64,000 bases of DNA from NCBI RefSeq assembly GCF_902652985.1, contig NC_047021.1:38874001-38938000 (forward strand), given 5' to 3'. The stretch is from Pecten maximus (taxonomy: Eukaryota). Shown piece after piece: positions 1 to 64,000 of this stretch. The notes beneath the pieces were generated by a model. It did no database searches. It saw only the letters and a program-made list of their open reading frames with translations, and was not told the origin of the DNA. Position 1 is the stretch's first letter, and every line of letters begins with the position of its first letter. The translations under genes were made by a program, and so were the position numbers.

Positions 1-374
1 TATGACAAATTTTCGGTGGGGATTTAATATCACAAAGCCTTCCACTCTGGAGGAGTCCTAACAAAGGTCTATGAACTTCTAATAGCAGAAGCAGACCCAC
101 ACATTTACAGAGAATGAACACCAGGATTTTTGAAAAATGTTCAAATATGAAAATTTCGTGATGAAATGATTTGCCTTTGGACATGGTCAAGCAATGAAAA
201 AAAAAGACTGACAGAAATATACCTCCAAACCATCAGGAAATTGATAATTTAATGTGAAGACAGGATGATGATTTTTTTTATAACGAGATATTCACACCAT
301 ATTAAACAATGTGCAATAACTACAACAAGATAATATTTTTTTTGTATTGTTTTTGATAAAGAAAAGTAACTTAC

Positions 375-455
375 ATCATCTTCAGCAAAGAAGTTTCTGC
401 GTACGATCCGACGCTGGCTTCCGAGGCTTTGACGAACAAAGGCACTGTAAGTTTC
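375..455 (-). CDS. Internal exon of uncharacterised coiled-coil-like gene (ETYSAFVRQSLGSQRRIVRRNFFAEDD), phase 0-0
   Basis: Minus strand tttgtcgtgttacag|GAAACT...GATGAT|gtaagt; 81 nt, open, in frame with exon 754-848. Confidence 0.85.
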
Positions 456-753
456 CTGTAACACGACAAAGAAGACGTCATAAATCAACACTGGGCCCCT
501 GTTAATTCAGACAGAGATGAGGCCTTTCCTTATAATTTACACAAGGCTCACAGTAATCCATTCTTAAATGTACTAGAGGGAGTTTGACAACCAATAGTAT
601 AATGTTTTCATGTAGTTTAAACGAACAAAAGACTATTGATAATTTTCTACAATAACAAATACAAACCAGTTCCTTATTTATAATTCAAATCCAGTATAAT
701 AAAAACAATATATTTCAACTGCATCATCTATAAGGGAGATAACTCTTGTTTAC

Positions 754-848
754 CTTTAGCTCTTTGGGAATGTTGGCGTCTTCACGCAGCAAGCGCATTA
801 TTGACTCTTTCCGTAGAGTTTCCCACAGTTTAGCAGCCCCAATCCTTC
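754..848 (-). CDS. Internal exon ((G)RIGAAKLWETLRKESIMRLLREDANIPKELK), phase 1-0
   Basis: ttttctag|GAAGG...CTAAAG|gtaaac; 95 nt; phase matches upstream phase-1 exons and downstream exon 375-455. Confidence 0.85.
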
Positions 849-2384
849 CTAGAAAATTAAAATAAAAAATTAATTAATCAATTAAACATGTTCAACCAAA
901 ATTATATTTGGTATATCAAGACTTATTTTATTTACCCGTCCAGTAAACTAAAAAGCAAAATTTTTTTCAGAAAGCATGTATATTGATATGGTAGCACAGC
1001 AATAAAATAAAGGTTGAATATATATTCACTATTTTGCGAAGCTGAATATTTTTCAGTCTTCAAAACGTTAATTTTAATAGCGTAACACTTTAAAGCAAAG
1101 AATTAAAAATATAAGAATATCAATGCATTAAGCAGAAATGATTGTAAGGACAGCTGTTAGCGTGAACTAACAAGTTTATCAAAAAATATTTTTTATTTAA
1201 GCATTTTATACATCATTTAATTAACTCAACAAATAATTATTTTATTTCTTAATTTCTTAGTTGTAAAGGTCATCCAAGCATAATTCTTAATTTTTAAAAC
1301 GACAGGTATTACAAACAAAAACAACATTCAGATTAATTTACAACAAGTAACATTTACAGAGTTTAAAAACAAATGTTAGAAATGACAAAATTTAATTCTT
1401 TTCATCATGTTTTTATGTTTTCACTTTCCTTACTTCATCTTTTACCTACAATATCAATTCTTTTCAGCCAGAAAAAACTGATATCTTTACAAAATAACTA
1501 TCATTTTTTAGATTTTGTTTCTTGCAACTATTTACTGGAATCAAGCAATAAAAAAAAGATTTTTCTCCAATCTGGTGCTGATAGTTCTTAGTGAAAATAC
1601 TTGAAATTAAATCAGTTCTCTTTTCCTCTGAAACGTACTGCAAACTGCTTTAAACCTACAAATGTATGAATTCAATGAGAACTAGTTCCTATTTTTCACC
1701 TATATTTATTTGTAACTGATTAAGCACAGCTTGATGGACACACCCATCCACACCACACATGGTAGTATATACTTGAGACACACACACAGTAAGTAGGTAT
1801 ATAAAATATATGAGTAGTGAGATATACACACACAGCTATACGAGATGTGTGACAGTAGTTGTCTCCCCTGTATGACATTTGAGGGGCAGTAGTAAATGTA
1901 ATAAATTACCCACAAGTTGAGAGATAACCAAAAACTTATCTTTAATATCAATTTTAATAAATATTAAAAAATGTATGTCACACAAAAAGGTTCTTTTCAG
2001 TTATAATTTAATTGTCATATCAAAAAATTTCAAGGACATTTTTTTTAAGTGAATAATATGATGTTTACATTAAAACAGGTAAAATTGAAATTTTAAAAGG
2101 GTTTTAAGAAATCAAAACACAAAAAATAATGATAGAGGATATTCAGAAAAAAAATTGGTTGTCTCCCTTTGTTCAAGTTTATGGTGGATAAAAAAAGCAA
2201 CAGAAATAGGCACAATTATAAATATAACAACCAAGGTTATACAAATGGGTGGAAACAGGCAAAACAACACTTGGCAGTATTAGTAGGTCAAGGACACAAG
2301 GTCAAGGTTATTTAAGGTGTGGGGTCAAAGGTCATGCTGACACCTGTGATGATCAGGTCCCCATCACATGCAACAGTTTGTTAC

Positions 2385-2438
2385 CTAAGCCTTCAAAAGA
2401 TAAATCCTCCATAATTTGGTCCATTTTCTGGGTTGATC
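2385..2438 (-). CDS. Probable symmetric cassette exon ((G)STQKMDQIMEDLSFEGL), phase 1-1
   Basis: atatccag|GATCAA...GCTTAG|gtaaca; 54 nt, open in the required frame; acceptor pyrimidine tract is weak. Confidence 0.55.
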   Translation of the reverse strand, partial: DQPRKWTKLWRIYLLKA

Positions 2439-2920
2439 CTGGATATCAAGTGAAATTCACATAATGCTTAGGATATTGGTTTGAATCTCTTTTCAATGCA
2501 ATTTGTATTTATCTATCTCTAAGCCTGTGTCCGGTAGTCCACCTTTGTCAAGACGCTATGTAATTGTCCTGCAATACGCCCACCCCCTACTGATAGTTAA
2601 AGTTAATGTGCTGGCCCCTGGCCTTTAAATACAGGATTATGGTAACCCAGATTATCTGTTTGGATTAAGTGTAATTCAAATTTCACATAAATTCAGACAG
2701 AAAATCCATCTTTTAATCTATAGATATTGATATGGTTTCAACCCAGTTAAATATAAATTGATATCCAACCGTTTTATGAATGTCTTTTAAAAATCTAATG
2801 ACTGTAAATGTTGTCATACTAGATGTAGCTGAATCAATGTGAATAAAATCCTCTGGATGAAAATTGATGCAATTTGCCTACAAATGAATGACAACTACAG
2901 CACTTCTTTCAACAGTTCCT

Positions 2921-3245
2921 TACTCTATATCTTAACTTACTGCTAGTACTCTATATCTTAACTTACTGCTAGTACTCTTTATCTTAACTTACTGCTAGTA
3001 CTCTATATCTTAACTTACTGCTAGTACTCCTTATCTTAACTTACTGCTAGTACTCTATATCTTAACTTACTGTTAGTACTCTTTATCTTAACTTACGGTC
3101 GTTATTCCGTATCTTAAATTACGATCGTTATTCCGTATCTTATCTTATGGCCGTTATTTACGGTTGATACTTCGTATCTTAACTTATGTTTGTTATTCCG
3201 TATTTTAACTACGTTAATGGTCGTCACTCCATATCTTAACTTACA
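2921..3245. repeat. 26-bp minisatellite TACTCTATATCTTAACTTACTGCTAG, degenerating rightwards
   Basis: About 6-7 near-perfect units, then diverged units. Confidence 0.9.
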
Positions 3246-3446
3246 AAGTTCTGAAGATGCATGTAATGATATATTATAGGTTAAGGAACCAGGCATTGGT
3301 TACAAGCAGATATATATGTAAATATAACTGATACTATTTATAGAGTAATATACAAAACACAATGATATAATTGTATTATTAGAACACACAATGAAATATA
3401 AATTGTAACATATAATGTAATTTGACTTCATTATGACAAATGAGTA

Positions 3447-3770
3447 CATGTATTATAACTGAAGTATTGTATAATTGATGTATTATAATTAATGTATTAT
3501 AATTGATGTATTGAAAGTGTAATATAATTGATGTATTGATGATGTATTATAACTGATGTATTTATGATGTATTATAATTGATGTATTTATGATGTTTTAT
3601 AATTGATGTATTGATGATGTATTATAATTGATGTATTGATGATGTATTATAATTGATGTATTGATGATGTATTATAATTGATGTATACATAGCATTATAA
3701 CTGAAGTATTAGAATCGATGCAATTAATAAAACGATGTATTGATCAATTTTAATTGATGTATTGAAGTAT
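3447..3770. repeat. ~25-bp minisatellite GTATTATAATTGATGTATTGATGAT
   Basis: Direct inspection. Confidence 0.9.
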
Positions 3771-5313
3771 ATAATGAAGTCCACTGTACAAGGTAGCTGA
3801 TATTGATTATCAGTAAACATAATGCTCCGTAATACATTGGAACTACCTTATACAAATTATGTTATTGATTTATTTTGTCAAAGGTTTTCTTTCTGCCTGG
3901 TTGAGTTGTTTTCAGTAATTGAAGTACAAACCTACCTGCTTGTGAACCTATCTATTAGTCAATATTCCCACCTATTGTTTGTAAAGAGATGATATATCGT
4001 TGTTCAATGAAGCTCACCGTTGGTCTTGGCCGAGCGAACAGATGGCTATATATTATACAGGTTTGGACAGGTCAATGTTTGGCCACAAAAGCTTACGATC
4101 AATAACATAACTTCCGCCACCATTTTGCCATTGATCCATCTCCGGCCTCATGGAATTTAATTTGAAAACACCCATTGTTCCTGTCAGACTGGGTCTATAC
4201 ATCAGCCATTTACGAAGGACGCTGATGAAGAAAAAAACGGCGAGGGGAAATGTGCAGTAGTATTTTCCAGTATCATCGATTGTTATCAAAACCTGATCGT
4301 AAGTGATAATTTCTATTGAGCGGGGCGGGTAGGCTGGATTAGGAACAGGTAACATACTAAGGTGCAATCATGTGAATAGAGCGCAGTTCATCTCCTAGAG
4401 AGCTCTTCAATAGGCCCATGGGAGTCATTCAATGTCAGTAGTGATCCTTGCTCAAGCAGCAAATAAGCCACGTTGGCACGCGCCACTAAACAAGCATTGC
4501 ATGCTGGGAGAATTACAATGTAGGCATTCCGTATAGAGATGAAATTTTCATCAGCTGAAGCCGATTAAAGTTGGTCTGCGATGCTAGGAAGATTGCGCTC
4601 GATCAGGCATGGGTAGGCCCTGTCATTGCGGGTTATCAGACTGGTGTGATGTATGGCCAGGGCAGTGACAAGAGCTGTAACCATAGGAATGTTTCAACAA
4701 AAACATTCCCCCTCCCTACCAAGTTGCAACATGTCCTACAACAGACTATCCTATCCACCCCTATAGAGCTATAATGGAATGAGCATCTCATTGATCTGGA
4801 AGAACCAATGTTGGTGTTCAGGGTAGAAAACCCCTGTCCTATTATTGAGTGACCTGGTATTTGTATTTGCCTGTTATTATTCCCTGTTTATTATATTGCT
4901 GTCTTGTTTCAACATTTGCATAATGGTCGGTTTGGATAAACATAGGAAGTAGTTTCAGGCACATTCTCTGCCACTCAAGCCACAAGGCATACCAAATATG
5001 GTACCAACTCATTTGAATAAGTAATTGAATACCAAATATGGTAACAATTGATGTTTGCATGATACCCTTGGTAAGTACCACCTTAAACAGTGTAGGCCTA
5101 TTAGTGATAAAAGCTTCCCAAGTTAATGTGATCGTTTTGCACTTAATTACTCTATATAATGAAGTGGATAGTTATATACCTTGATGGATAATCTTTTTTT
5201 TTTAATAAAGTAAAAAAAGTGTTCCTGTAGATTTTTCTTTTTTTTTTTTTTGCACAAAAAGCCTTTCCATATTTATGCTACAAAATGTATTTCAGCTGGA
5301 TAGTTTGTAAGAG

Positions 5314-5625
5314 CAGCTGATGGGCTGTGAGGTTATGACAGCTAGGCCCTGATGAGCTGCGAGGTTATGACAGGCCCTGATGAGCTGTGAGGTGATGAAC
5401 AGCCCTGATGAGCTGTGAGTTATATGACCAGTACTGGTGAGTTGTGATTATATGACCAGCCCTGCATGGTGAGCTGTGAGTTATATAACCTGTCCTGATG
5501 AGCTGTGAGTTATATGACCTGCCCTGGTGAGCTGTGAGTTATATGACAGACGCTGATGAGCTGTGAGTTATATAACCGACCCTGATGAGCTGTGAGTTAT
5601 ATGACCGACCCTTATGAGCTGTGAC
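5314..5625. repeat. ~30-bp minisatellite CCCTGATGAGCTGTGAGTTATATGACC
   Basis: About 10 units. Confidence 0.9.
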
Positions 5626-6769
5626 ATTGAGAGCACCATTCTTAACTAACCTAACTTAACAACTACCGAAAATAGACCATCTCTATAAATCTGTTGCCAT
5701 ACTGGTTCTCATATGTTCGTCATATGTAAAACAATGCATACAGATATCAGTCTCTATATTCACCAGATGGTGCCCCAAGCAGAATCCTGTGTCCTACATT
5801 TACTTTCATCACCGATATTAGTTGTCTTACCTGTATCAATTTCTATGTCCATATTAATTACAGGTACAATATGAAATATTATTATGCTAATGAATGTAAA
5901 ATCAGTATTTGTATGTTTAATTCTGTATTGATGTCATCAAATATGGATTTATAACTGCATCAAATCTTCAAGCATCAATTGGATTCACTAACATCTGTTA
6001 CCAGGTAAATCCTTGACATATAGATCTCGGAATAATTGGAAAATGAGATGTCGGGATGTTTTCCTATACTCCCGTAATTAACCGTGTTGCATTCTTACAA
6101 CATATTCAGCTATACTGCTTCTATGTACTGAGAATTTTATATAAAAATCAATATACTTAAAAAATAAAAATTAAAAAAATGTGATGTTTTAAAACTAATC
6201 AATTTATATTAATTTTTTTTAAATTTTTCAAAGACTACAGGGAAATGATCCTTCAACATTATATGTGTGTCCTAACATCTGTAGTGTATATATTAGTACA
6301 AGGAGTTTGTTACTCATTATGCCAGAGGGCAGACCCAGTTTCTATCCCAAACATACGAGTAAGCTAAAATTCATTGGAGTAAACACATATTGAGATGTGA
6401 ATTGTATATACATGTAAAACTAATACTTTTAAAGTAATGAAAACCGGAAGAAATATTATTGAAGTTTTATTCTACACTAGGTAATTAATATTAGCAGAGG
6501 AGGATAAAGGTCGTCATTTACAGGCAAAAATCTGATGTCTGTGAGAACAACATGGCTACCCAAGGTTGAGGCTTTTTATATAGATAATACAGCAGAAACT
6601 AATTTGGAATGTAGATTTTATTAATCCAGCATTACATTTGCTTTCCATCTGAAGATTTATTGTACCTATCTGAATTACATTCTGTGTGTGTATTTTGTTG
6701 TTTATTTATAAATTTATTTATTTGACACATGTGTATAAACTTATAACAGTAACCACAACAATAACTCAC

Positions 6770-7099
6770 CTCCCTGTTTGGCAAGAGCCGGGTTAACCTT
6801 GACTTGCTGTTCCATTTTCGGATGCAGGAAGGTGTCTGCATCTTCTCCGAACATATCGTATAGTTGACTCTGATACCATTGTAACTCCTCCTTGCTTGGC
6901 TGCTGCCAATTCTTCTTGGCCTCCTTTGTATTTAAGTTGGAGGGAGTTCTAGACATCGGGGGTAGCGTTGCCTGGAATCCCCCGGACTTCCCAGCACCCG
7001 TTGCCTTGCTGAAATCATTTCCATTTCCAGGTTGGTCACTGTTGGAAGCCAATTTGGCATTCTTTTTCTTTTCCAAAAGGACAGCCTTTTTGTCTTCCT
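6770..7099 (-). CDS. Internal exon, 110 codons ((E)EDKKAVLLEKKKNAKL...VNPALAKQG), phase 1-1
   Basis: tttgtattttacag|AGGAAG...GGAG|gtgagt; 330 nt; GC-richer than flanks; lies within ORF 6741..7118. Confidence 0.9.
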
Positions 7100-7267
7100 C
7101 TGTAAAATACAAATTCAATTTTTACAATCCATGCAACTACCATGTCTTGTATGTGTGCCAATTTGGCATTCTTTTTCTTTTCCAAAAGGACAGCCTTTTT
7201 GTCTTCCTCTGTAAAATACAAATTCAATTTTTACAATCCATGCAACTACCATGTCTTGTATGTGTGC
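7048..7267. repeat. Perfect 109-bp tandem duplication spanning an exon/intron boundary (splice acceptor)
   Basis: 7048-7156 is repeated from 7157; acceptor AG at 7100-7101 is copied at 7209-7210. Confidence 0.95.
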
Positions 7268-7691
7268 TATATCAAAACAACTTTTTGTACTTCATATTTC
7301 ATAAGTGATCCACAAACTCCAAGACCTCCAATTTGTTTTGTATTATGTATGAATTTATAGTTCCTGAAGCCTTCCAAAAGACTTAAATGTTTAAAAGTAT
7401 ATACACTTCAGATACACAAAATTCAACATTAATTCTTTGTTTTTGTCTCAAGGTTTGTTCCCTTTTATAATTTTTAAGTAAATGTAACATCTTGTGGCAA
7501 CCTAAGCAACATTTTCCACTAAATGATAATTTTGAAACTTTTGATAAATTAACTGATTAAGTTAATACGGTATGTTGTGTGTATAGAGAAACTTTACATA
7601 TTTTGATAATGTAAAGTTCTGTCATACAATTAATTAAAGAAACACCAATAAAATGTATTTTTAACATACACAGTACCATATCATATACTGC

Positions 7692-7921
7692 AAATAAGCT
7701 ATCCACAAATAAGCTCCTATATCCACAAATAAGCTATCCACAAATAAGCTCCTATCCACAAATAAGCTCCAATAGCTCCTATCCACAAATAAGCTCCTAT
7801 CCACAAATAAGCTCCTATCCACAAATATGCTCCTATCCACAAATAGGCTCCTATTCCACAAATAGGCTCCTATCCACAAATAAGCTCCTATCCACAAATA
7901 AGCCTTGGTCCACAAATAAGC
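7692..7921. repeat. 18-bp minisatellite CTCCTATCCACAAATAAG
   Basis: About 12 units. Confidence 0.9.
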
Positions 7922-9502
7922 CCTTTTCAATTTTTTTTATAGAATCCTTAATTTTAAAACAATGACTAATTTTGCGGTACAGGAAGGTGCTTATTTGAGA
8001 ATAATATGTCGTAATAATGTACATGGTTTTTTCCCCATGAATACATACTGAGCTACATGAAAGTTCACCGCACATCTAGCTGATTGGATAACTAATATTG
8101 ACCAGCATTGGACAGATATTTAAGAACAGTTAGTACACTTATGTATGATGTAACTATCAGACTTCAAGTCTTAAATACAACATTTAGAAAGATGACATTG
8201 TAAGTTAATTATAACACCACTTCCAATGAAATCCTGAAGAGTAAAGACAAATATTTCTATACTGACAAGCTAAAAACCCTATGGTACTTCATTGAAGACA
8301 TTATAGCATTTAAGCTTGTGAACAAAACGAATATTTCAATCAAAAATAGCACAACACATTTTACATTTTTATTCAAAAGCATCAATAGAATAACTATAGA
8401 GTAATAAACATCAATAGTATTGACAGTGCGTCACCCAGCATCATCAACATTCCCAAACACCAAGCAATACATTTCTCCCTCAGGCAGCCATCTTGCCGAA
8501 TGTGTAATTTTCAGAAAACTAGGAAATTGCACGCATTAAGATTAATTGTATTTTACCTACCGTCGATGGCTTCTAAATGAGTCCGGGAGGAGGACTTTAA
8601 CTTCAAACCAAACATGGCGAAACAGTCACAATTTCTAAGACGCCAATATTCAATGCAAGAATCCTCTACATCTCTGTTAACGCAGGACAGAACCAAACAA
8701 CATGCTCGCTATGGGATCAATTTAGTCAGAACACCAGATTAGAAATTGCTTCTATTCATATTTGATATTGCTTATTATAATCTAACTACGGAATTAAGAT
8801 TGATCCCAGGAGAGTTCTTGAATGCCATGAAAAAGAACTATACCTCTTTTACCTTCTTTAAAAGCACAATCTATAATACGCCAAATCTTCACACAGATTA
8901 GCGTGGTTATGTTCCACCGAGGACAATAAAGATTAGTTTTGGATTCTACAATGGTATTAGCTCTTGAGAATGTGTCTTATCCAGGACTTGTTAAGTCCAC
9001 GTCTCTTTAGGTGCTGTTGAGCCCCAAACTCTAATTCACATTTTTATCCAGCGTCACGGGAGCCCTAGTATTAAAGTCGCAAACTCGCTTGGATTCAATA
9101 ATTCTTATTCCAACCACCAGAGACTAAGGATTATTGCCCTTAGGTGTCCATTTTTACATGAATACCAGTCATCATATATTTAATCAACAGTGACTTGAGC
9201 AAGGCTTTTAAAGGAACCCATTCAACAACAGATCGAGTAAAGAAAATGGCTGCCCTGGATGGCCATTTGTACCAAATTGAAAATACTTACATCTGAGATT
9301 TCATCTCCATTTCCACAATATGTAACAGAAACCCAAAAGACCAAGCTTAAATTGATATGATTTTCAGACAGAGATGCAGAACTCAATATCATTATTTTTG
9401 TGGATAGATTTTAAAGTCTAGAGAGTTGAGACAGATTTTTTTTCTTTAATACATTCATATATATATTCTTGTGAACATTAATTGTTCTGAGAAACAATGT
9501 AA

Positions 9503-9524
9503 CCCCCCCCCCCCCCCCCCCCCC
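9503..9524. repeat. C22 homopolymer
   Basis: Direct inspection. Confidence 0.9.
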
Positions 9525-10019
9525 GCAAATTGCTTTTTTCTTTCTTTCTTTCCCATTATAATTTACCTGCAGACATAAAGGGTAATGTTAAGTTAAAATT
9601 TATCTATAAAAGCACTTAAGTAAGTAAGTAAGGAGATCTTTATAGCCAGGTGGTTCTTATATAGAGGTTTGAAAATACAATTATTGTGTTACATGGGGAG
9701 GCAAAACTGAGCGACATTGACTATTCGAACATTGCATGACCTTGACCTCAAAATCATCATCTAGAAGATGTACTTTTTCACGTATATGAACATATATTTA
9801 CATATAAATAAAATGCAAACATTCTATAAACTAATCTCAATTATGTTTCCCAATATATTTATTTTCATATTTGGATAAAAGTTGATCATTCAAAAGTCAT
9901 CTTTTAGGTTCAGTGATTAAATGGGGAACCAGCTAGTTCAATCTACAGGAGAAGCCGGTCCATCCATCAACTACTCATTGTATCTGTGGATATCAGACTA
10001 GAGCAATCAACATCGGGAG

Positions 10020-10052
10020 TGTTTACATCAATGGTCACGTCTCCATGGAGAC
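10020..10052. promoter_or_regulatory. Candidate forkhead (TGTTTAC) plus palindromic X-box (GTCTCCATGGAGAC) pair
   Basis: Motif match only, in GC-richer unique sequence. Confidence 0.4.
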
Positions 10053-11449
10053 AACTTGTTTGTCCTGCCCGGGTCGACACAGCGCCACCACCAAAGAAAA
10101 CAAAAGCGAGCGATTCATAACAGAACTGGAGGGAACCTAAACACAGTATTGTGGGGTTATCCCCAGAGACTCGGATACGTTTCTAAACCAAGCAATCGCC
10201 TAATGAACATGCTTAGAAAGCGCCACACCAAGATTTGTATACTTCTAAAACAGGACACAACAGGAAACTCCCAAGCATACATATAGCTTCATCATAAACA
10301 GCCTCAATATCAAATTCTTTGGAGTACTTAAGTTCTCATCTGCAGTTTCAATCTTCTCTGATGTCTCATCAATATTTCACAACATCATACATATTATCTA
10401 TTTCACAGTTCAGTGAAACATATGTTTTTGCAGTTGCAATGAGCCCACCCCTGCTTTTAAATTTCACAAAATCTACTTTACAGTTAAATAAAAATGCCGA
10501 CAAACATCCTACAGAAAGCCCATCCTCCTATTTTCAGTAAAAGATTATGCGTTGGTTCCCTAGACTTATAACTGGGCAAATAAGGTACCTGGGTAATGCA
10601 AATTTTTTCATAAATATTTGCTTCCAATATGGCCGCCTAAAAATTCTTCAGGTAATAATGACATTATCTTACTTACATTTCTTATACAGTTTTCTCAATG
10701 GAGATTCAATTTCTTTACCCCTATAAAACTTATAAATTATTTTTACTAGCTATTAAGGGATTAAGGAATAATCTGTGACTTTTGGCCAGTATTTCACACC
10801 ATGTGTAACATTACAACATGGGGAGTCCTATAGTAAATCTAACCTTCTCTATGACCTTGTCTTCGTAAATCTAAGTATATGCCAATGAAGGAAATCAAAA
10901 CATTGGAATATTCTAGCTAAATTCAAAATGACGAGTGGTTTTAGATTTAAGTGCTCAGTTTCAAATAAGGTATCTTGATGCTTTTGGTTTATTCGACAGT
11001 GTTTGAAATCGAAAGGGAAGATACATCCGTGTGATTCTAGCAATTTTTATCTTCTGTTGTTGGCTCAAAGCCTGACATCAAAGCTTGTGGTTTGGAAAAA
11101 ATCAATAGGCGCGTAGATATCTATCTACTCGCGAGAGGTTTCTGGGCGCGTAGGCAACAGGCAATACCACCTTTGTATCACCGAACAGAAACATTTCGCA
11201 TCGTATGTACACAACATCTTCGCCCAGCCGACCAGCGTCGGTAATAGACAATTACAATTCCATACGGAATTAAATTACAATTTTAATACTAATGTTAGCA
11301 GCATATTTTTATCCTGAAGTTTCAACGTGCATTTTGGTCCAGTAAAAAGTGTCATAGAGTATATTATGGTGTCCATAAAAACAATTTACAGGACCGTATT
11401 TCTATGGAAATGGTGTTTAAAAAGAAACAGGAAGTAGGTTTTAACTTAC

Positions 11450-11522
11450 CCAATGATTCTTTACACTTCTTCTCAAGAGCTGCTTCCCGAGCATTTTTCT
11501 TGGCTTTTTCGCTTTCTCTTTT
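11450..11522 (-). CDS. Internal exon (KRESEKAKKNAREAALEKKCKESL), phase 0-1
   Basis: tttatctttccag|AAAAGA...CATTGG|gtaagt; 73 nt; phases join exon 34146-34310 to exon 6770-7099. Confidence 0.88.
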
Positions 11523-12616
11523 CTGGAAAGATAAAAAAATACTTAATAAAACAAATGATTTGATCAATATTAAAAGAAAGTTTTCTACTTTTTTAACAGA
11601 ATCAGCTGATAATTACGTGAGTGGATCTCTGATTCCACCAGATAGAACGGTAACTTGTTGAAATATCAGATCTAATAAGAAAAGTATTTCAATCCTTGGT
11701 AAATCACTCTATTTTATTGTTCTTTAAAGAACAAAGGTTTGTGATTCAATATTGAACATGATTCTTTTGGAGGTAAAAACATGATTATGACTGACACCCG
11801 CATCTTTCTCAAATCTTTTTATTTGAAATAGGACTTTTATTACATAATTTTTTTTCGATTAAACTTAATGCTATGTATACACCGAAATGCACGGGCGCAA
11901 TTCTAACAGGACAACGGGCTAGACAAACTGTGTTAATTATGATGCATATCATTGCACATTAAAAAAAAAACTGTCGTTTATTTAATTCAAAGCATAACAA
12001 TTATATATATTGAAATTTATAAATTGGGCAATTATTTAAATGATCCTTATTTTTTACAGTATGAATCCTGCCTGTCACTTAACTTGAACACAGACACCAA
12101 AGAAATCCTCCCCCCATGTTGACTTAAAATAACACAAGAATATCTTTATCACACATACGTTTTTCAATAGAGTTAGCTAGAGCTAATACGAGCTATTCGT
12201 GACGTTCATGCTTCCATAAACTGTAATATGTTTATAATGAAATGCGATAGTCCCTCAAGTTTTCAGTGTAAAGGATCTCATCATCTAGCAAACTTATATT
12301 GTTAAAGACTTGAAGGGAATGTGACCTTTGACCCATGACCCATGACCCAAGCTCTGTTTGGATGAGTCCAATAATATTTTATTTATCATATATGTTGTCC
12401 ACCATATCTAATAGTGGAACAGTCCAGCCAATTATGAAAATATTTTTTTTCTGGAAACACCCGACATTTATAAAATATTCAAATTATGAAGAAAACTTGG
12501 TTATAATCCTTATCTTTAAGCCCTATAGTCTGAATGAATTTAAGGATACAAGCACCTTTAATATATACGTTTAAATATATTAGAATCCCTTGCTTAAAAT
12601 AGTTATTGAGTAAAGA

Positions 12617-12910
12617 TTTGGTTTTGGTTTGGTTTAGTATTGTTTAACGCCCTATCAACAACATCTATGGTTATTTTACGTCGACCTCCCCTGTGTGTGA
12701 GACGCGTGTGGCGATTGCGTGTGTGTTTCGGGAGGCTGCGCTATGTTAATGTTTGTCTCCTTTTGATAGCTGGAACTGATGCCGACTTTACAGTGCTACC
12801 TCACTGAAGCATACTACCGAAGACATCCAGCAGGACACCCCACCCAGTCACATTATACTGACAACTGAGGCAAACCAGCTCTCTCCGGTCACTCCTTCAT
12901 TGCTGAATGA
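12617..12910 (-). mobile_element. 5'-truncated SINE (Meta/MESC-type central domain, from recall), (AAACC)n tail
   Basis: Minus strand GTCAGTATAATGTGACTGGGTGGGGTGTCCTGCTGG...ATGCTTCAGTGAGGTAGCACT; 3' tail resembles that of the 37-kb SINE; no tRNA head or TSD seen. Confidence 0.7.
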
Positions 12911-13603
12911 GTATAAATGATTTCAAATGTGAATAATGAAAATGTAAAACGACAGTGTCCCTCTACATGGTTACTTAACATCCAAACATCAAAATAAAGA
13001 CCTTTCTTTTCAATGATCGACGTTCTACATCCGACAGGTTTAAACTTCCAAATCAACAATTTATTACAAAATATGAAAATGGATGGGAAATCGAAGAACT
13101 TTTCTCCTCGTATTCCGTGTTGAATTTCACCATTTGCTAAATTTATGGTAAAACAATATAGTTTCCTGTCGGAATAGAGACAAATGTACAATTTATTGTA
13201 AAAGAGACTTAAAAAACTCGGAACAGGCCGACCCAGTGGTCCTCACATTTCCATAGAAATAAATGTAGCAGAAGACTCTGTCTGCCATCTTCCCAGCTGA
13301 GCCATAAATCATATCACTCTTGACAAAAACCCAGAAATCTGACAAACTCCCCAGGAATTGGTTGTTAGGAATCAATTAGTATATTAGTACAATAATACAT
13401 AAAAGAATGCTTAAAGCTCAAAACGAGGAAAAAAAAAAAAAAAATGCCATGAAGCGAAGAAAAATATCCTTAATTATTGGGAATGTTCTGGTCTTTCATT
13501 TATTTTAATATGTTTTTACAGTTTTAAAGAAATCAAAATATCTTAAATGTAATCATTATACTCTAGTATGAACTAAAATACTTCAAACTGGTTTGATCGG
13601 TTC

Positions 13604-13917
13604 AAACAAGCATTCTGAGAATATTGCTAAAGCAATCCTCTACCGGCCCCCGATAAAAATGATAACAGTGACCTTGACATTGACCAAAAAACCCTGAAGC
13701 TAAAATTTGACCTGTAGCTCTTCATGCTGAAATTACATACCAACTTTCACCAACATACCTTGAAGCATGGCTGAGAAAAGTGTGGAAAACTAAGTGGATG
13801 GACGGACAGACAGACGGATGTACAGATGGACAAACAGACAGACAAATGTACGGTCGGGGAGGAAACCTTATAATTTCACTGTAGTCCCGCCCATTTCACC
13901 AGTACGGGAATAATAAA
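13604..13917. mobile_element. Helentron-associated non-autonomous element (HINE/pearl-like)
   Basis: AACAAG terminus, TGACCTTGA motif, (GGAC/AGAC)n microsatellite, terminal TCCCG...CGGGA hairpin followed by an A-rich end. Confidence 0.7.
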
Positions 13918-16528
13918 ATGAGTTGTGTGGCTAAGACTGGTGAACTAAATACCACTGCTATATCTGAACCTCCTGATTTAACACCCCCTTCTCTTGCCTC
14001 CATGTCCGAGCAGTCGGTAGCTAGGTTACTTTGATTGATCCATCCATGCCCGGCACCATTTTCTTCCAATAAAGTATTTCATTGATTAGTATTTTCAGGA
14101 CGTTGCAGTAATAGCCCCCTCGTTATATACAACTGGTTTAATGTGGTTTTTTTCCATCATCGATAACAAGTATCTTCATCCAATATGGCTGCCAACGACA
14201 AATTTGAAATCATCATCTTGGATATGCATCTTGTTTACATAACAGCCATATCATATATATATTCTTTACTTAATTGCCCTTACAATCATTTGAGTTAAAA
14301 TGAAAAGATCTTATTTTCACGTCTAGACTAGATAATTTTCAATATTGACTTTCCAGTGTTAAAATGTTGAATCATTTTCAAATAAAAACGTACTACCGTT
14401 AGATATCTCTAGCAGAATATAACATATTCTCCCACCATATGATTTTGAAATATCTTCGACACTTTCCCTGCTATCTTAATTACTGCTACTACTCCAAATT
14501 TATTTATTTAATCAAGGACTTTCATTATTGGTTGAAATACAGACTCGGTAAAGTATTCAGAGAACCAATTAATCATATAGCTGTATTTCGCTTTAACTAC
14601 CCCATTTGGTTTGCTTTGAAACACAATATTTTAATGACATCTTCTCTTTGAGTGCCAAACAACTTAATTCCGGTGTACAAATACATGCAATTATCACTGG
14701 CGAAGGCTTACGTACAAAACTCTATCTTTTGTGTATATCAATTTCATGTGCAAAAAGGCACATACTTTTTATCAACTTGGAGATTTATCGACTAAACTTG
14801 TGGCCAATTGCATAACAACTGCACTTCTTGATGGCTGAGCTTGTTGATTAAACATGTCTACTGAACCGGCAGTTTGTTCTTTCAAAATAATTCAACTCGT
14901 TATTCCTAAATGATATCTGATCTTGTAGATAAATTAAGTTATAACTATCTTAGTGTTAAGATATAACCTTTTAATGTAAAAAAAAATATACCTTACTTAA
15001 ATATCTTAAATATCAGAATGAACATTTGAATACATGTATATATATCTGAACTTGTCAATATATGTCCGAACTTGTAAAAAATGACTCAGTGCCTTTCGCT
15101 GAGCTATGAAAATATACTGTTTTTCTGAGACCTATGTCTATGACTAACTTCTTATAAAAACAGGTGATCTAATAACTTTTAACTTGGCTTACATGAAGTG
15201 GAAGATTTTTGTACAGGACGGCCTACCATTCTATAGACACCACTCATTCTTATTGTCAATAAACAACCCCATGGTTGTGTACCACAAAAGGTAATTTTGT
15301 TTTGTTGTATATAAGCTTTATCTTGTGGTAACTACAGCTTGCTATAATCTGCCATGACATCAGGTATGAAAATGGTAATTTCTCGGGGAAAATGGCAGAG
15401 GACTTTAAATTAGCAGGATTTTGTCAGGGCACTTGTCATTTTAAAATTCTTCAATTATACCTAGCCATTCATATCACTATACACAACTTTCCACTTAAAA
15501 TATACATTCCAATTCCAATGAATCCCTGAATCCTCTAGCTATACACAATATTTCAAAATCACAATTTCATACATTATATTGACACTAATTGAGAACTTAA
15601 GAGGTAGCTACGTCATCTCCAACAAAGACTAATCATGATCGATATAAAACAACAATAGGCTGTTTTCTATTGTTATATAATACCAAAAGTTACAAAGCTC
15701 AATATTACCTCTCCAGAAGTTTGAACTTCTCGTTTCTATCTTACTGCAGGGAGTAAATAAATAGTATAATCACATATTCCATAGAAATTCTCCATCCTCC
15801 TCGATCAAGCTACCAGTGTTTTTGTATGAAATTTTCAGTCTTAAAAGCAATCATTTTGGGCACTGTTTTTTTTTTATGTTTTTGTTTTTTTTAATGTAAC
15901 TTCATGGTGTCAATTTAATAGTATTTCTATAACATGGGTGTCATTATATGTATTTTAGGGGAAACTTGTGAACATGCGGTCAATAATGTTGCATCTTAAA
16001 AAGTCTAATAACATTCTTAACTGCTAAATAAAACAGATCAGTTAACGCAATGTTGTTGTTTTTTTTTTAACTTTTAACTACATAAGTACATGTATGTAGA
16101 TTATGGTCGTGTAATTTCCGTACCTTTGGTGAGAATTGCTGTAAATACAGTTATCAAAAATTGTTCAAACTGTATTCTGAAGCATCTCATTTTTCCTACC
16201 TTTAACGATAAGCAAGTCAAATTATTTATTGGCTCCTCCAGTTTGTATCACAGTATCTTACAGCAAAATTCATGAAATTTCGCATGAAATAAACTTAAAG
16301 AGTTTTTATGAAGTTTCCTTTCAATGCCCATGGCATTACTAATGTCTTTGTTTACAATATATCTTGACAAAGAATACTTACTTTCGAGCAATTTATTGGA
16401 CCGAGGTGGATTTTATTACATAAATATGTCACATGGAATTGTCACAACTCTTCGAAAGGGTTTCCCCTAAGTATTGGCCTCATAATAAAATAAGAAAAAT
16501 TTACATCATCGTGACAAGTTTTATGATT

Positions 16529-16546
16529 TTGCCAGCAGGTGGCGCA
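16529..16546 (+). promoter_or_regulatory. Candidate CTCF site TTGCCAGCAGGTGGCGCA
   Basis: Matches core CCASYAGRKGGCRS exactly, in AT-rich surroundings. Confidence 0.5.
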
Positions 16547-19035
16547 TGTATGTATTTGCCAGAGCAAGCAGTATTCAACTAAAAATCAATTATGACGAAA
16601 ACTACCAAAGAACCTCACTATTCTGGTTTAACTGTAGCTGTAGTAGAAAATTATACTTCTTCCAATTTGTCATAGAATTCTACTTTCTACTATTTGTGGG
16701 AAAACCCTAAAAATAATCAATACCATCTCTGGACCTGTTTGATTTTGAACTCAAAGTGACATTTTTACCGACTCTGAATACAAATAAACTACAGCATTGT
16801 GATTCTGACCCAGATATTAAAATATCAAATTGAATGGAAAGCATCCAATGAATATTCATAGGTTTTGATCTGCGTATAAGGACAATATCACTTTTAAAAC
16901 TTCGACATAATTGTATAATTAATTTTGAAAAAGAAATGTTCTTTTAATATGTTCAAAGGTAATTACAATAAATAAAGTATGATCTGACATAAAGAATAAA
17001 TATGAACAAACATTTAATTTGCTTTTCTGTCACAGCTGATAGCTAACAGCTTAACAAAGAATACCGACATAATAACGAAACCATAATTCTAACTCGAAAT
17101 TGATTGAACTAGTGCAAAATATAAACAAAAATATTGACTTGTATCGACCACTTGAAAAACTACAAGGAGAATAGTAAGACCAGGCGCTCTAGTAATTACA
17201 ATTCGGAGTGTGGGAAAAATATATTGTTGCTCGTTTTTTTTTAATCTAACCATCTCTTGATAAAGCTTTTGCTACAATCAACTGAAGAATTTATAATAGT
17301 CCCTGAAATTTAAACTTTAAACCTAAAATCTGTACATGGATGTCCTATAGTTTTTGCTCCTCATGAACAAAAGATTTCAAATACCAACCACAATTTTAAA
17401 ATGCTATATAATAGCTGAATACGGGGTAGAAGAATTTTTTTAGGACGCCCAGCAGAGAAGAATCCCTTTATGCCTTCAAGCTCTATACAAAACCCCCAGT
17501 AGATACACATATACAAGCCTTTGTTATCAGCAAACCAAACTCTTCTTAAATTACGTTAAGACAAAAGAAATACTGCACACTCGACTATAATATAAAGAAG
17601 GCCCACAACACCAAAACTAAATATAAACAATTAATTTCAGGAACCTTTGTGTTTCTCTTCATAAAATGTTTCAGGTAATTTCTTGGTTAAACAAATTGAT
17701 CGAAGCATACGAATATACGTACCAACATATCGGTGATATATAAAATCCACCTTTTCCTCATTTTTCAAATACCAATTCAAAATCGAATACGTGGCATATA
17801 CTTCATGTTTGTACAAGAATTCCGTGTTCTTATGGAAGAGATCTTCGCTCACTGAGAGCAGCCATTTGCAGTTATAGCGATATAAACTTATCTAATGTTA
17901 TATCCTTCTTAAGCTAACTCTAACTCTACCTTTAATAGGACGTCTACCATAATGGTATCTTTCAATATAATCTCTCTAATTTAATCATTTGAGATATTCT
18001 TTTGTTATTTGCCAAAATAAGAATTCATTTCTTTCATTCTATTGTACAGGTACAAAATGTATATATTCATTGTTTAAGTATAGGTTCTCTGGATATACCA
18101 TGACAAGAGTCTTCCTCACACCACAGATCAATGTTAAATCAAGCTTCAACATGTATGATGTAAATTTTCTTTCATCTGAAATATCTAATTAATTTTTCAA
18201 TACAACTTGCAGCATTTAAGCTTAAAACCCCTATGTGTCTGTGTCTGTTCTTTCATTTACCTTCCTGATAAATGAAAAAAGAATCAGATTTAATACAACA
18301 CTGGCCTATAATGTATGAGTTTAGATAAGTAGATGTACAAAACAGAAGAAGCAGCTACCTTCAAGGGGAAACACTGCATGGCCTAGAAGTCAGACACATA
18401 ATTTACCTTTGATTTCACCCCATCTTGAAGCATATTTGTAAAACAAAATTATGAACAGTAGAACAATTTTAATGCCTCTATCATGTGCTAGATACATACA
18501 CCCTTGCCACATGGCCTTGACCTTAGGACCCCTATACAACATATCAACCATTGAAATTTGGACCTTTTGAGATATACTGAAATGGAGGAATGAAGCCCTG
18601 ACAATTGAAATACATAAACTTACAAAGTTATTGTTTAAATAAAAAATAAAACAATGATTTTCCAAGGAAATACTTGCACTAGAACTTTCTCATGTATTAG
18701 ACCATTACCATTGGTATGAACTTTTTTAGATGTAGGTTGAAGAACAGTAAAATCCTTCCTCTACTGTAATATACGAGTTCAGAGCCTATGACCTGAGCCT
18801 GGGGGGATTTTCACTGAATCCTGACCTTTCTCGTTCGATTTTTCTCATCCTTAAATTGCATTATCTATTCACAGTACAATTCACTTGGATGAAATTAATT
18901 TTTTTTTCTGGCATTACTTTCCTTTAACCATATGTTATTTATGTTTCTTAGAATATATTATTTTGTCTATCTACATCTCAAGTTACTATTGTTTGTGCTA
19001 AAAAAATCTGCATGAAACAAAGTAAATATTCTGTA

Positions 19036-19932
19036 ATGTGAAGATCTAGTTTTTGTTGTGTGAAGATCTAGTTTTTGTTGTGTAAACATCCAGTTTTTAT
19101 CATGTAAACATCTAGTTTTTATCATGTAAACATCCAGTTTTTATCATGTGATTTTTTTTGTTTTTTATTGTGTTAATTAAAAACATCTTGTTTTTATCAT
19201 GTAAACATCTAGTTTCTATTGTGTAAACATCTACCATAGTTTTAAAATGTAAACATCAAGTTTTTTTTAATGAATTTTTTTTAATGTAAAACATCCAGTT
19301 TTATCATGATTTTTTGTTTTTGCTTTATTTTGTAAACATCAAGTTTTTATCAGGTAAAATCAAGTGTTTATCGTGTAAACATCCAGTTTTTATTGTGTAA
19401 ACATCCTGTTTTTATTGTGTAAACATCAACATTTCATTGCGTAAACATCCAGTTTTTATTGTGTAAACATCCTGTTTTTATTGTGTAAACATCAAGATTT
19501 CATTGTGTAAACATCCAGTTTTTATTGTGTAAACATCCAGTTTTATTGTGTAAACATCTAGTTTTTATTGTGTAAACTTCAAGATTTTATTGTGTAAACA
19601 TCTAGTTTTTATTGTGTAAACATCCTGTTTTTATTGTGTAAACATCAAGATTTCATTGTGTAAACATCCAGTTTTTATTGTGTAAACATCCAGTTTTTAT
19701 TGTGTTAAAATCCAGTTTTATTGTGTAAACATCTAGTTTTTATTGTGTAAACATCTAGTTTTTATTGTGTAAACATCCTGTTTGTATTGTGTAAACATCA
19801 AGATTTTATTGTGTAAACATCAAGATTTTATGGTGTAAACATCCAGATTTTATGGTGTAAACATCCTGTTTTTATTGTGTAAACATCAAGATCTTATTCT
19901 GTAAACATCTAGTTTTTACAATGTAAACATCG
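19036..19932. repeat. 22-bp minisatellite TTTTTATTGTGTAAACATCCAG (forkhead motif GTAAACA in the unit)
   Basis: About 30 GTAAACA copies by manual count. Confidence 0.95.
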
Positions 19933-21206
19933 ATCCAGTTTGAGTCTCTATTGCATAATCAATTGGAATTTCTTTTATTTTCTTTAAACTATATAAGTAC
20001 GATTAATTACCGGTGATCATCTAAAAAAGTAAGCTCTTTTTCAGAAAAGTGAACAGGTCCTATTGTGTTAATTGTATTGTGAAAATATAATCCTTTTAGA
20101 TTCACTTTACGGCTGATTTCTAGTTTTTTCAATGATTAATCAATACCCTTTGGACCCGAATGATCAGATCAGATCACAATCATATTCCAGGATATGTCAG
20201 AAAAACACAATTACACATTTCTAGATGAAACCTACTTCCACCAAACTGATGGATTTTCATAACATCATATTTACACATCGGTCCATTTACGTTGGAGTGG
20301 ATGTGAGGAAATTTAATTCTCCAGCCAGCGTACACAGGCATTATACTAAATCTGTCATTGAGCCGTACACACAACGGCCAACAGTTTATACCGGAGAATA
20401 ATTCCGTCCCCGAGGTATTTGGAACAATAAAGGTATCCCTGAATATTGTGTACTATCCTTCGGATGCGGCAGGACAGCCAGAAATACGCAGAACTGAATT
20501 ATCAATATGGTTATGGACGTTCCCGCACACCCTCGCGGATGTCTAAATGGAGGTTTGATTTAAGGGAGAGAGATACAAACTGGCGTGCATCCAGTGAACA
20601 GTATACAGAACCAAGCCGTCCGGACACTGTCAATGAATAAATGATTCAGAGTATTTGGTGAAATATGGCTATCAGTACCACACAAATGCCTACATTAGTC
20701 TGATAGTAGAAAAGCTAGGCAACAACGAGCAATTTTACAAGAGATTTTTCTGTGTTGTCTGCTCAGTGTGGTAAAAAATACTCAAAACCAGCGCAATAAA
20801 ACCCAGCAATTTTAGCTTGATGTAGAATTTTTAACAGAGAGGGAATTGAATAATTCATGAAAATATGCACCGGAATAGTCAACTTAAAAATATTTCTAAG
20901 ATATTTATTGACACTTCAATGTTAAAGGCATGTTGCCACTAGCTCGACAAACATTACATTCTTTCAGCTCAAACCATGCATATATATCTCAAACATTCTT
21001 ATCTTTCATCTTTCTGATTGGTGACCATCAAGTATTAAAAATTTGTAACAGCTAGTGCAAAGTATTATCATATGGCATAGAGTATAAAAAGATTAACGTA
21101 ACAGTAAATTGGTAGGATGCTCCGTCTTCTTTGGTCAAGGACTGACCTTCTTTGGTCCAGGGCTGACCATATTAGGCATCCTGGGTGTTGTTGACCAGTC
21201 CTTCTT

Positions 21207-21219
21207 GTTGCTAAGCAAC
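21207..21219. promoter_or_regulatory. Candidate RFX X-box GTTGCTAAGCAAC
   Basis: Two inverted GTTGCT half-sites with a 1-nt spacer; motif match only. Confidence 0.4.
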
Positions 21220-21844
21220 ACTGAAAAACTGATTTCAAATGGTGCTAGAGTATGTACATAGGAATCTAAGCACCAGAGGAAACCAGGACTTCAGTCGTAC
21301 AAAGGTTTCCGCGAGGATGTCCGCGATCTCTGTAGAATGCTACTTACATGGAACCTTAAACACAATATTTCTCATCAAATTTCATGCCCAGAAATATTTT
21401 TCTATCAACCATTCTCACAAATCTTTCCAACATTATCTTTCAAACAAACCATTCTCATAAACAGTTCTCACATTTTCTTTTTAAAACCAACCATTCTCAC
21501 AAATATTTCTGAAATGCATAACTGATCCAACTCTTTCAGCTAGTGAATAACCAACAGATGTTCTAACCTCTAAAACACATAAAATGTTCTGTGTCTATAA
21601 CACATTTAAACAAAAACAATAATTACAGCTTGCACAAATATCTTAAAAATAAATAAATTGCCCTTGTAATAAATCAATTTCACATCCACATGCATATCCC
21701 ATTAAACTGCTATCTAGGTCAATTTGATCCTAAACAATCAGTTTTTACAAATCTGTCAGACAAAATATGTCGCTACTATATCACTTCCAACAAAATCTTT
21801 CCAATTAGAAATTGAAAATGATAGTCATGGAGTCAGTGCTTATA

Positions 21845-22230
21845 GAAAGACACAGGAGACTGTTGTTGTCATGGTGATATAACTATTGGTCTATATATAG
21901 AATCAGGGGAGTGTTGTTGTCATGGTGATAACTCTTGGTCTATATATAGAATCAGGAGAGTGTTGTCATGGTGATAACTCTCGGTCTATATAAAGACACT
22001 AGGGACTGTTGTTGTCATGGTGATATAACTCTTGGTCTTTATAGAGACATAGGGGACTGTTGTTGTCATGGTGATGTAACTATTGGTCTATATATAGACA
22101 CTGGGGACTGTTGTTGTCATGGTGATGTAACTATTGGTCTATATATAGACACTGGAGACTGTTGTTGTCATGTTGATATAACCGGTCTATATATATATAT
22201 AGACACAGGGGACTGTTGTCACGGTGACAT
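21845..22230. repeat. ~51-bp minisatellite containing X-box GTTGTCATGGTGAT and palindrome GTCTATATATAGAC
   Basis: 8 units, 6 with the exact 14-mer. Confidence 0.93.
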
Positions 22231-22399
22231 AACAAGACACATCTTTTGCCAATGTTATGGCTTAGAGTAATCAATCTGGGACAGTTTCATCACTACAATA
22301 AAGGCAATTTTAGAAAATCTTCCCAGTAAAATCTAGAATCGCATCTCCTCTGTTTGTGTTTGTTATATACGAATGTAAGCCTGATTACAATAATAACTT

Positions 22400-22820
22400 C
22401 ATGTGTGATTGTGTGTGTTATAAATAGAAATGTGTTATAAATAGAAATGTGTGTTATAAAAAGAAATGCATGTGAGTGTGTAATAAAAAAAATGTGTGAC
22501 TTTGTGTATTCTATAAATAGAAATGCATGTGAGTGTGTGTAATAAAAAGAAATATGTGTGACTGTGTGTGTGTGCTATAAATAGAAATGCATGTGAGTGT
22601 GTTATTAATAGAAATGTGTGTGGCTGTGTGTATTCTATAAATAGAAATGCATGTAAGTGTGTAATAAAAAAATGTGTGACTGTGTATTCTATAAATAGAA
22701 ATGCATGTGAGTGTATTATAAATAGAAATGTGTGTGATTGTGTGTGTATGCTATAATTATATAGAAGTGCATATATGAGTGATTCCATGTCAGCATGTAT
22801 ATTATACATAGAAATGTGTG
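22400..22820. repeat. Irregular minisatellite with CTATAAATAGAAATGCATGTGAGTGT units
   Basis: Repeated TATAAATAGAAATG core. Confidence 0.85.
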
Positions 22821-24841
22821 TAAAATACCACACATGTATGACCTGTACACACCAAACATCACAAACACCAGGTGCACATGCCCAACCACACACTTACAGT
22901 ACATTACACATAATTTATTCCAAAAAACATATTTTACTTTTAAGACTGATTTCACATAAAAACAGCAAAAGTGAGAAAACATAGGCATGCCACACCATAT
23001 AAGCAATATACACAGGGCAGATTATACTGCTTTAAACTTCAAAGATACCTGTTGCTGGCCAAGCGAAGTTAGAATCATCCTGACCGATTATAAGACTCCC
23101 AGCTGCCAGTTTTCTAGGAAATCTGAGGTTGCAACATAACAAACCCTACGGTGCTTGTTAAGAGGTTGTCCGAGATGTCTCCTCAACTTTCCTTCCCGTC
23201 TGCTGTAATTGTCAGAACATGGAGATTCTCCGGCAATGGTTGTTGTATCACTACATGACAATGGCTGACTGATATATTAACCACTAGTCAGCCATGCAGA
23301 GAGTTCTGTTGCTGCTGGTGCTGGAAGCTTCCCTGGTTGTCGTCACAACGCTTGCCAATATTGGAAACTAAACTACAATTCTGCTTCAACTGGGTCACCT
23401 ATAGACTGAGAATGACACCAAGGATGTCCACAATCCAAAAACTCAACAACAACATATAGGTGTCAACATTTACATATGTCTGCGCGCATGGACTCCCATA
23501 CGTACACATATGACGTACATAATACGTTTTTTGCGCAATAAGTCATATATACGTACGTAGCTGTGTTCCTATAGCTTCCTTGAAATGAATTGGTACGGAG
23601 GAGGAACCGTTGACAAGATATATAGATCCGTACTGAGGAAGGATAAATAGTGCAATCAATGGCTGCTTGATCCACACATGCTATTTGTAGTGGAGAAGTC
23701 CTCGGGATGAGCTTGACGATACCTCGGCCAGTGTTCAATCCAACCGAAGGCGGTTTCCACAGCCTCAGTCACATAATCAACACACGATATCAACCTACAA
23801 TTAATTCCCTATTACTCTGCTCCAGGGCCAATCAAGGAATACAAACCAACTCAGCGAGCCCTAGGAAATTCTAACAAATAAATTAGGATTGTATTGGATT
23901 CCCTGGTCATGCGTTATAAAACAAATGACCACTGCTAATGTTCAACGTTATCTTTGTGATCTTTTTGCACCAATAAATAAAAAAAACTAAATAACTATAT
24001 ATATATATATATAAGAATATACATATATAAGAATGTGTTTCACAGAATACCAACTTCAGAAATCAGTATAGACAAGAACACATCAGGTAAGTTTCCTTTC
24101 CAATGGAGTATCAACTGATTCCAGCAGTATTTCTGAAGGCTAAATGTGCTCAGTATGACCTGTGTATTCACACTTATACGGTCGTACTGGTGAAGACGTC
24201 CTGTCCTCGAAGGCAGATCTTCTCCAGCCAAACTGTGTCCACCACTGGACAGTTTTACGTGTTGATAATACAGGCCCCGGGACCTCGTAAAAACCACAGT
24301 GAGAACAATAAAAGGAGACAGGATCTCGCGAGTCTAATTTGATCACAATGCTGACCTCGGACTTATTGTTTAGCTATTATCAATATAATAAGTTATCAGA
24401 TGGGGCTTTATGAAGCTTCGATATTGGATTGGCGAACTTGACTTGGTATATTACACAGAATGTACTTAAAACAAAAACCTGTCCAACCGATATCCACGGA
24501 TCCATAATCATAACAAAAGGCTTTTAACGCATAGCTTTACTGGGCCTAAAAGGACAGGCTGGTTTTAGATCAGTTAATTATTGTATACAGATATCTTTTG
24601 TTTTTGTCATTTCAATGAGTACACACTAGCAACAAGGGCAGATAACTCTAAAAAATAGTCCTGTTACTTATATTGTATCAGGAAATAATAAAGCATTTAG
24701 CACATAATGTACATTAACTTTAAGTCTATATCAAGGTAAATACATATTTATCTGGGTAAATTTACAAGAAATTTCAAATCAGCATTCCTTTTTTTTAATA
24801 TTTTATAATGTTTGTACAAAATATGTGGGTATTATATCTCT

Positions 24842-25430
24842 AACAAGAGATACCAGAGGGATCTTGGTGCCCACCATTTTATAACCTTTATTGAATCTTT
24901 GTAAGACTGATCTTTTCTCCAATTTTCTCTTCTTCCTCTTAATCATTTGAAAACCAGAGGAACCTATATATTAAATATAAGAAAGATCCATCCAGAATTC
25001 TCTGAGAAATAGGGTTAACAAACGTCAACCAATACAAGGGAAATCAAAATGAAATTCAAGAAATATTCCATGAAGAACTTTCTAAGATAACAAAATTTAA
25101 CTGATAAAATTCAAAATGGCCACCTGACTGCCATCTTGTTTTCAGATCAGTCACAAAATGGACCAGGCATAACTAGGTACAAGGGGAGCCTACAGGCAAA
25201 CATTTAGGAAGATAAATGAAGAATAACATTAACAATCTCAATTCAACTGTCAAAATTCATAATGGCTGCCTGTTGGCAATCTTGATTTCTGATCAGTCTC
25301 AAAAGTGAACATTCACGACTAGGGACCTGCAAGTGGAACCCACATATGAAGTTTGACAACGATGTTCCAGTGCTTCTCCCGAAATATCAATAACAGGAAA
25401 TGTTAAAGGACTGACGGATTCGAGTTGCAC
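24842..25430. mobile_element. HINE-like element with internal ~146-bp repeats
   Basis: AACAAGAG terminus; two diverged copies of AAAATGGC...CATCTTG...GATCAGTC near 25106 and 25252; residual GGACTGACGGA. Confidence 0.6.
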
Positions 25431-25554
25431 ACATTATGAATGCATATACAATCTCTTAGGAATCATGCTTTCATTAAAATATTTCTAAACCTTCAGTTTT
25501 ATCAACATCATAATAAGCAGATTAAGCCATCAACAACTTTCAAAAGTGCTATAT

Positions 25555-26045
25555 ATCTAGTCAACAACAATGAATTGTGCTAAACGTCTAGTCAGCTAGA
25601 AAACACTGAACTTTACGTGCCAAATCAAGTCGAAAAACATATTGAACTGTACTAAATCTTGTCGAAAAACAATTAACTGTGCTAAATCTTGTCAAAAAGC
25701 AATTAACTGTGCTAAATCAAGTCAAAAAACATTGAACTATACTTAATCGATCTAGTCAAATAACAATTAACTGTGCTATTAATCTTGTCAAAAAACAATT
25801 AACTGTGCTAAATCTGGTCAAAAAACTATTAACTGTGCTAAATCAAGTAAAAAAACATTGAACAATACTAAATCTAGTCAAATAACAATTATCTGTGCTA
25901 AATCTAGTCGAAAACAATTAACCGTGCTAAATTTTGTCAAAAAACATTTGAAACTGCTAAATCTAGGCAAAAAACAATTAACGGCTAAATCTAGGCAAAA
26001 AACAATGAACTGCTAAATCCAGTCGAAAAACAATTAACTGTGCTG
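25555..26045. repeat. ~29-bp minisatellite AAAAACAATTAACTGTGCTAAATCTAGTC
   Basis: About 16 diverged units. Confidence 0.9.
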
Positions 26046-27008
26046 AACAGGTTTAATATGTTGATATATCAGTCAATATGTATACTTTATTCTTATAAGC
26101 TTACTGAATCCCTTTCTCCATTTAGAGTGTTTTCACTGGTATAGTGTACATATTGTACACGGAAAGGCGATGGGAGAAATTCAAAACACCGAAAATAATT
26201 CAAGGAGTACTGTAACTTAAACTATATATAGTTACGACCTATATGATTGTGTTAAGTTTTGATCAACTAAAAATTATCAACTCTAGTTTTGATCAATTAA
26301 AAATTATCAACTCTACAATCCAGTATAGATGCATCATGAATAGAAAGGTGAAATTCTCAGAAAAAAATAATTTTTTATCACTATGCAGAAATGCCAGGCT
26401 TTATTTAGAAGTACTTAGATGTAGATACACAGTATGTTGTGATAGGCAGATTAGAGTTATATAATCTCTGTGTGCATTTGTGTAATGAGCTATTTTCAAG
26501 GAATATGTCTTTGGGGAATAAATCTTTGCATATCCTTGAAGTGAAAAAAGTTTGATAGAAAATGTTAATTACATAATGTCCGAAGGATTTTAGCTACACA
26601 GTCTTTCTGAAATAAGTCATTAAAATCAATATATATAGCACCTGAATAATGGATAATTTTGAAATATGCAGAAAATACAAATATGGTGTTGTGAACTAGC
26701 TGCACAGGGAAGTCAGAATAATTTTATATTTTGATATACAGGTTAAATGATACATTTTATCTAATTTTCCGTTAGCTGCATTTTTCTTCATTTTTGTTTT
26801 GTTTTTATTTTACCCAATGTAAATATACAAGTAAAATAGTCTTGTGCTGACAGAGATAAATTATGAAATTGAGTTAATTATATAGCATTTCAAAACTGCA
26901 TACCATATATGCTGCCAATATGGCTCTTAAAAATATCATAAAAGATGGGTAAAAATAAAATCCAAGGGGAGACAACTCTAATGAAAAACTAAATTAATTT
27001 TTATTTAA

Positions 27009-28245
27009 CCCTTTGCCACATGTAAGCGCCTCTGGACGCCTTTACCCCTTGCCACATGTAAGCGCTTCTCGACGCCTTTGCATTATCTCCATGTAAGTGC
27101 TTCTCGACGCCTCTACGTTATCTCAATGTAAGCGCCTCTCGACGCCATGCCGGTTCGGTAAACTTAGACATGGAAAATCCCTTGATTGAGAGCGACACCT
27201 ATCTGGAAATCCCTGATACTATTTTAAGAAGATATCAATGCATCGACCAATCAGATTTGTACACGTCATTCATACGAAAGTTTTTGAATAAATTAACCTA
27301 GAAAGTGTGAGTCATGAGTGTAGAAAAGTGTGACAACAACGAGGCGTGATGGCGGCTGTGGCTACGATTTTGCGCGACGTTTTTGACGACGATGATGATA
27401 ATTTAGAGTTCGATGGCTTTGGACCTGAATACATTGAGTCAGATATTGATCTTAACGATGTTCTAAATGAACTGTCAACAGATAACGAGTCCGAAAATGA
27501 GGACGAACGGCAACTTGTTGTACTGCCGCCATTACGCAATGTTGACCGAGATTTTTCGCCGATCACAGTAAATGATTTTGTTAGGGAAACGGGGCCAGTA
27601 CTTCCAGAAACTTTTGATGTTGATACTGCAAGTCCCATTGATTATTTCTACCTTTTCTTCAATGAGAATCAGTTTTCCACCATAGCTCGACACACTAATA
27701 ACTACGCTCGCTGGCAATTGAAAAACGAAAGTAGATTTGACCCAAAATGGTCGGATACACATTCCTTCGTCGCGACATCGGATTTAAAATATTCTAGGCT
27801 TAAGCCTGAACTGTTGAAATACTCTTGTGAAAACTTTGAAAATTCAGTTTGCTTCATTTGGGAGTTAATGTTGAATCATTTCATGTACAGGAATTCAATG
27901 AATTATAAATTACATTGTCAAAATATTTTGAAATTTGTCTGTTCTGTTTGTATACAGCTGATTTCGTGGTTATGTGTTGTTGGTTTTATAAAGAAAATAG
28001 CACAGAATTAAAATTTAAGAAATTCTGAACATAATTCTAACTTACTAAAAATGTCTAAAACAACTATTTCACTTTCAAAATTAGGTTTAGAAAAATTAAT
28101 CAAAACAAAGCTTGATTTCTCAAAAACTGCCATTGAGATGGTGTATGTATATTTCAGTCAGCGCGATAATGTTGCATTGCAACAATGTATCTTTGCACTA
28201 TTGGCACAGAGTGCTGAAGTGTTATAACCTGCATGTGGCAAAGGG
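27009..28245 (+). mobile_element. Internally deleted (non-autonomous) piggyBac transposon, 1237 bp
   Basis: TTAA target duplication at 27005-27008 and 28246-28249; 14-bp perfect TIR CCCTTTGCCACATG; four left subterminal repeats (ATGTAAGCGCYTCTCGACGCC-like); transposase fragment inside. Confidence 0.93.
27349..27760 (+). pseudogene. Truncated piggyBac (PGBD-like) transposase N-terminus
   Basis: Acidic N-terminus, then SPIDYFYLFFNENQFSTIARHTNNYA...KWSDT, typical of the start of the piggyBac DDD domain; similarity stops near 27760, before the catalytic residues. Confidence 0.85.
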
Positions 28246-31200
28246 TTAAAACCTTTCATCCCTCAGTTACTTTTGTAGGTTCTTCCATCCTTTGAGCTGG
28301 ACTAATCCATATTGAAACTTTAGGGGTATTAAAAAGAGAAACAATATAACCTTCTGCCGTTATATTTTTCAATTCTAACCCTCGCAAATATGTCGAAAGA
28401 ATTGTGAAAATAAGTACACGTGGAAATGGACCGTTTCCAAATGTCCTTTGAGAGAAGCATCTGCCATAAAGTCAGTACGATGATCAATAAATAATGGTAC
28501 CTCCATACCAAGTACATCTCTGTTATATAAAAACCACAGGCCTAACACATTACTTTAACAAGCTTATAGGGCACCTCGTATAGTTCCTTGATGAAATCAT
28601 GTTCGGTTTGTGAAAGAAAAACGCAAGTACTCACTCCAACCATTATGTATGTTACAGTCATCGACAAAAAAGCCAATAAACGCATTTACCAAATCTGATT
28701 AGAGAAACCAGTCCGCCAATGTGACTGCAGAGGCCGAGTATCAGTTTGGTATGACAAAAACTACGCACATATGGGTACTCCTCCGGGGACATAGCAAACC
28801 TATATCTTCATATTTTGACCATTGCACGGTTTTTACACTTCCTTTTTTTCTGACAGTAGAAAAAAATCAATGAAACCGCTTGTTTAAAATCCTGTTAGTT
28901 TTATAAGCAATTTTGTCAGGTTCTATAAAATGTTTTTTGGGGTTAATATATCTGTTGAACTGTTATCTTATTATAGAGCTTTTTGCACTGAGAGCATTCT
29001 GCTCAATTATGATCGCACTAACTGAAGCTCATGTATACTGTTTCTATAACAAGAATTTTGGGTGTTGAAATTCCTCATTGTCCTTATTTGTTTCAATTCA
29101 GTTGTGTTCCAAGAACCAAGATGGTCAAGTTTGAAATTTTGAAATTTAGAATTCAGCATCAGTACCTGAGCAATTCTTTAATACTTTATGTAGCTTGTTC
29201 AAAAGCTACACATTCTTAGGTATAATTTTCATTGCAAATTTTCCCATCTACGTTCAAGCAAACAGACAATGATTAAAGCTCTAAGTAAAAAAATTCAAGT
29301 ACAATTCATAAGCACGTTAATTTTTTTTGGCATACCTTCATATCAAAAGGCCTTGTGTTTATAAATATATCCACAATGGCATGTTGCAACACAAGTTACT
29401 CCGAGGCCACTTACATCATTAATATCTATTAATAAGTCACTTGGGACTCCGGTGACACGTAATACGGTTGACAAATATTATACCAATACCTATTACTGTA
29501 ATTTGTTACATCAGGTTTCAGATAGAAATAGATATCTACACCATTCCAGAAATCCAAACATTTTCATCTGAATCATAAACTTATAAGTCATCAAATTTGC
29601 ATATTCATAAGTCATTGAATTTACATATTTATGTTATAAATGCATATTTATAAGTCATATGATTTACATATATGTATATACACACATATTGCTCTCACAT
29701 ATAGTGTTTTAGATCTATCGGCTTGTATGCTATTACTACTGATCTCAGGAGAACTATTTTTAAAATCAATTTTTCAATTTATTTTTCATTTTTTTATTTT
29801 CTCAGCACATATAATGCAGAAAGGAATCAAAGATTGAGAAGCTTTGGGATAATTTTAAAATTTAAAAATCTAAATTTTAATATATTCAACACATAATAGA
29901 TTTTACTGTTGAATACTAACATCACAGAGAAAATGTCAGTAATACTATTTCTACATATCATAAAAATGTAATTTGCTTAATACTAGATAAAAGCAATTAA
30001 ATTAAGATGACATTAATTTGAAAACATTTTGTTTTAATGGCAATTGTGATAAATACCTATCGCTACCAGATAGTATGATAAACACTGTTTGACAATTGAA
30101 CGGTACAGAATTTCCTCCACGGATAACACGATGCCAGTTCAACATCCGTAAGGTTTGTTAGCGGACACTCTGCAATGGGTCTAGAATTTCCCTCCAATTT
30201 TTGTATTCCTCTCTCTAACTATCCATCACTGTACCGCACTATTGCCGTCAGTGACAGCTTGGGTGATGACGGCTGGGAAGACTCGGAGTCTGTGACATTA
30301 CGAGTCAAATCCCGTAAGTAGGATCAGTTTCAGACCATTATCGGTATCAAGCAATCTTTGTGAAATTTTATGAAGACGTTAAAATTACCAATTCACCAGC
30401 TTCTTAGGGTAGAAAAAGTCATTGATTTTTAAAATCAAGGACAAACACTGGCATTTTTCTGACACAGTGTCATATAAAATGACTACATATCTAAGTCTAA
30501 GACGATCTTAACAGTGGGCCTAATGCATTGGGGTTTTTTTCCAGTTCTCCCGATACTACAATGCATTAAACTTTGAGGTAAGAAGCGACAATTTATGTGA
30601 AGCTTCCTAGCATGAGCGGTTTAAGCAGGCATATTGGTGACTGGGTCATGTTTAAAGTGCACATAGACTTGTATAGGCAGATGGTGACCCATATCTTAAA
30701 AAGCTTCCTCTTTGCACTAAAATTTCAAAAACAGTAAATTTGGATACTGCGATATTTCAAGATTAAATCAAGCAGCATTTACTGAAAATAGCATGTCTTC
30801 TTTTACATCTTTTTCTTACATGAAAGTGAAATAGATGAATACAAATATTTTGTTTGTTTGAAGAACTGAACACTGGAACCTGGGGCTGCCTTGTTAATTG
30901 AACAAATTTGTCTCAAGCCTATATTAAGACTTGTGGGTGTAAGTAAGATCTTAGTGATGAAGTCATACCATCTCTCGTGACATAGCGTGATAGATATAGC
31001 TGTAAACCTATTTGATCTTAAACTGTTAAAGTTGAGGATATCAACTACAAAAATTAAAACCACAAAAATTCTTCACGACCTTAGAACCATGAAGTCACAG
31101 GGAACTCGCACACAAAATCTCAGATGGTGAGTCTATGGCATTTTAGGATAAAAAATTTCATGAATTTCAGTTGCAACAAACTGACAAGAGTTCAAGGTCG

Positions 31201-31566
31201 TGAACCAAAACCTTGGAATCTGAAAGCATTAGAGAGGATGATGATGAATTAACTATATGATTCGGTAACTTTGTGATAAAGTCCTGTTAATCAACAAAAT
31301 CAGATAAAATTTCCTATTGTTTTAAACCAATTTTAAACCAATTTCTCTGCTGATTTTTAGACAGCAGTGACTTAATTCTTCATGCAAATATCAAGCAGAC
31401 AGTCTTCATTTCAGATGGTTCCATCCTCTTCGGTTCCTGATGATAAATTCTCTACAAGAGCACTGATTTCAAATGGTGCTAGACCCCTTAATATACTAAA
31501 TCTACCCACCACTTGAGACCAGCCCCATGAGGAGATGATATATGGTCCAATCTGACTTTGGAAACA

Positions 31567-32255
31567 ATTTCCATGACAACCATTAAACCTTCTTTGGTAA
31601 CAAAATCTCCATGACAACCATTAACCTTTCATTGGTTACAAAACAAAATCTCCATGACAACCATTAACCTTTCATTGGTTACAAAACAAAATCTCCATGA
31701 CAACCCTTAACCTTACTTTGGTTACAAAACAAAATCTCCATGACAACCATTAAACCTTTTTTGGTAACACAATCTCCATGACAACCATTCAACTTTCTTT
31801 GGTTACAAAACAAAATCTCCATGACAACCATTAACCTTTCTTTGGTTACAAAACAAAATCTCCATGACAACCCTTAACCTCTCTTTGGTTACAAAACAAA
31901 ATCTCCGTGACAACCATTAAACCTTCTTTTGTTACAAAACAAAATCTCCATGACAACCCTTAACCTCTCTTTGGTTACAAAACAAAATCTCCGTGACAAC
32001 CATTAAACCTTCTTTTGTTACAAAACAAAATCTCCATGACAACCCTTAACCTCTCTTTGGTTACAAAACAAAATCTCCATGACAACCCTTAACCTCTCTT
32101 TGGTTACAAAACAAAATCTCCATGACAACCCTTAACCTCTCTTTGGTTACAAAACAAAATCTCTGTGACAACCCTTAACCTCTCTTTGGTTACAAAACAA
32201 AATCTCCGTGACAATCACTAATCCTTCTTTGGCAATGAAATCTCCATGGCAACCT
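31567..32255. repeat. 43-bp minisatellite containing X-box ATCTCCATGACAAC
   Basis: 17 units: 11 exact 14-mers, last unit ATCTCCATGGCAAC at 32240. Confidence 0.95.
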
Positions 32256-33738
32256 TTAAATTTTCTGGTTATAGACGAAACTCTTTCAGACAACTATTAT
32301 ACTTTCTTTGGTTATGTAAATCTCAAAAAACAAAACTGGCATTACAAGATAACCATTTCATGACTTCATCATAAGTTCATGATAATCTTTGCTTCCAAAT
32401 ACAATTTTGTGATATGAGCTTTCTACAGATATATAAGTAAACTATCTTTCTTCTCAACATTGTTCTACACAAAAATAAAGCTTTCTTCACATATCTGTCC
32501 CTTATATCAATAAAGTCTTAAAACAATAATAACACATGATTCGTGTTTCATAAAACTAAGATAAGCTAATGTACTGAAGTCATTCAATGAACCTCCAATA
32601 ATTTTCCAACACTTGTCTTTTAAAATTTCATTTGTTTCTGAAGTACATGGACATGCTTGCCACACATTCAATGGACATTAATCCTGTTGGAGTTCATGTA
32701 AACTCTTAACATATGACCAAAACCCAGATCTCTACTGACAGACAGCGAATAACACTTTCCAATATGTTCATGAAATATGCATACATAAGGCAGCTTTCTT
32801 GCATGTTGACAGTGCAAATCAAATCTTTTTATTTTCCTTTTTTTCTTCAACTCAGTTGTTAATTTTGCAAGCTAGGCATGTTTCTCATGAATATGGTTCT
32901 ATAACCCTGCTCGGCAATGATACATTAAACATTCATGATTGTGTGCAAATATTTTTCTACAGATGAAGTTTAGTGCAAGAGGTTTGTGAGCTGGTGGTGC
33001 CTTAAAGTCGAATTTGTAGCAAAAAAAAAACAGATGACACAAAACCCTGTGAACCTGGAAGCCAGTTCGGCCACTGAAGAGGCTACTAGGTCAAGCAAAT
33101 GTCTACATTCTGAAGCAAATTTCCGAAATATATTTCAAGACATTACCTTAAATTATATATAGATATAGGGATTCAAAGGAATTCAAGATTATTATTACTT
33201 TTTAAAAAATTTAATTTCATAATTGTTAGCTATTAATCCATAGACTACTTCTTCCCAATTAACATAGGTTATGAAGTTACTCAAAAAAATAATAAACTGT
33301 TGAAGTGAAAAAATAGCAAATTGACCTATTTTTGAAGGTATAGAGAGATGTTCACAACAATAGCAAAACAACTTTTCTCAGAATGAAATAAAAATTCAGT
33401 GAATTTGATTGAAATTTCCCCAGGAAGATAATTGTTTAACGAGACAAAAGCAGTGACAGAAATTAAAAGCTGCAGGATACAGGATCAAACTAGTTCTCAA
33501 CTGGAAACAAACGACCACACTCGGTCACTAATCATAGATGTTATATGATCTGTAAAGTAAAACAGTTTGAGACGGACAGAAAAAATATAAATCCTACCTA
33601 AGTTGGTAATGACAAATCAGATTGTTAAAAACATAATTGATATTAGATGACTATACAAAACGCACACAAGATATTAGCACCTTTCAGAACAAATTGAGAA
33701 ATTGACAAAGTAGAACCAAATATGTATATTAATTGCTG

Positions 33739-33780
33739 CATCGGACAGCTGTTTCGTCTCTCCAGGGCTCGTCAGTCATT
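33739..33780 (-). ncRNA. Degenerate minimal type I hammerhead ribozyme motif (Penelope-like element type)
   Basis: Minus strand CTGACGA-GCCCTGGAGAGAC-GAAA-CAGCTG-TC: core boxes, G10.1-C11.1 pair and palindromic stem III intact; stems I and II mismatched. Confidence 0.6.
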
Positions 33781-34145
33781 ATAGTGAAGGCTTAAAGTGT
33801 TGATACCAAGGTCAGTAAGAGGTGACAGAGAAAATTTCAAAACAGGTCGAAATCTCTAGGGGTGCTATAGCCAAATGATACTTAAATAAATTCCATAATT
33901 TTACGGAGTTTGAAAAGTACATTCGAAACCATGTCACTATTCAAATGAATTAAAATTTGGCATACAGGTTATGGCAAACATCAGGGACTAATGTCCACCA
34001 GCAGTGTCTACCACCTGCAATCTCAATGGATTTTACAAAAGACACCCAAGATATTAGAACAACTCCATATAATTTTAGAGTTAGATGATATTTACAAATG
34101 CATTTGACTAGAAAAAATTTGTTGAGAATCTGGAGTCGCATTTAC

Positions 34146-34310
34146 CTGTAACTGTAGTCGATCGGCTTCCTCTCTCCTCTGCTGGGCGTACAGATCTTGT
34201 TTCTGTATAAGCTGTTTTTGGAGTGATAACTTCTCAAGGAGTTGTTCGTATTGGTCGTGTCGTACCTCACTCTTGGCCAAATCCCATTTTTCTGACAGAT
34301 GTTCATGGCG
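34146..34310 (-). CDS. Internal exon, coiled-coil-like (RHEHLSEKWDLAKSEVRHDQYEQLLEKLSLQKQLIQKQDLYAQQRREEADRLQLQ), phase 0-0
   Basis: ttttatttcattgcag|CGCCAT...TTACAG|gtaaat; 165 nt; E/Q/K/L-rich helical composition. Confidence 0.9.
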
Positions 34311-34848
34311 CTGCAATGAAATAAAAGAATCATAAAAAATCAATTAAAATTCATTTGTTCGAATTTCAATTTCAGTATTTTTCAGGTCCATTAAATTTTC
34401 AGTTTTCATTAATATAATAATAATAACAACAGACACTACTGAAAATATTCTTTTCCAAACCTTGAAAGTTAGAACTTTTCTGTAAAAGAATTAGATACTT
34501 GAAGGAGCTTTGCTGAGCAAAAAAATGTTGTACTTCGAATAATAACTAATCAATTTATACAAAGTGAATTTTGTGAATTCTCCGTGCATGAATATATCAA
34601 ACATATGTTTTGCTTCAATGCTATACTAAATGACATACTGTCTTTCAGGGTAAAAAGAAAATTGGTTTTCAAAAATGTTTTTTTCTTTTGAGTACTAGAG
34701 TTTTGAAAATGTACTGGTTGAAAGATTGCTCCCAAAATAATCCTTAATTACAGTACATGTACATGTTTCAGTAGGTCATAAGCCTTCATATCATAACAAT
34801 TACATAATCTAAATTAGGCGCAATAGATTTGTAAAATTTCAAATTTAC

Positions 34849-34894
34849 CTTTTCTGCTTCATGATAAGCTTTGTTTAACATCAATTGAAACACC
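34849..34894 (-). CDS. Internal exon (VFQLMLNKAYHEAEK), phase 2-0; most 5' exon found
   Basis: ctccttaccag|GGTGTT...GAAAAG|gtaaat; 46 nt; reads in frame into RHEHLSEK. Confidence 0.75.
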
Positions 34895-37055
34895 CTGGTA
34901 AGGAGCTCGAGGATTTTACCAAAAGGAATGTATCATACAATCTTTCTACATGAAGTGCTTTTAACTATGAAGCATTAATATAGCCTGTCTCAGTTCCAGA
35001 AATACATATGAATTATAAGCTATACAATTAGAAATGAGGCTTCAATGCAAACAGCTAGGCTGAACAGGCGGCAGCCATTTTGTTTTCACTGAAACAGTAT
35101 TACTTCAAAAGTCCAATTCCTGGACTTAGATCTGTCGACTCCCAATAAATCTACGGCACTCATATGTCAAGACGAAGTACCAAAGAAGTGAATTTTGATG
35201 GTAGCATTAATAGCCAAGCCATGTTTCAGCGTAAACCAAGCATACAGTTATTGACCCTGCGCTAAAAAAAATTGGTGTTTTTATCGATCCAACAAAATCA
35301 ATTACTCAAGTAATATGAACTCAGGATAATTTATGTACAGAGTGGAATCTTACAGATCAGTCATGGCCGAAACAGTTACATCTATAATGATCAATACATT
35401 TCTATAGTAAACCTATCCGGAATGGTCTCTGCATAGGACAGCGAGCGAATCGCAGGTCTGCCGATCACAGGGAAGGCGGATTTCATTTTGACATGCAGAT
35501 TGACTCGTCGCAATATGCAACCCACAGTACGCACATAAGCAGCTTACACCAGTACGGAACACCAGCTAGTCTTCCATATATACAATGTCTGTATACTACT
35601 GATTAAAGATTTGGTGCTATACTGCGGGAGATCTTGGTATTCTGATCTGGTCGGCACAAAAACCGTACACCAGCAACGTCGACATCCTGTCAGTAATAAA
35701 CGATGCCATTGGGAAATCATTTGTGTATATCAGAACAAACACTTCCTACATATGCTTGTTTACAAAGAGAAATGTCTTAATTTAAAACAGAACTGGTACA
35801 CAGTTCATGCTATAGTGTAATTACCAGCAATGTGGTTTGGAACGGAGAGCGGAGGTTGCGAACATACAACACGATATCTATCTACATATCTATCTATATA
35901 CAGGCGAGAAAAACACGCTAACATGAAATCCAACAAAGAAACAGGACTCCTATTTGTCTTGGCCAAATTATTAGGCTATTAAATAAAACGAAATAAAATA
36001 TTTCACAAAGCGAGGAACAATAGTTCTCAAGTCTGGTAAAGGATCAACCAAATTTCTTTTTTTTGTATTTAAATTCATAAAATGACACGATTCAGAAACA
36101 AACTGGTTGGACTCTATCATGCAACCTTGTGTTAGGGCATTTAACATCAAAGGACAATATCATTGATTTCACAGCATTCTAAAAGCAGACTTGTTGGCAC
36201 CAGTTCGACATGAAACAGGCCGTATATGTTGCTACGACTTTCCTTTGATCTCAAAAACCAATTCCACCACTCAAAACTAAAGCAAGCATAAAATTGAATC
36301 TGATGCAACAGTATTTAACTGGTTGGTATGGCAATCACACTTTTGTCCTTATCGACACTAGAGTTTCTTCTTCATGGTAAAACTGGATCCTAATCCCAGA
36401 ATTCCAAGCACTGGTTTCTAATCTTTGAAAGCAATGGCTTTTGTTGCCATGAAGAAAGACCTAGAATCTCTCAAAGACCGTCCAAATTAAGTTTCGATCA
36501 TGACGTCTGCTTCATTACCATCTACATCTTTGTTCAACAAGTCTGCTTCCCTGATATGAAGATATTCACTGAAGAAATAGCTAGTATTTATGAACTTATT
36601 TCAAGTCATTGTTAAATTGCTTAGCTTATCTTAAAGTATTGGTTCCCGGTATAACTCTGAATGAAAGCAATTAAGATATTCTGGGCAGTTTCATTGGTTT
36701 TTATATGAAATTCATAAAATAATTAATGATAATATTGCTCAAAGCAGCAATTGTATGAATTTTACTAGTAGTTGTACATGCAGTGCATTAAATTAACCAA
36801 TATATTACTTCAATAGTATCCATCTCAAGCTTCCAAGTGAACATGATCAACAAATCTCATCACAAACATTTAACTGCATGATCATGATCAATCCACTTGG
36901 TTGATTCAGTTGGTTGAGTAAGCATCCTGTTGTTTCACGTTTTGAACAAATTTGACATAAAAATGCACCTGATCCAAGATTATAAGTAATCTAATCTTTC
37001 AACACATTCTTCTCTATCTTTTCCAGGATGATCTTAAATTACTCCTGCAAAAATG

Positions 37056-37257
37056 GTTAATTGGTTTATTTTGTTTTAATGTCCAATTAACAGCCAGGGT
37101 CATTTAAGGACGTGCCAGGTTTTGGAGGAGGAAAGCCGGAGTACCCGGAGAAAAACAACTGGCCTACAATCAGTACCAGGCAACTGCCCTATGTAGGTTT
37201 TGAACTTGCAACTGATAAAGTGTCAGGACACCTTAACCACTCAGCCACCGCGGCCCC
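37056..37257 (-). mobile_element. tRNA-derived SINE with V-domain-like core, both ends present
   Basis: Minus-strand head GGGGCCGCGGTGGCTGAGTGGTTAAGG (A box), B-box-like GTTCAAAACC, core TTCTCCGGGTACTCCGGCTTTCCTCC; 15-bp TSD ACTCCTGCAAAAATG at 37041-37055 and 37258-37272. Confidence 0.9.
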
Positions 37258-39729
37258 ACTCCTGCAAAAATGCATAGATTACAAACATTACATTATACCT
37301 GAAGGTAGGTACCATTTTTCTCCATATGGTTTCCAATTGGCCAATGAGCAATGTCAGTCAATCGAAAAGCAAGCTGAAGTCAAATATAGCATCTAGCAGT
37401 TATAGAAATATAAAATCTTCTCAATTATTGATATGTAGCTCTCAATTAAATGTACATATTCGTCAGCAGAATGGACCACTGGGCAATAGTAAGACTCAGG
37501 GGATTGTAGTTCGAGAGGCAGCAGATGTACCCAGGCTCACGGGATATCAACCTTCCCTGAAGTCAGGTCCCCATGAATTATCAGTAAGATACTATAGCCT
37601 TAAGACAGAAACCTTAACCTTGAAGTCAACTGAGATGTCAAATTACCATTGAGAAAGATACTCTATGGACAGCAAACTACCTTGAAATCAGATCCCAAAA
37701 CCCATCAAATGACTTTAAGTAGAAAACCCTGGGTCACCCTTTGCCCCGACATATTATCCTCTTTTCTTGTCTCTGAAATATTGATCTGTAGCAACATTGC
37801 ACCTTTGATGTAGAAGCTTGCAAAGGAATCTAGAAATTTAGAAACCTTGTTTCTTGACCCAGGGACTTTCCAATGGCTTAAAACATTCAGAAATTTCATT
37901 ATTTTCATTTCTTTTCTTCAGACATTTTGGAATCTGGTTCCGTTCACAAAGCAACTAGCAAAAGGCTTGATACATTTCAAAACCTCATTTACTGTTGATA
38001 AAGGGACATTTGTTTAAGAAAAAATAAAATTTTGACACAGGTTTTAAACATTTAGAATGATGTTTTTATCAGTTTTTCTCTTCAGACACTTAAAAATGTT
38101 GTTCTTTTGACACAGGGACTTGCAAATCTTAGAACATTTAGAAACTTTTTAGAAATATTTTCAAGGTATTTTTTATCAAGCTATATCAATCCAAAAGATT
38201 CATTAAAATGATTCTTAAATTCTGAATAGCAAAAGGAATTTAACTGAAAAGACGTCCCGAGTAGCAAAACAGCAACATGAGTAAGTATTTCAAACATGGC
38301 TCAATAAAACATGGCTGTATGTTGGTTCAGAAGATCCGATCACTTCTGAAGTCATTTATCAGTGATTGTTGAGGAGTGGAAAGCTAGAGATGGCTTGCTG
38401 TGGAACTGGGGCTAGAAATCTTGTTCTTACAATTTCTTTGCAGTTCCATTAAAACCTTAAAAAAAATGCAGCAAATTGTCAGACAAACCTGGCATACAAA
38501 TCTATTTCACGATAATTGAATCATTGAAAGAGTAATATTACCACTAAACATAGTGAAGTGACGTCATGAATCTTGGTCGCTTTCAAGCTTGCCTAATGTA
38601 AAAACAAAGTGTGATTACTCCAAGCATTGTGGAGATATCGAGCTGTGATTCTTATTTCTCTTGACATATACTTGAGAATAGGACTACAGACCACAAAATC
38701 AATGGAAAGCACATTATCACAGTGCTAATTATAATGGATGTCCTTTTCCTTTCTTCACAAATAACGGAATTGGTAATTTTTTCGTTTAAATTTTTTACCG
38801 ATAACCTTATGACATGAAAATAATTGATATGCAATATAAAAGATAATATATTCTATATAAAGATCTTTTTCGCATGAAAGTTTTATGAAAATTCCAAAGC
38901 GGCATGAAGACTTAAAAACATAATTTAAATGCAGCTATCTGAAAAAATGCCAAAGCCAGCAAGAGCGTAGGAGAGAAAAAGACAACTGGCCTATTTTATA
39001 TATTGTATGCAAAACTGCAATAAAATATCTTTTAACTCTGTACAGTGACTTTAGATGTCACTCAAAATGGTAAGCCATTTGCGCATAAAATGGGCCTGAC
39101 ATTTATTGCATATAGGTTGTCAGGTTTTTGCGATATGTTCAAAGTAGTTTTTAAGCCCAGTACTACTGTACATTAGTTCTCCCCTCCCACATTCAGGACC
39201 TGTAGTATAGACATCTTGCATGTTCAGACCAAATTTAGAAAGTATTCTTGATTTTACTACAGCACTGCAGCAGTCACAACGCCACATTATGGTTTGGCTT
39301 GGCCTAATTTGAAGCATCATGGGATATCATACCCTCCAATCCAAAGGCAGAATAACAGTTGTTAGTTATATATAACCCATACTTTGCATGCGCATGGTCA
39401 TAAAGTATTTATGTTTAGTTATTCGGGGCAGTAAAGTAGCAATGGAACGATATCTTCCGTACAGGAAAAACCATCAGGTTTTCCACAGGCTTCTCAATAA
39501 AACATGAGAGAAAATTGCATCTATATGGCAAAAAAGATACAATTGTGTATGTTTAACAACTATTTTATACATAAATATTTTACATATATTTGTATGTGAC
39601 TCATACCTGTTTTTATCTTCTTGAGGGATTATATATACAGGATACAGAGGCATTTTAATATTACCATACAGACTATCTATTGTGGATTATAGAAGTCCCT
39701 GAACTCTACATCATGGTGTATATATATAA

Positions 39730-39743
39730 GATACCATGGCAAC
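39730..39743. promoter_or_regulatory. Candidate RFX X-box GATACCATGGCAAC
   Basis: 13/14 match to the X-box consensus; motif match only. Confidence 0.35.
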
Positions 39744-42700
39744 CAAGAACATGGCACTTACAACTGTACACAATTGTTTGCCTCCCCTTGTAGAAACTTT
39801 GAAAAATATCAAACAAGGGCAATAACTCTAGACAGAATGAGGCGCAAATTTAAGATCTGATGCAGGCATAAGTGAAACTGTTCCAGGTGACAAAACATTA
39901 GGGTAAAAAAAATCAACGAAGAGGTACATAATTCTTCGTACAATAAAAAGACATATAAGAAAAGCTGATTTCAGTGAATAACTTAAAAAATAATGGTATT
40001 CTAAAATTATACTTTTTATTATGTGAAATTTAACTTATTCAGGTGAAAAAATAGCAAAGGGACATAACTCTACACAGAAAAAGGCATACTTAACCTAATT
40101 TCAGTATGCAAAACGTATACTCGCATAATATGAAATTCAACTAAGGTAGGTGATGACTTATAGAGTATGAACATGTCAGGGAGAAATTTCAAGTTCAAGG
40201 TAGGAAATAACATTTATGAATGAAATAATGAATTCTTTTCATTCTCAACTGGTAGTATTTGTGTGTGGGGTGGGGGTGGGTGGTGACTAGGATTTTAAAC
40301 ATGTATTACAGAGACTTACAGTCTACAAAATCAAGATCAGATCCCTATGGTGGGCATATATATCAGATCTTTACAAACAAGATGGTCCTTGAAACGTCAC
40401 TGCGAAGAGGCGAGAAGAGGAAGTTGTTCCCTCCGAGGTGTTGAGGTTTCTGTAGCCAGTACAACACTTTCCACTCTGGTTTTTTGTCAGTGGCATGTGA
40501 CCGAGGAAACAAATGACACAGAAGTGTTATTGCCTCCCCGACAACATGGCGTCAGGTCTCCGAGAGTCCTGGTAACGGCCCTAACAGGAATCCGTATCCC
40601 TCGACTACCAGTGGTTAAAACTCCTCTTATTGATTTCTATGACCATCCAAAGGAAAAAAAACACATCAACATCTATAAGTATGCAAACCGACTATCTGGT
40701 GAATCAGTGAAGGAATGTCCACGGACATATCATCGTGTAAAGGATAGCAGTCAACTGTTGGACTGCTTTATGGCCAGCATAGACATCCACTTGAAGTATT
40801 AGCTTAGGCAGTATGACGGCCTATTTGCCTCCGGAACTAATTCACCGGGCATGGCCATAAATGAAATAAATTCTGCTTCTTTTCATTCTACTAGTCAAGA
40901 AATTTAGTTCCATATTTCATACACATTATTTTAGTTATTTTAATCAATCATAATTTTCAATAGATTTTATGGGTTTTTTTATGATGCAAATTAATATTAC
41001 ATTTCAAATACATCAGAAGATCTTTTGATGTCTTTTCATAATTATCTAATAATGTATCATAAATACATCTGTATTATGATAAATATATTTCCCCTATACT
41101 AACCTGTATACTATAACTATCCTGTCTGAGAAATATATCAAAAACATCCTACTCTCCAAAAAAAATTTTGCAATTGCAGAATAATTAATTTTTGGTCATG
41201 TGGGTTTTTTTCATAACCAACTTTTTCTGCGTTTTTTTTTTTTTTAATATAATCTGACCTTAAAACATCAGAACATGATGCAATATGGATTTTTTTTCTA
41301 AATCGTTCCATTAAAAATCGTTCCTGCCAGTTGAATTTAGCCACCGTTAAACTGACTTGATAATTAAGGTCCACTGACCGAAGACCTTTGCCAGTACCTG
41401 CACTTAACACCATTAATACACCTAAAGATTGGCCTTGAATCACGAACGGACACATCAATGATGCCGTTTGCTAGCAATATGGTGACATTCAAAACTGAAC
41501 CCTTCTTTAGGGCAATGACCGCAAAAAGATGTGTTAGCCTCATCGGAGATAAAATGCTTCGATAAGTGAGCCCCTTTGGAAATTACCTGCCATTATATTG
41601 CCGCACCATCCGACATTCATTGACCATACAAATCGTACCGACACACCCATCTATTCGGAGTGAATAAAACAACCGTAATGTTCCTCAAGCTGCTCTACAT
41701 TTTAATTTATTTAAACCACACACAACTCTGGGAGTAAATCATTTTCATATTATAACACTGCTATTTTAACATCCCGTTTAATGATCCTCGAATAATATTC
41801 ATCTTTTGATATTTGATCAGAGAAATATTATTTGCATTTAAGATTTATGATACAATTAAGATGAAAACTATCAAAATCTTCTGAAAGATCTATTCATTTA
41901 ATAAGTTAATATACTGAAAATTAAATACATTTGATACTGCTATGTTTTCATTTAGCATATAAACAAAACCTTCATAAGGACGGGTTTTTTTAATTGAAAG
42001 AAATTCACAAAAAACAGGTTATAAATTCACTTTTACCCCCAAATGTTCAGAAATAAATTCCGGGTACAAAATTAATTCTCATAATTTGTCAATAACTACT
42101 TCACTTTCCAAACCTGAAAATTAATCAAATATCATTTTCAGTGGTAGATCAATTTTATCTTTGAATGTTATTTTAATTTAAATGATAGCTGACATACTAT
42201 CATATACTACGACACTTCACAGAATTTCCTGGCTGGACTTTACACAGGTTTAATTCATGGTACAGTGATACACCCTTCTTTTCCCCTACAAAATCATCCA
42301 ATCTCTATAGAATTAACTTTTCAAAGACAAATTCATTTTTTCCAGACACATGTTTTTGACTTCATAAATGAAATTTATTACCTGGATTCAATTGAATGAA
42401 AATTAAAAAGTAATTTATGCATAAATTTTCTGATGCAAAAAACATGCCTGAAAATCAATACAAGAAATAAGGTAAAGTTCGGAAATAAAGTAATATAATC
42501 AATGTTCGGAAATAAAATTATCAGGCAAACCTGTAAATTTTACATCATGAATTCATTATACAGGTGTTTGCTGTCATTCAACCATGACGAGAACGAAAAT
42601 CTATTAAAGCCGAATAAATTACCAGGAAGCTTTTCTACAAAAAATTGTCCATTAAATTATTCATAATCTAGAAAATTTCTATAATAACATTAAAATTTGG

Positions 42701-45700
42701 TTTATCAAGAAAATCAAGTCCTGTATAAAATTAAAGATGACAGCAGCTTCATCTGCTTTTAAATGACTTGGATTTTTGACGGCAGCTCCCTTATATAATC
42801 AAACAATTTAGGTTTAACCAGTTTGATTGTAGTGATGCCCTGTGTGGTTGTTCGTATGTCCCAGCGGTAACGATTCCTGCACCTGATCTTAATTCAAACA
42901 CACGACATTTCAATTTTGTGCACGTGCCTTCCATTTCTCTATCAGCATATTTAAAATGAAAATTAAAATGAAAACAAGAAAATATTGTAGCTATAAGGGT
43001 TGGAGGCAAAAATGAATTATCCAAGATTCAAGATATCAAATTTTGTGGTAGAATTTACACAGTGTTCAATTCCTCTGCACGGAATCAAATTTTATTGTTC
43101 AAAACAGATTTCAGGATGACTATTGTTGCTTTGTTCAATAATGGTTTTATAAAATTCATGTTTTATAAATAGCTTTGCCAGCTAGAATTTCATAAAAGTC
43201 ATGTTACACATTAAATATATTGATGAATCTTATATCATGCTGAAAAAAAAATTCAAATTTCAGACAAAAAGTCTTTTGTTTTGTTTTACAATAGCTACCA
43301 AATTTTTCTTAAATAATGTAACAATTTATCAAACATTACCTGATATCAAAATTAAAATATGCCGGTATATTTTTACATCATTTAAAAATTCCTTCAAACA
43401 ATTAAATCACAAAGCAATGACTCTCATGTTCTGAAATTACTATTTTTAAAATATAGGTCAAGGTAGAAATTCTATACGCTTTAAAGACATTGGTGTGTGA
43501 TGTTAGCTATGGAACAAAAGAAAAGTTCCCAGACCCACGTTTTAGATAGCGGAGTAGCATTAACAGATTTTGAACAAAGGTGGTTAAGACAAGGTGAATG
43601 GGTCCAGACGAAACAAAGGTATGTGGCGGACGATGAGGTCAAAAACGACCAGTTTGAATGCAGAAAAAGCGCTCTGATTGGTCAATTTGAAGAACAATTA
43701 ATTTTTTTTTAAACTGAATATGACAGTACATGTTGAGACGGTCAGACCATGTATGCATTTTAAATCCCTCAACTATATATTGAGGTGTAATGCAAAACTT
43801 GTTAAAACCCTCTAATACCTGGTAACAAGCTAATAATAATACCTCTTTCTTACTTCAGTACTGTATGACAATGTTTCTCTCCGAAAACTTTAATTATACT
43901 CTTTTAGTCATGATAATGATCGCAGGGAACAGAAATAACAATGATGGACATGTACAAACCCTGTCTGTACATATCTCAACGACCGAATTTCTATTCTAAA
44001 TCGACCACACACAAGCTAATATAAAAATGCATCTATAGAACTTCTTAAAAATTCAAGAGGGAGCAAACAAAAATAAATATCAGAAATACCAAAAAAAAAA
44101 GATAAAAAGTTTACCCATGAAAAAAAAAAATCAGTTGCTTGCAAAATAATTTCTTAAAAATTAATTTGTACAAAATATGTTTTAGTCATACCTGGTAATC
44201 AAAACTGGAAATGGCAAATGTTATTGAAAAGATGTTAAATATATTTAACTCATATGATATTGACATTTATTTAAAGGAAAATGCCACCAATTTTAAAACT
44301 AATAAATGATTATGTAATAATCATATTTCAACAAAAAAGCACTTAACATTACAGAAATATATTTTTTTATCTCAAACTCTCTCTAAAATTAATTTATAAG
44401 TTTGCCATGAATTATTTGCTATCTTAACAAAACAAATTTTACTTTTGATAAATAAGGAACTTTAAGCCTTAGACTTTGAATTTTTCAATCAGATCAAATT
44501 GCATGAAATGTTGAATTATTGTTTCTTATTAATACTGACTTCAAACCTAAAACTCAAGTCTCTAACACTGAAGTACATTAATAGAGCATTATATTGAAAT
44601 ATCAACAGGTTTTGAAAAATTATCAACAAGAGAATTTTATATTTTTTTCTTCAAAAAAGTACAAATTAAATTAACAGGCTTAAAGATGACTTGTTCTTTT
44701 TTTTCATTAATTTCTTTTGTGCAGAAATATTTTTAGAAGATTTTTTGTCATCTTAAACATCAAAGTAACAAACACATTACACAAAGCAAGTTCTACAGTC
44801 GGGGAGTATTCCATACAGCCATCTGTCGTGGTGTGATACAATTAGTGTTAGCTTGAGGGTAGAGTATAGATACCTACTAGATAGAGGACGGGGCCATCTT
44901 CACCTTAACACAGATAAAGGTGAAGAGTGCCCCAGGATCATCACACAAGCTTCATTTGTATCAATGTAATTGGCGTTGATGTCGAGAAATTTTGTTGTAG
45001 TACTTCACAAATATGTTAGAAGTACGCATATTTATGTATATGTGTAGAGCATGGTTCACTTGTCAATCCATAAAAATTTAAAGGAATTTATATATAGATC
45101 AAATTTTAAGTGGTTTCTTCATAGATAGAATTTTAAGCATTATCGTCAAAAATAATTGACTTGAAAAATTTAATATCTATAGAATTTCAAAGGTATAGAA
45201 AATTCTCAAGCACACAATATTCAATCAAAATGGGTATCAAATTTTTAAACAACCATTTGAGAGTAAAAATATATGTGTATATACATGATTCTGTTTTAAA
45301 GAGCTTCCTGGCTTCTTTTTCAAACCATGTCACCTTTAAAAGTCACAACATACATATTGTCTGTCAGTGAAAACTGTTTTTATCTTCTTCAGAAGGCTGA
45401 TTTCAAAATTAACTTTTCTATTTAATTTTGCTACGAGAGATACTCGAAGGAAAATTATTTGGTTCTGATGTATCGTCTTTCCCCCGATTTTACCCCACCG
45501 GCTGACATTATGATAATATTATCTCTCTGATACAGTGGACTTCTCATACAATCCATTTCAGGAAACAATTCATTACAGCGTGGCAGCATTCATTAACTTT
45601 TAAGTGTATGACAAATACAGGCAACATATGCAAGATTCTGGTAAACACATAATCGACTTAAGTATTCCTCCAATCAGCAATCGATGTATACAGCAACAAA

Positions 45701-46859
45701 TGCTTACATCATTCTTTATAAAAGATGGCCGGTTGCACAAACAAAACATCCCAAAGTATAGATAATTATAGATATTCCTTTACGCAATTCTTAATCACAG
45801 ATGTTTATAAATAAGTTGAGTAAACAACAGTACAGGGTTGGAGTCACTGGACCGTGACTCTGCAGCCATTAAGGTACAGTGGCTGTGCAATACCTGGATT
45901 CTATGTATGTTTCCGCTTGAATGAACATAATTCCTGAACGACTCAAGTAATACATACTTATGAGGTATAATACTAATATACATACCAGATCTATTGATCT
46001 ATGTTCCAGTAAAACAGCAGGACGTCTTCAGAACTGTACTACAGGGCAACTCCGAAACTCTACACGCTCCGGCAGAACATCTCCATATTTGGGATAGCCT
46101 GCCATATCGTAATCATGCACCTTCTTGATGGTTATAAATACATTAACATTAATATTGGCATAAAGACTGGCCGAGTATTGCACGCGTGAGGTGAGCTACA
46201 GAAACTACACAGGTCGTCGTAGTACTTGCCAGTGGGGCGTAGGTACATGTACGATAGTACTACTACTACACAGTGGGGCGTATGTATATGTACGGCTCTG
46301 ATCGATCACCCCGCGACGTACTACCGCGTGGCTCCCGATCCCTATCCTGGGACGGTCGGAGGGTATTGACGACTCTTTTGTTCCAACGGTAATTTTATGT
46401 CATGTTCCTCTATTGTAAAGCTCAATTGGCCGACCAACAAAAGTCTTGTACAAAGAGAACTATTCATAAGTCCTTTAACAACTATACACAGTTGTCCCAC
46501 CACACTCGGCTTGTACACCGTATTTAAACAAGAACAACCCTAGCATGAGTGTAACCTATTTAGCTTGGAGAATCCCAAGTCGACCTCTTGCCTGTTGCGG
46601 GTATATGAAAACTATCTGCCATACAAGCATCTGATACTATTGTCCTTGCGGTTTGCAAATAAGACCTACTCAATAGTAGGACCTTCTCGTTGTTTGTGTG
46701 TACAGCGATTGGATCTCTCGGACACGGTTCAATACCCACCTACCTTAGATCACCTGGCTTCCCATTCAAGCGCAGTCTTGTTTCACACAATTGTTTTTTT
46801 TCTTTCTTTAGCGTTAGACAATTTTTTTAACATGGGTAAGTCTATTGATTTCTTAATAA

Positions 46860-47570
46860 CAGCTGACTCATAATCAAGGTATTTCTATTTTTCACTGTGA
46901 AATTTTTCCATAAATAATTTCTGGATTTTGACCTAGTAACAATTGTTGACCCTCATTACTTCGCCAATTACCGTAAGCTAGAAAAGAGCGAATTTTTACA
47001 GAATATAATGTACCAGAACTTGATATCATAAGCGATCCACCGTTCCCAGTCTTAAGTATTAGCCTTTTAATTCGCAAAATAAAGTTCCTGAGACCTATAT
47101 TACCTTCGCCAGAACTAGACAAACCAGTAAACAGATAAACATATTGCTTGTAGAAATTAACGTATCAACTTTCACCATATTCAAACGAGCGTGTTTTTTT
47201 CGTCATATTAGACCTCAGAATTTTATGCGTATTATTTGCTTGAAGATATTATCATATGCTACCTTTGACCCCAAGAAAGTCCCTCCCCATTTGTATGCCA
47301 TTAATATGACTTGGGACCTACACAAGTATAAACATCTAATTAACCCGGAGTAAAATCAATATACATTTATGATCTGCCTCAAACTGACGGTGAAAAGAAA
47401 TTTTTGCCGGAGAGGTTTATGCATGACTAGAGGTTCAGTGAACCGGTCCCAAGCTTTAAAATCAACTAGCGGTGTATAACGATAAAGTGCTTTCTGATAC
47501 ACATTCGGATGCAAATGAAGGTTGCTGGGATGTTGATAACCTATAAAAAAGGCCAGGTTCAACTAATAGT
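46860..47570 (-). pseudogene. Highly decayed non-LTR retrotransposon (L1/Tx1-like) ORF2 fragment
   Basis: Minus-strand peptides in the expected order: LVDFKAWDRF (RT DFxKAFD motif), FLGV (YLG motif), RIKRLILKTGNGGSLM (GGLG-like motif); many stops, frameshifts and deletions. Confidence 0.45.
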
Positions 47571-47879
47571 GATTGTTTAATTAGGAGTGAAAAGTCATTT
47601 AAGGCCCTACAGAGGATATTTCAGGCAGACGTAGAAACAGGAAAAGTACATTATAAAACAAGGTTAAAGTGGGTATGTGACCAGGAATACAGAATAAGAC
47701 ACTCCAAACTTTATTCCAGATGACAAAGTGAGGATATCGACTCTATTACTTATCTGTGTTTGGTCCTGCGTGGGTACACTTATGTGTATTTTTCTCAACT
47801 CCAGGGAGAATACACATCAAACCTTATCACTATATATAGCTATAGGTATATATAATTCATGTTGTGCTCATTTTGGCCG

Positions 47880-48872
47880 AGGGCGATTGTACAATACAAG
47901 TCCTAGGGCGATTGTACAATACTTATTTTGACAGTCCTAGAGTGATTGTACAATACCAGTTTTGACAGTCCTAGGGAGATTGTACAATACCAATTTTGAC
48001 AGTCCTAGAGTGATTGTACAATACAAGTCCTAGGGAGATTGTACAATACCAATTTTGACAGTCCCAGGGAGATTGTACAATACCAATTTTGACAGTCCCA
48101 GGGCGATTGTACAATACTTATTTTGACAGTCCTAGGGCGATTGTACAATACCAATTTTGACAGTCCTAGGGCGATTGTACAATACCAATTTTGACAGTCC
48201 TAGGGCGATTGTACAATACCAATTTTGACAGTCCTAGGGCGATTGTACAATACCAATTTTGACAGTCCTAGGGCGATTGTACAATACCAATTTTGACAGT
48301 CCTAGGGCGATTGTACAATACCAATTTTGACAGTCCTAGAGTGATTGTACAATACCAATTTTGACAGTCCTAGGGCGATTGTACAATATCAATTTTGACA
48401 GTCCTAGAGTGATTGTACAATACCAATTTTGACAGTCCTAGGGCGATTGTACAATACCAATTTTGACAGTCCTAGGGCGATTGTACAATACCAATTTTGA
48501 CAGTCCTAGGGCGATTGTACAATACCAATTTTGACAGTCCCAGGGCGATTGTACAATACCTATTTTGACAGTCCTAGAGTGATTGTGCAATACCAATTTT
48601 GACAGTCCTAGGGCGATTGTACAATACCAATTTTGACAGTCCTAGAGTGATTGTACAATACCAATTTTGACAGTCCTAGGGAGATTGTACAATACCAATT
48701 TTGACAGTCCTAGAGTGATTGTACAATACTTATTTTGACAGTCCTAGGGCGATTGTACAATACCAATTTTGACAGTCCTATAAGGAGATTGTACAATACC
48801 AATTTTGACAGTCCCAGGGCGATTGTACAATACCTATTTTGACAGTCCTAGGGCGATTGTAAAATACCAATG
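47880..48872. repeat. 34-bp minisatellite GATTGTACAATACCAATTTTGACAGTCCTAGGGC
   Basis: About 29 units. Confidence 0.95.
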
Positions 48873-48904
48873 TGACGGTCAAGGGGTGATCCATTTAACA
48901 GTCT

Positions 48905-49268
48905 TAAGGTGATTATATTCACCCATTTTGACAGTCCAGTGAGATCGATCACCCATTTTGACAGTCCAGTGAGATCGATCACCCATTTTGACAGTCCAGG
49001 GAGATCGATCACCCATTTTGACAGTCCAGAGAGATCGATCACCCATTTTGACAGTCCAGGGAGATCGATCACCCATTTTGACAGTCCAGGGAGATCGATC
49101 AGCCATTTTGACAGCCCAGGGAGATCGATCACCCATTTTGACAGTCCAGGGAGATCGATCACCCATTTTGACAGTCCAGGGAGATCGATCACCCATTTTG
49201 ACAGTCCAGGGAGATCGATCACCCAATTTGACAGTCCAGGGAGATCGATCACCCAATTTGACAGTCCT
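48905..49268. repeat. 30-bp minisatellite GATCGATCACCCATTTTGACAGTCCAGGGA
   Basis: About 12 units; shares ATTTTGACAGTCC with the adjacent array. Confidence 0.95.
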
Positions 49269-52139
49269 AAGGTCTACCTTTTTAGTACCTGTCTAAATAT
49301 CTGACTGTTCTAGAAATCATGTACACAATTATCTAATTATAATTAACACTTAAACAATTAGAGATCACATTGCCAAGTCATTTTTATCAAACTGTCCAGC
49401 CATTTTTACAGTATGTTGATTAAAAGACATCAAGTCATTTTGACAATGCTATATTAAAACAGCATTTCCTTGCTTTCCTGTTCTCAAAAACAAACTTCTC
49501 TAAATGATACAGGGTAATAATATTAAATCATCTGAGAAAGGCTAATTTCTGGTCTTTTTAACCCTCTCTACAGATTCCTCATGAGAAGATCATCAAGGAG
49601 ACTAATTTCATCAGCTCCCCCATAAACAGTGGCAGCCATACCAGAGAGATTGACCTCTTAGAAAAACATACTTGAGACTAAGAGCTGTCATGATCAGCTT
49701 CCATTCAGAGCTTGTTTTTAGGATCTCCATGAGTCATTGTATATGTGTGTATCTATTTTCATACATATTTTATATCACTACATCCATATTAGAAGACTGT
49801 TTTGTAGCAAGAGTGAAACATATTTTTTCCATCAAATTATAATCTACAAACATGCTTTTCCAGACACCAGAGCCAACAGACATTTTTTTACAAATATGGT
49901 TAAAAGGGACACCTAGAAAAACTTAACTCCAGTGTGCAAACTATCAAATATACTTGAAATGTATGATACAGGTTTAGACCTTTGCAGATGATGGTCTCTT
50001 CACAAATGCAACATTATTTGACCTTGACATAAATATGACCTTGATATATGTCAAGTAATGACCTTGACATTCACAAAATGAATTACAGCTATTTAACTTA
50101 CTAGATTATGACAATGCAAAATATATAGCAGGCCTCTACATTTTGCTCATAATTTCATTGTTTTCAGAAGATATAAAGAACATGCACCTTGTCTTTCAGT
50201 ATGCTAATTTATAACATAATTAATTCAAATGCTAATATAAATCAATATTTTTCACTAATCAAACAAAATCATTGGGAGGTGTAAATCTGCATTTTAATAC
50301 AGATGATCTCAAAATTGCTGAATTTAGTCTGAACACTTGTTATAACATATTCTAATGTAGGTGAGCATTAGCAATTAAAATTACAGACACATATATATTA
50401 AAACCTAATAAATTCAAATGGTATTTCAATCCTTAGAATCAAGATTTTCATACTTACATAATCTGGAGTTTGTCTGCAAATTATTTGAAAAATTTCTCCT
50501 CATGTAGCAATAATCATCCTCCCTCCACCAGAAATTGTTCATTAAATCATTTTTTTCTCTCTCTCTTCAAACTGGACATGTTCTACAAGGTCAAGCTCTG
50601 ACGTCCACTGTTACAACTTGAACCTAACCTACTGGTCAAGTATATTTAGTCAGAGAGTACCTAATCCTCAGCTGAATGTCCACAGGGTGGGGCCCAGTTT
50701 CAGGGTACATATTTGTGCGTAGAGAACAGACGATATCCGCAAGTGTCTGCTTAGGACCTCCAGGACTGAACTACAAAGTTCAGGCAAAGATGTTTCTTTT
50801 TTCATGTCACAAAAAAAAATCAATGATCATGCATACGGCCTCTTTACAACCTTATGATGTGAAATCAGATCTATGCATACTGCAAGCTCAATAACCCTAT
50901 AGATTCCTCTAACATGTTTTTGGCGGTAAAATTAATCCTGATCCAAATTTGGCCACAAAGACTTTTGTTAAACTAATTCCTTCTATTTTCACAGAGTTTG
51001 TATATATACTGAAGCTTTCAATAAGAGATGAAAACTTCCCTTTACAAAAACAAATAATCCCACAGGCTATTTTACGATCAAACAAATACCTTTACTATCG
51101 GGGTGTTGGGTCAGCTGACCACTGTCCAGCCCTCAACACTTACTCAATTGAGTGTAGTGTTGATACAATAGATCTATACCGTAACTGTCCACAACGATCC
51201 GATAGCTCTCAATTTACACTGTATCACCTTTCTATCTCTGTCAGCAGGTCACCAAATTAACCAACAAAGTTTTGTATTGTCTGCAGATTGACTGAACAAA
51301 TGAATCAGTTTAATTTATTTTGCCTTTAATGATCATTTATAAGCAAAACCGAAATAGACAAGCAGAAGAAGTAACTTGAATTCTGTTCCTTTTTTTCTTT
51401 TTCTTTTTAATTGGATTTTATTGTAATTTTTTTCTTTTGTTTTTATTTTTATTTTTAATATTTGTTTTCAAGTCTTTCATATTTCAAAATTGAAAATAAT
51501 ATTTAATTTTCATTGTAGAGAAATCTTGCCTAAATTGAACAAGAGAAACCATAAATGGAATTGTTTTTTATTCAGGTATTCAAAAACCCTAATATACAAG
51601 TCATAATTCGCACAGAATTTCACACATGATGTAGTCATCTGGTAAAAATATATAAATTTCTACATAAACTCAAAGCAAAATTCCTTTTACAATGAAAAGT
51701 TTTCAAGCTCAATTTTTTTTTCATGATACAATTTTTTTTACAATTTACCGTACAATACCAGTTGAGCTGGTTGTATGAAATACAGGACCTGGTGAACGAC
51801 ACATTACAATGCTGTAAGCCTCTTTTCTAATCCGTCTATTAAACACTTATTTCTCAGCCTAATTCCAATTTCTGTGTTCACAAAGGTTGATTTTTGATAA
51901 AAGACACCAGTGCTGGAGATTATACTCTACCTGTCTTCACACGAAACTGAATGAAAACAAAGAAACGCTGGCCTATTGTAGTTGACAGCTACAATGGGTG
52001 ATCAGTATAATGACGGTATTATCTGATTTCAATTAACTGGAGTCAATAAACACCAACACTTGGTCGTAAACGGTGGACGTAAGATCATGGAATGTTGTCA
52101 AATTTGTCTTAAAAAGAAAATAAGCTTATGCCCTCAGTG

Positions 52140-52505
52140 TTTGATGATGAGAAATGAAGAACTCCTATACCAATTTAACCCCTCCACACTCACCCATTTC
52201 TCATAAAGATTTAATGATGAGAAATGAATCCTCCCCTCTCCCAAAGATTTAATGATAAATTCCTGGACCAAATCAACACCTCCTATCCCCCAACCCTTTA
52301 TCCAGAAGATTCAATGTTCAATGATAAGAAATGAGGAACCCTCCCCTCCCCCAGATTTAATGATGAGAAATGAGAAAGTCTAGACCAAATTAACCCCCTC
52401 ATATCCCCTTCTTCCCCCCCCCCCCCCCCCCCCCTCAAAGATTTAGTGATGAGATATGAGAGACTCAATTAACCCCTGCCATCCCCCCCCCCCCCCCCCC
52501 CCCTC
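52140..52505. repeat. Degenerate repeat (GATTTAATGATGAGAAATGA + C-rich spacer) with two C21 tracts
   Basis: About 5-6 units; poly-C at 52414-52434 and 52483-52503. Confidence 0.8.
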
Positions 52506-52763
52506 CTTTCTCCCAAACTCCAAGTCTAACCCCCCTCGCACATAAACTTGTTGTTAAGATATTTAACTTCTACCTCTCACCCAAACTCATTTTATGTAAA
52601 TTTAATTTAGTAAAAAGATTTAATTTAGAAAAATTAAAGTCTGCAGTTTGTGTTTTAATCTCACATATGAAATCTTTTTACGTTCTTCTAACTTTCAGTA
52701 TTTTCTCTGCAATTTTCAACGTTTGCTATGAAATTTGTTTTGCACTGAAATAAACCTTAATAG

Positions 52764-53000
52764 GACAAGAGGCCCAATGATCCTGTATGGCTCACCTTCT
52801 TCTAATGCAAACTTTGTCATTTATGCAAATTTTGTAGTCCTTCATTCAAGCATACTGGCAACAGGTGTCTCGTGATTACATTGTTGAAAGATTGAAAAGT
52901 CATCATTTCATTTCAAGATGTTAACACATTTGACAAGCATTTTGTAGTAAACTGAGCCGGTCATATGAATATTTTAAAATGCTTGTGAAGTTTTATTAAA
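52764..53000. mobile_element. HINE-like terminal fragment
   Basis: ACAAGAGGCCCAA...GCTCACCT terminal signature; right boundary uncertain. Confidence 0.4.
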
Positions 53001-53689
53001 ACCATCAGCCAACTTGATAATTTCAATTTTTTTGTATCATAAAATAACCCAAAATACAACATTTAATTATCTCAACTACAAATCTAAATCATGATGTTTA
53101 AATAACATATCTAAATACATGATGGTGTTTAAATTTAGTTTAGTGAAGAGGATCTTTTAGAGTCAATTAATGTTAAATAGCAAATCATAAAAAAATGGTA
53201 TTTGATTCTGTGTACACTTTAATAAACATATCCATTAGAGTTTGTTTACATTTCTTGAATTTCATATACTTGGTATTAATCATGTACTCGTACCTATATC
53301 TTGAGTATGAACTGAAGTAAAATTGCTTTAAATTATCATAGCAAAAAATCTGGAAATTCCTTCACAGTGAACTACTCCGGAATACATCTTATTTTCGACA
53401 GACATTTTACGATATTTAATGAATCATAATTTATTACAATATGCATTGAAAATATTGATCACACCAGAAAGATGATATGGGTTGAGAGATATCTAATAAT
53501 TTATGGAAATCTATACACCAGAGTAAGACTGCAGCCATGCCCTACTAATGTCGACCCTGGCCGATGAACCTGTTGTCTTTACACAGAACCTTACTGCTAA
53601 CTGTCCTCTAGTTCAAATTAATGAATGCTTCCTAGAAATAAGACATTCCAAATTCATCTAGAGTGTTTCCTAGTACGAACATGGCATCT

Positions 53690-54690
53690 TGGCAGCATCC
53701 ACTAGCAAGGATGGTATGTATGCAACTTGACTAGGGATTTTCATAGAAAAGACAAGCCGGAATTGGCTAGGGCTCCTCATAGCAAAGATGAGCTTACCGA
53801 AGCCAGGGAGCTTTCTAGCAAAAATTAGCCCAGCTTAGTAAGGGTCAGCTTCAGAGCAAATACATTATCCCAACTTTAGCTACGGACCATCCTGTTAAAG
53901 ACAAGCCCATTCAACCTTGACTAAAGGGACCTTCCTAGAAGTGAAAGTTAGCCGAATTACAACCAGGCTAGGGAGACATCTCGAAAACTTAAGGTGAGCC
54001 CAACTTCGCCAGGGAGCTTCCTAGCGAAACACAAGTCCAACTTGACCAGGAAGTTTTACAGACAAAGCCAATTTTGCTAGGGGCCTTCTGGGAAAATATT
54101 GGATTATTTCTTTGCAAGGGAGCTTCCTAGCAAAACACAAGTCCTACTTGACCGGAAAGTTTTACAGACAAAGCCAATTGGCTAGTGGGTTTGTGGGAAA
54201 ATGTTAGCCCATTTCTTTGCCAGAGAGCTTCCTAGCAAAGATGAGCCAATTTGGCTAAATAGAGCTTCTGGAAAAGACAAGCCCGATTTGATCAGGGAGC
54301 TTCGATCCTAACAAAGATGAGCCCAAATTGACAGGGAATTTTTTAGAAAAGACAACCCAATTTTGCTAGGGGGCTTCTGGCAAAATATGAGCTCATTTCT
54401 TTGCCAGGAAGCTTCCTTCCGAAGATTAGCTAATTTGGCTATAGGGAGCTGACAAGGAGGCTTCCTAACAAACATGAGCCAAAATTGACCAGGAAGCTTT
54501 CCAGAAAGGACAAGCCAATTTTTCTAGGAGGCTTCTGAGAAAATATGAGCTCATTTCTTCCTTCCTAAGATGAGCTAATTAGGCTAGAGGGAGCTTTTGG
54601 AAAAGACGAGCCCAAATTGATCAGAAAAGATAAGCCAATTCTGCTATGGAGTTTCAGGAAAGGATAAGCCCAACTTGGCCAAGGAGCTTA
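53690..54690. repeat. Old, diverged ~33-35-bp tandem array (GCCAGGGAGCTTCCTAGCAAA...AGCCCAA)
   Basis: Recurring GAGCTTCCTAGCAAA / GACAAGCCAATT motifs. Confidence 0.8.
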
Positions 54691-55364
54691 ATTGCTGGCA
54701 AGAATGTGCCATTACTGCCAGAGTTAAGTTCCAAGATAACTGCCTAGCAGGGACAGGGAGCTATGATCTTACCATGAACATGACAGTTTACCAAAGACGG
54801 TTATCTATATTAGGTACATGGATAACTTGTCCAGGATGTACCAGCTCTACAGTCGAAAACAAAACGATGGGCATTGGTTTTCCCCTATGTATCCTAGTTT
54901 AAAAACAAGGACAGGTTATTAATGGGTTGTCGAAAAGCCAGGTGAATTTGGCATCTAATACAACAACAAAATAAACAAGGTTTAAAGTAATTACATTCTG
55001 TATTGCATAATATAAATAGCGATCTATTTTAGAATTTATAGTGACGTCACTGACAAGAAGGAGATTTATTGAGTAGACAAAGCACAATGCTACCAAGTAC
55101 CAAGTTCACCTCATCAGAAATTCCCTTTTTAATAAAATTTTATATATATTGGTCTTGTGTGGGCTACCTGAGGTGAGGTTTAATCAAGGGGTAATGAAAG
55201 AGACAAGAGTGGTTATTAATTATTTATATTTCTATTACAGCCTAGGGACGTCTAGTTCTGGTTAACAGGAACACTTTCTTTTTACCTTCATCTAACATTA
55301 TTGGTAATATCATCAGCTCTCTTGCTGCAGTCAGTCAGGGCACAGGTATATTAATGGGTAAACC

Positions 55365-58195
55365 GTGCTGCAACAGATTCCACGGCCAGGTATATCATGT
55401 ATAATTTAACCTGCCACAGAGATTCTAGGGCCACTTATATTATGTATAATGTACACCTGCCACAGAGATCCAAGGGCCAGGTATATTATGTATAATGTAC
55501 ACCTGCCACAGAGATTTCAGAGCCAGGTATATTATTTATAATGTACACCTGTCACAGAGATTCCAGGGCCAAGTATAGTATGTATAATGTACACCTGCCA
55601 CAGAGATTTCAGAGCCAGGTATATTATGTATAATGTACACCTGCCACAGAGATTTCAGAGCCAGGTATATTATGTATAATGTACACCTGCCACAGAGATT
55701 CCAGGGCCCGGTATATTATGTATAATGTACCCTGCCACAGAGATTTCAGAGCCAGGTATATTATGTATAATGTACACCTGCCACAGAGATTTCAGAGCCA
55801 GGTATATTATGTATAATGTACACCTGCCACAGAGATTCCAGAGCCAGGTATATTATGTATAATGTACACCTGCCACAGAGATTTCAGAGCAAGGTATATT
55901 ATGTATAATGTACACCTGCCACCGATATTCCAGGGCCAGGTATATTATGTATAATGTACACCTGCCACAGATATTCCAGGGCCAGGTATATTATGTATAA
56001 TGTACACCTGCCACAGAGATTCCAGGGCCAGGTATATTATGTATAATGTACACCTGCCACAGAGATGTCAGAGCCAGGTATATTATGTATAATGTACACC
56101 TGCCACAGAGATTTCAGAGCCAGGTATATTATGTATAATGTACACCTGCCACAGAGATGTCAGAGCCAGGTATATTATGTATAATGTACACCTGCCACAG
56201 AGATTCCAGGGCCAAGTATATTATGTATAATGTACACCTGCCACAGAGATTCCAGGCCAGGTATATTATATATAATGTACACCTGCCACAGAGATGTCAG
56301 GGCCAGGTATATTATGTATAATGTACACCTGCCACAGAGATGTCAGAGCCAGGTATATTATGTATAATGTACACCTGCCACAGAGATTTCAGAGCCAGGT
56401 ATATTATGTATAATGTACACCTGCCACAGAGATCCAAGGGCCAGGTATATTATATATAATGTACACCTGCCACAGAGATGTCAGAGCCAGGTATATTATG
56501 TATAATGTACACCTGCCACAGAGATTTCAGAGCCAGGTATATTATGTATAATGTACACCTGCCACAGAGATGTCAGAGCCAGGTATATTATATATAATGT
56601 ACACCTGCCCACAGAGATTTCAGAGCAGGTATATTATGTATATGTACACCTGCCACAGAGATTCCAGGGCCAGGTATATTATGTACACCTGCCACAGAGA
56701 TTTCAGAGCCAGGTATATTATGTATAATGTACACCTGCCACAGAGATTTCAGAGCCAGGTATATTATGTATAATGTACACCTGCCACAGAGATTTCAGAG
56801 CCAGGTATATTATGTATAATGTACACCTGCCACAGAGATTCCAGGGCCAGGTATATTATGTATAATGTACACCTGCCACAGAGATTTCAGAGCCAGGTAT
56901 ATTATGTATAATGTACACCTGCCACAGAGATTCCAGGCCAGGTATATTATATATAATGTACACCTGCCACAGAGATTCAAGGCAAGTATAGTATAGTATA
57001 ATGTACACCTGCCCACAGAGATGTCAGAGCCAGGTATATTATATATAATGTACACCTGCCACAGAGATTCCAGGGCCAGGTATATTATATATAATGTACA
57101 CCTGCCACAGAGATGTCAGAGCCAGGTATATTATGTATAATGTACACCTGCCACAGAGATTTCAGAGCCAGGTATATTATGTATAATGTACACCTGCCAC
57201 AGAGATTCCAGGGCCAGGTATATTATGTATAATGTACACCTGCCACAGAGATTCAGGGCCAGGTATATTATGTATAATGTACACCTGCCACAGAGATGTC
57301 AGAGCCAGGTATATTATGTATAATGTACACCTGCCACAGAGATTTCAGAGCCAGGTATATTATGTATAATGTACACCTGCCACAGAGATGTCAGAGCCAG
57401 GTATATTATGTATAATGTACACCTGCCACAGAGATGTCAGAGCCAGGTATATTATGTATAATGTACACCTGCCACAGAGATTCCAGGGCCAGGTATATTA
57501 TGTATAATGTACACCTGCCACAGAGATTTCAGAGCCAGGTATATTATGTATAATGTACACCTGCCACAGAGATTCAGAGCCAGGTATATTATGTATAATG
57601 TACACCTGCCACAGAGATTCAAGGGACAGGTATATTATGTATAATGTACACCTGCCACAGAGATCCAAGGGCCAGGTATATTATATATAATGTACACCTG
57701 CCACAGAGATTTCAGAGCCAGGTATATTATATATAATGTACACCTGCCACAGAGATGTCAGAGCCAGGTATATTATGTATAATGTACACCTGCCACAGAG
57801 ATTTCAGAGCCAGGTATATTATATATAATGTACACATGCCACAGAGATTTCAGAGCCAGGTATATTATATATAATGTACACCTGCCACAGAGATGTCAGA
57901 GCCAGGTATATTATGTATAATGTACACCTGCCACAGAGATTTCAGAGCCAGGTATATTATGTAATGTACACCTGCCACAGAGATTTCAGAGCCAGGTATA
58001 TTATGTATAATGTACACCTGCCACAGAGATGTCAGAGCCAGGTATATTATGTATAATGTACACCTGCCACAGAGATTCTAGGACCAGGTATATTATATAT
58101 AATGTACACCTGTCACAGAGATTTCAGAGCCAGGTATATTATGTATAATGTACACCTGCCACAGAGATTTCAGAGCCAGGTATATTATGTAATGT
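55365..58195. repeat. 46-bp satellite GCCAGGTATATTATGTATAATGTACACCTGCCACAGAGATTTCAGA
   Basis: About 61 highly similar units. Confidence 0.97.
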
Positions 58196-59184
58196 AAAAC
58201 TACTAGAGGATCAAGGGTCAGATACAAACAATTATAAAAGCTGATGTCATTGATATTAAGTACATATTCATTTAAGTTTCCCCTATGCTGACCTTTATAT
58301 CATAACAAACACAATATTGTCTAAGTGTAATTGATATCAAGATGGAAACTTCCAAAACAGACTTCTGATCCAGAAAAACATAGTTAAAAAATGTCAAATA
58401 TCTCAAAATCCAGGAAGTAGTTTGATAAAATCAGGTGAATTAAAGGATGATCCATTTTTTAACAATTTCAAAATTAATTTGTCTGATAAATTCAAAGAGA
58501 ATCTGTTCCAAAATATAATTCAATCAGCTGTTAGCTTTTAAGTTTATATACAATTACCTGAAAATTAACCCAATGAAGACCTCACACAAACTGGTTTCTT
58601 CATTATATACCAATAAAACAATCAACATTTTTTGTAGTTTAACTTGATTAAGCCATGGTCTTCTGATCAATCATTAGTCAATACCTACAATATAAGCAGG
58701 TGGACGGTTTCATTCACATTATTTATACTATAAACAATACCATTGTTCTCCTCTCTACCAATCAATACCGTAGATACATATTGTCACACTGGCCACATGA
58801 CCATGGAGTAATCATAACTGAATGAACATTATGTATTTATCCATATATGAATCGCCTCCAGCATATAGAACTTTGGAAACATTACCAGTAATACCGCACA
58901 GCCGAACACCACATGGCATCTTGTTTATCCCTTAGACTCTCTGTCTATCCCTGATCATGAAAGTTGTACTATTGGACTAAATGTTTCATATGAACCTTAA
59001 ACAGTAAAGGCAGCTGGTCTTACAAGTAACAAAGATGAAGTCATTGACCCTATAATAACCTAAGTTACAACAATGGATTCCACACTCCACTGATTTCACA
59101 CTCTGACTAACTTCATCCTCCAATGACTCCATCCATCCTCTACAGATTTAACACTTTACTGAACACTATAACAAAGACTCCTAA

Positions 59185-60215
59185 ACTCTCACACTCCAAC
59201 AATCCCACACTCTAACAACCCCACACTCCAACAATCCCACACTCCAACAATCCCACACTCCAACAACCCCACACTCCAACAATCTCACACTCCAACAATC
59301 CCACACTCTAACAATCCCACACTCTAACAATCCCACACTCTAACAATCCCACACTCTAACAACCCCACACTCTAACAATCCCACACTCTGACAATCCCAC
59401 ACTCTAACAACCCCACACTCCAACAAATCAACACTCCAACAATCCCACATTCCAACAATCCCACACTCTAACAATCCCACACTCCAACCATCCCACATTC
59501 CAACAATCCCACATTCCAACAATCTCACACTCTAACAATCCCACACTCTGACAATCCCACACTCTAACAATCCCACACTCTAACAATCCCACACTCCAAC
59601 AATCCCACACTATAACAACCCCACACTCTAACAATCCCACACTCCAACAATCCCACACTATAACAACCCCACACTCTGACAATCCCACAATCCATTACAC
59701 TCCCACACTCTAACAACCCACACATTCTAACAATCCCACACTCTAACAATCCCACACTCTAACAACCCCACACTCTGACAATCTTACACTCCAACAATCC
59801 CACACTCTAACAACCCAACACTCTAACAATCCCACACTCTAACAACCCAACACTCTAACAACCCCACACTCTAACAATCCCACACTCCAACAATCCCACA
59901 CTATAACAATCCCACACTATAACAACCCCACACTATAACAACCCCACACTCTGACAATGCCACTCCATAAATCCCACACTCCAACAAATCAACACTCAAA
60001 CAATGCCACACTCCGACAATCCATTACACTCCAACACTCCAACAATCCCACACTCCAACAATCCCACACAACAACAATTCCACACTCCAACAATCCCACA
60101 CTCCAACATTCTCACACTTCAATAATCCCACACTACAACAATCCCACACTACAACAATCCCACACTACAACACTACAACACTACAACGTCTCCACATTCC
60201 CACATTTCCACACTT
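59185..60215. repeat. 16-bp minisatellite CCACACTCYAACAATC
   Basis: About 60 units; almost no G on the + strand. Confidence 0.95.
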
Positions 60216-60489
60216 CAATATCTCCCCATTCCAATGAATCCATTTCCCAGCTACAGTCCAATTTGTCTCTTCCCATTTTTGGGGACTATTTCCCTGCCTC
60301 TCACTCTGAATTGTTACATATGAATTCAGCATACCTCCGAAACCTTGCATCCATGCTGACCTTTGATAAATTCAATGTGGTTAAATCAATCCAACATAAG
60401 ACCAATGTTTTGTAAGGAACATTGAATAGAGGTAATGAAAACTATAATTTGATTTTTGTCAGGCTTTCTCCACCAGATTTCATATTGTT

Positions 60490-60952
60490 TATTTATGAGT
60501 CTTATATTGTTTATTTATAAGCCATACATTTTATACATTGTATATCTATAAGCCCTACATTGTATATTTATGATCCATATATTGTTTTTTAGCCATACAT
60601 TGTTTATTCATAAGTCATATATAATTATTGTATATCTTTGAGCCATACATTGTTTATTTTTGAGTCATACATTGTATATTTATTAGCCATACATTGTATA
60701 TTTATTAGCCATACACTTTTTATTAGCCATACATTGTTTATTTATTAGCCATACATTGTTTATTTATTAACCATAAACTGTTTGTTTTTGAGTCATACAT
60801 TGTTTATCTATTAGCCATACATTGTATATTTATTAGCCATACACTTTTTGTTAGCCATACATTGTTTATTTATAAGCCATACATTGTTTATTTATTAACC
60901 ATAAACTGTTTGTTTATTAGACATACATTGTTTATTATAAAGCCATACATTA
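60490..60952. repeat. ~22-bp minisatellite AGCCATACATTGTTTATTTATT
   Basis: About 20 units. Confidence 0.9.
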
Positions 60953-61917
60953 TTTCACAATTTATATATATATATCATGTATATCATATTTAAAAATCCA
61001 TATTCAAATTTGATACTCACCAAACTAAATCATAAAATATCTTAAACTGGTCTCCACAAAAAACATCCATATGCAACTTGAATTAAAAACAATTTTGTTT
61101 CAGAATTGATCAATCCATGGAAAAGCAAAACTCCAGTGCCTTTATTGAAAAAAAAGCCCAGTAACTCACTTCTGAAGAAACACATTTTTTTTTTATAATT
61201 CTTTCTCTCTCAAAAAAAATGAAACTCTTTTGTCCATTAGCGTTAATACTAACTGGTTCACCTGTAGCTTTTAGAAACATCAAATGTTTGCTGATTCATA
61301 AATCTATATTCACACGTCGCGGAAAAACCCAACCAGCTTGTTTGTCAAGGAAATCTATATATAAGGCCGTCCTTGCTTGGCAACAGATGTCGATATTACA
61401 CCGAGGTGAATCAACAATGCCTCGCTGTGTCGCTCAACTATACTTCTCAGTAAACACTCCAGCCAAGTAATCTGTATACTTGAAACCTTCGTGTGGTGTT
61501 GAAAATTGAATGGAGGAAAATTTGACTCCGTCATTTTTTATAAAATGTTATTTCAGCTACTGTTTTATAAACCGACTCGCCTTTGGAAGGGGGATCTCTG
61601 CTAAATTACAGAAATATAACAGTAATAAGCTGTTTCACATTAAAGACGGTAACCCCTCGCTATATTTAGAAGGAAAATTTTTTTTTACTCTCATATTCAA
61701 CGTTTTAGATAATCAGTAAAGCTACTTAATTATCTGGTACTCTGAGGTAAGAGATATACGCTGATTAAGACCCTCGGAAAGTTTTATGGTCAACACGACC
61801 TTAATTGGAACTATTCCATTTCCTTATGCGATATGTTGAAGTCAGACATGTTTGATGCTTGTTAAATGCCTTGTGGTTCTGAAGTTCTCATTTTGAGATT
61901 GAGACTTAACTCCAATC

Positions 61918-62097
61918 TGACCTAGATTTGTATGGTGGGTGTCGTCGTGACCTAGATTTGTATGGTGGGTGTCGTCGTGACCTAGATTTGTATGGTGGGT
62001 GTCGTCGTGACCTAGATTTGTATGGTGGATGTCTTCGTGACCTAGATTTGTATGTTGGGTGTCGTCGTGACCTAGATTTGTATGTTGGGTGTTGTTG
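61918..62097. repeat. 30-bp minisatellite TGACCTAGATTTGTATGGTGGGTGTCGTCG x6
   Basis: Direct inspection. Confidence 0.93.
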
Positions 62098-62742
62098 ATG
62101 AAGCAGAAGACGCTTAGTCTTCTGGAACACCTGGTCTTACTCTCTTCGTACCTACTCAAGGCTTTCTATGCAGATCTATGTTTTTCTTTCATATATTACT
62201 TGTCAATCTTGAGTTAAAATTACATTTTTGGTATTATGTCGATATTCTCTGACGCTTTTATCACAATGATCTGTCCATACTATGTACTAAGGTTTAAACG
62301 AATGATTGCACACAATTCTCCCCAGTATGGAGATTAGAAATTGCGGAAGACAAGTTTAAATAATTTAGATTTATCTAAACACAAAGACTAATTTTGCTGT
62401 TAATTGGATATTTAAGATAAATTTATGACGATGTTTTATTCCAACTAAAAGTAATTTCTACGCCTACATAGTTACCTTAGTATCGTAAATAGGTTCACTG
62501 CTGTGGATGTGTGCCTCAGGTTTTTCAATTTTTTTTGTAATAGTCATATGTTCTGGGCTGGCAGATTACATGACTGGGTCAACAAAGCGTTTTGTATATA
62601 AGGCAGGTTAGGTGCTCGAGTTACGACAGCAACACACTTGGAGTGTCGGGGATGATGTTTTACTCCTGGGGCAACACAATAACATACACTATCAATGTCA
62701 GTAATTTGTGTGTAAATATCTCGACTGGGGGAAATGATCAGG

Positions 62743-64000
62743 CAACCATCACAGTCTGGGACAGCCACACAAAGGTAACTATCTGTCGGGGACACTTACA
62801 CACAGGTAACCATCACAGCCTTGGACAGCCACACACAGGTTACCATCACAGCCTGGGACAGCCACACACAGGTAACCATCACAGTCTGGGACAGCCACAT
62901 ACAGGTAACTATCTGTCTGGGACACTCACACACAGGTAACCATCACAGCCTTGGACAGCCACATACAGGTACCCATCAGAGTCTGGAACAGCCACACACA
63001 GGTAACCATCACAGCCTGGGACAGCCACACACAGGTAACCATCACAGCCTGGGACAGCCACACACAGGTAACCATCACAGCCTGGGACACTCACACACAG
63101 GTAACCATCACAGCCTTGGACAGCCACATACAGGTAACCATCACAGTCTGGAACAGCCACACACAGGTAACCATCACAGCCTGGGACAGCCACACACAGG
63201 TAACCATCACAGCCTGGGACAGTCACACACAGGTAACGATCACAGCCTGGGACAGCCACACACAGGTAACCATCACAGCCTGGGACAGCCACACACAGGT
63301 AACCATCACAGCCTGGGACAGCCACACACAGGTAACCATCAGTCTGGAACAGCCACACACAGGTAACCATCACAGCCTGGGACAGCCACACACAGGTAAC
63401 CATCACAGCCTGGGACAGCCACATACAGGTAACCATCACCGCCTGGGACAGCCACACACAGGTAACCATCACAGCCTGGGACAGCCACACACAGGTAACC
63501 CTCACAGCCTGGGACAGTCACACACAGGTAACCATCACAGCCTTGGACAGCCACACACAGGAAACCATCAGTCTGGGACAGCCACACACAGTAACTATTT
63601 GCCTGGGACAGCCACACACAGGTAACCATCGCAGCCTGGGACAGTAACACACAGGTAACCATCACAGCCTGGGACAGCCACACACAGGTAACCCTCACAG
63701 CCTGGGACAGCCACACACAGGTAACCATCACAGCCTGGGACAGCCACACACAGGTAACCATCAGTCTGGAACAGCCACACACAGGTAACCATCACAGCCT
63801 GGGACAGCCACACACAGGTAACCATCACAGCCTGGGACAGCCACATACAGGTAACCATCACCGCCTGGGACAGCCACACACAGGTAACCATCACAGCCTG
63901 GGACAGCCACACACAGGTAACCCTCACAGCCTGGGACAGTCACACACAGGTAACCATCACAGCCTTGGACAGCCACACACAGGAAACCATCAGTCTGGGA
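62743..64000. repeat. 33-bp satellite CACACAGGTAACCATCACAGCCTGGGACAGCCA with a 422-bp higher-order repeat; runs off the window
   Basis: About 38 units; variant pattern starting at 63341 recurs at 63763. Confidence 0.96.

What the first reader, a model, noticed from the sequence alone, without database searches (positions are those of the whole stretch)
19036..32255. Candidate repeat-built RFX + forkhead regulatory system inside one intron
Seen: within the 22.6-kb intron, two minisatellites with otherwise unrelated units (51 bp at 21845-22230; 43 bp at 31567-32255) share a 14-mer at 13/14 identity in opposite orientation (ATCACCATGACAAC vs ATCTCCATGACAAC). Both fit the RFX/DAF-19 X-box consensus RTHNYY-WT-RRNRAC exactly. 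A third array (19036-19932) has about 30 forkhead cores GTAAACA, and single X-boxes occur at 10039, 21207 and 39730. Established: RFX and FoxJ1 co-regulate motile-cilia genes, many of which encode coiled-coil proteins. Inference: local tandem amplification has turned single TF sites into homotypic clusters acting as copy-number-tunable enhancers or TF sinks, for this or a neighbouring gene. Caveat: X-box-like minisatellites may be common in mollusc genomes regardless of gene function.
Basis: partly seen in the sequence, partly recalled or inferred. Interest (0 to 1): 0.8.

Follow-up and report, generated by a model that had tools for sequence, protein, structure and literature searches.

The report
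X-box-like minisatellites beside two mir-29 genes
Two real minisatellites in a scallop intron belong to a genome-wide class of repeats built on an RFX-type (X-box) core and each lies just upstream of a mir-29 microRNA gene, but no evidence supports a combined RFX plus forkhead cilia switch.

Summary
The 51-bp, 43-bp and 22-bp arrays, the inverted shared 14-mer (13/14) and 31 GTAAACA cores are all present, inside a 22.6-kb intron of a Pecten maximus TSGA13-domain gene on the minus strand.

- The forkhead array is at chance level (P about 0.1) and is absent from the orthologous Argopecten intron.
- The array X-boxes fit only the most degenerate consensus.
- X-box-cored repeats are a genome-wide class. 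The window's core occurs as tandem pairs at 12 loci against 0 for the control. Perfect GTTRCCATGGYAAC palindromes occur 1,431 times against 11, in unrelated minisatellites and in dispersed, probably transposon-borne, repeats.
- Minisatellites are everywhere: 38 arrays covering about 30% of a random 200 kb.

New here: the intron holds two mir-29 precursors. The 43-bp array begins 39 bp and the 51-bp array 548 bp 5' of a hairpin. Both arrays are orthologous in Argopecten irradians and absent in the ark clam Tegillarca, which keeps the mir-29 pair. Array divergence equals the intron background, and the core is not clearly more conserved than the rest of the unit.

Best reading: old, nearly neutral, locus-specific minisatellites of a motif-seeded class. 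Any regulatory role would more likely concern mir-29. An earlier scan note reported a transposon-borne X-box array elsewhere in this genome.

The parts
31566..32255 (+). 43-bp minisatellite of about 16 copies. The core ATCTCCATGACAAC reads on the + strand, so it is antisense to the host gene. The array starts 39 bp 5' (in gene direction) of the first mir-29 hairpin.
   Evidence: TRF; 13 pattern hits; unique in the genome. Orthologous 36-bp array at L044:69989-70205 in Argopecten.
21841..22219 (-). 51-bp minisatellite of 7.5 copies. The core ATCACCATGACAAC reads on the - strand, which is the gene strand. It lies 548 bp 5' of the second mir-29 hairpin.
   Evidence: TRF; 6 exact cores; unique in the genome. 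Orthologous 48-bp array with the same core at L044:75817-76229.
19036..19931 (+). 22-bp AT-rich minisatellite (40 copies, 78% matches) carrying 31 GTAAACA cores. It is Pecten-only.
   Evidence: Chance test P about 0.1. Its 14-mer is found in tandem only here plus one other site. No match in the Argopecten intron.
31457..31527 (-). mir-29 precursor, first copy in gene order.
   Evidence: Rfam RF00074, 55.6 bits against a gathering score of 46.7. The 3p arm is invariant in 6 hairpins of 3 species and the hairpin is conserved.
21223..21292 (-). mir-29 precursor, second copy in gene order.
   Evidence: Rfam RF00074, 62.9 bits.
21207..21219 (.). Palindromic 13-mer X-box (1-nt spacer) lying 3 nt 3' of the second mir-29 hairpin.
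   Evidence: Fits GYTRYY N1-3 RRHRAC. Identical in Argopecten within a roughly 75-bp block of about 93% identity. Only its GCAAC end is kept in Tegillarca.
27005..28250 (+). Young high-copy element of about 1.25 kb that holds the start of a piggyBac-type transposase ORF (27346-28011). It is an independent insertion between the arrays.
   Evidence: More than 4,000 first-look candidates, 97-99% identical copies. Weak DDE_Tnp_1_7 hit. Absent from the Argopecten intron.
34146..34313 (-). Host-gene exon (aa 91-146 of the Argopecten orthologue), the 5' border of the 22.6-kb intron.
   Evidence: tblastn.
11451..11534 (-). Host-gene exon (aa 143-170), the 3' border of the intron.
   Evidence: tblastn.
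10039..10052 (.). Single palindromic 14-mer that fits the degenerate X-box pattern, in the next intron.

Best explanation
The three arrays are ordinary locus-specific minisatellites in an intron of the Pecten maximus TSGA13-domain gene (LOC117330799), in a genome where such arrays are everywhere. The two X-box arrays belong to a genome-wide class of scallop tandem repeats whose only shared part is an RFX-type palindrome or half-palindrome of the form GTTRYCATGG... .

The likely history is as follows. A short X-box-like sequence seeded local tandem duplication by slippage or unequal exchange. This happened in the pectinid lineage, after its split from ark clams and before the Pecten/Argopecten split. 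The arrays have since drifted at the neutral rate of the intron, with re-expansion of the 43-bp array in Pecten.

Each array sits just 5' of one of two ancient intronic mir-29 genes. If the arrays do anything, the most likely role is as clusters of weak RFX-type sites acting on the mir-29 genes or their host transcript. The forkhead array is an unrelated, Pecten-only, AT-rich minisatellite that contains GTAAACA by chance.

Shown: the anatomy, uniqueness of the arrays, the genome-wide class, orthology with Argopecten, and the mir-29 genes. Inferred: the seeding mechanism, near-neutrality, and any binding.
For: Minisatellite background:
- 38 arrays cover about 30% of a random 200 kb.
- The window has 19 arrays.

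The arrays are unique loci:
- Searches find no other copy.
- The only high-copy repeat in 19-34 kb is the 1.25-kb piggyBac-derived element.

Genome-wide class:
- The core GTTGTCATGGWGAT occurs 321 times against 112 for the reversed control.
- As tandem pairs it occurs 61 times against 0, at 12 loci with periods of 22-54 bp and unrelated remainders.
- Perfect GTTRCCATGGYAAC pairs: 76 against 0. Single sites: 1,431 against 11.
- One of 38 random arrays carries a strict X-box.
- Core arrays are enriched for a second GTWAC half-site, 6/13 against 7/73, P=0.004.
- Control cores from other arrays stay in their own array.

Orthology and neutrality:
- The intron is collinear with Argopecten. 24% aligns at a mean of 75.6% identity, and the arrays align at 75-78%.
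- The core ranks 9/48 and 3/43 among 14-column windows for conservation when the units are anchored away from it.
- Tegillarca has the mir-29 pair but no X-box arrays.

Forkhead array.
Against: - The two X-box arrays are the only two of about five sizeable Pecten arrays in the intron that are shared with Argopecten.
- They are also the only two of 27 arrays in the 113-kb Argopecten locus with at least 2 X-box hits.
- Both lie directly 5' of a mir-29 paralogue. At roughly one X-box-pattern array per 0.4 Mb, that placement is very unlikely by chance.
- The mir-29 duplication is far too old for a 14-mer to survive neutrally in both flanks.
- The exact 14-mer of the 51-bp array is the consensus in both species.

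These points fit selection on the arrays, or a shared seeding sequence near mir-29, better than pure drift.
Confidence: 0.55

Rival explanations
1. The two arrays are functional homotypic clusters of RFX sites that act as a promoter or enhancer for the two intronic mir-29 genes, or for the TSGA13-domain host gene. Selection has kept them in pectinids.
For: - Each array lies 39 bp or 548 bp 5' of a mir-29 hairpin on the gene strand.
- Both arrays are present at orthologous places in Argopecten, while the other arrays turned over.
- The core is the most conserved window when the units are anchored on it.
- The Argopecten 36-bp unit carries near-canonical GTTACCATGG elements.
- TSGA13 is a testis gene family, and RFX2 controls spermiogenesis genes (PMC4498915, listed).
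Against: - The copies fail all restricted X-box consensuses.
- About half of the Argopecten copies have lost the pattern.
- Array divergence equals the intron background.
- There is no clear extra conservation of the core once the anchoring bias is removed.
- Tegillarca has no such arrays although it keeps the mir-29 pair.
- No Rfam family lies near 11 other core arrays.
- No binding or chromatin data exist.
Confidence: 0.2
2. The core is the recognition sequence of a mobile-element protein, for example a transposase with an RFX-like winged helix, or is otherwise transposon-derived. The arrays would then be relics or by-products of that element's activity rather than host RFX sites.
For: - Perfect X-boxes are enriched 130-fold.
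- Many occur in dispersed 2-3-copy arrays of 127-bp period, and a dispersed element of about 68 bp with two 16-bp palindromes occurs at 14 or more loci.
- RFX DNA-binding domains are found at about 8 loci, two of them in long open frames of 301 and 526 aa.
- Unchecked earlier notes s1-785411 and s1-786537 point the same way.
Against: - The window's arrays are unique and have no repeated flanks.
- Only the 14-bp core is shared between arrays, with no longer element-derived sequence.
- The RFX-domain loci could not be fetched, so no transposase was seen here.
Confidence: 0.13
3. One reading: RFX arrays plus a FoxJ1 array form one copy-number-tunable regulatory system or transcription-factor sink for a motile-cilia coiled-coil gene.
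For: - X-box-like and forkhead-core arrays lie in one intron.
- RFX and Fox factors co-regulate cilia genes (PMC3414849 and PMC10393296, listed).
Against: - The forkhead array is at chance level, is not conserved and lies 3' of the mir-29 genes.
- The host gene is not shown to be ciliary.
- X-box-pattern arrays number in the thousands genome-wide, with only 1.9-fold enrichment of the degenerate pattern.
Confidence: 0.05
4. Pure coincidence: two unrelated minisatellites happen to share a 14-mer that happens to fit a loose consensus.
For: - There are many arrays per window.
- The consensus is loose.
- The scan reads very many windows.
Against: - Shuffled units give 0.07 shared pairs and 0.05 X-box arrays per window.
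- The same core recurs at 10 other loci against 0 for the control.
- Both arrays are conserved in Argopecten next to mir-29.
Confidence: 0.05

Closest known systems
Minisatellite families with a shared core (Jeffreys-type core sequence in human minisatellites)
   Same: Many independent arrays have different unit lengths and unrelated remainders, yet share one short core.
   Different: Here the core is an RFX-type X-box palindrome or half-palindrome, not a G-rich chi-like motif. No link to recombination was tested.
RFX/DAF-19 X-box promoter motif of ciliary genes
   Same: A 14-bp imperfect palindrome with the same degenerate consensus. Perfect palindromes occur elsewhere in the genome.
   Different: Functional X-boxes are single, promoter-proximal and conserved as motifs. 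These are intronic and tandem, and they fail the restricted consensuses. Binding is untested.
Homotypic clusters of transcription-factor sites, and factor motifs spread by transposons (for example CTCF sites on SINEs)
   Same: Many copies of one factor-like motif in a short stretch, with dispersed repeat families that carry the motif.
   Different: The window's arrays are unique local amplifications, not transposon copies.
mir-29a/b cluster next to TSGA13 at human 7q32.3
   Same: Two mir-29 paralogues are linked to a TSGA13-domain gene.
   Different: In bivalves the pair lies inside an intron of the gene. In mammals it lies beside the gene, with KLF14 between them (PMC1865561).

Membership tests
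RFX X-box (functional RFX binding site) | Fits the degenerate 14-bp consensus RTHNYYWTRRNRAC | tested here: met
   19 exact hits in the two arrays.
RFX X-box (functional RFX binding site) | Fits a restricted consensus (GYTRYY N1-3 RRHRAC, RTNRCC N1-3 RGYAAC, or GTHNYYATRRNAAC) | tested here: not met
   0 array copies fit the last two consensuses and 1 decayed copy (22215) fits the first. The single site at 21207 does fit (consensuses from PMC2375033).
RFX X-box (functional RFX binding site) | Promoter-proximal position upstream of a ciliary gene | tested here: not met
   The arrays lie deep in a 22.6-kb intron of a TSGA13-domain gene. They are, however, 39 bp and 548 bp 5' of the mir-29 hairpins.
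RFX X-box (functional RFX binding site) | The motif is conserved between species more than its surroundings | tested here: inconclusive
   The arrays are orthologous in Argopecten, but their identity equals the intron background. The core ranks 9/48 and 3/43 when anchored elsewhere. The arrays are absent in Tegillarca.
RFX X-box (functional RFX binding site) | Bound by an RFX protein | not testable with these tools
   No ChIP, CUT&Tag or EMSA data. RFX DNA-binding domains exist in the genome.
Forkhead (FoxJ1) site cluster | Forkhead core present above chance and conserved | tested here: not met
   31 GTAAACA cores, but 1 such array against 0.10 expected, P about 0.1. No counterpart in Argopecten.
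Locus-specific minisatellite | Head-to-tail units of 10-100 bp at a single locus | tested here: met
   TRF; genome searches find only the window's own copies.
Transposon-borne or subterminal repeat array | The array and its flanks recur at other loci, or the arrays bound a mobile element | tested here: not met
   The arrays are unique. There is no flank homology between them. The piggyBac-derived element between them is only 1.25 kb.
Core-sharing minisatellite class (X-box core) | The same core occurs in independent arrays with unrelated remainders, far above a control | tested here: met
   12 loci, 61 pairs against 0. Canonical palindrome: 76 pairs against 0. Control cores are confined to their own array.
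mir-29 precursor (RF00074) | Score above the Rfam gathering score, a conserved hairpin and an invariant mature arm | tested here: met
   62.9 and 55.6 bits against 46.7. Six hairpins in three species share an invariant 3p arm and 19 pairs.

The most novel reading that the evidence does not exclude
RFX-type palindromes may act as seeding cores for tandem duplication across the scallop genome. This could work through a tightly bound RFX, or a transposon-encoded RFX-like protein, that stalls replication or nicks DNA. The result would be thousands of X-box-cored minisatellites. A subset would have been kept as RFX-responsive promoter arrays for both mir-29 paralogues in pectinids.
Probability: 0.15. 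Interest if true: 0.75.

Novelty: new variant of a known kind. Interest (0 to 1): 0.45.

Why it matters
The local claim of a repeat-built RFX plus FoxJ1 cilia switch shrinks to two old minisatellites and one array that carries forkhead cores by chance.

Three things found on the way could matter.
- A transcription-factor palindrome serving as the shared core of otherwise unrelated minisatellites, with perfect sites enriched 130-fold. This could give a handle on how minisatellites are born, or on how mobile elements spread RFX sites. Full-text searches found no paper that links X-boxes with tandem repeats.
- Conserved arrays directly 5' of both mir-29 paralogues are a concrete, testable candidate for intronic microRNA regulation in a mollusc.
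- The linkage of mir-29 with a TSGA13-domain gene from bivalves to mammals is a deep microsynteny.

Tried and rejected
1. Arrays as subterminal repeats of one large transposon around the piggyBac-like ORF. Rejected: the repeated element is only about 1.25 kb, the arrays are unique, and the flanks share no inverted homology.
2. Arrays as an inverted segmental duplication. Sensitive blastn found no flank similarity beyond the two mir-29 hairpins.
3. Arrays derived from the 3p and 5p arms of mir-29, which would explain the inverted cores. Unit-shuffle P values of 0.002-0.02 looked promising, but unrelated real minisatellite units score as high or higher against the hairpins. Rejected.
4. Extra conservation of the core. 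It is the top window when units are cut at the core, but that cut is biased. Ranks of 9/48 and 3/43 result when units are cut elsewhere. Inconclusive.
5. Read laying on 30500-33500. Short-read contigs of other individuals break inside the array, and low-depth runs that may be RNA cover only sequence to the right of it. This says nothing on copy number or expression.
6. The protein atlas gave nothing for the exon ORF.
7. More species. The Mizuhopecten and Ylistrum loci were not delivered because the gene range exceeds 100 kb, and several oyster and mussel isoforms were not on record.
8. A wider random sample.
Exons were mapped by tblastn with orthologues only.

Full report
OBSERVATION

TRF reports a 22-bp array at 19036-19931 (40.5 copies, 78% matches), a 51-bp array at 21841-22219 (7.5 copies) and a 43-bp array at 31566-32232 (15.7 copies). 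The pattern RTHNYYWTRRNRAC has 24 hits in the window against 6.4 in shuffles. Six are exact ATCACCATGACAAC on the minus strand in the 51-bp array, and 13 lie on the plus strand in the 43-bp array. GTAAACA occurs 31 times in the 22-bp array. Of the three single X-boxes, 10039 fits the pattern. The site at 21207 is a 13-mer palindrome with a 1-nt spacer. The site at 39730 has one mismatch.

CONTEXT

The window is G000:C7:38874001-38938000 of a 918-Mb genome. The host protein is Pecten maximus LOC117330799, on a contig of exactly the length of C7. Orthologues of about 600 aa carry a C-terminal Pfam TSGA13 domain (30.3 bits, cut-off 27). tblastn with the Argopecten irradians orthologue places exons on the minus strand at 34313-34146, 11534-11451, 7100-6768 and further down. 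The 22.6-kb intron is therefore real.

HOW COMMON ARE SUCH ARRAYS?

Twenty random 10-kb pieces of the genome hold 38 minisatellites that cover about 30% of the bases. This window, with 19 arrays, is typical. Extrapolating gives on the order of 10^5 arrays in the genome.

Shuffling the units of the window's arrays gives 0.05 X-box arrays per window against 3 observed, one of which is a consensus artefact. It gives 0.10 forkhead-core arrays against 1 observed, P about 0.1. The forkhead array is not above chance. Its 14-mer occurs in tandem only in its own array and at one other site.

A GENOME-WIDE CLASS

The shared core is not a local oddity.
- GTTGTCATGGWGAT occurs 321 times against 112 for the reversed control.
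- As tandem pairs 10-40 bp apart it occurs 61 times against 0. This is at 12 loci, ten of them besides the two here. Periods range from 22 to 54 bp and the remainders of the units are unrelated.
- A control core from another array of the window is confined to its own array.
- The perfect palindromic X-box GTTRCCATGGYAAC occurs in tandem pairs 76 times against 0. At least eight of these loci are independent arrays with unrelated remainders. A dispersed element of about 68 bp with two 16-bp palindromes accounts for 14 or more further loci.
- As a single site the perfect palindrome occurs 1,431 times against 11. Many of these sites lie in dispersed 2-3-copy arrays of 127-bp period. I infer these are transposon-borne but could not read them.
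There are about 19 separate arrays in the first 8 Mb of C1. That is roughly one per 0.4 Mb, about half of which is expected by chance.
- One of the 38 random arrays carries strict X-boxes.
- Core arrays are enriched for a second GTWAC half-site, 6/13 against 7/73, P=0.004.

What the arrays share is the footprint of an RFX-type site and nothing longer. Full-text searches found no paper that joins X-box or RFX with minisatellites or tandem repeats.

LOCAL ORIGIN

Both arrays are unique in the genome. The only high-copy repeat in 19-34 kb is an element of about 1.25 kb at 27005-28250, with 97-99% identical copies and more than 4,000 first-look candidates. It holds the start of a piggyBac-type ORF. 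The flanks of the two arrays share nothing except one 60-nt stretch. That stretch turned out to be the key to the locus.

THE mir-29 GENES

The shared stretch is a mir-29 precursor. Rfam RF00074 matches 21223-21292 (62.9 bits) and 31457-31527 (55.6 bits; gathering score 46.7), both on the gene strand. The 43-bp array begins 39 bp 5' of the first hairpin, and the 51-bp array lies 548 bp 5' of the second.

The same pair lies in the orthologous 22.5-kb intron of Argopecten irradians (L044:70430-70500 and 77001-77070). It also lies in the same intron of the ark clam Tegillarca granosa (L045:42404-42477 and 46865-46929). The 3p arm is invariant in all six hairpins and the stem is kept.

In mammals TSGA13 and the miR-29 cluster are neighbours at 7q32.3 (PMC1865561), so this linkage is ancient.

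The X-box at 21207 lies 3 nt 3' of the second hairpin. It is identical in Argopecten within a block of about 93% identity. In Tegillarca only its GCAAC end remains, at the same offset. I infer that its conservation reflects the pri-miRNA flank rather than RFX binding.

ARE THE ARRAYS CONSERVED?

Yes, as arrays.
- The 51-bp array matches a 48-bp array with the same core at L044:75817-76229.
- The 43-bp array matches a 36-bp array at L044:69989-70205. Each unit there holds two X-box-like elements, one of them close to GTTACCATGG, and decayed copies run on towards the hairpin.
- The forkhead array, the 30-bp array at 25617 and the piggyBac-derived element have no counterpart. Argopecten has four large arrays of its own.
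- In the 113-kb Argopecten locus only these two of 27 arrays carry at least 2 X-box hits.
- Tegillarca has no X-box array 5' of either hairpin.

The arrays therefore arose in the pectinid line before Pecten and Argopecten split.

IS THERE CONSTRAINT ON THE MOTIF?

Not clearly.
- 24% of the intron aligns to Argopecten at a mean of 75.6% identity, and the arrays align at 75-78%.
- When units are cut at the core, the core is the most conserved 14-column window. That cut favours the core.
- When units are cut elsewhere, the core ranks 9 of 48 for the 51-bp array (both species) and 3 of 43 for the 43-bp array.
- About half of the Argopecten copies have lost the pattern.
- The array copies fail every restricted X-box consensus of Laurencon et al. 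(PMC2375033). That paper also reports that matches to the degenerate consensus do not predict RFX control.

MECHANISM

My best reading (0.55) has four parts.
- An X-box-like sequence seeded tandem duplication at these two places, as at many others in this genome.
- The arrays are old and drift nearly neutrally.
- The 43-bp array re-expanded in Pecten (89% matches, 16 copies, against 74% and 6 copies in Argopecten).
- The forkhead array is unrelated.

The placement of both arrays directly 5' of the two mir-29 paralogues is the main fact this reading does not explain. It keeps alive the rival that they are RFX-type promoter or enhancer arrays for mir-29 (0.2).

A transposon-linked origin of the core (0.13) rests on three things. 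These are the dispersed repeat families, the RFX DNA-binding domains in two long open frames, and two unchecked earlier notes of this scan.

Pure coincidence gets 0.05.

LIMITS

- Mizuhopecten and Ylistrum loci could not be fetched.
- Read laying was uninformative.
- No binding, chromatin or transcription-start data were available.
- The host gene was handled exon by exon.

Noticed in passing
window 21223-21292 and 31457-31527 (- strand); L044:70430-70500, 77001-77070; L045:42404-42477, 46865-46929: A pair of mir-29 precursors sits in the same intron of the TSGA13-domain gene in Pecten, Argopecten and the ark clam Tegillarca. In human and mouse, TSGA13 and the miR-29 cluster are neighbours at 7q32.3 (PMC1865561). 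This looks like a very old microsynteny.
   Followed up: partly
window 27005-28250: A young element of about 1.25 kb with 97-99% identical copies on nearly every chromosome and more than 4,000 first-look candidates. It carries the N-terminal part of a piggyBac-type transposase ORF and a short 35-bp repeat at its left end, and is probably a recently active non-autonomous piggyBac derivative.
   Followed up: partly
G000 C1:1646732, 2745374, 4101003, 6747466, 9585042, 9615579, 14455952 (not fetched): Perfect X-box palindromes recur in 2-3 copies exactly 127 bp apart at many dispersed loci. This suggests a mobile element that carries a 127-bp tandem repeat with an X-box in each unit.
   Followed up: no
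G000 C2:40769231, C5:753946, C5:24154314, C10:25019171 and at least 10 more (not fetched): A dispersed element of about 68 bp made of two 16-bp palindromes (GGTTACCATGGTAACC) around a conserved spacer of about 38 bp, found in both orientations.
   Followed up: no
G000 C9:17498926 and C10:26191091 (not fetched): RFX DNA-binding domain matches (34-37 bits) lie inside long uninterrupted frames of 526 and 301 aa, unlike the exon-sized matches at the other six loci. They are candidates for intronless or transposon-linked RFX-domain genes.
   Followed up: no
L024-L043 (random 200 kb of the genome): Minisatellites with units of 12-238 bp cover about 30% of a random sample. Three of the twenty 10-kb pieces are almost wholly one array.
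   Followed up: partly
window 47899-48871 and 48919-49267: Adjacent 34-bp and 30-bp arrays share a stretch of about 20 bp, so neighbouring arrays can be related by descent with remodelled units. The same holds for 21841 and 22455, which share a 14-mer at 13/14.
   Followed up: partly
L045:46629-46865: In Tegillarca a 118-bp tandem duplication abuts the 5' end of the second mir-29 hairpin. It contains TCATGGAGATT, an 11-mer also found in the core of the scallop 43-bp array, which lies beside the other paralogue. This is unexplained.
   Followed up: no
window 7048-7267: The perfect 109-bp duplication overlaps the 5' end of the exon at 7100-6768. tblastn finds a second, weaker copy of the exon start at 7209-7132.
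   Followed up: partly
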